A DNA stretch of 63,956 nt, counting the filler, from Circinaria calcarea (lineage: Eukaryota): NCBI GenBank assembly GCA_051942165.1. It is 4 parts of 4 records of this genome, joined end to end, with 100 filler letters (N's around TTAATTAATTAA, not from the genome) between each part and the next. Parts side by side here need not be neighbours in the genome. Positions count along the whole stretch, not along the records: positions 32,353 to 48,414 come from JAVECS010000336.1; 3 more parts are not named here. The stretch is one strand, 5' to 3'. Below the pieces are notes generated by a model, which saw only the letters and a list, made by a program, of their open reading frames with translations, searched no databases and had not been told where the DNA came from. The stretch's first letter is position 1. Every line of letters begins with the position of its first letter. Positions 1-63,956 of the stretch are shown one piece after another. The position numbers and the translations under genes are program-made.

Positions 1-726
1 GGACGGGAATGTGCAGTTCGAGCGGGGAATGAGGGGAGGGAACAGGGTTGAGGGAGTAAGGGGAGCCGAGGATGGCCGAGGTGATGGGTTTGACGTGCTG
101 TAAAGCAGAGTACGGGTCACCCTTTGTTAGCCATACAGAGTTCCCCGTGAAAACGTAGTAAAGTTGAACTGTAACACCACTGGAGATGGAATGGGATGAT
201 ATGAAATGAAATGGATAGGGTGACTCACCTCCGCCTCGCCCACCAGCACCACAATCGTCCTGCCGCCCCTCGGAACCGCCTGCGCCAGATCCCCCAACCG
301 CACAGTCTCCTTGCTGCCCTTCACCAGGTGCACCCGCAGCGCTTCGAGGAAATCGGGGTTGAAGCGGCCGCCGGCGCGCAGCTTGGACAGGTCCTCTTTC
401 AGCTGGTCCAGGGCTCGCTGGATGCCGGCTTCGAGCTCGGTGAAGTCAAAGGGGTCGACGGCGGCGATGTCAGCATTGCGTTTGTTTTCTTGCTTGCCGC
501 CTTTCTTGAGGAGATGTGTCGAGGTGGCGAAGGATTGGCGGGGTGGTCGTCGAGCTGAGGGTGCTGGTGGAAGCGGAAATCGCTGGTGGCATCCAGCGGT
601 CGATATTAGTTGCCTCTTTTCAGCAGGCAGTGCCAGGCGTACAGAATTCCGTTGGAGCACACATCTGCTACGAAGTGGCAGAAGGGTTGTGATGGCCGAG
701 TCAATTACCACGATGCTACAGCGCAT
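1..726 (-). CDS. RRF1: Mitochondrial ribosome recycling factor, 3' truncated by the window edge (exon 726-229, intron 228-98, next exon runs off the window)
   Basis: LKEDLSKLRAGGRFNP..LEALRV...LGDLAQAVPRGGRTIVV motif; Arg/Ser-rich presequence; GTGAGT donor at 228; exon 2 reads HVKPITSAILGS. Confidence 0.85.
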
Positions 727-1143
727 CTTGATTGAGCCAAGTTCATAAGCACGATCAGTTGTAAGGGGCTACATTAGATCCCACGGCTATCGTAGATGTT
801 ACTGTACTACTCCACATTTTACTAGATATTAAGGACTTGGTCCTAGCCCGGTTTGCATTCTACAACAGTTGCATGAATCTCAACAGGTTGTGTCCATTAA
901 TCTCACTCGATGCTGGCAGCTATCCTGCTTGGTATTTTACAGACGACAACCTTGAACAAGCCTCGACAAAAAGGGATACACAACAATCTCTCGAACCATT
1001 GGAGTCACCTTATCCCAAATATCTGACTCGCACCCCTTAGCAGAGCAGCCAAGGTAACTTTTATGCATCGCCATGGAGGTCTAGAAACACAACAACAGAT
1101 CGTAGATGTCATTACCTCCCATCACACTTAGTACAGACATAAG

Positions 1144-3292
1144 TTAACGAGTTGACATGGCTTTTGTGACAAGTCTCTTGAGCGCAAGCTCCTTCTTCTT
1201 CATGTCGTCCGAGCTAGACTCCTCGATCTCGAGCTGAGCCATGGCATCGCTAAGAGCCGTTTCAATCTTCTCCTTCATTCCCCGCTTGAGCTTCAGGGAC
1301 ATTGTCGGGTCAGAGACAATCTCTTCTACACGTGCGATGTATGACTCTAGCTGTTGCTTAGCTTCAAACTTCTTGCTGAATGCGTCGTCGCTGGTCTTGA
1401 ACTTGGCAGCATCTGAAAAGGTCAGTACACGGAAATCCAAATTTTGAGTTGAAAGACCTACCGCTAATCATGTTTTCTATTTCACTTGACGAGAGCTTTC
1501 CAACAGAGTTGGAAATGGTAATGTTTGCACTCCGTCCAGAAGTTTTCTCAGTCGCCGTGACTTTGAGAATACCGTTTACATCAACCTCGAACACAACCTC
1601 GAGGACTGCGTCGCCAGCCTTCATAGGAGGGATGGGCGCGAGAGTAAATTCTCCGAGTGACGTATTATCCTCGCAGTTAACACGCTCGCCTTGGAAAACG
1701 GGAAATTGTACGGTCTGCTGGTTGTCGGCAACGGTGGTAAATGTACGCTTCTTGATGGTAGGAACTGTTTGACCGCGAGCAACGACAGGTGCGAAGATGT
1801 TACCCTCCATGGCAACACCGAGAGACAAAGGAACAACATCGAGGAGTAATAGGTCGGCTGTATCGGCTGATGTAGCCTTCCCAGACAGAATACCGGCTTG
1901 GACTGCAGCACCATATGCGACAGCCTCATCCGGGTTAATGCTCTTCTCAAGCTTCTTACCATCAAAGTAATCACTTAGGAGCTTCTGTATCCGAGGAATA
2001 CGGGTAGAGCCTCCAACCAGAACGATCTCATCAACCTTGCTCTTGTCCAAGTTCGCGTCCTTCAATACCTGCTGAACGGGATCAATAGTACCGTTGAACG
2101 CCTTAGCATTGAGGTCTTCGAAACGGGCACGAGTGATTTGAGCGTTAAAGTCTTCTCCGTCAAATAGAGAGTCAATTTCAACGGTAGTTTGGGTACCGTT
2201 AGACAAGGTACGCTTTGCACGTTCGCATGCTGTTCGTAGACGTCTTAGAGCACGTGGGTCACCAGACATATCTTTCTTAGTCTTGCGCTGAAATTCCTTC
2301 TTGAAGTGTTCTAGAAGGTTTGTATCGAAGTCCTGACCACCGAGATGGGTATCTCCAGCTGTAGCCTTGACGGTGAATACGCCACCTTGGATGTGGAGCA
2401 GGGACACATCGAAGGTTCCTCCGCCAAGATCATAGATCAGGACATTGCGCTCTTTCTCCGATTTACCAGAGCCAAGACCGTAAGCAATTGCAGCAGCGGT
2501 GGGCTCGTTAATGATCCGAAGGACTTGGAGATCTGCGATTGCGCCTGCATCCTTGGTTGCTTGACGTTGGTTATCATTGAAGTAGGCTGGTACGGTAATG
2601 ACGGCCTTCTTAACCTTCTTTCCCAGCTTGGTTTCCGCAACCTCTTTCATCTAGACATGGGATTCAGAGCAATCCTAAAGTCTAACGCAAGGAGACTTAT
2701 CTTACCTTCATGAGAACCATAGATGAGATTTCCTGAGGGGAGAATGTTTTCGTTTCCTTCAGATATTCAACTTGAACCATTGGGCTTCCGCCTTGGTCGA
2801 CCACCTTGAACGGCCATGATTCGATGTCCTTCTTGACTGTGGGATCGTCGAACCTCCGTCCAATAAGACGCCTGATAAGACAATCAGCTGCAGCCACGAA
2901 TTGCAAAGATGAATCGAAGATTCGAGCCTAAGGAGAATGCATACTTGATGTCGAAGATTGTATTCCTCGGGTTCATGGCAGCCTGGTTTTTTGCGGCTTC
3001 CCCAATCAAGCGTTCCTCGTCCGTGAAGGAAACGAACGAGGGAGTAGTGAAACTTCCTTGCTCGTTGGCGACTTGGACATGATAAGTCAGTATATAATCG
3101 AGTTATGAGCAGAACGAGACTCCATCAGCTGTGAGACGTACTGATCTCGACATTGGTTCCCTCATAATTAGCTACGCAAGAGTAGGTGGTGCCTGTGTTT
3201 TAGCTGGTTAGCTGACGATCTGAACGCAGAGCATCGAACATGGACATACCGAGATCGATACCGATCGCTCCTTCGTACACTTCGTCTGCCAT
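1144..3292 (-). CDS. SSB1: Ribosome-associated Hsp70 (SSB type), multi-exon
   Basis: [15 protein letters not shown] start; [23 protein letters not shown] and [10 protein letters not shown] signatures; C-terminus [11 protein letters not shown] lacks EEVD, typical of SSB. Confidence 0.97.
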
Positions 3293-4165
3293 AGCGGAGG
3301 TCTAAAGGTCGAGTGGTTTGGTTTACAAACGAGAAGAAGGCTGAGCTGTCTGGGTGTGAGATTTTCTTGTGCAGCAGCACAAATACGGATGTGATTCTCA
3401 AATTTTGAAAAATGAATTGGTTGCTCCGTGTTTAACGGCCCGAGATGACCCCGAAACTGGGATGTGCTCCGGGCTACATCAGACTACTCCATAGCTCTGT
3501 GCCTGACTGAATATAATTAAAAGTCTGCTATGGATTGGCCATGGGTTTTTTTACCTACCATACAGAGGTCAGACTCCGCCAGCTAGAATTCACCAGGCCG
3601 ATAAACAGCTAACCACATCTTGCACATTATGTGAACAAGTAAGGCTCATGCAGAGTTGATGTACGGGTATTTGGGACATGACAGAATCAAAGTAAGGCTA
3701 GCACGAAAATGCCCCTTCAGTTCGGTGGTTGAAATTATTGATGGTTTAAACGTTCTTGAACGGATTCGAGGATGATATTTACTCTAGCTAGCTGGTTCCT
3801 TTTTCTGGTAATTATGAGGATGTGGTTGCTGTAGAATATGCCGATTTGTTCTACCTGCTCCATTACTTGAACAAACGAATATCATATTCCACACTAAAAC
3901 TGCAACATGAATAGTCCATACTACACCCGAGTAGCGCAGCTGGAGAAATAAGGCCTCACATAGGCATAGCCCAATCGGAGAACTTTGTATTCATCCTCCA
4001 TGACAATGATTGGTGCAGTCGTGTCATAACATACTAGTCTGCCTGCCTAACCACAAACCACTTTATGAAGGAGGCCCTCCTCATACCGTGACTCGTGTCC
4101 GAGTTTAAGACCTCGAGATGCACATCATATTAACCCTTCAAACTCCAGGAACCTTACCCAATCCC

Positions 4166-6901
4166 CTACGAGCGTAGAATATTCACGAAAACAGTCGTCT
4201 TCTCCAGCTCGATGTCCTGCCCTGGTCCGACCTTTGGTGCACCTCTAGGCGGGCCTGCAATCATCTCTACCTCAATCCGATTGACCCCAGGGAGAACCCG
4301 CGTATCGTAAAGTGGGCGCCTTGGGTCGGTTTCTTCTGCCCTCATTGGTGATGGGTTTAAACGTTGGTTGCCCACGGTTACAAATAGCTTGTGTTGGCGC
4401 TGGAAATGTTTGGCCGAGATAGTCGGGATGATCTGAAGACAGTAGTGCGTAGCTGGAAGATTGACAACTACGGATTGTTGTGATGCGGTAGGAGAGGGCG
4501 GAATATCGAGATGAAAGTGATGATCGAGCTTAAGGCCAGGATGGGTGGCAATGGTGACATTGGAAATCAATGCGTCAGAAGCGTCTGCAGATATTAGCAG
4601 CCACCTAGTTAAAGACTTGCAATGAGAAGTACCTTTCCCTGGCTGCCTCCAACGAGAATCAAGCGGGTTGGTAAGCGTATGGCTGTGCGTCAAATGATTG
4701 CTTGAAGCAGCTGGCTGAAGATGCGGACTACCAGTCGGCAGGCTTGCTGGTAGGCTCGCCGGTGGCGGCATACTTACAGCAGCTAGGCGAGGGCTCTGCG
4801 TAGCTTCTTTCGAAGCATCACTGCCTCGTCGAACCTTCACAGCGGCAGGGACAGGGGTTGGGGCCTTTGCAACATGTATTTCGTCCTTTACTCCATTGAT
4901 AATTATGGGAGGAGATGTAGCCGAGCCACCGCCCGAACTCTGAGATGTAGTGTTGGTTGTAGGAATAGGTATCGAGGCTGAACTGGACTTTGTGCCAGAG
5001 AATGGATTACGAGAGGGAGGCAAAGAAGGAGTTCCATTGACGCCGGTGATAGACTGGCCGTTCGCCCCAGCTGTGACTAGCTCCTGCTGTCGCTTAAGAG
5101 CGCTATCATCTACTTTAATCACAGCGTCTTCGCTGTGGGCAGACTTCTGGCCAAAGCGAAGTTTGATCTTCGGCTCCGGTGATTTAGCAGACATTTTGAT
5201 TCTTAGTTTGGGCTGAGGTGGCTCCGATACTACCTTTTTTGCCTCGGTCAGGCGCCGATTAAAATAGGCCTTCCACCACATTAGCATTATGTATCTCAAA
5301 GTACTCATGGAACATACTTCAAACTCGTTAGCTAGCTCGAAAATCTCACTTCCATCTTCATTATATTGACGGGCATTTTTCCAAATGTAGCTTATCTCAT
5401 CTTCGAACGCCTGCCAGCTCTTGAAAAACGACACGCCAGTTGGTTTGTCTCGCCCCTTGACCCCACGGACCATTTTTTGTGCGCCTTTCAGACACTGTGG
5501 GTGTTTGATGATTCGATAGTAGTCCCGTAGGTCACGGGGCGGTAAGTTCTGGAAGGGGCCAGATATGAGTTGATCACTGCCAGCACACGTTAGCAGCTTA
5601 AAAATACAATACAGCCAACTCTATGAAAATACTCTTTGTTCTTCAGTTGAATCATCTCGCTCATAATCTTTTCCTGGGCTTGCTGAAAGGTGTTGCCCTC
5701 AAAGTCTTCGCCGGCATCCTCGGCCTCTTGCACGGCTGGCGTTGAACTTGCCCGCCGACGATTGAGTTCCTTTTCGGCGGACGGACCATGAAGCGTAACA
5801 GACTTACGCGGCTTTACAGGAACAGTCTCTTCTACATCCGTCTCGCCATCAGCATCAGCATCATCTTCTCCATCGTCGGGGCTGTTTGTGCTTGCTGAGG
5901 TCCCGTTCTGTTTTTCACCAGGTAGAGGGGTGGGCATCGGTGTGTACCCCGATCCATCTTTGTAAGCTGGATTGACCCTAATCATGTAATTCGATACCAT
6001 CTTGCGGATCCTCTCGGCGTCTGAGTAGACATCGGAGCCTTTTTCATTGAACAATTTTGCATTGCTGACCATGCGCTTAAGATCGCTCTCTAGCGTAGAA
6101 AGAGTGGGATATTGACGTCGATTTAACTTATCCTAATCATGTAGATGTTAGCCTAGCTCAACATAAAGTACCGATCCACATGTTACATGACCACTGCTTT
6201 GATCGATGAATTTGTTTCAGGATACTAGGAAAGGATTCTAAGGAGAGCTCATGATGCTGAACGCTGACCTCAATTGTGTCCAAGGCAATCGGTAGTGCGA
6301 TAACTTGATAATATTGAGGGAGTTTCTTCTGTGATAGATGCTCGTTAGCATATAGCGTTGGGAAATGAGGCACTCGGCGCTACTTAACATACCTTGTCTG
6401 GCAGAGTCAAGAAGCGGGTGGCAATAGGGCGATGTCTGGCAAACTAGCATTAGACGCTTTCGGCGGGCAATTGTTATATTCGCGGCTGCCTACCGTTTAT
6501 CGCAACCTGACTTGATCTGAGCAAGGAAACCAAGGCCGATCTCCGTTGTGGACTCTGGGGTCTCTTCCTGGATAGGCTTGATAATTCATGGTGTTAGTGG
6601 TCTTGCGAATGTGCATTTTGACGGATTAATGACTTGGAAAGTGTGTAGCAGTGATACAACTTTGGCGATGAACTTCCAAGATGAAGTTCCTAAGCTTCGA
6701 GAGGTTCATAAGGTCGTCTAGCGCAGGGAGCCTGCAAGACTTCCTTCACCCCTCAAACGACTTCATCGCTTCTACACCACCACCAATGCAACACTAAAGG
6801 AAGAGAACTCTTACTTGTACAGGTAGTTTGCGTCTCTTCGCATCAGGAGCATCCGCTGCACTGGTTACAGCTGCCGCTGTCGCCTTCCGCTTTGCGACCA
6901 T
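4166..6901 (-). CDS. Tandem-bromodomain chromatin protein (RSC4/polybromo-like), multi-exon
   Basis: Two bromodomain segments (YYQVIALPIALDTIE...MVSNAKLFNEKGSDVYSDA; YYRIIKHP...IWKNARQYNEDGSEIF); start MVAKRKA at 6901. Confidence 0.8.
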
Positions 6902-7775
6902 TTTCCCCCGGAATATCGAATCGCGTTGACGGTCTCACGAAGCGCTCAGAAATTTGATATTCTCACTGCCTTAAGTTACTCCACCGTTGCGGTTGCGACT
7001 TGAGCCACACACCCTGCTTTGGTGAACGCGCCCGCTGCGAACGAGGGGAGGGTAGGGATCACCAAGTTCGGAATCCCAACGGGGGGATTTGCAGTGGCCG
7101 AGTATCTGATATCGAGCACTACACGTTGAATTGCTCCAAATCTTGGAGATTGCAACTGTATCAAACGATCCTACCTCGAGTAAAGAGCGCTGTAAACTTT
7201 CTGCCAAGTGTAGCCAATAGTCGACATACTTCTTGATGCTGTCCAATTCTCACTATGGCCGTTCGACGTCGCTTTCATTCCAGGCAAGCGAAGCATCCGG
7301 ATCGGCAGGGGGCTAACTCCGGAAGTGCTCGCTTACCTCGGGCCCCGGCTCCCAAATAAACTCACCGTCTACTCCGTACCGTTGTTTACGTGCAGAACAT
7401 TTAAGTCTCTGTAATGAACTTGCATACCCTACATTCATCATCCTTCACTACTCCGATTCACCCGAATATAGCCAGACTCCAGGGTAAAGCTCCTTCATAC
7501 CCATTGCCGTGAATCGATCCCAGCACACATATCGTAACCGTCTAGACGTTGACTTGCCATCCGCCCAGCGAAACCTGCGACACGTGCCTTCGAGCCACAC
7601 TGCACTACGTCTTGCTGCAGGAGTGTAACACGAAGACTACGCTGGGTTAAAGCCACACAGTGGGAAACTCCTTGGTAGCTCGGCTATCTGGACGTTTTTG
7701 CAATCCTGGGCTCGCGTACTCCTCTCTCAGGCACGGGGGGTTCAGGTGAACCAGTGGCTGGATCGATTTTACGCT

Positions 7776-8309
7776 ATGGCAACACTAGATCATGATCGAA
7801 GGAACAAGAAACCGAGAATGCTTTCTGAGTCGGAGAGGGAGCGTCTTGACGAATTCATTGACTCCATACACTATTCTTCAAGGTAAGAATGTTCCTGTGT
7901 TCTGCCGCTCCAAACAGCGAGACAGACTCTCAGTACTGATTAACATATGTAGGTACTCCGACAATGAATATGAGTATCGACATGTTCAGCTACCAAAGCC
8001 CATGCTGAAGGCAATACCCAAAGAGTACTTCGATCCATCAAAGGGCACATTGAAGCTGCTATGGGAGGAGGAATGGAGGGGCCTTGGTATTACCCAAGTA
8101 AATACGATGAATTCCTGCGCTGTCGAGAATTGGTGCTGATTTCTCAACTTAGAGTCTGGGTTGGGAGCATTACGAGGTACACGAACCCGAGCCACACATA
8201 CTGCTCTTCAAGTACGTAGTCCTCCATCCCAGCTCCCACTTCGTAGCAATTGACATCTTGACCTTCTAGACGACCGATCAATTATCAGCCACCAATCGCT
8301 CAAGGATGA
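7776..8309 (+). CDS. CKS1: Cyclin-dependent kinase regulatory subunit (4 exons)
   Basis: [54 protein letters not shown] after splicing. Confidence 0.96.
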
Positions 8310-8618
8310 GATTTCTAGACATCACGACTGCCACTTTCCTGTTTAATGGTACTCGGACACCCTCTGCGGTAGCAATGCTGAAACGAGTTATGGACATATT
8401 TGCATCGGGGCTTGAAGTGTGCTGTGTTTCAGTAGCGTTCTATATCGTGTGCTTCATGAGCTAAAGCCCCCGACGATAGGCAAGGAAGCTTCGTCGAATC
8501 TAGCCAAACAGCCGCAGCGGATCTTAGGGCGTGTCACTCGTAGTGGCTAGCGCACTCTAGCTAGATGGTACTGGTTCCAGCGCTTCATGCTAGGATGTGA
8601 CATTGTCGGACGTGGTGT

Positions 8619-9479
8619 TTAAATGACATTCTTCTCGAGCCACTCTTCCCATTGCTGGCCGGTGAAGCTACTCGAAATACTACCCTCCACAACGCCCTGC
8701 ATTTGTCAAAGGGTCAGCATGTTAAATACACGGGATGGTGAGGCATAAACATACGTTGAAAAGTACCGTTGGTGTCACATGGACCCCGGTCAAACGATTG
8801 GCCTACACATCAAGCACATTAATGATATGCTCAAAAAATTTACCCTTTCTCACCAAGCTTACCTTCACCATCAGCTTTATGTCATTAGTGACGCGGTTGC
8901 CAACATTCAGCCCACCATCCTCTCCTGGTTTGTCTCCAACCTCGAGTAGTTCCATTACTTTCCCTTTGTCAACCCCAATTTCACCAGCTAGTGCCGCTAG
9001 CCGCTTGTATGTCTCGTTCCGTGACTCCTTTACCACATTGACATCGAAGAACTCTTTCTGATGTTCGAATAACGTGGCGCTATATTCATAGAATTTATTC
9101 GATGACAGGCAGAGAACCGCAGTAGCAGCTTCGTGAACCAAAGTAGACGAGGGATGCCATGGCTGTATTTGCTGCCGCAAAATGAATCGGACTTTTGTCG
9201 AATATTTCTGGGATACGAGAGGGAAGACGGAGGAGTAAAGAGTGCCGAACATTTTTGCAGAGAACTATAGAGAGAGTGTTTGTTAGCACCGAAAGCGCGG
9301 AGTTAAAAACAAGAGAACCAACGTACGGGGCAAACATAGTCGAGATCTGTGAGCAATCAGCTTCAAGAATGTATCCAAAAAGATGGAATAATGCGGTTAC
9401 AAAGCTCAATGGTATGGACGGCCTTTGGTGATATACCAGCGGAAAACGCTTGCCCTGCGAATTTAGGTGCTAAGGCCAT
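8619..9479 (-). CDS. Thioredoxin-like/DsbA-like fold protein, multi-exon
   Basis: MALAPKFAG start; FILRQQIQPWHPSSTLVHEA, LNVGNRVTNDIK and GVHVTPTVLF motifs of a conserved fungal family. Confidence 0.8.
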
Positions 9480-9789
9480 TGCGTATACTAAGCTTTTTGG
9501 ATTGATAAAGGCCTCAAGGAGCTTGATCTCAACGTCGACATTTAGAGAGTCGTTCAGCTAAAGGTACAGTAGCCTTGTGTAATGAGATCAAAGTGTTCCC
9601 TGCCCCTCGGTGACCTGCCGCGGGGCTTAAGATGGGTACGCTAAGTTTAATTTACCAGACTCGGAAGGTCGCGCCCTGCAGATTCACGCGATTATCAATT
9701 TCAACGTCTCCATTATCATGCATCTCAATCAGCAGACTCTTGGTTCAATGAAACCTTCGATAGTTAGGATCAAACCAGTAGTATAGCAG

Positions 9790-10641
9790 ATGGCTGAATG
9801 TCTACAGATCCCCACGGTGACTGAGGTAGGTCATTACGACGACAGAAAGCTTCATCCGACTATTCGTACTGAATCTACTCCTTCACAGGAGGACCTTCTC
9901 GCATTTCATGCATGGAGATATGGTAGGCTATACAGTCCCAGACCACCAGCTCTCGACGATCACGGAAACCTCGCTCATGCAGAAGACACTACGGAGGACG
10001 ATGATGGCCTAGGATGGTATCCTGATGGTGTAAAGCGTACTCTGACTGATGAACAAATTGCTATGTTCAGACATAGTGAGATCCAAGCTATACTCAGGGC
10101 TGAAAGACACCGAAGAGAGATGAAGAGTTCGGATTCGGAAGCAACATCTGACGGCGAGCCGGATATCAATGTGTTTGATGGGGAGCCTAGTATGCTGGGG
10201 CCATTTATTGTGGATAGTGATCAGCATGAACCACTGGAAGATATTGAGGATGGTGAGATTGATGAGGAAGACGATGAAGAAGAGTACGCGCGATTCATAG
10301 AAAAAGAGCGTGAAGAGTTTGAGTCTGCGGCTTTGTTAATGAAGGCTAGAAAAGGCCGGGAAACATTAAGAATCACGGGCAGGACCACTTCAACAAGGAG
10401 ACGTGTCAGGGAACTTGATGAGATTGCGGGCGGCAACGATGTTCTCGATTACGGCGATGGACCAACTGTATCACCAATCCCTGCCAAGGCTGGTGCAGCA
10501 GACCTCAACCCTAGCGGTGGGAGTGGGACTATTTCTACATTTCAAGGCCATCAAGTAGACGAACCTAACTACACCAACTCCCATAATCAAATTGGAGCTA
10601 CCATAGGTAGGAAAATCTGGTGGCCAACTATCCGATCGTAA
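9790..10641 (+). CDS. DUF3807-family acidic protein (possible in-frame intron 9826-9888)
   Basis: DDGLGWYPDGVKRTLTDEQIAMFRHSEIQ motif; C-terminal RKIWWP. Confidence 0.75.
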   Translation: MAECLQIPTVTEVGHYDDRKLHPTIRTESTPSQEDLLAFHAWRYGRLYSPRPPALDDHGNLAHAEDTTEDDDGLGWYPDGVKRTLTDEQIAMFRHSEIQAILRAERHRREMKSSDSEATSDGEPDINVFDGEPSMLGPFIVDSDQHEPLEDIEDGEIDEEDDEEEYARFIEKEREEFESAALLMKARKGRETLRITGRTTSTRRRVRELDEIAGGNDVLDYGDGPTVSPIPAKAGAADLNPSGGSGTISTFQGHQVDEPNYTNSHNQIGATIGRKIWWPTIRS

Positions 10642-11083
10642 ATTGCATTGGAAATAGGCCAAGGGCCATGGCGCAAGAAACTGGTCAAAAGCTTCGCTAG
10701 TCCACAGCACAGGATGACGGTGAGTCTCTTAACTCCTCCATATAATTCCCAAAAATGATGAAAGAAATCATCGTCATCCTTAGACGTACAGTCCACAAAC
10801 CCGTACAGCTTCTGATGCGTTTTGGCATATGCTCAAAGCAATCAAGTTGGGTCAAGTAGTCTCATGGCGAATACATAATCTTCTCTCTGAATCCTGATAA
10901 TATTAGCCTCCGTTTTGACCTTATTTATACAGGACTATACTGACTTGTTGTAGCGGTTGAAACCTAGAAGCTGTTACGACGGACTAACCCTTACTAGTCG
11001 TACATTCTTGTTGATATCAGTCTGTTAACACTGCATGTACGTGCCCCATATCACTGACCTCAGTCGACATTATCGTTGAGCTT

Positions 11084-11296
11084 CTAGACAACAGTTTTAC
11101 CGTCTTCAATGCCATTCTTGAGGTTATGATTTGCTTTGTCGTATGACTTCTGCCAAGAATCGAGGTATTGCTCCATCTTCTCCTGTCCACGATGTTCGCC
11201 GTATCCGATGTTGTTCAGCGTTTCTTGGTTTCGGAGATAGGCCTCAACTTTCCCATGCTGTATAGTGGAGAATGCGCGGCTTTTAGATGTATTCAA
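11084..11296 (-). CDS. Small hypothetical protein A (paralog of 13572-13826); 5' end uncertain
   Basis: 20/38 ungapped identity with the ORF at 13572-13826; no in-frame ATG before the conserved core, so probably spliced. Confidence 0.5.
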   Translation of the reverse strand: MNTSKSRAFSTIQHGKVEAYLRNQETLNNIGYGEHRGQEKMEQYLDSWQKSYDKANHNLKNGIEDGKTVV

Positions 11297-13571
11297 GAGG
11301 CTGTCACCATGTTAATGTTCTACTCTGACTTCACTGAGAGAACAATATGCCAACAAATTTGCCGATTTCACCACTTGCGTTGAGAGTATAGAATTACCCG
11401 CCATGATGCTTGGACGATCTTACTTAACGAAGTCCTCTTTGACAAAGGATGGAGTTAGCTACCCTATTAACAGTGGACATCGAACTACGAGGAGGACCGC
11501 CGCTACTTTAACCGACTCCTGGATTGCCAAGCCGTGTCCAACTAAGATGAGAACTATTAGAGGCCCTGTTCTCTCCTGGATGTCGGTTCCATGCATGGCG
11601 CATCCATCTCCCGCAGCCATACTAGCGAGCAAGGCTAACAACTTATGAAAATATCATCCCAGTATAGTACATGCGGCTCTGCCATCTAAGGGTAGGGCTT
11701 CTCCACGGTGCAGTCTAGTTGAAGATAAGCCGGGCTTATGACCACCATGCGATGCATGGCAAGAAGCAGCCTCGACTGAACCAACAGCTCCTCACAATTG
11801 CACCTATTGTCTATCAAGGGAACCAGCTTTTCTGAAGAGTTAATAGCCCTTTTCCCGCTTCGCCTATCCTCTATCTAGTTGCGGCGAGCATAAGAGCTCA
11901 AAAGTCACGCTGTCATCCTAGCAGGGTCCACTCTACTGTACATATACTATGCGTCGATACTTTAGGAAGACTTGGCCGTCTCGACGGGTATACGCAAAGA
12001 TAAAATCCAATCAGCATTCTTTTCGACGAGGTGACTGTTTGGCTCTAGTGTCTTTGATGTCGAAGAACTTAGGGATGTATTTCTCGAGTATTCGAGGTAT
12101 ACTGGTGCATCAGTGAAAATAAGTCGCGGATACTACGCACCAGCTGATTGGCTCTCGGTGTCTTTGGAGCCCTCTTACTTCCTCAATCTACCACTGTGAG
12201 CCCAGGAAACCTCAAGTTGAATATATTGACCTAGATGCCTGCTGGCCAATCTCACATCTGACGTTACGCAGTCGGATAACAATCAGCGGGTGGAACCTTT
12301 TTGGATTGAAGCCTACCAATGGTACTTCGGAAAAGATGGTCCTCTGTGGTATTCCTAGGTTACAACCGTCGCATAATACAATTATTCCTATTGATGAGTT
12401 ATTTTCTGTTGCGCAGTCCTAGCGCTCATTTCCGAATGTATTTGCGGCTATGAGTACCATGTTAACCACCCGGTAACGCATCATAGGGCTGCTTATATGC
12501 ATGATAGAACAGAAAATCCTCCGAGTTTACCTCCTTGTTCAATGATTCTGATAATAGAAATTTCTAACTTGCGGCTTACGACTTGCTTGCGTCGCTTACC
12601 TATGTTCTCCTCACACCCACGCTTTATTTCTGTACACCATCCAAAAACACACTCATATATTATAAGCTTATTTCAACTATCTTAAGGTTCAAATATGTTT
12701 CAGAGTCTCGATGTGCAGCCCGTGAGACACTTTCCATTGGCGATGCTGTTTGTTAGTCCCGGATGGCATGATGCCGAAGGCGCTCATATCTCCGCATCCC
12801 AATATCCTCCTTGGGCTGGAACTACGATACAATAGTCAGTACTGGTTTCGTCCCGAATTACTCGGGCACATAGTACGTATCCAGAAGCTTTCCGAATTGC
12901 AAAGTGTGATCAAGATTGGAACAACGTTTATAGGCGTTCCCTTCCACCCTTCTAACTAGCTATAGCATCTAATCTCTATTTATCTGGGAACTTGTCAGGG
13001 ATCTGCGTTGTGATCAGCCTACTCTAATTCAAGCAAAGCAGTCAACATGCACCACACTACGTCCATTTACTCTCGGGAATCGAGAATTGAAGCCTTCCCG
13101 TATTGTGTATGAGGTTCTGCTACAACATGATATGCAAGGTCTTTCGATCACGGACGGCTGCAGCGTCGGCTCTGGTGCAAACTAGCCGGTGGCACCGAAA
13201 GATATAACTTAACTGTTGCTCGCCAGCCGTGTTTGACGGCAATTAGCTACACGCGATAGCAGCAGTTTGCTCGATAATTCCCGTGATTACATAGCTCGCT
13301 TTGGATCATCCAACATGGTCTTTAGCCTAGAATAGTTGATTGGAATGTGACGAAGGGAGGTGGCAATTTCCGCGGACGAAGGCTACAACAAGAGTGCACT
13401 TCACTTCCTAACCAGAATGACTTCAAAATTCACGTTTGTTTCTCAATGAAAGTTATCATCCAATCCCGACGGTTCACGGGAGTTTGTCCATTGGAGATGA
13501 GGACCTCCCACGTCATATCCAGCTCACTCCAATATCCTCTTTCAACAATCTCTGGCTGACTTGCAACCATA

Positions 13572-13826
13572 TTAGCTCATTGTGCCAAAACCAAACCGAA
13601 AGCTTCTGCTCACCCAAGCTTCAGTCACCGTGCAGGCATCAGTTGACGCTCCCAGTGACCTCGGTACGTCGTCAACGTGACTTTGGCTCCCATTGTCAAA
13701 AGTTGTTTGCCAATTATCGAGGTATTGTTTCATTTTGACCACTCCCCGATTTTGGCCGTAAAATATGTTATTCTGAAGAGCTTGGTCTGCAACATGGGCT
13801 TCGGCCTTTGCTTGCCGATCTGACAT
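13572..13826 (-). CDS. Small hypothetical protein B (paralog of 11084-11296)
   Basis: ATG at 13826 (MSDRQAKAEAH..); shares NNIxYGxxRGxxKMxQYLDxWQ with protein A. Confidence 0.55.
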   Translation of the reverse strand: MSDRQAKAEAHVADQALQNNIFYGQNRGVVKMKQYLDNWQTTFDNGSQSHVDDVPRSLGASTDACTVTEAWVSRSFRFGFGTMS

Positions 13827-16085
13827 GATCCAAGAACTTTCGGTACGTTCAGTCTCACTGTATATGTGTAGACGCAACGTTGTAGAGCGGGCTTTCGACT
13901 TCAAGCAAGATGGTATGACATATATGGTCTAATGGTGGTTCAAAACCGAGTTCGCTTGAGGTGTCCGAAACTTGTATCTATTCGGATTTGCAAGAATGAT
14001 GGAGGCAGCCTAATCAGCATAGGGCACGTTAATATGAGTGGGTAAGGGCAAAGAATAACTAACTTGAGTTACCTAAGGGCATAAAGTTCGCGCAAGCTTC
14101 AATCCTAGGTAGTATGCTTGTCAAACAGGCAGGACATTCTCACGCAATGAGGCAGAAACGTTTTACTTAAAGAGTAAAAGGATTTTGAATGCGAAAAGCA
14201 TTGATTTTACTCTACCCAGCTAAGTTTTTCTCTCATACCAGTTACCTATGCTTTATAGCCTGCGGTGCCTTCTCTCGCGTTTTGTCTTTCCCCACCGCCT
14301 CATTTCGGTCATCCGGAGCCGTGCATTTGTTTCGTTAGATGTTGGCGAATGGGACTTTGACGTGATCCTAGCTGGTGTCATTGAGCAGCCGCAATATCTC
14401 CACACCATTCTGCGGCTGTCAGTCGGATCACGTAGCTTCTTCTGGAGATGGGAAACGGGAACAGCATATCCCATGCTTCCAGTTGGCCAGCTTCTGAGCT
14501 CTACAAAAGCGACATGCATGAACCCCCAACATAACAACCAATCACAAAGTATGTGCCGCCTTTGCATTAAGTTTATGGAGTGGATCCGCTATGATCATCA
14601 GTATCTCAACCAGTCTCACTTTCCTAGTCTATCAGATCGAGTCGTATGTCACAGTTGCTTGGGGCAGCAACTGTAGAACCTCTAGGCATTGCTGGCGTCG
14701 TACGCTCTAAGAGATATCGTTGTCTTCTAGATATGGAATGTGCGGAGGAATCACGAAGACTACGGTTCGCACTTTGGCTTAGCTAACTATCGAGAAAAGG
14801 TGAGCAGTCTCCAATGGCGGGATGATGGCTCTGCACACCAGAAGTGAGGCATATTCTTTGACCATACTGACCTAACTCTGGAAAGCGCAACGTAGGCAGA
14901 TATCCAAGGAATTTGTGTTGCGCCTTACCCAATGAGACTTCCCATTCCCGGAATCTGCAGGTTACCGCAGCCTTGGGTCGGGTTGTTTCTGCGGGTATCC
15001 GCCGCCAAACAGCCATGCTACTGCAGGTAACCGAACTCATGGGATATCTGGAGCCACTCAACATGTCTGTCGTATGGCCTCGGGCCCCCAAATTTCGCGC
15101 TCCACGGGGCATTGATTAGCACGTCATTGTGGCGGCTGATTCTCTTGGGGATTTGGTCACCAGATGTGTGGTCCTTGAGCTAACTATGCATCACAGATCA
15201 CACCTCAGTCAACTCATGCAACCGGGTCAGCGAGTACTTCGACAGACAAAGTGTTGAATACTTGGTTCTGCGTACCTGCTCGAAATGCCAACCACCACTA
15301 TTGTGGCTATCGTGTCCAATAATTGAGTTACCCGGAGCAATGGGGCGTGATGGTGCATGTAAGAGATCGGTGCTGCACGGCTGGAGCAATGCCAGCTCAG
15401 TGCAGATATGCAGTACCTAAGCGGTAGCCTACGCGTCGTCTCAAATGGACCGTTCGAGAGGATCGCTTGCATACGGATATACCACCTCCAAAGCTAACCG
15501 CGCACTGCTCAGCTGGGTTGCCCTTCGATCCCAACCTGCGGTAGGGTTGGCGGAAGCGGTAACACTTTAGCGGCAATGCATGCTTACTAATTTTCCGCAC
15601 CAGTAGTTGACTATAGACCCGCCAAGAATGTCTCATCACGTTATCATGGGGTGTGCGTCTGTCTGGTTGACAACATACTAGACGGCAACGCGCATAGGAA
15701 TACGAAGCCTTACTCCTCGTGCATACGTAAGAAGCGCCGAAATTGGAGTCCTCAAGCCAGCTACTAGTAGGCGATCCATAGAGACAAGCCAAGCTAAGGA
15801 AGGTAGCCAGATGCATTGCTCTATGAGGCACATGTACCTATTTGTTAATATCCCGATTACACCGTCACGGACTTAGGGGTGTAACAGGGATACGGATAAC
15901 ATGTTGTCTTTCAGTATTGCTAAACAAGTAATCACTTAGGATTTAAAAAAAAACTATCATTTCAATGTTTATATATAGCCAATAGGATCTTGGGTCTTGT
16001 CTGCAGTTTATCAGTTTCCCTCTCGAGGGCTATGCTGGATATTGAACCCCTCCTCCTACAATAAGTCCACTAAATCCAACCCCTC

Positions 16086-16185
16086 NNNNNNNNNNNNNNN
16101 NNNNNNNNNNNNNNNNNNNNNNNNNNNNNTTAATTAATTAANNNNNNNNNNNNNNNNNNNNNNNNNNNNNNNNNNNNNNNNNNNN
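16086..16185. other. Artificial contig spacer (N44-TTAATTAATTAA-N44)
   Basis: 100-nt N block with a central six-frame stop linker, identical at three places. Confidence 0.97.
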
Positions 16186-18182
16186 CTTCCACCCCCCAGC
16201 AACTCCCTCACCAGACTCCCGTGCTGCCGGTCGACAGCCTTGTTCCCCTCCTTCCCCTCCTTCCCCTCCTTCTCGCGCACGGAGGATTGGGACGGGGACG
16301 GGGACGGGGACGCGAGGCGGGCCTCGAGCGCCTTTTCCTCCCGGTCCCTGACGGTGAGAGGGCCGTCGGGGACAAGGAGAAACTCGGGTAGCGGCGTGGC
16401 GGGAGGTGCCGGTGAGATTTGGTCGTCGTTGTCGTCGGCGGCGGAGGCGGGGGTGATGGCGTCATCTGGGAGCGAAGGGAGCCTCCGGCAGCTGCTTTCT
16501 CGCAGCAGCAGGCTGTTGCGGCGCTTCCACGGGAACGTTTGCTCTCCGCTGAGTCTCTGCAGTGCACCCCGTGCGGCTGCCCTCACGATCCTTTCGTTCG
16601 TCTGGCTTTGTTGACCCGGCGACAGCGCACTCCCGTGCCTGAGTAATTCGTCGCTGCTCTTGCCTGTTCCGATGCGATAGAGACCCGAACAGTCCTCTAT
16701 GGCTCGCGCATAGTCTCTTGAATTTTCACGTGTAGGGCGGAGTGTGGGGATGCCACCGATGGTGATGAATCGTGGTGGGGAGTCATTCGACTGGCCAGAT
16801 GTGATAAAAGGATCAGCGAGGCTGGGTGAGTGTGTGCGCCTGGGTGTTTCGTCGACAAAGGTGGCTGAGAGACTAGGAGACTGTGGGTCGACAACTTGAG
16901 GTTGAATCGGCGAGGAATTTGAAAAGGTTGGAGAATTGAGGTACACTGAAGGCGGGTTCGAGTGAGGTTGCGACGGAGAGTACGGTAGCTGGGAAGAGGA
17001 TGCTGACAAATTTCGGCGGTGATGGTAGGGGGTTTGTAATGACGAAAGGAGTGGTCCCAGTGTATCATCGGAGATTTCGTGCCTCAGTGGTGGAGTACGA
17101 AGTAACGGGTGGGTATTTGCTTGAGATTCGTCCTCCTCGGGCAGGGATGTTGTAGCCGGTGACTGTGATGGTGATGTCAACCCCTTTACCGACGTCTTAG
17201 AGCGTGAGAGTCCAGTATGAAGGCGTAGGCCGGTAGTTGATCTGCCAGCTGAGTACCCCGAGTATCGTTGCATGTCCTTTTGACGGAAGAGTAAAGATCT
17301 GCGTCGCTCTTTGGGCTCACCGAGGTACGATCTCTCTTGGTATGTAGGGTTAGGGAGGGGTGGCAAGGGTTTATCTGGAGGCTGCAATGATGAAGGCGGA
17401 GCCTGTGAATCGACTTGATGTAGGGACGCAACCATTGAGTTGATCTCAGCTGCATGAACGATTTGTGTTTGTTGGCGTCCACTGTCTGGAGTAGCTAGAA
17501 TACGCGCTGAACCGTAGGAGTGTCCTGGCGAGCTTAGCACAGACATGCAGCTATCATCGTAATGTAAAGGATCCTCCACAACCGGCTGCCCAATCTCGGC
17601 TTCTATCTCCTCCAACGTTGGTGTAGAACACGATTGTTCAACAACATCTTCCTGCTTAGCTTTGGCAGAGGATGTGACACACAGTGACCTAGGAAGAAAT
17701 TCGGTCCTTACATCTCTAGTACTGTATTTGCCTTCCTTGTAGGCATTCATTTCCACTTCCACTCGTAGCGGCAAACCATCCCAACCATCAAGCCCCTTGA
17801 AAGTGGCCGATGTAGCTGTAATTGGAATCTGCAGAATCTCATATATCACACGATCGATGGTGTCGTCTCCTGCCTGACCAGAAACCATAGTTGCAGGGCT
17901 GCCAGAGGTGGGACTCTCGTGGTGTTCTTTGTTGTCAGTCGAGGGAGCATTCAAGCTCTGAGTTGTGTGTGGTGACGAGGACGGAACGTGGGCAAAGAGC
18001 TTGGCAGAGAGCTCCATTGTATCCAGCGTGTCTGTTGTACTCTCATCCAAGCCAGAGATAGATTCAGGTTGGTTACTGCTGTGATTCGTGACGCGGCCCT
18101 CGTGATCAGAGTAGTCGTCTTGTCTATACCACGAGGACTGGATTAACGTAGATACGTGGCGCGGGAGGTTTGTTGGCGGCAT
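16186..18182 (-). CDS. Ser/Pro-rich low-complexity hypothetical protein, 3' truncated at the contig end
   Basis: More than 660 open codons running into the spacer; PDKPLPPLP motif; no domain recognised. Confidence 0.65.
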
Positions 18183-18689
18183 CGTGCTGGTCTTTCTACG
18201 TCCTACCGTATTGCTATGGGCCTGGTTCCAAAGAGTACAGGGACTTCCCGTCGTATTTGAGTATTGGAAAGTAGGGGTGTCGTGCTCTTAAAGAAAAGGA
18301 TTGCTGGATGAATGACAACGAAGGACGTCCCAACTGCTGAAGGATGTCCCACTCAATAAAGAACGAAGGTGACCATAACCCAACAATAGGCCGTCAATAT
18401 ACCGAGTACATTCGGATCAGTCCGCGGAGCACGGGGCTCGACTCAAACTGTCAGATACTATCTAGAACGACAATAGCAGTACTATTTGTTGTATTCTGAG
18501 TAGGGCAAATTGAGGACCAAGTGAATCAGAGTCTTTGAATAGTGAATTCTTCCAAAAGAAAGTCATATTCTGTCTGACTATCACTGACAATTGAAATGTC
18601 TCACCGATGTAACTAACCCCTTGGGAGAGGTTTCCCTCTTTACGACATCTGGCAATACAAAGTATTTAGATGTACATTAGCCACCTGCT

Positions 18690-21019
18690 TTATAGGAAGT
18701 TGAACGTATCACCGCCATTTCCCTTTAGCATTGCAGCAAAACGCTTTGTTCCCACTATTCTCTCTAGTTTCAAAGCATCATACTTTGAGAAGATGCTCCT
18801 CGTCGTTACTTCGCCCTGTTCTACTTTTCCCTCTGCAATACTTGCCGCAAGATAGCCTCCCACTATCTCCTTGTAAAAGATCGGGTTATCTGGTAGTGCA
18901 TACATGATAACCTTCTTGACCCCTCTAAGGTGGTAACGCCGGAAGTGGTGTGCCCTACCTGTATACAAGAGAACAGAATGCCTTCGGGAGAAGAAATGAC
19001 TTCGAGCTCTTGCAACATCCCGCACGGAAGTGTACTCGGAGATGGCTCCAAATGAGATATTTTGAGTAACATTGGACGTAGCGAGGAAGTTTCGTACACG
19101 TACGAAATCCATATATGAGGGTATGAAAATTAGGATCCCTTGATCCCGCGTTGAAGCGGTTTTCGAGTTTTTGGTCAGCATTGGGATTATTGCAGTGGTA
19201 AAGTACTTGAACCTTGCATCCGGATCATCAACAGGACTTGGCGCGTCATATCGCGAGAAAGATTGCTTCAGTTGCACAGCCAAGTCAAGCATGGCGCCAT
19301 CATAACTCGCCATACCGCATTTTATCTTCCCACTAACGTTTTGCATGTGGTGATTGAACAATCGATTGAGCTCTGGGGTGTTGTATGCGGAAAGAACAAT
19401 GGTCTGTCGCAGATATTTGGCATTCCCATCCAGATACCAATTCCTGACTCGACCGAAGTCACAGCCATGTGTCTCCTTTGGCTGGAGATTAAGGTGTTCG
19501 AAGATGTACTCGACATGCTCCCAATTCTGCATCAGGAGCGCGTCTGCCTGATCGACCACGACCACTTCAATGGAGCTTAAGAAATCGTAGTCCTTTTTCC
19601 GACCATCTTCCTCTCCCAGGGCCATTTTCAGACCAAGCGGGCTTGCAATGATAATGTCGGAATTATAGAATTGGGAGAAAAACTTGACCGTTTTTCTAGT
19701 AAACTTAACCCCAAGCCGAAACATGTCATCGTCGTTACCTTCGAAAAGCTCCCGAAAGTCACTTGGTTTATCATCGGAAAATGAGCCATCAGTCTGTGCA
19801 TATGAATCCTGAAAGCGCTTCCTGTTCTCTTGCTGCTCAGGCTCGCATAATGACGTTACCATGTCCACCGCTCGGACACAAGACTGCCTGGTTGGTAACA
19901 GCATTAGTACCTTAGGGCGTGTAAAGCCCTGATCTCGATACTCAATATCTTCAGAAGTGGGTTCCCTGGCGGCTTTGCTATTGTTCTTGAGTACCCTGTC
20001 TCTAGTCTTGAAAACGTGATTGAGAGCATGTAGGCAGGTGAGAGTCCGGAGGTCTTGAGCGTTGACTGTGTTTCTGTCTGCGAGCAGTATATCTTCGTAG
20101 CCGAAGATCACTGCTGCTAAGGTCGAGTTCAAGCCTGTAAGCTCGGGCAAGTACCTTCTCGCGGGAGCTTCGAGTTTACGCTTCAGCTGTTGCCGCCAAG
20201 TCAGTATCGAAAAAGTCAGAATCGAGAAATACAGGATTCAAACCTGCAGACCTCGAAGATCATGAATTGCATCACTTTTCCCAACCAGGGTATTTTCTCC
20301 ACGAAGATATAGGTGCAACGATTTCCAACCAGATGGTAGTATATCCTTGCGGCTTGACCATCCCTCAGCTACGGCAGCCTTGATTCTTTGGGCTAAAACG
20401 ACCTTGTCAGGATTTGCAAAATGCGTATCAAAGGCATCTTGTCCTTTTCATATTAGCTAGGCACATGTACTCAGGGTGCAAATTCAACCTTCTTTGTGGT
20501 TCATCTCGTCATCCGTATCAACAGTGTCTTCAAGGTTCATATGCTCATCCTCGTCTGGCTCATTAACGGGGTTTACACTGTCTTCTGCAAGATCAACATC
20601 GGCACTCTCATGAACCTCGAGCGATGATGACACATCTTTCGCCGTCTCCGCCAATTCGATTCGACGTTTCTTTCGCTGGGGCTGTCCCAATAGCATATCT
20701 ACTACCAAAGATTGTAGAAGTGAATTGTATGGTTTGACTGATGGAGTAGAAGTATCGGGTTCTTCGTCGCTGCTGACCTCATCCGACATATCCTCCTCAG
20801 TCTGCTCCCCTTCTTCATCATGATCGATATTTGCATCTGAGCTCTCTCCATTATCTCTTCAACTCGGGTTGATAGGAATGTCGATTTTTCTCCGACGCCT
20901 CTTCTCATCCCACCTCTACCTCTTCCTCTTCCTCGCCCCCTAGCTCCAAATCGACCTCTATCGGCTCCCCGATATTTGATACCACCCCTTCTACTAGGAA
21001 ATTCTGCTATTGGCGCCAT
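18690..21019 (-). CDS. UTP25: U3 snoRNA-associated protein 25 (multi-exon; apparent 1-nt frameshift near 20855)
   Basis: [51 protein letters not shown] motifs; RG-rich N-terminus. Confidence 0.93.
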
Positions 21020-21284
21020 AATAAGCTGGCCCGGTAAGCCTGATGTCGTTGTGCAGTTAGTGGTCCGGGATGCTCAGTCTTCGGATTAACATCAAGAACA
21101 TAAGCGAAACGGCACCACCTGCAGACTGGCGAAAGTTGGATTTCTTATATCCTGGCTTATATCGACTTGGCGCAAGTTTCAAAGGCTCAGCGAAGCTACG
21201 GTAGGGCTGGAGATTCTACAGTCTACAAATTATTGTCGCGAATAATCTTTCTTCAGACCTTTTCTACTTAAGCCCGAAGACATT

Positions 21285-22430
21285 ATGACGGAGTCTGATA
21301 ATTTTCTTCATTTAGCCAGGCCACTAGGTTCAGCGCCTGTTGGATCTCAGACCACCACCGCCCCACTCAACGTGATCATTCAACCACAGGTAAGACTCGC
21401 GCCCGCCATTTTTCGTCGTTAACTGAATCTGACTTCAGGCAATATTCTCTATCCTCGATCACTCCCTCCGCCGTAATGTTGATCAAGAGCGTGTTATTGG
21501 CACCCTACTCGGAGTCCGTAGCGAAGATGGTCAGGAAGTCGAGATCCGGAATTGCTTCGCCGTCGGACATACAGAGACCCAAGAACAAGTCGAGGTTGAC
21601 ATGGAATACCAAAAGCAGATGCTCTCACTGCACCTCAAGGCAAATCCCAAAGAAGTCTTGGTGGGATGGTACGCTACCTCTGCCGAATTAAACACCTTCT
21701 CCGCTCTCATCCAAAACTTCTACGGGGGGCAAGGAGACGGGACCTGGCCACATCCTGCGGTTCATTTGACCGTCAGCACGGAAGCTGGCAAGGATATCGA
21801 GGCAAGAACGTACATTTCCGCGCCTGTTGGAGTCACAGCAGAAAGAGCGGCAGACAGTGCTGCATTCATACCTGTGCCATATGAGATACGGTATGGGGAT
21901 GCAGAAAAAAGTGGCTTGGAATTGATATCCGGTGCGAAAGATAGCGAGGATCGAACGTCAAACGTATTGACGGACATTGAATCGCTCGAGCGGGCTATCG
22001 AAGAGGTGCTAGGGATGCTGGAACGAGTTTCAAAATATGTCGAAGCAGTAATAGATGAGGAGGCACCACCCTCGAGTGCACTAGGTCAATTTCTCCTCAA
22101 CGCTCTTGCGCTTGCGCCGAAAGTCGACCCGGGAGATATCGAGAGAGATTTGTCAGTTGTGTCCTATCGTACCGTACAAGGCGTTTACTGACTATCAAAA
22201 GTAACAACCATATTCAAGATGTCTTAGTAGTATCTTACCTTGCCAATACTATTCGTACACAGATAGACTTATCGAACAGGCTGGCAACGGCTGCATTGAC
22301 AATGGGAGCGGGTGATGGACTTGGGAGTGGACAAGCTAATGGCGCTGGATCGGAAGGTGCACAACGAGGAGGTGGTCAACGAGGAGGCAGAGGTGGTCGA
22401 GGTGAAGGGAGGGGGGGGCGAGATGGTTGA
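21285..22430 (+). CDS. eIF3f: Translation initiation factor 3 subunit F (MPN domain), 3 exons
   Basis: [61 protein letters not shown] tail. Confidence 0.93.
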
Positions 22431-22740
22431 GGAGGCTCAAAGTTCCATTTTCTACACAATCTGCACGCAGATTTATTGCATCGTACCTGGTGAAAAATGC
22501 ATGGCGTCTGGCTAGATATCTCATGCCGGAAAGCTGGTATTCTACAGGTTTGCTACTTCACTGCCATTTGTAGATGGAAAGGTAGAACAAGTTTGCATCA
22601 ATGCATCTTCACCGTGCGCCTATGATCAGCACGCTTGAGGTCCTAGAACCTCGGGGTATCTAAGGCAAAAGTGCCGCCCCTTCATGCGCCGTTTTCATGA
22701 GATCGTAAAGACATCAAGTCATCAGCGAGTAGACCGAGGT

Positions 22741-23455
22741 CTACTCGTCTTCGTCTTCCCATTCGTCTCCGTTCTCGTCAACCTCCACATTCTTCAGGGC
22801 CTTCCCCTTCCCTTTGCCCTCCTTGCCCTTCCCCTTCTCCAAACCTGCCTTGCCCTCAGGCACGTCAAACTGCTTACGAGCTTCTTTGAGCTCTTTTTCC
22901 ATATCCATCAGTTCCTGGACACGGCCGAGGAACACTGGGTTCTTGCGAATGGCGAACATGAAGTCCTCGACCTTGACCTTCTGACGGCCGGCGTAGGAAG
23001 CAGCGCGGGCAGCTTCATGACAGATCTCAATGATGAAATCGGTGACCATCTCATCCAAGACACGCACAGTCTCCGGCAAGGGGTTGATGTCGTCGCCAAA
23101 CGCGTAGAGGAGTTGTTTGACTGTCCATGGTTAGCAGATGCAGGTTGAGAAATTGTGAACGTGACAGTGTCGTACGCTCGGTTTCAAAGTTGAGCTGGCC
23201 TTTCTGACGGGCGGCACGAGCGCGTGGTTCAGCCATGGCTTCTGCGGCTTCTGCGAGTTCGGTTGCGTTTGTGGTGGTGAGTGAAGCACTAATGGAAGCT
23301 GCGAGTTCTTCTTCTTCAGAGGAGTGGCCGAAGTGCGGTATTCCAGCGTAAAATCCAGCGCCTTTGGGACGAGGCTTGGTGGTTTTGGCAGACTGAGTAG
23401 ACTTGGTGACGCGCTTTGCTTTGGTGGATTTGGTGACCTTCCTGGGGTGCGTCAT
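22741..23455 (-). CDS. TAF13: TFIID subunit 13 (usual start 23236; in-frame upstream ATG at 23455)
   Basis: MAEPRARAARQKGQLNF, LLYAFGD, PETVRVLDEMVTDFIIEICHEA, KVKVEDFMFAIRK; one intron. Confidence 0.9.
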
Positions 23456-24937
23456 TTTGCCGATAATCTAGGATTCGGTTATCTTAGCGGCGGCTGCTAA
23501 TGCCGACAGCCGGCGCCTTACCTATTATGAGCTTGCTACTGTTGGAATGTTATGTGGACACAACTCTGTGATGTTTTGCACGTTGTGTACTTTGGAGAGT
23601 CTGGAAAAAAGCAGGTTGAGAGGTGAAAGATGGTGAGTTCGTCTTAATTCTGAAACCAGGGCTGGGCACTATGGATGAAGCTAAACCGCATTCAGTCGGC
23701 ACTATTCAACTTTCAGTCGCTTCTTCTCGTTATCCTGTTGCTCATTTGTACAAGCACATACCTACACAATGTCTTCCCGGGGATAATGGATCGCAACAAA
23801 GATGGGTATGATTTGTTCTGTTAGAGATTGGTGCTCATATATTACTGGTGCTAAATTGAATTCGAAGCCTCTTCGGTATCTTTTGGAAGTTTGCCCGGGT
23901 GGGAGAGCGGTTGAGCCCATATGTCAGTTTGTGCTGCATACTCATGGCCGTACGTTAAATGAGATCTTCTTTGCTGGAAATGCCTAACTCTCTTATCCTA
24001 GGCCTCTCTTTTCGTGGGATCTTAAATCGCTCTCTGGGCCACGAGAACCTTAACTAAGAGGCGTATTGGGGAATAGCGGAGAATCAGACACCGCGCCACG
24101 CATGTAGCCACTTAAGTACAAAGTCAATGCTATAGGAGCAGCCAATGATACTCTGTCAGTTGCTCGTAACGTCGTTGCCGTGGACGAGATAACGATAGGA
24201 ACAGCGCTCACTCCGCTATGCGCCTTTCCGCCATTCCTTGGATTGAAAAGTAACGCCTCCTTGAGCATCGGAAGTTTGAGTGAGATGGTTGTGGTCTCTC
24301 TCTGTGTTTGATCCAGGCCTCTGACACCAATGTCCTTGGACTAAAGTGGTAGGACAAAAGCAAGGACCTAGAGGCTGTGTAGAGCAGAGGTTGATTCTCT
24401 ATACAACTGTCGATAGGAAACTAAAGTAAGATATATATCATTTTGTTCTTCGATAAAACCACAACCAGCTCAGGTGATTTATCTGCCAAGCTTTTTTATG
24501 TTACATCCTGATCCACAACCTCGCCACGCTAAGTCCACAGTGAAATTCATCATGAAATTATGACTGTTGCAACTGCATCTCCGCATTCACAGATCTCTTT
24601 TTGGATTAGAGCTAGTCTGGCGATTGCTATCTTCGGCAAAGCGAGCACGGCTTGAGTAAGGATTACTTACACAAAGCGGCACAGTTTACTAGTCCGACCG
24701 GAAGCGAAAACATTCATATAGCAGTTAATCTTATAGAAGTGCCCAGGACATGCTCTGGGTGCGTGTGCCCTGCAAGACCGGATAGTCCATACGTACTCAA
24801 CGATCACCGACATCTCGCTTACTCACGTATATTACTCCTTGTGCGCTGAGGTTTCGACGTACCTTGGAGTCTATTCACAGCTTTCACCGGACGATATTCT
24901 CCCTCCGCCACGTCTTACATCTTCCCTCCAGCGAGGA

Positions 24938-25516
24938 ATGGCTCAACCACCGACAGATATGTCTTCCACTATGCCATTCCCATTCTTGAAGCTTCCGAGA
25001 GATGTCCGCTTCATGATTTACCAGGAACTTTTGGTGAATTGTCAGTGTAACGGCCAGGAACAACACTGTCGTGTTTACGGCGAAATCGCGTTCACCTGCC
25101 ACGAGCTCTTTCAAGAAGTGCGCCACGTATCCCATATCTACAGGCCACTTCAACACGTCCATATCAACGTTTACGACCAGAACATCTTGACTTACCTACC
25201 GCTACCGCGCCCTCTCCATTGTGTATGGGTAAATTACCGTTCTGGCAGCTTTCCGGCTCTTTTGTCCTCCTTCAAGAATGTCATTATCACGTTGGGGAAC
25301 TGCTCGGATGTTCCTGTCCATGTCTGGGAGCGCTCCCATGTTACGGTTGGGCTATGGTACTACGTGAAATACCTCCAGTCCGAGAAGGTTTTACTCGAGT
25401 CAGTCAACGTTCGGATCAGACAGCCCAACGTTACCCTCCTGAAATCTTGTGACAAGTTACTGCAGCCGGTTGTTGCCAAGGAGGTCTTGTTCAGTGGGAA
25501 GGAGATGAATCAGTAG
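24938..25516 (+). CDS. F-box-like hypothetical protein
   Basis: FPFLKLPRDVRFMIYQELL resembles the fungal F-box-like LPxEIRxxIY motif; start approximate. Confidence 0.55.
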   Translation: MAQPPTDMSSTMPFPFLKLPRDVRFMIYQELLVNCQCNGQEQHCRVYGEIAFTCHELFQEVRHVSHIYRPLQHVHINVYDQNILTYLPLPRPLHCVWVNYRSGSFPALLSSFKNVIITLGNCSDVPVHVWERSHVTVGLWYYVKYLQSEKVLLESVNVRIRQPNVTLLKSCDKLLQPVVAKEVLFSGKEMNQ

Positions 25517-26372
25517 GAAATACCCTGGGTAAGGAACATGGCACTTTGTACGTCCAACAAGCTGTGCTGATAGATGCCCTGTTAGTTCTCCACAAATACT
25601 ATCCAGCTGATGGATATTTAACCGGTACCATTTCGTCGTGCACGTAGGGGTACTTGTCTATGATATCCACTGAAATCCTTGAAGCTGACAGCACCATAGG
25701 TTCTCACGTACGGGGCTTGCAGCTTGCAGGCAGCGATAGTCACTACGGGATTAGCTGCCCACCTCCAAACAATAAAAATTCTCTTCTATCATGCGGTTCT
25801 AATCCTACGATCTAAACGCGGGGAGTGATCAAATCTTTGCCTCTGGCATGGCACTACGAAAAAGCCAGATACTTGAGACGTGATTGTGATTCTGTAAGAC
25901 TATAATGGCAACTTCCTGGCTCTGCTTCATCCTATATGTTTGAAAGCAAACAATTCTAGTTCCTAAACCCGCCGACAAGCCTCCTAGACGAGTCTATGAC
26001 TCACGGTTTAATTGGCTATTCATATCTCGGCTGTAGCAACTATGTCTGCTCTTGCAACTTTGTATACAACGTCCCGTTTGTGCTGAGGTAAGGTATGGTA
26101 TCTAGCTTCGCGCACCGATGGAACGCGCACGGCCTTTGGCACAGCTTTCAATCTTCCTAGCTCTATATCTTAGAGACTTTTCCCTTCTTCGCCCTTATCC
26201 GTCTTCGCAGACAGAATCGTAATCATCATTGATTTTAGATTATGACTACGACTTTACTCAACCATGAACAGTATATCTTCCCACTATAACCCGCTCATAT
26301 ACCCTTCCCATCGTACTACCCAAAAACCCAAGCCTCCCTCAATCGCCCCTCTGACAGCTACATACATCTCCA

Positions 26373-27119
26373 ATGCATCTCCTTGACCTCCCTCTCGAAA
26401 TCCGCACCATGATCTACCAACACCTCACCCCCCCTCACCCGTGCCAAGGCACCCACTCCGAATGCGCCCAAAGTCTCGCCGACCACCGCAGCCTCCTCCT
26501 CACGAACCGCCAAATCTCCCACGAAGCCGCCTACAGCTACTACGCCCAGCACCACACGCATCTTCAGCTCGACGGCCGCACCATCTGGTGCTGCAACCCG
26601 ACCCGCCTCCTCGTCGGCTCGTTCCTCGATCCCCGCCTTCTTTCTGCTGCTGCTGCTGCTGCTTCTTCTCCTTCTTCTCCTTCTGCTGTCTACCCCACCT
26701 ACCTCCGCCGCAGCCGCAACCTCGTGCTCGAGATCACCAGTACGCCCGCCACCATCCAAGGTCCGCACGCGCCCATCGCGCGGCAGATTGGCCGCCTGCT
26801 CGCTTCTCTGCCCGGATTGAGCAAGGTTTCGGTTCGGCTGATCTGGCCGAGGGGCCGCTGGGTACCGGAGTTGGAAAGGCTCCCGCGCCAGATCTGGGAT
26901 GCGGTGGAGGGGGTTCAGGGGTTGAGGGAGGTGGTGCTGGTGTTGGGGGATTGGTGTGGGGAGTTGGGGAGTTTGAAGGAGATTAGGAAGGGGGAGAGAC
27001 TGTGCGTGAGGCTTCTCTCGCGGAGGGAGTTTTTCCACAGAGGGATTGGGTGGGTGCGCGAAAGTGGTTTAATAAAGTACGGTAGAATGCCGACATGCCC
27101 AGCCATGTTGTCGCGGTAA
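26373..27119 (+). CDS. F-box-like hypothetical protein with a poly-Ala microsatellite
   Basis: MHLLDLPLEIRTMIYQHL N-terminus and SLLLTNRQISHEA..YYA motif; strong C-to-G strand skew typical of genes here. Confidence 0.65.
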   Translation: MHLLDLPLEIRTMIYQHLTPPHPCQGTHSECAQSLADHRSLLLTNRQISHEAAYSYYAQHHTHLQLDGRTIWCCNPTRLLVGSFLDPRLLSAAAAAASSPSSPSAVYPTYLRRSRNLVLEITSTPATIQGPHAPIARQIGRLLASLPGLSKVSVRLIWPRGRWVPELERLPRQIWDAVEGVQGLREVVLVLGDWCGELGSLKEIRKGERLCVRLLSRREFFHRGIGWVRESGLIKYGRMPTCPAMLSR

Positions 27120-27439
27120 AGGAGGAAGAATGCAAATATAAGACATGAGCAAAACAAAATACTATTCCATACATATGTCTGCCCAAAACAGAGAGGGGGG
27201 GGGGTTTAAAAAGATGTATGATGGATCAGGAGATGGCGCATGCCGCGAACGGCATTGACCTCTGACCTGAATGGAATTAATTATGCTCGAAGCTGCGGTC
27301 TAGACATTCGAATCCCATCACCGCCTGGGGTGTCTCTTTCCGGCTGCGCGTTTTCCTACCATGCAAAGACATGCTTGGGAAACAGCTTGAGGACTAAGTG
27401 AATGTTTGGATATATATACACTGAAAAACCGTTCCCCCG

Positions 27440-27836
27440 ACGCCGAGATTTCCCCCGGCCAAATATTGTACTGGGAAACTGAATCGAGGTTTCCCACGCA
27501 GAATAATTTCCCCCGGAGCCTAAAAGTTTCCCACGCTAAAAGGTTGTACTGGGAAACTGAATTAAGGTTTCCTAGTACAAAAAGTTCCTCCGACGCTGAG
27601 GTTTCCCACGCCAAATTCTGTATTGGGAAACTGATTTAAGGTTTCCCAGTACAGAAAGTTTCTCCGGAACTAAGGTTTCCCACGCCAAAATTTTGTACTG
27701 GGAAACCGATTTAAGGTTTCCCACGTAGAAAGTTTCGCCGGCGCTAAGGTTTCCCACGCCAAATTTTGTACTGGGAAACTGATTTAAGGTTTCCCAGTAC
27801 AAAAAGTTTCTCCGGAACTAAGATTTCCTACGCCAA
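27440..27836. repeat. Tandem array of five ~75-bp units, each with a GTACTGGGAAAC-N9-GTTTCCCAGTAC-type inverted repeat
   Basis: GTA(C/T)TGGGAAAC starts at 27468, 27546, 27620, 27695 and 27768 (periods 78, 74, 75, 73). Confidence 0.93.
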
Positions 27837-27844
27837 TCGACCTT

Positions 27845-28229
27845 TTGAAAATCGTCTCCATTCTACGTCTACTGATCTGGGGGAGTGATAAGACATGGGT
27901 GGTCGGAGTCGCCGTATTTCGCTCCACCCCATCCCTCGAGCTCCCATCATCCACACCGCCCAAGCTCCTGGTCGTGAAGCGCGCCGAACATGAAGACATC
28001 CTTCCAAACAGCTGCGAACTTCGCGGCGGTCCGCCAGAGTATCGCGCGGGAAACCCTGGGAAAAACCGGCCTGATGATCGACCAGATCGTTGGAGAATTC
28101 GACGCGATGCGTTGGACATCCCGGTCGGGGACCAAGGAAAACGTCCCATGCCACGTACCCACTCCAAGTCCCTTATTCCAAGTCAAGGGAAACTGCCAAT
28201 CCCTCCAAGTTCAATACGTACCTAGGTAG
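27845..28229 (+). pseudogene. Nudix hydrolase pseudogene
   Basis: VVGVAVF..KLLVVKRAEHEDILPNSCELRGG in one frame continues as RQSIARETLGKTGLMIDQIVGEF in another; Nudix box shortened and its Glu residues lost; no ATG start. Confidence 0.7.
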
Positions 28230-28903
28230 ACCGAGAATAACCGAGCATCCCCTCCACTCTGCTATGTATAGGCTTTGAATTCGGGTGATTAGTGGTTGAG
28301 GGAAAAGGGGTTGGGTGGGTGATCACGAGCGAATAGCGGTTGTTGTATGTTTTTTATCTGTTTTGTGGGGCCTGGGGGGGAAAACGGGGGGAGGTGGTTT
28401 TGGTGGTGACTGCTCGTAAATTCAAAGTTTTGGGATTTCACGGGCCTAAGTTGCAGTTTTATAGCACGCCAAATCAACTTCAATGTTTGTTAGTACGGTG
28501 CTATACGAGTAGTAGTGGTGCAGAAGGCAGAGGCAAGGGTCAGGGGCAAGGGCAGGGGTCAATGCAGCTTTCCATGCCAGACATACAGTTATAGGAGCTT
28601 GGGATTACCACCCTGAAGCTGCATATGCGGCTCGGCATTGGTGATATGCAGACCGCTACCGGATAAAGTCCTTTAAACTTCATTTCTGCCTTGACCGAGG
28701 ATTTGAATCGCATCCGTTTATTATTCCAGTGAATACCGCCTTTTTTCCCAGCGGTTCTTCAGTGACGTAATAGGGTGATTGAAGCGGGAGGAAATAAGTA
28801 TAGGAATACTCTGAATATTCTCCTTCCTGTTTTCCCATTTACCATCAATGGCTTATCAGTTCTTTATTATACGTTGGAAAACCATCAAACTAGATCAGCT
28901 AGA

Positions 28904-29950
28904 ATGGCATTGAGAGCAACCAAAGGCGTAGCGCTTGTCACTGGAGCAAGTTCCCCCCCCACAGAAACCTACCGAAAGATTCGAGGTCAATCATCGGCTA
29001 ACCGAATCTCCCTCTTAGGCTGCTGGGGGAATAGGCCGCGACACCGTTTTCTCCTTTGCCGAGGCTGGGGCAGTCGGAATAGTCGTGGCAGACCTGAACG
29101 TGAAAGGGGCTCAAGAGACGGCGGAGAAGAGCAAGAAGTTTGCAGCACATCCGAATTACCGTACCGTTGTAGTCGGTGTCGACGTGACGGATCCAGCTAG
29201 TGTGAAGGCCATGGTGGATGCAACCGTTGAAGAATTCGGGAGGATCGATTACAGCGTTCATTGTGCCGGGGTAAAAACGATTCTTCCAGTTCAGATTGAA
29301 CGAACGATCGTCAAGACTGACAGAGCAATGGTTGATAGGTCGGTGTAGATGCATACACGCCGGTAGCCGATTCTTCAGTAGAAGAGTTCATGAAAGTCCT
29401 TGATATCAATGCAAAGGGCACGATGCTCTGTGTCCGCGCAGCATCCCAGGCAATGTCGAATCAAGAGCCCCTTACTATAGAGGGTAGATATGGGTCCCGC
29501 AGTATTGGTCGAGGATCAATCGTCAACCTTGGGTCGGCTGTCTCCTACATGGCAGTACCTGGCGCAGTCGGATATGTCGCGTCAAAACATGCCGTGTTAG
29601 GGATAACCAAGACAGCCGGTAAGCCGCCGCGACGAAACCCCTCCCCCTTTGTTTAATCTAGCACTGATAACTGGTCTTGGCGTGTCAAAGCACTGGATAA
29701 CGTCGCCCACGGGATCCGCGTCAATGTGGTATGCCCGTCATGGGTCAGAACTCCAATGATGGATCGCGACTTGGAACAAGAGCCAACGCTTCGGGACATG
29801 ATCAAGAAGGCCTCACCACTAGGAAGGATGGCAGAGCCGGATGAGGTGAGCGAGCTCATCGTCTACTTGTGCAGTCCGGCGGCCAGCTATATAAACGGGA
29901 TAGGACTCATCGTCGATAGCGGTGTGACGCTATCCATGAACCTGGGTTAG
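28904..29950 (+). CDS. Short-chain dehydrogenase/reductase (4 exons; first intron GC-AG)
   Basis: VALVTG|AAGGIG after splicing, GRIDYSVHCAG, SIVNLGS, YVASK catalytic motif, GIRVNVVCPSW. Confidence 0.92.
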
Positions 29951-30615
29951 ATTCTGATCTGCGTCTGGGCTACAATACCTTCCAACTTGAAGCATGGCCA
30001 TGTTTACGTGCACAGCGAGTAACTTAATAAACGTTTATTACTACAGTAGATTTGCACGATAGATGCCTCGATGAATTGCTCTTCGTAGCTATATACTATA
30101 GAACGCAGTTACTCAAATGATCCATAGATTGCTAAACCGTATTCGAACTCCGCAAATCCGAGCCCTGGAAAGGCGAATGCGACTGCAAACGGCGTATATT
30201 AGATATACGCCCTGTGGGATTATTCGTAGACGTATTTATACTATCTACTGACAGTATCCCCCCCTTGCCTAAGAACTAACTCCTAAGGTTGAATCCAATG
30301 GTATGCATCATGGTTAATGAGCTACGTGTGCAATCCGCAGCAAGCTAAAGCGTATTTCGAGACTCCTGGTGAAAACTCATAGATGCTAGGTTGCCGACCT
30401 GAAGCCGAATTGCTAAACGATCCTTTGGCTTCCTGCAATATTGTTAGGAACCCATCCGGAGTAGCAATCCTCAAACCCTGCAACACTATCTTCATTACTA
30501 CGTGCCCCATCGTCGATCCGCATTCCCATGTCTCCTACTCAAACAATTGGAAGAATGGATCGTCACCATCCAAGGTCTTACTCACCACCTTCCCGCTGCC
30601 ATCCATGTACCGTTA

Positions 30616-31614
30616 TTACTTGGATTCTCCGGCCTTTTCCTTGCTTCCTCCGGTGACAGAGGCGAAGATTCCAAGTAGACTTTCGAGCTCCCCTGGTGGT
30701 GTCCTACCCATACCGCACTCAGTGGCTACTCCAAAAGGCTTAGAGTAAGTCTTCTGCGCCACCTCAATCCTCTTCTTTGTACCTTCTTCATCGTTGGCGT
30801 GAACCAGGCCGAGGAACAGCTGCGTGTCCTTCAGCGTCAGGTTTGCCATTGGCTTGAAGTAAGCTTCATCGATCCTATCTTTTGGCACCGGCATATGAAT
30901 GTAGGTAACATGGTGGATGGGACCGAGAGTCTGGACAACCGTATTTGCGATTTCGACCAAGAGTTCGGCGTCAGTAGGCTGTACAAAGTGCATATGGGCA
31001 AAGTCACCATAACAGAGATGAAAGCCCAACTGAACGTCAGCGTTGACTGCCTTAGTAATGCGGGTCAAACGCTCGAACAGGCCGGCCTTCACAGGTGAGA
31101 AGTATGCCTTGAAATATGGATCTTCCAACCGTCCTTGGTCGGACTCAAGTGCGGCAATCTCAGTCGGAAGGTCCAACTGAATTGACAAATCGGACGCAGG
31201 AATGCTGTCCTGGATGTGGCGAAGAGCTTGCAGCAGCCGTTCCTCATACAGCGGCTCGATGCTCGACCAGTACTCGGTCTCAATGAAGCCACGCACCACG
31301 CTGTAGGGACTTGGGAGTGCCACTTGAAAGCGCACCCCAGAAGGGATGGTCCCGGCGGTTCGAAGTTCGTAGAATGTTTTGTATGAAGCGAGTGCTCGAT
31401 CGTCATATCCTGTAGGCTTGATATCCGAGAGACTGTACTTGACCGTGGTGGTTGGAAGGGGCCGCCACCCCAACGTGGTTGCACAAGCTCTATGGGGAAC
31501 ACGGTGAAGGCTGGAGGGGAGAGCTCCAAGGAGTTTCGTGTAGACTTCTGATGCAGAACTGAGAGGAAGACTGCCGAGGAAAAGGACTTCTGTTGGCGGT
31601 GTTTGGGAGCTCAT
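30616..31614 (-). CDS. UROD/MetE-like (cobalamin-independent methionine synthase-like) protein, intronless, with a probable N-terminal internal deletion
   Basis: GSLPL, GYDDRALASY, VRFQVALPSP, LGFHLCYGD..H.HFVQP, IHMPVPKDR, FGVATECGMGRTP motifs. Confidence 0.75.
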   Translation of the reverse strand: MSSQTPPTEVLFLGSLPLSSASEVYTKLLGALPSSLHRVPHRACATTLGWRPLPTTTVKYSLSDIKPTGYDDRALASYKTFYELRTAGTIPSGVRFQVALPSPYSVVRGFIETEYWSSIEPLYEERLLQALRHIQDSIPASDLSIQLDLPTEIAALESDQGRLEDPYFKAYFSPVKAGLFERLTRITKAVNADVQLGFHLCYGDFAHMHFVQPTDAELLVEIANTVVQTLGPIHHVTYIHMPVPKDRIDEAYFKPMANLTLKDTQLFLGLVHANDEEGTKKRIEVAQKTYSKPFGVATECGMGRTPPGELESLLGIFASVTGGSKEKAGESK

Positions 31615-32252
31615 TCTGCTGATGTGCTAAAGGTAAAATCTGATCCTTATCTTGATGGGTGAAACAGGTGAGATGTTTATAGTCGAAGGGACTCTAGAGG
31701 AGAGTTGAGAATGCCGACTGGCTGTTTAGCATTAAATACGCAAGGCGTAAATTATAATGCTCTTGCACATATGTGCCAAAGGATTTCAGAGATAAGCTAT
31801 GAGAATAGGTACGAGCGGTGATCATACGATGAACTGTGCGGCGTGCCGTATTAACCTGTGACTCTCTAAAACCGATAATGTGCTCCAGACTGCTGTGCAG
31901 CCTCAGAATTCCCATTACGGGAAGGATCAGCCCACCCGTTATGATATTCTGCTTCGCATTTCCATAACAATTTTTTTACCGACCCTAAATAGTATGTCGG
32001 GGGGTATAGAAATAATTCGCCGATGTTATAAAGCTCAAGCTGTCGTGAGCTATCAAGTAAGAAGCGTTCAAATAGACGTGGCCGAGTTAGCAACTTCGGC
32101 CGATATGCACCCACGCGGTTGACAGAATTCTCGGCACACCAAAACTCCGCCCCACCTATATTCTACGCAACACCACATACATTTACTTAGTAGGTGTAGG
32201 AAATTCGTGATTTAATTTATGATTCCAAGAATAGGAGAGGTGACTCGACGTT

Positions 32253-32352
32253 NNNNNNNNNNNNNNNNNNNNNNNNNNNNNNNNNNNNNNNNNNNNTTAA
32301 TTAATTAANNNNNNNNNNNNNNNNNNNNNNNNNNNNNNNNNNNNNNNNNNNN
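32253..32352. other. Artificial contig spacer
   Basis: Same 100-nt N/TTAATTAATTAA linker. Confidence 0.97.
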
Positions 32353-32984
32353 GCCGTCAGGAGGTGGATGGAAAACGAAACCTGCCCCAGGTGGTGGGGC
32401 GGTCTTTGATTTAGGGACTCATTTAATAGATCAAGTCGTGGTTCTTTTTGGATTACCGAAGAGGATTACCGGGTTCGTCGGGACACAACGTGAAAACAAT
32501 GCGCATGGCTTGGAAGATTCATGCACTGTGCTTCTACATTACGACGTGATGCTGGCCACCGTCAAAGCTGCAGTCGTGAGTCCAGAGGTCAACCAACTGC
32601 GGTATTGGGTTAGGGGGACCGAAGGAAGCTATAAGAAGGTAAACACATCGCTTTAAAGTTTTATTCCTATGCTGACAAATTTAGTTTCATCTAGATTGTC
32701 AAGAAGATCACCTGAAGGCGGGAAAGAAACCTGGTGACAAAGGGTTCGGAGTAGAACCGAAGGAACGACATGGGACTTTGACTGTGGCGAATGGGACTAG
32801 CATTTCAGAAGAGGTCTATCCTACATTGGAGCCCGTAACTTATCAGACATTCTATACAAAGGTTGCAAAGGCCCTTGCCGGGCAAGGAGAGATACCTGTG
32901 GAGCCAAAGGGGCCTGCAGCAGTGATTCGACTAATCGAGTTGGCAAAGCGGAGTTCCAAGGAAGGCAGGACGATTGATGTATGA
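32353..32984 (+). CDS. Gfo/Idh/MocA-family oxidoreductase, C-terminal part (5' truncated; intron ~32639-32683)
   Basis: WK..PAPGGGAVFDLGTHLIDQ, LRYWVRGTEGSYKK|FHLDCQEDHLKAG, VIRLIELAKRSSKEGRT. Confidence 0.85.
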
Positions 32985-33298
32985 GGAACTGGATCAATCA
33001 GTTGGCTCGTCTCATAACAGCTTGTATGCGACTGGATTCCGTGGTTCAGTAAGCTAGGGATACTCTCAAACTTTGCTCGTTACCAAATTAGTTGTTCAAC
33101 GTTGAAAAGCAAATAATAAAAGCGACCCTATTGAATAACTCTCTTGCATGTCAACAACCTTGAGAGCCAGAATGTAGCTAGAGATTCGAGATACAGAATG
33201 GGGATATCCCAGCTACATCTGTTCCTTTCGACGCATGGGAAACTGCAACTACTCAAGTATAATTCCTGACTGTTGACTACTGTATCCGATAGTTTACC

Positions 33299-33979
33299 AG
33301 GCACTTGGGGGAAGTCGCCGGGTTTTTTTAAAGTAATTTCCCCGGTGGCGTAAAAAATACGGAAATATGCAATTTCATATTCTACCCTTTTATTCTTAAT
33401 TGATTCACCTTCTATTGTATTAGTGGAAGGTGGCTATTATTAAGATTGTTGTAGAAGGTCGCTGTTATTGTCGCAAAGACCTAGTGTCGTACTGTCGTAG
33501 AGGTTACTGTCATAGAGATAGCTGCCGTACTATAGAGGTTATTGCCGTTATTAGTCTTACAATAGTGGTATTACGATATAATACTATTGCGACAGCGATC
33601 TGCTGGAAACCGCGACAATAGACTTGATTTATTATATTAGCCTTGGGCCAGGGCTTTTTAGGTTAATACCTTGCTGATAACAATGTTCCTTAAAATACTC
33701 TTCTGACATAAGGGGTTAAGGTATGAAGTTGCATAGCTTATCCCTTAAATCGTTATTCTGGCACACCGAACCGTGTATACTTCAGCTTCTGGTTCATGCC
33801 AGCCTAGCTTGGCCAATTCCAACATTGGATCCAAGAAACGCACGGTTCGGTGTGCCAGAGCAACAGTTTAAGGGACAGAGAGATGAGATTCTATATTCCC
33901 GTTTTTATTTCACTATCGGGTAAATTATCTTTAAAACCCGGACGACTTCCCCCGTCGACTTCCCCCCAAGTGCCTTGCT
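33299..33979. mobile_element. Non-autonomous DNA transposon (MITE, possibly Mutator-like) with ~90-bp imperfect TIRs
   Basis: Left end AGGCACTTGGGGGAAGTCGCCGGGTTTTTTTAAAGTAATTTCCCCG matches the reverse complement of ~33870-33975; flanks ATAGTTTACC (33289) and ATAGTTTGCC (33980). Confidence 0.8.
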
Positions 33980-34060
33980 ATAGTTTGCCTTGCATTTCCA
34001 CCCTTGGTCCTATCATCACAGTTATCAAATCAATATTTCCAATCCCCTCAATCGGTGCTA

Positions 34061-34905
34061 ATGCCCTCTTCCCAATCTTATTCTGCCCAATCCATCTATA
34101 CCCCCCGCGCTTCTACCTACGATGCCGGCTGGCACCCTGCCCACGCTCTTTCCCTTCTCTCTCATGTGTCTCTCTTTCCAGGCCAACACGTCCTGGATCT
34201 GGCCTGTGGAACTGGCCTCGTCACCATTCCGGCCGCTCGCGCAGTTGGCCCCTCCGGTACAGTCACGGGCGTCGATATAACGGATGCGATGCTGGAAACC
34301 GCGCGGAGAAAAGCTGCAGGGACGGGACTGCATGTCAAGTGGGTAAAGGGGGATGTGATGGAATTGGACGAATTGGGGTTGAGGGAAGAAGGGTACGATC
34401 TCATCACTTGTGCGAGCTGCCTTCCATGGCTGGAGGAGCCGGGGAGAGCGATCAGGAGCTGGGCGGGGTATCTGAAGAGTGGGGAAGATTAGTGGTGGAT
34501 GTCCCGACGGAGAGGTCACAATTGCCAAGTCTGGTATTTGAGGGGGTGGCGGTGGAGATGGGCGCGGGGTTACCTTACGGACGCCTCTGGATCAGAGACA
34601 AAAGATCTCTGGAAAGGCTATTTATGGAGGCGGGCTTAGTGGTGGAGGAGAGTGTTATTATAGCCGGATTTGGCTCCGCGAATGTGTACACCGCCGAGGA
34701 AGGAGAGTTGTTGTTTGATAAATGGGTAGCAGGGGAGTTGGGAAAAAAGATAAGAGAAGGACCAATGGAGGAAGCGAGGAAGCTTTATGGCAAAAAGTGG
34801 AGGGAGAGAGCAGGAACAGATGGAATGGTGAGGGAGCAGGAGGGCTTCTACGTGTGCGTTGGAACGAAGGGTAAGTTTAGCGGGGAGAAATCACTGCAAG
34901 GGTAA
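34061..34905 (+). CDS. Class I SAM-dependent methyltransferase (UbiE-like) with a 1-nt frameshift near 34484
   Basis: VLDLACGTG, VTGVDITDAML, YDLITCAS; frame switches at LKSG/(G)RLVVDVP within a G run. Confidence 0.8.
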
Positions 34906-35066
34906 GGCAATGATACACAGATGGAAGACCTAGAAAGGCCGTTGTCAAGAACGAGTCGCCATGTTGGATTACCTCAGGCTCGAATCAAGGTTGGTTTGGT
35001 ACTAGGAATCGTGATCGCAAATGAACACGCTAACGTCCGTGCCCCTGAATGTACAGAGTCCGTTTT

Positions 35067-35710
35067 TCAGAATTGCGTATGCCCCTCATTACACTCGCGA
35101 TCCCTTTGTTGGAGACCCGAAGGTACATTCACCGCCCACTTCGCCGGCGGGAGATTTTGATACTGTCCAAACATCTCTTCCAGATCCCTCTTCGTCCAAG
35201 TCCTCTCCGGTTCCGTTCCGATATACTCGTTCGCCTCGTTTCGGGCAAAAATAACGTTGATACTCCCTCCGAGGCATCTTTACGACAGTCATTGGCTGTT
35301 CTTTGCTACTGGTGCGGAATTTGATCTTGGATAGCATGGAGGATCTTCTCCTCCTTTGGAGTGAACGGGGAGTTTCAAGTTAGTGACTTATGCACAAAGA
35401 GAATCACGCAGAGTACAGGAATATGGTCTTGAGAACCAAGTCCAGGGGTGAAGACCTTACGGTAGTTCCTCTGTGGTCCGCAGCGTCACCGCCGCAGGAA
35501 TGATGCTTTCATCGGTAAACGCATGCGGAAGGAACTGTGGTGCATTGGCTACAAAGCCACCCTCCGGTACACTCGCCCATCCGGATGATTTGTATGCTTG
35601 CTGGGGGCGGTGAATGCTTGCGACAGGCCGCCATTTATCAACGTGTCAGCCTGAGAGGGAGTAATAGAGGAGGCTTCGACCGAGCTCCAATGATCCTTGG
35701 ATGAAGCCAT
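35067..35710 (-). pseudogene. Frameshifted small conserved-type fungal gene
   Basis: VVKMPRREYQRYF continues as ARNEANEYIGTEPERTW..DLEEMFGQYQ after removing one base in the A run at 35247-35251; intron near 35356-35460; second frameshift upstream. Confidence 0.5.
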
Positions 35711-38700
35711 CTTTTGTTGCTAAAAGGTAGCGAGGATGAGGAGAAGTCAAGACAATTTAACGATGGTTAATAGAATCGCCGTGGAGTAGATCGCTATCTG
35801 GACTGTATATATTCGATCAAAACAGAGGTCCAGAGAAACAATATTATCGAGCCATAGCACCCCATATATGCCTCATTTGCGGCGGTGCAGCTTTCCATTA
35901 TTGAGTTGGTGACGGCAGCTGACCTTCAACACGAGCATTCCTACAACTGAGAGCCCTGGCTCGCCAAGCACGGGCTGACTTCGGGGCGGAGAGCGCTACC
36001 ATAGATATGAGATCAGCCCTATACGGTACCTATCTAATCTTTGGTGGATAACAAACCACAAGAGACAAATTGACGGAGAGGAAAAAGAGTCCACTTAACA
36101 GTTGCGGGTGTCTATATCAATGTCACTTTGGACAATCAAACAGCCCGACTGAAATGACTTGCCTCGATAGAGGAGGAGCCCTAGCTTCCACCTCCATCGA
36201 ACCTATACTAGCGACACGAGCCTCGACATGGCGCGCAAAGGCCTGATAGATGTATAATCACTTCCCATTTCGAACCGCCGCCATCGTTTACGCCGACAAA
36301 CTCTGGCCCCGGACCATTCTATGCCACGCAGTGAAGGCGAAATCTGGGCTGCTCACAATATACATGAACAAATCCCCAAAGGAGATGGATTATCTGATTT
36401 GCCGAGCACTGCACGGTTCTGCTGTGACTTGCAAAGAGTGGGCAGAACCGGGAAATATGAGGGGAGGAGTGCCTAAAGACAATATGGGAGAGGGGTAATG
36501 AGGAATATATGAAGATGCACAGAGTCAGTTGGGAAACCACCAGTCGTGCGTGGACGAAAATCATATCTATACCAAATGGGTATGAGGGTGACCGCTGCTC
36601 TCTACACAAGGTTGTGGGCAAAGTAGTCTTGTTGGTTCATGCGTTAATTCGACCAATTCAAGGTCCTCTGAAGAGCTAGCCAATACGTTTTATCCGAGCC
36701 TCCCTCGTTATCTCTTTTATAACGAATGAAAATCTCGGTGCTGCTGCCCTTTGGGCTCTCTGTTACTCAGCTAGTAACAGAGCACTTTCAGCGATGATCT
36801 TATTGATACGGATCATAGCCGTCAAATATCCCTACTTACGGAGTACTATCTTAATCAGCGGGTACCTGCAGGTTCACGCGACTCTTCTAGCCGGTTATTC
36901 TCAGCTCTTCGGGTCAAACTCCTTATGGTGGCAGCAAAAGTGTCTTGCCTGAATGGGAAAGAAAGCGTTGACGAACACTCTACCCTCCTAGACCAGGCTT
37001 CCGACTTCGGAGTCAGGACTGATATCCTTTTGCCGAGTTTGAGAGCTTGCGGCGCTGTAGTGATCGCTTTTCCAACTGATAGCTCAATGGCAGAGAGTCT
37101 TCAGCTTCTCCAATCATCGGATCGATAGCCAAGTAACATATATATCTGCGTCCGTGGCCATTTCCTAATTTCATCCAGCTAAAATTAGGTCCTTTCAGAG
37201 TCACCGATCTCCTCATTTACTCTGCTGTTGACGACTAGTCTGGTGCAGATTCCTATACCTCCCAAAGCAAGGTCTTTGCCTAAGTGACTGTGATTCCGTC
37301 GGTTCCCTTAACTTGATGAGGTACCTCTTATCCTGGTCCTTCTAGGCCTGTAGGGGAGAGACGTGGCTTCAGCATCTTCTTCCGTCGACATCCTGACAAC
37401 ACTACACTTCCTACTGTTCATAGGTTCTCTGAAGCCAAACTTTCCTTTACCTGTGGGTCCCAGGAACTCGTATTGGGCCGTGTCATACAGGCTTCTGGGC
37501 GGGAGAAGCAGTGGTCCATTTGCCATGGAATCCAAAAGCGGGAAGAGCCATACTAATGGTCGATCCGAACAAGGATACGGTAAGTAGGTATTCGGCTAAT
37601 CAAGGTTTTCCCCGAAGTGAATCTTGGTTATGCTCGGCGTTTGAGATGAAGTCTCGGAGCTGGATGGCGCCTATTTTAGTGCATTTTGAACTGCATTTCG
37701 AACTACGAAGGACTCGCTCTCGCATATTCGTACAGGACGGCCGAAGACTCTCCCTCTTTGGTCTGGCCTGAGCCTTTTTCCGCCGTGCTTTGCAAAGGCC
37801 CAGGCAATTGTGCGTTGGTCTGACGGCTTCGACTGGTGGACTGAAGGTGCATTGGATGGATCGAGGACTGTCACGGGAAGCGTCATGATTGAAGAGAAGA
37901 GTCGGATGGTCCGGATTGCAAACCCAACCCCACTTGACGATTCGTCATTCCGTGTGAAGCCACTGCAGGAATATTGGTATCTTCGTATCACGACGAGTGC
38001 GGTCATCACGCCAATCACTCACCTCATGTGGTGGAACGATAAGAAACTCAAAGGCCTTACTTGAGCAAAGGCAACAATGGCCCGTGTAAGTACAGATACA
38101 CCGAACCCATATGATTGACATTCGGCAGGAGTACGAGCGGTCGAAGCTCCTAAGGCTGCCACAGCACCGCTTAGCGAATGAAATCACTTTATGGCACTCA
38201 TGCCTATACCGAGGGCCAAGAGGGCATTCCGCTGCATGAATTATATCCCTCAATCTCACCTCATCCACGCATCGCCCTTGTGCTTCTCGGACAGTTGGAA
38301 CCAGTCATCTCAGCCCGTAGATATAGCTTCGGTGAGCACGTCTCGTCGGGATTGATCCACGCAGCCTAGAGGATGCCTTGCATATGCCCAGTATTGCGTG
38401 TGGCGTTGTGGGGTGGGGGAAATTCTGGTGTTTCCAATGAGCCCGGGGCCGCATGGTTGGTGGTTTGCATCTGCCGGAAGCGAACACATGCTCGTGTTTC
38501 CTTTCCTGGGCCGTTTCGTCCCATCTTTGCATATGGTTCGGGTCTTCTTCGAACTCTATGCACTTCGGAACTGTGTGGATTGCTCTATTCCTGGTTCTCT
38601 TATACTTTTCCTCGTGGCCGTTCTTGGCATTGGATTCCCCACATGCTAAAAGTGGTTAGGCGACCATTTACGTGGCCATTTCGGGTTTCCCAAACTTTCC

Positions 38701-39213
38701 AGTGCGGAGAGTGATTGCGTGCGCAGAAAGTCGATCCGAGTCGCGGGCACTAAAAATGGCATTCTTTGGCGCTAGCCTAACCGCAAGCGGCGCAAGTGTC
38801 AGGTCGTACAGCCGACCGTTCCCGTGCCAGTCATTGCGTCAGACGGCTGAATCCAAAGCCCATATCAATTTAGCCTCATCTCCATTCACTGACTTTCCCC
38901 AGGCAATAAAGACCTGCATTGGAGCAGAGAGATTTGGGACCGATCATCCTTCGGTACACAAAGTCATGTACCCATTCGGCGAGCTACCAGCGCCACGGAT
39001 TGCATTACGAACACACCCCGAACGAGGGTAATGCTTCGAGAGCTGTTATGGCAATGCTTCGAGAGCCGCGAGGCTGATCTGTGGAGACCGGCCAGACCAT
39101 TGGTCATCGGCCTGACCGCTCAACATTCATGTTCTGGTGGGACGGACCTGTCCAGTATGGTGTGGGAATGATGATCCGATCACTCTACGGTGGTTAGTTG
39201 TCTCTGGAAAAGG

Positions 39214-39221
39214 TATATAAG
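39214..39221 (+). promoter_or_regulatory. Probable TATA box of Thr-repeat gene 1
   Basis: TATATAAG about 130 bp upstream of the ATG. Confidence 0.5.
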
Positions 39222-39346
39222 CAGGTGGAACCCTCCAGACAGATTCGACAGGCTCAAACTCAACCACCACGGCGAACATCCTCACTCTTAAGCACCACCC
39301 AGCCCCGTAGAGACACGTCTTCAGTATCATTCCTTCAACCGTCAAA

Positions 39347-39962
39347 ATGCTCAAAATTTCGTCCGCTCTCGCCATTGCGGCTCTCCTCTTGCCGTAAGCA
39401 TCCACTCCCAACATACCTGCCAGTCTCAACTATAGCGAATAACCATCTTCTTAGTATCGCGATCGCCAACCCTATTACGAGTTCCTATGCGGTCTCCACC
39501 CCCACCAAAACCCAGCAACAGAGTCAATCTACTTGTCCACCCCAGAATACTGTAACATATACCATCACCAAAACCCAGCAACAGAGCCAGACCACATGCC
39601 CAACCACCAAGCAAACTGAGACCAAGACCGAGACTGAGACCAAGACACAGTCTTGCCCAACCACCAAGCAAACTGAGACCAAGACCGAGACCAAGACCAA
39701 GACCGAGACTGAGACCAAGACCAAGACTGAGACTGAGACCAAGACCCAGCCTTGCCCAACCAAGCAGACCGAGACCAAGACCGAGACCAAGACCAAGACT
39801 GAGACCGAGACCAAGACCCAGTCTTGCCCAACCACCAAGCAGACTGAGACCAAGACTAAGACGGAAACTGAGACCAAGACCCAGTCTTGCCCAACCACCA
39901 AGGAGACTGAGACCAAGACCAATACCAACACTAAGCAAACTCCGACTCCGACTTACCATTGA
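39347..39962 (+). CDS. Secreted (Thr-X)n repeat protein 1, ~184 aa (exons 39347-39393, 39455-39962)
   Basis: Signal peptide MLKISSALAIAALLLP|IAIANP; GTAAGC..TAG intron; CPTTKQ(TE/TK)nTQS repeats. Confidence 0.85.
39590..39920 (+). repeat. Coding repeat of 6-bp ACCAAG/ACTGAG/ACCGAG units punctuated by TGCCCAACCACCAAG
   Basis: Directly visible; encodes TK/TE dipeptides and CPTTK. Confidence 0.9.
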
Positions 39963-41240
39963 GATTACTAAGGAGACAGGGGGAGTGGGGGGTTTCCGGC
40001 TGGGTGCTGCGAAGGGAATTTGATATTGATGGGTGGTCTCTGAGTGAGAAAGTGGATACGGGGAATACATATCACATAGGGTGTGGAAGCCGAGTAGCTT
40101 AGCCATTCTTTTGTAGTCATGAGCAATAGCAATAGCAATATCAAAAGCAAAATCGTTGGCTTGGATCCCGGCCGTTTCTCTTTTCCAGCTGTACTTTAGA
40201 GAATGTCCCCCAACTCGAATTCAAGAAAGTATCCGATTGTCTTTACCACGCCGTGAGACTTGGCAATGATTCGGCCATGGACTCCCTCATCGTACTCGAG
40301 AAGGCGCGAAGAGAACAAGACTCGGCTTAGAATAGGTATTATGCCGTGCAGCCCTTGCCGCACCAATAGCCCTTAAGATTGCGCGTAAACAAAGATAAAA
40401 GTTCACTAGCAAATTACTAATGGTACGGAGTACGGCTATCCTAGCTACCCTAGCGCCTTGCGGCGAACCCCTTGTGGAGATCGCAAAGAAGGGGGGAAAT
40501 AAGAAAAGGAAACCTGGAAAAAAAACGCGGCTGTCATTTTCAGCACACCAGCTGTACCATCTGATTCCCAAGAAACGGGTTTCCTGGACTGAATCATTCT
40601 CAATCAGAGCTTTTGCCATAGTTGATGTCTCGAGTGCACCGGTGGTGCAAATTTTTGGGGGAGAAGCTACAGAGGCAAGCAGCAGGGAATATGAAAAAGG
40701 CCTTGAGCTTAGGCTATGGTAGTGATAGTGAATGCCGAACACAGTGACGTATGGTATTACCATATGGTAAGCTACTCGGATCCGGCTCGCGAAAACTTGA
40801 CTCCGTGATGGCGTTTCGCTTGTGGTACCGGTGCTCATCATCGGTCGGGTTGAGATAGTTCGTGGGAGAAAATGGCAGGTACTACGAGCAATCTTGACCA
40901 TTGGACTTTGCCTACGGCATGAGGTCGGGTAAGGCAGGTACAATCACTCAAATACGTCCTCCAAAGTGTTTCACGCTTGCCAGTATTTGTTTAGTGAATA
41001 GGAGAACGGACCTTTCCCCCCGCAAAGTACAGGATATGGCGAGTCCATTGGAGTTGGAGTGAGCAAAAGTGCGGAGAAGGGTTTTATGAAGAACACCCTG
41101 CCAGTACTAACTACCATCGCTATCTATATTCGGTAGGAAGCAAAGACGAACTGATACAGAAGTGCTCTTACCATAAACAATCGATACAGTAGAGAAAGGG
41201 CCGCTTGTCCCCTACTGATGCATATCACAAACTTCAAGAT

Positions 41241-42659
41241 TCATGGTAGCGTTTCCTGTTTCTCCACCGCAGGATATATTTGGTCCCCTGAGCTGACAGT
41301 GCTTGCACTGCATTCGCTGTCCATTCGCCAACTCAGAGGGCGTTCAGCGCCGAGACATATAGTGATCTCATCTTTATCAGGAATGCCGGATTCCAGGCAC
41401 GAATCGGCGTTGATGCCTGCCCGACGCATTGGTAGGTCATCGGGGTGGACTTTCTCGTTCCGCCGGGAGTCTCCAGGAGTGCTTCTGGAAGAGAAGTATC
41501 GTAGGAAGTGCTTCAGCGCGGGCGTACAGCCGCAGATCAAACCGATGTTGACTTCTAGAACAGTGTTTATCTTCAGCTCACTGCACCTTTGTCAGATTCG
41601 AAAAGCAAGCTTCTGGAGCGGTGCAGGAACTTGGTCACCTGCGGGAGACTACTTGTTCGGCAAGCTTCAAGTAATTGGCTGGGTAGAAAGCGCGGACGCC
41701 GCAGGTAAATCGTACGATTGCCACCACGAACGCTCTAGTCAAGATTAGTTAGGCTTGCGTCCAGTTGGCAGCTACGTCGTTGGGATAATACACACATAAT
41801 TCCGCTCATGAAAACCAGAGATACCCCGATCTTCTCCTTCCGTGTAAGCTTTAGACGCCATACCGACGGCAGAGGCAAGACGAAGATGAAGAAATCGGAA
41901 ATGACGTTCATCGAGGCGTATACCTTGGCAGACTTTTTAAGGTCGATGCAGTGACCGGGAGACCCGGGTGTCCAGTTTTTGGAGATGGGTGCGCATCCGA
42001 GGAATAGTATGAGGAAATTACTGAACAAATAAGCGAAGACGAAGAACATGACAGCCCAAGTGGCATATTTGAACTTCCGATCGATGTGGAAAAGTCGGAG
42101 ATAGAGTAGAAGGATGGCCATCTTGTACCCAAGCAAACTAATTAGATACGGGATCGCCGAGATATAGCACCACTAGCAAGGCGATTTTCAGTGTTCGTGC
42201 AAGGGTAACCCTTTCTCTGGGAATTACTTGCTTACCTTGGTATACTCCACGAAGACCTCTGGCGTAATAACCTGATTGGGCGAGCCCATACCATACCGCG
42301 TTGCTATGATGGGTCAGCAGGATGACCTGATGGAGGGGATTGGGTTTAGCTGACTTATACCGATGCAAACGCTATGAGCGATACAAAACGGCTGTGAACG
42401 AGGTTCTCAGCGGATTCCCAATGGATTCTCGGGGGAATCAGGAGCAGACCAATGTCATCGCGGCGATATCTGCGGGTTTTCAGCTGAATCTCCCCTGAGC
42501 GGTCTGATATAGGGTTTACTAACAATCATCCCAGGATAGCGAGCGACTAACAAAAGCCCTAGTCCAAATCCGAAGCGAGACGAATATGGTGGAGAGGACA
42601 GGGACCAAGATGCATGTAGTTAAGATACGCGGAACTTGGTTTGGGACTTTATGATTCAT
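41241..42659 (-). CDS. PTH11-like integral membrane protein (fungal rhodopsin-like domain), multi-exon
   Basis: FVSLRIWTR..LSWDD, KMAILLLYLRLF, NVISDFFIFVLPLPSVWRLKL..KEK, EVNIGLICGCTP motifs. Confidence 0.85.
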
Positions 42660-43930
42660 GTTTATTACTGATTATGTGAGCCGCCTCGTATACAGACTTA
42701 TCCTCGTTGCAGTACTCTGATATTAGTGACAACCGTGAAGCAAGCGTGAGACTGAAAGAAGGAATCAAAGATATCTCTGTCAACCTAGGCTTAGCAAAGA
42801 GCAAGGTCAAGGCAACCGTGAGAGGTATATCACAATGTAATATCGCTAGGCATGAGCAGTTGCGATCCAGGTCTGTTAAACAGGTCGAGGAGATGGGTAG
42901 TTTCCATTCACAAGGGTGGCTACTTGGAGATACATCTCATCTTATGACTGCTACTACTTCCCATGATGACAGAGCGAGAGTCCAGCTCACCGCTGACTGC
43001 GTTCTGCAGGAAATATACTGGCAGCACCAGATATGTGGGATGACAGTCTAGCGCGGAGATTCATGAATCAAAGTTATCTCCCAAAAGCAACCTGAAGATA
43101 ATTGGACGCAGATAAAGGAACGTGTCAACCTTTGCATCTTTTGCCTTGTTGGAGTTTAGATTGGAAGGATAAGCCCTAGTCCAAACCAGTCATACTCGAC
43201 TGGATCGAAGTGTATCTTTACGCAGGAGGAGGATTAATAAGCATCTTTTTACTCGATGCAACCCCGCAAGAATAAAACGCGAACCTCTTTCCATCCCCCA
43301 ACAATCTCTAATCATCGAGACCTTCTTAGCTGGACTTATCCTTATTGTCCGAGATCGGGAGAGACCCCATCATCGCACAGCAAGGTAGAGTGGTGAACCT
43401 GTTGTCAGAATCTCACGCGGCGTGCGATTGGAGTACAGCGATGCAGCTCAGCACAGGAGGAGCGTACAATTGGCATGAGAAGAGGCCAAAGGAGCGGGAA
43501 GGCAGAGGGATTATCGAGTAGTATATCCTACAAATACTCCGCATGAATGTGCTGGGTAGAAAGCTTGCAACTGAATATGGCAGAGCTCTCTGGTTGGTAT
43601 CAATGAGTCGCTATTGTGACGAGCAATATAAATACTGTACCTTAACTTCGAGAAGTGATGCAGTCATTTAGGTTAGCCGTCTCTACGGAGTAAAGTCCGA
43701 GCGCCCGGTTTCCCCACCAAAATACCCCGGTCGATACGGATTTCCCCGCGGATTGAGTCAGTTCCCGCTCCACCAATGTCGTCGCTGCCGCTACCCCGGG
43801 GCTGGCATCGATGGAGCTTTCCCACCGCGCCACGGAGACCCCTTACCTCCCCATATTTCTTGCCCTCCACTCCATCCAAAGCTTCAAGGCTCACTTGCGG
43901 GTTTGGGCAGCACGACCCGTTTCAATTATC

Positions 43931-46075
43931 ATGGCGCCTTCGTTGACCGAGAAGCCCGGTTCCAGCAATTCCAACACGACAAACGAGAAGAGCTTCGAAA
44001 AGTTCTACATTGAGCATGCCGACCCCAATTATACCCAGCTCGTAGACATTGATCCTGCTCTTGATAGAGCCGTTACCCAAACCCTCGGCAAGTACATCGT
44101 CCCATGGATGTTCGGCCTTTTGCTGCTCGTTTTCATCGACAGGAGGAATATAGGTAACGCAAAGATTGATGGCTTAGTGACGGATCTTGCGTCTGGGAGG
44201 CAACAAGCTCAAAATTGGAGTGTGCTTTGCCACATACGAGCCGAAACCGGGCGAATGCAGCAATGACGGCTAACTTGATAGCCGTTGACGGTGTTCTACA
44301 TACTCGACAATCCGGTGGACATTCCCAGTGACTGGGTTGTGAAGGTTTCTTTGCGACTAAGTGGCCCCGAAGGCAGGGTACTGACATTGGAGAGCATGTT
44401 GCTGCCGGTTACTATCTTCCTGCGCTCACTGCGGCCTGGGGGATCGTGGGGACACGTGAGGCCGCCCTTTTCACCCCAATGCATCAAGTTTTCATCTAGA
44501 GCTACCTGCATAGTTATGGGACCCACCAAAGGCTATGGGTAAGCTAACCACCAAGGAGGACCGAGCCATATCATCCTAACCTGTCCAGCGGTCTCGTTGT
44601 CCGCAGATTACTTCTGGGTCTATGTGAAGGTGGCCTTATGGGGGAATGATACTATACATCTCGTTGTGGGACGCCGAATACATATAACGGAAATTGACGC
44701 TAATGGGCCAGCAGGTTCTACAGACGGCATTAGATGCTGTTTCGAATGGGTCTTTTCTACTCTGCTGCACCATTGATCGGGCGCCTTACGTGGACCACTT
44801 GCTACAGGCCTAGCTGAGATACGACTTGGAGGATATAATTGCTGGCCATGGATTTCCATCGTTAAAGGAGTAGGTAGGTTCACGCTAACTGTAGTGTTTG
44901 TCGAGGCACCAAATTGTGACTGGTGTCATCTAGACTATTACTGTCCTTTTCGGGATCTTGACCGCTTTCTTCATACGGCATACACCCGGACAGGCAAAAT
45001 TCTTGACTGAGTAGGAGCGTACACGTGCCTCTCACCGCATGAAGCTCGACGGACACGGGACAACTGCTGCTTCTGATCTTGCTCAAGAGAGATATCTGTG
45101 GATTTGGGTACTGTGACACCATCATCGACGGCGGGCCTGGCCTGTGAAACGATAGGTGCGCATGGCTGTGTTAACACGGTCCTTCTCAGTATTACCTTTT
45201 TTTCTATCATTACTCCATTAGTAGTGTCCTTTCCAAATCTTAACGGTGACTAATTTGGCTTAGTATCTACTCCTGTTCGCCTTTTTACCAACCATTATTT
45301 CCTGTCTGGGTTATACTCGAGTCAGTGTTCAATAGTTTACGATATCACCCAATATGGCTGGGTTTTTGTCCTATCAGGAATCTATGCTTCAGACAGGTTC
45401 AAAGCACGTGGCCCAATCATAATAATTGGATGTTCCCCTGCTATAATTGGCCATGTGATACTACTCACCGCCGAGCATCCCTCCATTCGATACAGAGGGT
45501 ATGTTCACTGTGCCTCGGACCTATATCCCTTATTGACCAGTTTAGCAGGTTTTTCATCGCTGCGGGTAGGCTATCACTCTAAGTGAATCGAGCAATACCG
45601 ACTGGACAAGATCTCGCTAGGTGTTTTCCCTAGTTCTTCGGCGGCAATATGGTGGTGTGTAGTCTTTCACACCCGTCACGTCTTGATCACTGCTTACAAG
45701 TTATGAGGTTTGGATGCGACTTGGCACCGCATTATATGCGAGCCACGGGAATTGGCGTGCAGATTTGCATAGCCAATACCTCCGCTTTCATTGCCACCTT
45801 CACCTACATTCGGAGAGATGCGTGAGAGCTTTCGGACCTACTATAGATCAGATCTGCGGCTGACAGAGACCACCGGGCCTCGATTCGTGACTGGCCACTG
45901 CATTAACGTCGGCATGCTCGTATACGCGGTCATGCTGAGTTTTACGGCAATTATCTACGTCAAGTGGGAAAATGGTAAGCGCGCCAGAGGGGAAAGAAGC
46001 AGTCGTTACTCGAAAAAGACGAGGGATGACTTGGGTACAGGCATCCTCCTTTCAGGTATTTCATATAATCACTAG
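43931..46075 (+). pseudogene. MFS transporter pseudogene (DAL5/TNA1 anion:cation symporter family)
   Basis: YIVPWMFG...FIDRRNIGNAKIDGL, later fragments LLGLCEGG, SDRFKARGP, GPRFVTGHCIN, KWENGKRARGER; many stops and frameshifts. Confidence 0.8.
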
Positions 46076-46846
46076 CTCGTTGGCCGTTGGCTTCCTCTGC
46101 CGCCGCTTTTTGCTTGGTGCTATCTGACGTCAGCTTCGTCATCCGTCAACCCTTCATGAGAGCTGCCAGAATTGTTTGGCTTCCCCCAAAGAGGATTCCT
46201 ACATGGCCTAGACTACGATCCAACAGGTTAGGATGCGGGTTGTGCTGTCGTCGGGCTTTTGGGCGAGAAGCGAGACGCCAAGATGGGGTGCATATGCAAG
46301 GCCATCCCACGGTGGGGGTTCCCTCTCGCTAAATATCCCCTCGAGCCTTTGATCGGCAGCGACACATGCTGGGAGCGAGACGTACCCTCGGTCCTATCGG
46401 CATTTATTGTTAGAAGTGTTTACCATCACCTTATCGAAATGTCGCTTTTTCATTGCACTCTATCCACTGTTCTTCTTGCGAGGCATACTTTCCATCAGTG
46501 CTGTGTATTCTTATCAGTCGGCTCGTTACACAGCATTATCCCCAACATCAGCAGTAGCTGATCATGTACTCTAAATTCTTACACATCATTAGCGGCCAGC
46601 ATTAGAGACAAGAAGACTCTTCAATTCCGAAGCGCTCAATGTACTAACCCATTGAACGGTCAATAACTCATAGGTGGGACTTTACATCCATGGCCTCGGA
46701 GCTGACTGCATCTGCTCACCTTTAGGAGGTGTTTTCCGTAAGTGCTGTGAGATGATGCCTTACAACTTTGTCGGCCTTACATGATAAGTATGTTGTGAGA
46801 CTATCGACCATAGAAGACTTGTTGAGAGCCTCGATAAGAATTTGTC

Positions 46847-46853
46847 TATAAAG
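46847..46853 (+). promoter_or_regulatory. Probable TATA box of Thr-repeat gene 2
   Basis: TATAAAG-like sequence about 135 bp upstream of the ATG. Confidence 0.5.
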
Positions 46854-46981
46854 GCAGCGTCTCGACACATGGATTCTACAAACTCAGTCCTATCATCTCC
46901 GATCGAGCTCTTCTTCTTACAGGACTATCAGACTCTCTTTATAACACCCGTTCCCCCTTGCCATCCACAAGAGGCACAAGA

Positions 46982-48367
46982 ATGACGAAAATCTCGCTCA
47001 TCCCTGCCCTCGTGGCCATTCTCTTACCGTAAGACAGCCGAAACCTTGCCTTCGAGCAATGAATATCAAATCTAACCATCCCCTAGTATCTCCCTCGCCA
47101 ACCCCTTTGCTAAGCCGGGAGACCTTCACCAACCCTATACTTCATCTACATCTACAACTTGCGATCCGTACACCGTCTACCATACTCAAACTGTGCCAGT
47201 GTAAGTTCTATCTTGACATATTCTTGCTAACATGTCAGAAGCACTTTACTAACTTTGAGAAAAAGCACTGTTGGATATACCAAGACGAAAACCTACACCG
47301 TCACCCAAACCCAGACTTTCGCTCCTACCACGGTTTATTACACCAAAACTCAGACCAACACCATCACTGAACAAAAGTATCAAACTAAGACCGTCACTAA
47401 AGCGGAGACCCAAACCAAAATTCAGACGCAAACCGACACTGTCACCAAGACCGCCACCATCACCTCAAGTCCCACAGCCGTAACCAAATATCTTACGAAG
47501 ACCCAAACCGACACCGTCACCAAGATCGCCACCATCACCCCAAGCCCCACATCCATAACCATTTACTCTACCAAGACCCAAACCGATACCGTCACCAAGA
47601 AGCAAGACCAAACCCAAACCGTCACCACCACCAAGGAAGCAACTCAAACCAAAACTCAGACGCAAACCGACACTGTCACCAAGACCGCCATTATAACCAA
47701 AGCTCCCCCGCCCACAACTATCTTTACCACCAAAACCCAAACGGATATTGTCACCAAGACCGCCATTATAACCAAAGCCCCCCCGCCCACAACTATCTTT
47801 ACCACCAAAACCCAAACGGATACCATTACCAAAAACCAGAACCAAACCGTCACCGTCCCCGTTACCAAAGTACAAACTCAGACCCAGACCATCACCCAGA
47901 AGGACACCCAAACAGCTACCGTAACCAAGGCGCAGACCCAGACTCAAACTGCCACCGTCACCAAGGAACAAATCCAGACGAAGACTCTGACCCAAACCGA
48001 TTTCCAAACCAAGACTAAGACCCAGACGGACACCCAGACTCAGACGGAAACAAAGATAAAGACGAAAACGGAGACGCAAACCCAATGCCCTACTACCAAG
48101 ACCAAGGAGCCATACACGTACACGAGCCCCACAAGCTCTTCGAGTTCCACTTGGTACACCGTCAGCACGACGGAGGAGCCACATCCGAGTTATAGCTCGG
48201 CTTCCACTTCCACTTGGTACACCGTCAGCACGACGGAGGAGCCACACCCGAGTTATAGCTCGGCTTCCACTTCCACTTGGGGGGATGTAAGTACGAGTAC
48301 GAGTACGACTGAGACCTGGGGTCCGACTACGACTGCGAAGCCGACTACGTCTTACTGGGTAGGCTGA
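46982..48367 (+). CDS. Secreted (Thr-X)n repeat protein 2, ~420 aa (exons 46982-47028, 47087-47200, 47266-48367)
   Basis: Signal peptide MTKISLIPALVAILLP|ISLANP; spliced exons stay in frame; TKTQTDTVTK repeats; no hydrophobic GPI tail. Confidence 0.85.
48145..48279 (+). repeat. Two near-identical 60-bp coding tandem repeats (TWYTVSTTEEPHPSYSSASTS)
   Basis: TCCACTTGGTACACCGTCAGCACGACGGAGGAGCCACA occurs twice, 60 bp apart. Confidence 0.9.
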
Positions 48368-48414
48368 GAGATAACGAGAGAGAGCGCGGAGGGGGGCAGG
48401 GCGGGGGTTTGAGA

Positions 48415-48514
48415 NNNNNNNNNNNNNNNNNNNNNNNNNNNNNNNNNNNNNNNNNNNNTTAATTAATTAANNNNNNNNNNNNNNNNNNNNNNNNNNNNNN
48501 NNNNNNNNNNNNNN
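48415..48514. other. Artificial contig spacer
   Basis: Same 100-nt N/TTAATTAATTAA linker. Confidence 0.97.
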
Positions 48515-51500
48515 CCCTTCCTTCTCCGAAACCCCCAAACGTCGCCCATCCTGCCCTTTCCCTCCCTCACGCTCGCCGGACTTCTCGGCGGCGCGCTCCC
48601 CGCCATGGCTTCGAGGGAATAGAGGCTCGAATCGGCGCTCGGTCGGCCTTCTTCCTCAGATTCTCCCGTCGTCATGGGGTCGTCTCTGCCCTCCGTGTTG
48701 CCGGCGCTGACGGTATGGGAGACACTGGCGGGAGGGAGGAGACGTCTTCGTCCTAGGGGCTGGGTGCCGGGGTCCCAGATCCCCGATGAGGAGCCAGGGG
48801 GCGTGGGATCGAAGCCGGCTTCGGAGCTGGAGCGCGTGAGATCATCGCTTGCGGCTTGGGGGAGGAAGCGACCGTGAGCGGGATACGCGCCTTGTGGGCG
48901 GGCAGATGGGTCAAAGTAGCTCTGCTGCACACCTGGGTCACTGCCGTCTCTGACGCTCGAAGCCTTCCTTGCCGTCGTCCCACGCGGAGTTTCTTCAGCG
49001 TCACTGAACACACGGGGGGTTACGGGCTCGCTCTGATCCTCAGCTACAGTGGGCGACTTGATCATCGCTTTCCTCCCCATCTGCTCAATCATTTCTTCCC
49101 ACTTGACCTCTAATACTCCGCTAGGCCTTTCCGCCTGCTCGGCCACGTTGATGCATTCTTGAGTCTGAGCGCACAGACCTTCGCACAATGCATCGAATCT
49201 TTTCAGTTCATCACTGCCAGCTTCAAGAGCCGCCTCGTCCTTCCCCTCACTCCAGATGCTGACCAGCGCGGCAAACTCTCTTGCTTGGTCAATCAGATAG
49301 GGTAGACTAGGGAAACCTTCTCGGTTCAATGGAGGGAGACGGGATAAAATGGTGATGGGTGTAGCATACGAGGGAGGAATGGCTGAGGTGGCGCGGTCAG
49401 AGCTGATGTCGCAGATATTATCGACAAAGGATTTGAATTCTTGACGATGAGAGGTCAGGAAAGCGTTCATTGGGGACATCCAGGGTTCTTTACTGCCAAA
49501 GGTGTTAAGATTGGCAAACGTCTGCAGAGATTTTGCAATCAGAGTCAGAGTCCGTTGGGCTCGAGGGCGGGGATGATCTGTATAGAGTTACTACACGATA
49601 GGTTGATTCAGGTGCGCGAAGATCATGTCTGGGATTGGGTTATCAAGGAAGGTATCAGATTTAAAGGCTTACCTTTGAGCAAGCCGAAGAGCTTCGGATT
49701 AAGCACTGCAGGACAGAAGAAGCGGAGGAATAGAAAGCCAGACACGCTGCTATACGTTACGGTACGGAGAAAATTGCCAAAGCGATCATCGGCGCATGCG
49801 CGTATGTGGCGAAAGATTGTTCGTAGTTCAGGAGGGCAGCGAGAAGCGGAGGCGTAAATCGATTTCCAAATGGCTTCTGTGAGAGCAATCAAGTTGCGCC
49901 GATTACGCTGCAGATCTTCAGGACGCTGCACCCTGTTAGGATCAACTTCACACTCCGGATCGCTTTCGTCAATGTCTCGTATCCGTTCACTTAGCGTCTC
50001 CTCGAGATACTCCTTGCCTAACCGTCGCATATGCAAATCAAGAGCTTTGGTCAAGAGCGAATTGCCCCTGAAAAGCAGATTGGCTTCCACAGTCGCTGTT
50101 CTCCCAAGATCTCGAAGCAGTAGCTCCCGTTCAACTCCAGAATCATACGAGTCGTGTGAGGCAATCCTTCTACTGTAACGGAACCTCGACACTGGGGTAT
50201 CTCTGTGCAGGCCATCAATCTCATCTTCAACCAGTGACATTATCCAATCCCCAGCTTGCGCAGATACTTGAAAGATATTCAACAAGGTCTCTGCTAATCT
50301 TCGAAGGTCTGAAGGAAGAGCCGCTGCTACCTGTTGTGTCAAACCATTTGAAAAGGAGCTTAACATTTCTGACAATTGCTGATAGTCTTGAGATAAGAGC
50401 ACGACAGATTCTTCCAGTCGAACTTTCATTAGCGTTTCGCCGACTACCTCTTCGCGCTCGTTGCAGATCGGCCACCAACGCTCAGTATCCTTTCCACGAT
50501 CCACGTCGGATAGTCGCAGGTCTACTGTGCCATATATCGAGTCCATTGGCGAAATCTCGATGGCGCCGCCAGCACTCAATGCATTTACCTCTCCCTGATC
50601 ATAGTCGAATGCACTGTGGGAGACTAGAGTCCAATCTCGTTGCTCCATATTACTCGTTTTAAGAACCACCAATGCAGAAGATAAGACTGGTGGCAAATCG
50701 AGGAACTCGTAATCTTCACGCCAGAAAGGGTTGCTGGTATCTGTTTTGAAAGTCGTCCTGGCTCTGATCTCCCCGTCCAGCATAACCTCTGCATAGTAAT
50801 CACCAGCAACCCAGTCCTGCCCGTGGGAACTCCCTGCACGAGGCGACGTCCTGGTACTAAAGTCTGCAGTCACCCGAGGAGCATGAACCTTGGCTTCGGT
50901 GATCCGTAAATATAAATGTCTCTCTACTCGGAACACGTTTGTAAGTGACGGAGCTTGTTGTGCTTTGCTGGATGGGCCAGGACTTAGGGTCGCGCTCAAC
51001 AGAGACGAATCTTCAGGGCCGTAAAGGTCAGGCACTGTGAATGCTCGTAGAAGTACAAACCAAACCTCAAATAGGACACGCGATTCGAGAGACAGGTATA
51101 TCGCATGCATAGAAGATAATGTTGCATTCGAGGCCGTGTATCGAGGATAAATTGCTAGACAGAACTCATCGTCTAAGACAGATGGCTCAAGGCGCTGGAT
51201 AGCACACCTTGAAAGCGAAGACAATGGGATAATTGAGACAAGAGAGGTATCCGACTCTGTGAATAGCTTGAGGTATCCGTTCTCTTGAAGCGTACAAGAA
51301 ACTTTCTGCCAGGTGTTTGATATTGATCTCTGTTGCTTATATGTCGATATCCTCCTCTTGCTATGGACCGGTGGAGTGCTTGATTGCCTGTCTGCATCCC
51401 AGAACAACATCTTGCCTACCTTGATGATAGCTGCGTCTTTGGTCGTGCTGGCGGCAGAGCTACGCTTGCGGTCTCCGAATTTGCGTTCCGCGACCACCGT

Positions 51501-52535
51501 CGTTTGAGGTTTCGTCATTTTGTTCTGAACCCCTTTCGGTCGTATCGGTTGCCAGCAAAGGAGCGCAGCCAGCCACGAGTCGAACGTCTCGGGAACATGC
51601 GGTCGGAGGTGAATGCCAAAGCCTGAGGTATGAGTGGAGACGTCGAGATATGTAAGTCCAGTTTCTTTATCCAACATAGTTCGTACCTTGCATCCTCGAA
51701 GATCGGGTATCAGCGTCTTTGCGTGAGAGATTTCGCCTTTGGTCTGATATATGAGGCTACCAGTCGCGACATTAATGGCGCAGTATCCTGAAGGCCAACA
51801 GCTAGATCCTGCAAAACGGAACGAGAGGATACCATGCATTCTCCCGCATGTTACCTTCATCAGCTGAAGAATCTTTCCAGTATCCGTATCGGGAGCTGAC
51901 TGTGGCACAATGTGTTGTGTAGGATGCACGTGGGTATAAGGAGATAGTGGGCGTGGTGGTGGTCCGATAAGACGCTGGCGATTTATCTGCGATTGAGAAG
52001 GTAGAGGGGGCGAAGGTATGATGGACGGGAACCCAATAGATGTAATGTCTTCTGCTGGGATTTGCAGGGGCGGTGGCGCTGTAGACTGGAGTGATCCAAT
52101 GCGATTCCGAGTCTTGGACATCAAAGAAGTAGGCGACCGATCCCGATTTCTCTCTTCCAGTGTCCGCGTCCGGGGACGACTTAGAGGTTCCGTAGCTGCA
52201 TGGCTTGTAAATCCATTTCTCCTGGAGATGGACTCCGAGTGCGGTGTTCGAGTCTGGCTGTTTGTGTTCACTCCGCCTTTGCTCTCAGGAGGAGTAATCA
52301 GAGGAGGAGTAACAGGAGGCGGTTGGGGGGTAGGCTCGTCGAAAGTAGTCCCACGAATCAGTTCTGGTGTTACAGCTCGAACAGAGGTGCCCGCAAATCC
52401 TTCTGGATATATGTGCCCATGCCTGTCCTTTGACGACGTCTTCTTGCTTGTTCGTCGCTGAACAGCGTGCCCTTGCCCGTTGTATTCAAATATGCCCGAG
52501 TGACGCCGATTGCCATGGCGCTGCCTACTCTCCAT
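48515..52535 (-). CDS. BUD2: Ras GTPase-activating protein with C2 domain (Bud2/Cla2-like), 3' truncated; intron ~49579-49672
   Basis: LLFRGNSLLTKALD, SVSGFLFLRFFCPAVLNPKLFGL, KEPWMSPMNAFL RasGAP motifs; C2-like NPFWREDYEF. Confidence 0.85.
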
Positions 52536-54711
52536 AACCCAGATACCACCAACCCTTCTAGTTACCCAATACTATTGGTCCTGCTTGCTATCATCCAGAC
52601 ACTTTTCATCAAGCAGCTGCTTGGGTATAATTCATCGGCACCGTTGACGTATGGATTCCTCCTGGCAGCGCAGGGATGGCCGACAGTAGGTCTAGACTAC
52701 CGAGCCTTGACTCCTCTATTCAGTACTTCAGCGACACAGTCATTGGTGATGCGGAATATAGAGGCACGCTGGGATTTGAGGTGAACTGAAGACGTTTGGA
52801 GCTATCCGTGAATCCGGAAACTGCTATCCCATCCACATGAGTCAGTCAGCGAAGGCAGTCGAGACCGAGAAGCTTGAGAGAGATCTAAAAACAGAGCGTT
52901 GGGTATGGAGCAATGCCGGAGTCGTCGGCGCATGTTTCAAAGCATCCCCATGCTCTTCTAATACCCTCTACCATAGTAAGTAACAAGGCCCAAAAAGACA
53001 ATCTACCGGCGGGCGCTAGATCAAACGAGGAAAGATCTCACAGCGAAAGCTTGGACATGCTGATCACCCGAAGGCTAGTCACGCAGGGCCAGAAAGGAGT
53101 TGGTAGTTTATTTGAGAGAAGCGATGAAAAGGTAACATCCGGGCTGCGCCAACGGCTAAATTTAATTTCCGGAGCCTCAATTGAAGAAAGACGATGACCT
53201 ATGCCACGCTTCGAGATGTGCTTGATCGGGTAGTTACCTTAGTCATTGCATGCATACAAGAGGCGTTGACAAGACAAATGTTAAACACTCGGGACAATTT
53301 CAGTTCTCGAACAATGGTGCCCTTAGACTTACACATCCCTCCAGGGTACGATCCGTGTAATGGTACTATCTTCCTGACCAAGTTACGGGGCAGGGAACAG
53401 ATATTCTACACATGTACCAAGATGACCTACGCCAATGTACTGAGAGGATGGCATAGCCTCGCCAATCCAAGCCACTCAAAGTATTAGAAATGCTCAAATC
53501 GTTGCCACATTCCTAAAACTCTACTTCGCCGCTCGCATCCACGCAATCGCGCTAGTCTTCCTTAGCCATCACCTCTCCGTAGGTGCGTGCGGCCGCACCT
53601 AATCAACATGGAAAACAGCCTTTTTCTGTACGCCCACAGTTTGCCCCCGGCGCTCGCGCATTACAAGGGTGGGATATAAAGGGCTCTAAGCTTTGTACTT
53701 AGTCCGTGGATATCGTCATCTACCGAGTAGGCCAATTTCAAATTCAAGGAGTTATACCTGTCCCTGCTTCAAACACGAGGAGGACCAGTAGTATGGCACC
53801 TACCTGCACAAGCCCAATAGAAGAGGAAGCCGAGGGCGAAACCCCATTGTGGGCAAGTTTCACCAAAGCCAGCGTCGTTTCCGTTGTCTTTTAGTCATTA
53901 GGTTAACAACTGTCTGAGTCTGCGAAGCGGGCAAACTTGATTGTAGCACGTTAAATTAGACCATACTGATTTAGCAACGTCATCAAGGAAACGACGCTCA
54001 ATGCAGAATTCTTCGCTCATAGCATAGGACACCCAAGAGGAACTGCTTGTGGTATTTATATCTTTTGAAGAATCGCAGATACTGCGATATCAACACGAGG
54101 AGAGTCGAAACAGCTCTATATCATATGTTATAATGGAACACGAATGTACGGTCGAGGTTATAAGCCTTGAGCATGTTCCCAAACCAAACCAAAGTCACAG
54201 CGAGAAACCCAAAAGGATGACACCAATGTAGGACAACCATTCTGGAAAGCAGGGTATTTAAGTCAACACCAAAACCCCCTCTAGGATCGTGGTCGTACTG
54301 GGTAACAGGTTATTCGTGAAACATGAGCTAGTGAAGCACTTGGCAATGCGGGAAGAACCGACGCAGGTTTGAGTTCACAATCACTGGAGAATAAGTAAGC
54401 TGTCTCAATCAGAAGATTAGAATGGTACATAGCGCCGTAGAAAACCGTATCACGAGGCCACAGCACTTGTCCCTTGAAAATGGAGGGCTCCAAGCAAAGA
54501 TATCTTTTTCGCGGGCGAAAACGAGGATACCGAGAGCAAACGTGCCTGAATGAGACGGCGATACATCACATATCCCCTAAGACAACGTGAGGACTGTACA
54601 GAAGTAAAACGTAGTACGCAAGCCACTATGAGTTATTGTTCCACAACTCCATACTTCTCAATCTAGCATTTCCAAGACATTTAAAGCAAGTCTAACATCA
54701 TTTGTATCATA

Positions 54712-55848
54712 TCATTTGAAAAAAGGTTCTGGAGTGCCATCATCTCCGCCCATAGCACTCATTGGCTGGCTTCTCGCGCCACTTAAGTCTCCGCTACCGG
54801 TCTTCCTCAATGCTTGCCGCATCGTCTCAATCGTTAACTCGCCTCCCATGGGGGGACTGTGGGTTGTACGTGGGCTTCCAGGAAGCCGTCCTGCTCGACT
54901 CGGCGATGAGTCCAAGCCCCTGAGTGATGGCGATGCACTGATCGCTGGCGAGCCACCAACAGCTTGGGAGGAGATGGGAGAGTGTACGGGGGATGGTGAT
55001 CTGGCCCCTTGGCCCAATGACAGAGCACTCGGTTGTCCTGAGAGATGTATTGAATCGCGGTTGAGGGAGTGGTCTACATGTTCTGCATGAACAACATCGG
55101 CGAAGGATATGAAACTTAGTCTTCGAACGTCGTTAGCGTCTAGCGCACCGTAGTTTGATGCAGCCTCATCGTTGTCTGGATGAGCAATCAGATCGTCCTG
55201 CCATGCGTGCCCAGCAGCTTCGCTGATGCCTGTTCCAGTCACCGTCACTGCAGCGGGTTGGTGAGCTGTATGCATGACAATCTCAACGTTATCTGGGTTC
55301 AGATGGTCATCGGTAATGGCTACAGTCGATGCGTCCAGTACGGGAGGGATGTGATTTTCGGTAGTAATATGTGCTGGAACAGCTGGTGAGGCCGCGGTAT
55401 GTAATCCATCTTCTTGAACGTTTCGTTCGAATATCTGCGACGACGCTGGAGAGCTCATACGAGGTGATGGTGAATGGATGTTACGGCCAGGCGACGATGG
55501 AGCAGTCAAAGGATGGCCGGGGGACGAAGTAGCGTTTTGCACAGCGGGTAACTGCACTGGCGATGGAGGTACTGCCACGCTGGCTGCTCCATTGGGAGTT
55601 ACTCCTTCTTTCTTAAGAGGTTTTGCTTCCTCCTTTTTCTTTCCGAATGCCCAGAACTTTCTTCTGCTAGATTTCAAATCTTGCTCGGAGCTTTCAATGG
55701 TTTTTGGAGGACTGCTGCCTTCTACGGATGTCGCAGCTGAAGGCTGCGACATCTCAGAGAGCTCTTCTCCTGGTAAGGATATTGATAACGCCCTAGAACC
55801 TGATTCGTTGACTTTCCCTCCAAGTGTTTCGCTGTGGACCGCTGCCAT
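54712..55848 (-). CDS. Conserved Ser/Pro-rich fungal hypothetical protein
   Basis: 378-aa ORF with SSQIFERNVQE, ENHIPPVLDAS, RRLSFISFADVV and TIETMRQALRKT blocks. Confidence 0.75.
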   Translation of the reverse strand: MAAVHSETLGGKVNESGSRALSISLPGEELSEMSQPSAATSVEGSSPPKTIESSEQDLKSSRRKFWAFGKKKEEAKPLKKEGVTPNGAASVAVPPSPVQLPAVQNATSSPGHPLTAPSSPGRNIHSPSPRMSSPASSQIFERNVQEDGLHTAASPAVPAHITTENHIPPVLDASTVAITDDHLNPDNVEIVMHTAHQPAAVTVTGTGISEAAGHAWQDDLIAHPDNDEAASNYGALDANDVRRLSFISFADVVHAEHVDHSLNRDSIHLSGQPSALSLGQGARSPSPVHSPISSQAVGGSPAISASPSLRGLDSSPSRAGRLPGSPRTTHSPPMGGELTIETMRQALRKTGSGDLSGARSQPMSAMGGDDGTPEPFFK

Positions 55849-56478
55849 TTCTTATGTGTGCCGTGCAGATGATTGCTCAAGCTCGGGTCATGCAATACTG
55901 CTAGAAATTATGCCCTAGGAAGATCATCAATTGATATCAGCACCCTGATGTTGACGAGGAATGACCGAGTAGCAAGACCCATATACTAGGCAAAAGTAGG
56001 TTCTTACCTTGAAACCCAACTCGAAAGTCCTTTATATCCTTATGACCTTGGAGATTGGGATTAGCGGGTGGGCGCCTCTACTTGTAACACCTCATGCGCT
56101 GGCATTTGGGTTTGATATCTTTCAGCTTCGACGGCTGAGTCAAATGGGTCCAAGATCAATACGTAGTACTCGTGTTTAATACTTGGTAACGTTACGTGCC
56201 GGCCATAAGCTGGGAATTGGCTCACCTGACTTGACAATTCTCCAAACAACCAGAGACCGGGCATGACGAGGGGGCTACGGATAAATGGGGACAAGCCAAT
56301 GTCAGGGGGAGACATCTCGGCAAAGGAGGCACGGGAGGAGAATAGTTTACCCTTCAGAACGACATGGTACAGGGGTACTTGGAAAACTATACGGTGACCT
56401 CCAGCACTCAAACATGCACTTATCTACATTTTGCTTCTCCTGCAGATCAAACTTCAGTCTCCTACGCGCAAAGGCGAC

Positions 56479-57099
56479 ATGAATATTATCTTACCTCGTA
56501 GGCCAATCATCAATCTACCTTTTCCCCTCCCGTCATGCTCAACCTCGGTCCAGCATATCCCTCGGAGACACGAGTCGTCGGCGCGTCGTACGACTAAACG
56601 GCTAAGAACTAAACCCGACCCATCTTTCACATCCTTGAGTAAACTCCGGCCAGGGACCCAAGATCATATCGTCTTCAATCCTCCTTCCTCCGCCCCATCA
56701 CCATATCTCACCCCGCCCATTTTCCTTCCCCCGAGCGACCCACGCCGCCGGCTCCTCGTCCAATCTCACAATCATGCAAATCCTTACCACGAGCCTGATC
56801 GACGATTGCCCCCTCCGGTGCGAGAGCCTTACGAGAAGAAGTATCACCTGGATGAGGGTCAGGTAGCGGAGATACGTCGGTTGAGAACGGAAGATCCCTT
56901 CAAATGGACAAGGGCCAAGTTGGCGGAGAAATTTGGCTGTACGCAGTTCTTTGTGGGCATGGTTTGTGAGGCTAGCAAGGAGAGGAAGGAGCAGTCAAGG
57001 CAGACGTTAGAGAATGTCCAGGCGAGATGGGGGAAGAGGAGGCGGTATGCTAGAGAGGATCGGACGAAGCGGAGAGAGCTATGGGGAAGGGATGAATAG
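56479..57099 (+). CDS. MRPL20: Mitochondrial large ribosomal subunit protein mL58
   Basis: FNPPSSAPSPY.TP..FLP..DPRR, EKKYHL, IRRLR..DP..WTR..LAEKFGC motifs. Confidence 0.85.
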   Translation: MNIILPRRPIINLPFPLPSCSTSVQHIPRRHESSARRTTKRLRTKPDPSFTSLSKLRPGTQDHIVFNPPSSAPSPYLTPPIFLPPSDPRRRLLVQSHNHANPYHEPDRRLPPPVREPYEKKYHLDEGQVAEIRRLRTEDPFKWTRAKLAEKFGCTQFFVGMVCEASKERKEQSRQTLENVQARWGKRRRYAREDRTKRRELWGRDE

Positions 57100-57461
57100 G
57101 GGGGCTTGCTTAAATGGAGTCTGCTACCTGTGGATGTGTCTTGCGGTGATTGACAATATGGATCTCTTACACAACTGGCACCAAGCATTGAAGGAGAATA
57201 GGAAGGAAGTCAGAGTGATTGAGGAAGATTACTTCGGTCACGCTGGGTCGGTGCCCGATAGAAATCCATGACATAATGCGTCCATAGGGATACCTCTACA
57301 TGATGCATGTTGCGGCATTTATGCAATTCATCTTTGTATCATATTGTATCATAGATTCCATGTGCCAATGGTGCCGACTTCAATACCAAACACTTTCTTC
57401 GCCGCGTGGACTCCGCCAAATGCAGCGCGACACGCTTTGCTCGTTATCAATAACTTGGAGT

Positions 57462-58953
57462 TTAATCGAAGAACTTCTTGAAGGCCGCTTTCTCCTTCTT
57501 CGCCTGGTCTGCTGCCCTCTTCTTCACAACTGCTAGCTCTTTTGCAATGGCGGGATCATCCGGCGCAAGCTTTGAAGCGGACTGAAGGTCCTTCGTTGCT
57601 TCTTCGTCGTCTTTCAAACCTATATTGGCTAATGCTCTTCGATAAAACGCCTTTGCCCTATCTGCATCAGGAATTTTCTCGAGCTCTAGCGCACGGCTTG
57701 CGCTTTGTTTAGCATCTTCGAAGGCTTTCAGCTTGATTTGGAGAAGCGCTGAATTAGAATGCAACGCGAATCGGATGGCGGTAAGCTGTTGTGCGAGTTC
57801 CGGGGGGTCTTCGTCTGTTGCCGTTGGGTATTCATTCAAATAACGAAGACCTTTCTGGTACTTCTCAAGGCCAAGGTTCAAGTCGCCTCCTTTAAATGCC
57901 TTATTACCAAACTCCTTCAATTCGTTGGCAATTTTGACGATCTCTGGACCTTTGTAATCGCCATCTTTAGACTGGTCTTCGGGGAAGTCTTCGTACGGGT
58001 CGCCAGTACTATCCACAGTCTTTTGAAACCCAGAAGACACATCATCGCCACTCGATTGGCCGCAATCTATATCGAATTAGTCGCCGCTCGAATTACATGC
58101 AACAATTCGGCAACATACCAGCAATTATAACATCTTGGACTGGTTTGTCGTTCTGGGTCTTTATGTTCTCTATCTTCCGTACAATACTTTTGCCACTCAG
58201 CACTTCTCCAAACACCACATGCTTGCCATCTAGATGGGGAGTAGGGACTGTAGTCACGAAGAATTGGGATCCGTTGGTGCCTGGAACAAGGTCTTAGTAC
58301 ATGTCAGGACAATGGAATTCTGGATTTCCCAGTGTACCAGGGCCCGCATTAGCCATCGAAAGCAAAAAGGGCTTTTCGTGCTTGATTTCGAAGTTCTCAT
58401 CCTCAAATTTCTCCCCGTATATTGACTCTCCCCCAGTGCCGTTCCCAGCCGTAAAGTCACCTCCTTGTATCATGAAAGACTTAATGACTCGATGGAAACC
58501 GGAACCTGGAACAATCATCAATAAGGAAAGGAACGAAAAGGGGCGGTGGATAGACCTTTGTAGCTTAGAGGCTTCCCGGACTTCCCAATTCCTTTTTCTC
58601 CCGTGCAGAGAGAACGAAAATTGTTGGCGGTCTTAGGCACAACTGAAGTTGACTATATGAGCCTTCAAGAATTTTGTTCTATACTTCTTTGAATCACATA
58701 CCATCGTCATACTTGGACCGATCAGCGAGAATACCAAAGTATAAACGAGAAAGCAGAAGTGATTATGTAGCCTAAAGGATTTAGATATTGCAAAACACAA
58801 AGAGAGACTTACCAGCTCGAAAGTAATCCTGCCCTCTCTATTGCCACCAATCTCTATGTCAAAATAGACTCGACTCCGAGCTATTGAAAATACATCAATC
58901 GCTATCGTTTTCACTGCTTGCGTAGAAGCCGTACCTTTGCCGTTAGACGCCAT
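57462..58953 (-). CDS. CPR6: Cyclophilin-40-type PPIase with C-terminal TPR domain, multi-exon
   Basis: [42 protein letters not shown] segments [10 protein letters not shown] and AKAFYRRA. Confidence 0.93.
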
Positions 58954-59324
58954 TGTGCTTCCTCGACTAGGGTTTTGGGGAAATAAGGTTTGTAATTGAT
59001 AAGAAGGACTCTTGGGCTACGTTCCGTCCGTGAGGTTGAAGAAGTATTTCGCTAGCTAGGCTACCGAATCTCGAAGAAGGTTCTAGGGCTTCGACATAAC
59101 AGATCTCGCCTAACCGTGGTCGGCCCGATAATCCCCCGGGCCCAAAGGCTACGTAGTATTCCTCACTTTGATTATATTCTACATAAAAGTCATCTTCATC
59201 CATCTTCAGCATTGAATTGCAGAACGGATATTTCAAGAAACAGTCTCCGATTCCTCGCCGAAGACGATTGGGAACACGGTTTACAGCTTAATTAAATATT
59301 TCTCTTTGGATTCATCCCCGTCCT

Positions 59325-60117
59325 CTATTCTAATAAAGATGCCGGCAATACAAAGGCATTATCAGAATCCCCGGTGTCCATCGACTTGCCTGCGGCCTTC
59401 CCTTGGTGTTTTGGCGGATTAGTTTGGATCTCCAGGGTAACCTAAATCATGACTCAATCGATTAGTGCGAGTTGATAGAAATGGCACATCAGCGGTGATC
59501 AAGAGTTACCGCGCCGTCTTCACTGTGGTAGTCTACACCTACGGGGCCATCATTCACAAGGCCAACCTCCATCATAGCTTGGAAAACGCCATTCTTGACT
59601 TTCTCCGTCTCATAAAGGTCCTGTACTTTGGCAAAGAAATAATCATATAGCTCTTTGGCCTGTTCGCCTCCAGCAGCCCCATGAAAATCAGGCTTAGAGC
59701 CTTTCTTGGTGGACGCTAGTAGTGTAAACTGAGAGACTTTAGGTAATCAGTACTGCATGGATGGGAGACAATGTCCCTCCAACTAACCGCAGAGTACTTC
59801 GCCTTTGATATCCAACACGCTTTGCTTCCACTGAATTGATGAATTTAGATTTGATCTGATGTAGTTGATCAGACTACGTACCGTACTGCCTGATTCGTCA
59901 GGCCACATTTTAAGCTTCAAGACCTTTGCTGCCATTGCTTCGACTTCTCTACGTGTATCGTCCGGAGCAACAGCAGCAAAGACAAGTATGCCGCGATCAA
60001 TTGATGAGATCAATTGCTTATCAACAGTGACCGAAGCAGACGCCACTCGCTGTAGGATGGCTAAAGGGGAAATTAGATGAATCAAACGCAAAAGGAAGAA
60101 CGGCGAAAACCTTTCAT
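59325..60117 (-). CDS. DTD1: D-aminoacyl-tRNA deacylase, multi-exon
   Basis: MK|AILQRVASASVTVD, VSQFTL..TKKGSKPDFHGA, GVFQAMMEV.LVNDGPVT. Confidence 0.93.
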
Positions 60118-60684
60118 ATTTGCACCGTCTATCGATTTCAGGGCAACAATTCAGCATCTAGGTGTTAATAGCCTTCCAAGCCGGTATTTGCTCGAGCCTC
60201 AAGTGAAGCCTCATTAAATATTCACAGACATTGCATCGGTTACTGAGCCTTCAAGTTCTGTCTTGGTACATGTATAAAGTACTAGAAATCATAGATAAGT
60301 AAAGCATTGCGAATAGAAACGATATACAGTATTTAACCCGAAAGTACAGAGGTGAGCGAGCTATCCCGGGGCGGCAATGACAGATTCTCCCGGAAGCTTA
60401 AGTTCGCCCTGCGCCCGGACCTTTCCCCGTCGCCTGCGCTCCGCCTCAGTCGCGCCGAAACGTGTAAGGCTGATCAAGGCTCTGACTTTTGAGCTTCGGA
60501 TTTCGCAAGTATATGGATAGACACGACACCACGTTATCATTGAGACGCTGTATGCGTGAATTCTACGTAGCTCAAGTGGGACAGTCAAGAAGCTGCTGCT
60601 ATCCAAGCAAATCTGTTGAGAAACCAAAACTTTCGCAACACTACTGCTCAAGGGCTCGCGACGTAGCAAGCCTAGCACACAGCA

Positions 60685-62878
60685 ATGGCGCAACGAAAGC
60701 TACAGCAGGATATCGACAAGACCTTTAAGAAAGTCGCCGAAGGTATACAGGCATTCGAAGTGATCTTCGATAAGATCCAGCAAACAACGAATGCCTCGCA
60801 GAAAGAGAAGCTCGAGGACAACCTCAAGACCGCCATCAAGAAGCTTCAACGGCATCGAGATCAGATCAAAACATGGGCAGCCGGCAATGAGATCAAGGAC
60901 AAGAAACCGCTAATGGAACAGCGAAAGCTCATCGAGAATGTATGTGCTACATGAGGACAAACATGCCCTTTCATATTAGGGGCTGATCACAGACGTTACT
61001 CCAGGAAATGGAAAAATTCAAAGCTGTAGAAAAGGAGATGAAGACCAAGGCCTTTTCAAAAGAAGGACTGCAGATTGGCGCCAAGCTGGACCCGAAGGAA
61101 AGGGAAAAATTGGAGGGCTGCCAGTTCCTGTCGGAAATGGTAGAGGAGCTGGAACGGCAGGTCGAAACACTAGAGGCAGAGGAGGAGGCACTACAAGCTA
61201 CCGTAAGGAAAGGCAAAAAGGACGCTGGGAAGTCGGATCGACTGGCGGAGATAGGGCGTTTGACGGAACGACATAAATGGCATCAGGCAAAGCTAGAGCT
61301 ACTTCTGAGGTCGCTGGAAAATGGGAATGTTGATACCGATCAGGTGAACGACCTCAAGGACAACATCAAATATTATGTTGAAGAGAATCAGACGGTGGAA
61401 TTCATGGAAGATGACACGATCTACGATGATCTTAACCTTGAACAGGAAGAAGGGATATGGGGGCTCAACAACGACGGCGATCGGGTTTCTTCGCAAGACG
61501 CACAGTCGATACAAGATGAAGTGCCGGAGACTGCAGACGGTCGGGGTACAGCAACTGGAAAATCAAAATCTTCTTCTGTTTCAGATCCTCCTTTAGCCGC
61601 TACTCGAAGACCATCAAATCAATTGAAATCCCCTCTGCCCGCTTTAGCCACGCTTCATACCCCTCTAGGTAATGTCACAAACGGCGCGGCGAACAATACC
61701 ATGAAACCGGCCCCTTTACCAACCAGAGCACCCGGAGAAACTCAGAATTACGCATCAGCAGCGGCAGCTGCCGCTGCGAGCGATAAAAATGCCGTTGGAA
61801 TAGCACCACTTCCCCCGCCACCTGGTATAGCTGCATCGTCGACAGCAACTGGTCTGGCTCCTTTGCCGCCCTCTTCGGCCCAAAAGAGCAGCGCCAACAC
61901 ATCCCCAACTGTCGCATCGTCATTACCTACGAGCACCCATCAAACACCGGCTCAAAAGGCCGTGTTGCCTGTGAACACAAGCACAGAAGCCTCCCCAAAT
62001 AGACACGTCAAGTCTCCTACGCCAAGTCACTCAAGCATAGCAGGTGCTACGAGTATACCCAACAGTATACCACCTACTCCGGCACTGGAGAAGGTGGAGA
62101 ATGTTGTATTACCGGGGCCTAGTGCAAAGTCGGTAGCGACTACCCAGCACCCGTTGCACGAGGATAAGGAACCATCACCTGAACCTGAGCAACCCAAAAC
62201 TCCTTCTGAACCATCAAACCAAGCTCAAATTACGCAGCCGAATAACGAACCTCAAATTGAGGAGGACGAAGACGAGTCCATTTACCACCTTCCCCCTGGC
62301 TTACAAGATCTCATTCAGTCGTTTGAAGTAACAAAGAGTAGGGCGACATCCATACCATCCCCATCAGTGCAGCGCCTCCTTAGCGCATCACACGCAACGT
62401 GTCCCGACTACCTAGACTCGGAGAAACCTCGACCTTATCGGCCCCAATCCAAATACAATACTCCACGATACTACCCTCAAGAGCCGTCGGTCATCATTGA
62501 CGACCCGAATCTCTACGGCAGAATCGATACCGACACATTATTCTACATCTTTTACTACCGCCAAGGCACTTATCAGCAATACCTCGCGGCTAAATCGCTC
62601 AAAAACCAGAGTTGGCGATTTCACAAACAATACCAAACATGGTTCCAACGACACGAGGAGCCCAAGTCGATTACGGATGAGTATGAACAGGGGACGTACA
62701 GGTTCTTCGACTATGAGAGTACATGGTATGATTACTGTCTTGTCCATAACCCGAAATCTATTTGATGCGTGGTATTCTCCTGGTGAGATCTTCCATGTTA
62801 ACGTCTCTCCTTTATAGGATGAACCGCCGGAAGGCAGACTTCAAGTTCACGTACAAGTTTCTGGAAGATGATCTATGA
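60685..62878 (+). CDS. NOT3: CCR4-NOT complex subunit Not3/Not5 (3 exons)
   Basis: [18 protein letters not shown]-terminal domain; NOT box [29 protein letters not shown]; last exon [11 protein letters not shown]. Confidence 0.95.
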
Positions 62879-63956
62879 TTAGCGCGGCGCTTACGGCTGA
62901 GGTTGGGCAGAAGGAATGAACGGGATCTTTTGGCGCAGGGCATTGGCATTATGCCCACCGGTTTTTGGGGACGGTGACCACTGTCCTCCTTAGCTAACAG
63001 CGACGATCAATCAGACCATTGACGCCACTCCGCCACGCCTCCTGCTCCATCAGGAAACATCCAATGCCGTCCCGTGTGCATGTTCTATATCTACGACCAT
63101 GTCTCCTCCCTCATGTAGCTGATGCTTGATTCCCGGCCAAATTTGCTAATCCGATTATAGACTTGGCAAACCCCCCCCCCCCAAAACACCTAGAAATAGA
63201 GATCGTACGTCTCATCTTTGCAACTTCCACTGAAACTCCCCGACGTGATCCCATACTCGCTATCTGCCGGAACAAAGCGAACTCATGATTAATAAGCTAA
63301 GTGGATTCTCTTTTACGCAATTCGAGCATTCAGCACCATGCTCCCATGCCCACTGTTTTTTTTAAAAAAAACTCATCACTTCTATTACTCTCGAACCGGG
63401 TTTGTTCCTCGGCTTTTACTTATTTCCAAGTGCGCACGAATAGAAAAATTAATAAACCAATGTGGATTATGACATTACAGGAAGGTGGTGTCGATCAGCT
63501 ACATGTATCACACCAAGGCAGAGAGTAATGGGACCTACCCCCATTTCCCACACACAGCCTTTTCCTCGTTCGGACTAAATGGGGCCTGGGCCTCCACACA
63601 TTCTGCCCGGATGATGCTTCTATACGTCCATGCTTGCGCTTTATGCATAAATGGGGCTAAGCTAGTAGTTTAAACCATGCCGCCAGCTCCTTCCTTCCTT
63701 CCTTAGGCCTTCGGCTTTGGCGGGTATTCTTGTTTCCTGGGATGGGGTAGGGGACCCGAAATGGGTACATGTTGTTGGGTCATAATGGAGGGGAAAAAAT
63801 AAAAATGGGTGACTTCACGTTCGTTTGGGGAGAAAACGGTAATATATAATATGTCAAGTGATCCTTCTCATTTCTTTGCCATAGACTATACCCAAAGCTT
63901 GGAACCCTAACTTTCTCTCTCCACGTTATCCGTCAAACTAAACCCTTCCCCATCCC

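Follow-up and report, generated by a model that had tools for sequence, protein, structure and literature searches.

A threonine-alternating secreted protein and its diverged paralog: a candidate orphan family of wall or matrix glycoproteins in the lichen fungus Circinaria calcarea

The window analysed here, the whole stretch of Circinaria calcarea DNA at its full length of 63,956 nucleotides, filler included, carries at 39347-39962 what its sequence features confirm as a real two-exon gene, coding for a predicted secreted protein in which threonine occupies every second position over long runs. Together with a diverged paralog on the same contig, 7.6 kb downstream, it makes up, as far as sequence can tell, a real orphan family of two genes in a lichen fungus, ordinary in kind but striking as a variant. 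We see about an even chance that the product is a lineage-restricted, O-mannosylated, disulfide-linked and extended glycoprotein of the hyphal wall or of the thallus matrix. New here is the paralog, with the same TATA spacing, signal exon, intron site and CPTTK motif.

Results

Gene structure

The gene and its elements are as follows.

39214..39221, + strand: TATA-like box, 133 nt 5' of the ATG
39347..39962, + strand: gene of the Thr-alternating secreted protein, two exons, 61-nt intron, product of 184 aa
39347..39393, + strand: coding exon 1, bearing the larger part of the signal peptide (residues 1-15, plus two bases of the Pro16 codon)
39394..39454, + strand: intron, GT..AG, 61 nt, phase 2, splitting the Pro codon, with a branch-like ATAAC 16 nt before its 3' end
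39455..39962, + strand: coding exon 2 and stop (39960-39962), with inferred signal cleavage after base 39467 (Ala20)
39534..39893, + strand: six Cys-Pro junctions, Cys codons at 39534, 39597, 39654, 39753, 39825 and 39888
39615..39935, + strand: five (Thr-X)n runs, X mostly Lys or Glu, built of ACN-NAG hexamers with 24-nt and 63-nt higher-order repeats

The initial annotation had proposed a spliced signal peptide, and the intron bears this out: left unspliced, the ATG frame ends at a stop in the first intron codon. Exon 2 contains no splice-donor-like site that could lead to a further exon. In the 184-aa protein the Cys are residues 43, 64, 83, 116, 140 and 161. Alternative frames, which read as Arg-Pro, Leu-Gly, Val-Leu-Val-Ser and Ser-Trp repeats, were set aside; they have no start, no signal and no counterpart in the exon structure of the paralog.

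The paralog

The best support for a real gene at 39347-39962, as judged on sequence, comes from the paralog, whose elements are given below.

46847..46854, + strand: TATA-like box of the paralog, 135 nt 5' of its ATG
46982..48367, + strand: paralogous gene, 420 aa, with exon 1 at 46982-47028, intron at 47029-47086 and exon 2 at 47087-47200
47201 to 47265 (or 47259), + strand: second intron of the paralog, followed by exon 3 up to the stop

Both genes have a signal exon of equal length, intron 1 at the same codon position and an Ala-Asn-Pro junction; TATA, start, splice sites, signal peptide and frame are intact in both. Exon 1 and the donor are identical at 34 of 53 positions between the paralogs, the next best place in the window reaching 29/53, and the protein alignment scores 268 against a mean of 220, a value reached by one of 300 shuffles in which Thr was kept fixed. 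The mature chain of the paralog contains 35% Thr in strong alternation, with Gln, Lys, Val, Asp or Ile as X and just 3% Glu. It has two Cys, one of them in CPTTK, and no GPI tail; its body is made of 75-nt, 36-nt and 63-nt repeats and is followed by a tail rich in Trp, Tyr and Ser. Since the paralog keeps the Thr alternation but neither the Lys/Glu face nor most of the Cys, the Thr spacing is the family trait. A third copy was not found in the genome with protein, DNA or splice-junction patterns, among whose matches 5, 8 and 10 other loci were read (for one pattern, 100 matches listed of 231).

Host and genomic surroundings

The host is a lichen fungus of the Pertusariales (Megasporaceae), a crustose lichen of limestone. 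The Utp25 protein of the window groups with Xylographa and Lambiella (Ostropomycetidae) in a clade of good support, in a tree of 42 rows drawn from 41 of the 120 hits listed, and it is identical over 499 of 499 residues to a protein labelled Circinaria calcarea by its source.

Convergent with the gene, a fungal rhodopsin-domain (PF20684) membrane protein gene lies at about 41200-42700 on the minus strand. Between the paralogs, at about 43900-46100 on the plus strand, pieces in several frames read like a major-facilitator transporter gene, which may be degenerate; the four pieces scanned gave no Pfam match. Elsewhere in the window, a tandem array at 27431-27836 (74-nt unit, 5.4 copies, 80% matches) is apparently non-coding, and a single open frame of 336 aa at 30619-31626 (minus strand) looks like an intronless enzyme gene; it has no Pfam or NCBIfam match, and its product presumably resembles methionine-synthase-like barrels. 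Stretches of N with a 12-base AT spacer occur at 16086-16185, 32253-32352 and 48415-48514, where several contigs are joined, so that gene order across them is unreliable; the stop of the paralog falls 48 bases short of the last one. Hexamer tracts of ACTGGC/ACTGAT, hundreds of bases long, are dispersed in the genome (loci L058-L061 and L063, on contigs C28, C39, C68, C188 and C21 of the assembly), with frame breaks in L058, and are probably satellite-like DNA.

Composition and repeats of the protein

The 184-aa product contains 64 Thr (35%), 25 Lys, 18 Gln, 18 Glu and 6 Cys. Its mature chain of 164 aa (18.3 kDa, pI 8.95, net charge +6) includes 73 Ser and Thr (45%), lacks Gly, Leu and Trp, and is very hydrophilic, with a GRAVY of -1.69 and a FoldIndex of -0.32. 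Hydrophobicity is limited to the first 20 residues: the Kyte-Doolittle maximum over 11 residues, 2.77, is found only at the N-terminus, and values stay at or below -0.22 past residue 25. A small-x-Ala followed by Asn-Pro is common to both paralogs at the predicted cleavage junction. On hydropathy, then, and on this junction kept in both paralogs, we take a signal peptide to be present and a GPI tail to be absent, the latter because the C-terminus is hydrophilic (11-residue values of -1.58 at most), as had been proposed. N-glycan sites and dibasic sites are likewise absent from the protein.

Further claims of the initial annotation concerned the repeats themselves. Pro follows all six Cys, and CPTTK, said to be the usual form, occurs at four of them, the others being CPPQN and CPTKQ; the spacing from Cys to Cys is 21, 19, 33, 24 and 21. 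Thr at every second position is firmly upheld, with 43 lag-2 Thr pairs against 24.4 expected, a number that none of 2000 shuffles reached. Counting runs of at least 5 residues, the alternating runs measure 11, 25, 17, 13 and 9 residues. They are thus real, but they cover 94 of the 164 mature residues, so that a protein made "almost entirely" of them is an overstatement. In the same way, X is Lys or Glu at 35 of the 43 alternate positions, but this does not extend to the first ~48 mature residues, which are rich in Ser, Thr and Gln. The claim that there is no globular domain agrees with the Pfam scan, which returned zero families at E<=0.1 and zero at E<=10, and NCBIfam gave nothing better than E>=0.21.

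Between the linkers the DNA consists of 35 hexamer units of seven types, in which bases 1, 2 and 5 are invariant and bases 3, 4 and 6 variable. No base variant, of six in all, lies outside these last three positions (P about 0.016 if positions are equally likely). Although the units are copies, this invariance suggests that the repeats are under constraint as protein.

Predicted structure and charge order

Single-sequence AlphaFold2 places strands on the repeats of the 184-aa protein and a turn at CPTT, with a low mean pLDDT of 52. For the paralog the mean is 38, and the best predicted part (pLDDT blocks 46-73) has four strands of 16-17 residues, each with a Thr face. These low-confidence models suggest a meander, an open antiparallel sheet. 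Foldseek gave no match at E<=0.001, and the rows listed by VIA-align were all open antiparallel sheets of a generic kind (barrel walls, pore hairpins, phage coat sheets). Its best rows, obtained with these same low-confidence models, had Z 5.8, rmsd 5.4 and 108 aligned residues for the 184-aa protein, and Z 8.6, rmsd 4.3 and 80 aligned residues for the paralog; no ice-binding protein stood among the best 50 rows for either.

If the runs are beta-strands, they would show an all-Thr face and a Lys/Glu face, as first proposed; the models put strands there, and the charges are balanced in each strand, with Lys/Glu counts of 2/3, 6/6, 4/4 and 3/3 (P 0.015 for such a low imbalance). Like-charge triplets do not occur (P 0.012, pooled shuffles), and the longest strand has the charge order ++--++--. 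In the best antiparallel register, opposite and like pairs number 4/1, 10/0, 6/0 and 6/0 per strand, with a P of 0.017 for pooled shuffles; shuffling within strands gives 0.14, and the longest strand taken by itself 0.20. When neighbouring strands are set in hairpin register they make 13 opposite and 9 like pairs (P 0.28), and parallel in-register stacking gives 16 like against 6 opposite pairs. All these P values are too small because the strands are copies of each other, and a duplicated 24-nt unit would by itself yield the charge pattern.

Homologue searches

Beyond the genome of C. calcarea, no real homologue was found in sequence or metagenome searches. A word-based search returned two matches among the 8000 best-sharing candidates, both compositional, and for the paralog 0/8000. 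With phmmer against 1.84 billion representatives, 10 matches were obtained at E<=0.001 and none at 1e-10, all of them repeat or linker stretches in unrelated proteins; among these weak database matches are (Thr-Glu/Asp/Lys)n linkers between the domains of dockerin-, NHL- and DUF58-bearing proteins. In metagenome contigs, 395 pattern matches gave 0 confirmed cases, and a DNA pattern found 14 loci, 12 of them with the peptide motif in frame, with no repeat-built homologue. ESM Atlas gave no usable match for the 184-aa protein; with a segment of the paralog the best match, an unnamed one, reached 0.88 and the next, a 'Zonadhesin', 0.78, both to be taken as leads only. Among PDB sequences there were two chance matches for the 184-aa protein and none for the paralog. 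Such negative results are weak because the gene is of low complexity and bears introns, and the family is poorly sampled.

In unrelated metagenome proteins (L043:2216-3424 and L045:3-1025), Thr/Gln-alternating strands end in Cys-Pro. These units are repeated inside Cys-rich regions of extracellular appearance, without Pfam match, and an independent use of the strand-plus-Cys-Pro unit is possible there. In the literature searched, we found no paper joining Circinaria with ice nucleation and no report of a secreted Thr-repeat fungal ice protein.

Discussion

A wall or matrix glycoprotein

We infer the glycosylation, disulfides, location and function of the protein from its sequence. In the explanation we favour, the protein would enter the ER, where many of its Thr would be O-mannosylated. 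The Thr-alternating runs would stay extended, as beta-strand or in a polyproline-like form, one side bearing sugars and the other a net-neutral set of Lys and Glu. Because there is no GPI anchor, we propose that retention outside the cell would be ensured by disulfides of the six Cys-Pro junctions, to the protein itself or to other wall proteins. The cross-linked product, very hydrophilic, would then act as a water-binding spacer or glue by which hyphae are cemented together. The alternation of Lys and Glu may have originated by slippage of a 6-nt unit and have been kept since the chain thereby stays extended, soluble and neutral.

Several properties of fungal surface proteins fit with this proposal. 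Fungal adhesins and wall proteins commonly have a signal peptide, tandem repeats, a high content of Ser/Thr and Cys within the repeats, none of these traits being universal (PMC6023273). A GPI addition signal is present in 18 of the 24 members of the adhesin set treated in that source, GPI-less flocculins with Ser/Thr repeats are known, and Cys motifs of the repeats make inter-chain disulfides in Aga1-Aga2 (PMC6023273). In yeast, O-mannose sites favour Thr, regions with 20-50% Ser/Thr, and hydrophilic disordered as well as beta-strand-prone stretches, Ala and Val being preferred neighbours and Asp and Leu disfavoured (PMC4824858). A sequence of this kind would by default be expected to become heavily O-mannosylated in a fungal ER (PMC4824858). 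Also in favour of the wall reading, an ordinary-looking GPI-type wall gene of the same genome (L056) contains a short TxTxT run. On the other hand, the strict alternation and the charge balance per strand (pooled P about 0.015) represent an excess of order that speaks against a plain mucin.

Alternative explanations

This order could also serve assembly. We consider it unlikely that the protein is a natural ionic self-complementary beta-sheet former, in which antiparallel runs would set Lys facing Glu with Cys-Pro-Thr-Thr as the hairpin turn. Its sheets, a Thr version of EAK16-II, would extend to form tapes, fibrils or a gel locked by disulfides, perhaps when the thallus dries or salt rises. 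The charge balance, the lack of like-charge triplets and the favourable antiparallel register of every strand are consistent with it, as are the order of the longest strand, called 'modulus II' in designed peptides (PMC6812166), and the turn and Thr-faced strands of the models. Yet those models are of low confidence, complementarity fades within strands and between hairpin neighbours, bilayers of the designed peptides depend on a face of Ala or Leu (PMC6812166), Thr being much less hydrophobic, and mannose on Thr would probably hinder packing. Improbable in our view is an ice nucleator or recrystallisation inhibitor of new architecture, presenting an assembled flat Thr lattice with its Lys/Glu faces zipped. 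TxTxTxT and longer arrays form the ice-binding sites of the R. inquisitor and inchworm antifreeze proteins (PMC13080227). Lichens have proteinaceous nucleators active above -5 C, whose genes are presented as largely unknown, and InaZ orthologs account for the Mortierellaceae only, not for Fusarium (PMC12978214), where the nucleators are small aggregating subunits (PMC10655213). The host being a lichen fungus, from a group with nucleators of unknown gene (PMC12978214, PMC13342294), the ice idea is worth testing. However, the TxT ice proteins described in PMC13080227 are solenoids with a small, Cys or hydrophobic core, while Lys and Glu hold most alternate positions here; parallel in-register stacking would pair like charges; and O-mannose would, as we infer from PMC4824858, cover the Thr face. 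Because (Thr-X)n also occurs as a plain linker in multidomain proteins and in the ordinary wall gene, the motif alone is no pointer to ice. More improbable still is that protein and paralog would be spared heavy glycosylation and would join through their Lys/Glu faces into antiparallel sheets or fibrils with no core, held by Cys-Pro disulfides and exposing an unbroken Thr lattice. This would be at once a natural material of the ionic self-complementary type and the first ice nucleator of lichens traced to a native ascomycete gene, unrelated to InaZ and to the solenoid antifreeze proteins.

Other roles have been weighed as well. In one of them the protein would be disordered and protect against desiccation in the manner of a hydrophilin or LEA protein, vitrifying or gelling in the wall space, after secretion, on drying. 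The hydropathy, the FoldIndex and the near-neutral polyampholyte character of the chain would suit this role, and lichens dry repeatedly (PMC13342294); still, the mature chain has no Gly, Pfam gives no LEA family match and six spaced Cys imply a covalent structure, so that we hold this for very improbable. As little credit can be given to a gene copy that is silent or under weak constraint, its body being a hexamer microsatellite that has expanded and serves no special function. The small number of hexamer types, the failure to find a homologue and similar, non-coding-looking ACCAAG and ACTGGC hexamer tracts elsewhere in the genome would agree with such a copy, but the signals of expression, splicing and secretion and the frame are intact in both paralogs, and the hexamer variants are confined to three positions, unlike the frame-breaking L058 tracts. 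C. calcarea deposits calcium oxalate and grows on limestone, and the regular spacing of Glu on one face could evoke a template or modifier of calcium oxalate or carbonate at the rock-lichen interface; given the positive net charge, with a Lys for each Glu, and the near lack of Glu in the paralog, we lend this last role hardly any credence.

Thallus-matrix proteins are largely unidentified, and so, according to PMC12978214, are the genes of lichen ice nucleation. The 18-kDa protein, cheap to express, offers a direct test case for both questions. Should it prove to be no more than a mucin-like protein of the wall, it would be an ordinary case, though an extreme one. Self-assembly would make it the natural counterpart to the designed EAK-type hydrogels, with Thr replacing Ala, and ice nucleation in addition would make it a new ice-active architecture. 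Judged on sequence, the chance of a self-assembling or ice-active protein is small.

Comparison with known systems

The initial annotation had likened the protein to insect antifreeze proteins and to InaZ, an analogy that breaks down on defining features of these proteins. Like the TxT antifreeze proteins of T. molitor, spruce budworm, R. inquisitor, inchworm and Clubiona (PMC13080227), it would be secreted, contains Cys and displays long TxTxTxT arrays, visible in its runs and lag-2 excess. In those proteins, however, the coils have cores of Cys, Ala/Ser, Ile, Val or Leu/Gln, turns of Gly/Ser and fixed lengths of 10-24 (PMC13080227), whereas here Lys and Glu would point inward, there is no Gly and the Cys are irregularly spaced by 19-33; because of these unit lengths and of the Lys/Glu on the other face, it is not a TxT solenoid ice protein. 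With the InaZ-type nucleators of bacteria and Mortierellaceae, the fungal ones being membrane-free and equipped with cysteines, it shares TxT motifs (PMC12978214). These nucleators are built of 23-42 repeats of 16 residues with TxT, SLT and YGS (PMC12978214), while our protein has about six units in 164 residues and matches no Pfam family; SLT and YGS are impossible in it because the mature chain is devoid of Leu and Gly. By its sequence, the protein is not a member of either the solenoid antifreeze or the InaZ families.

The designed EAK16-II and zuotin-derived peptides (PMC6812166) have in common with it a strict alternation of uncharged and charged residues with balanced charge and, in part, the ++--++-- order. 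Their hydrophobic face is made of Ala or Leu (PMC6812166), not of Thr, and the strands described here are parts of a predicted secreted protein, where Cys-Pro joins them. Borrelia OspA has a central sheet rich in Thr, Lys and Glu. As a single-layer beta-sheet, this central sheet has two water-exposed faces and needs no hydrophobic core, as would be the case here (PMC9523718), but it is capped by globular domains, and we obtained no sequence or structural match to it. Hydrophilins are very hydrophilic and Gly-rich, and our protein has only the first of these two traits.

Closest in kind are the fungal surface proteins. As in a typical ascomycete adhesin or wall mannoprotein, hydropathy and composition point to a signal peptide and Ser/Thr-rich tandem repeats, but the GPI signal, the WCPL and CX4C Cys motifs (there is no Trp, and the Cys lie far apart) and the dibasic and N-glycan sites of typical adhesins are all missing. 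Aga1, Fig2 and Hwp1, with their Cys-motif repeats, and the GPI-less Map4 of S. pombe (PMC6023273) resemble it by a signal peptide, Thr-rich repeats, repeat Cys capable of disulfides and the lack of a catalytic domain. The 184-aa protein is much smaller, without lectin or Ig domain and without hydrophobic or aromatic residues in its repeats, its strict alternation of Thr and charged residues sets it apart, and no sequence homology to them was detected. Standing outside every named family tested, it would, in the simplest reading of these likenesses, work like a wall or matrix mannoprotein.
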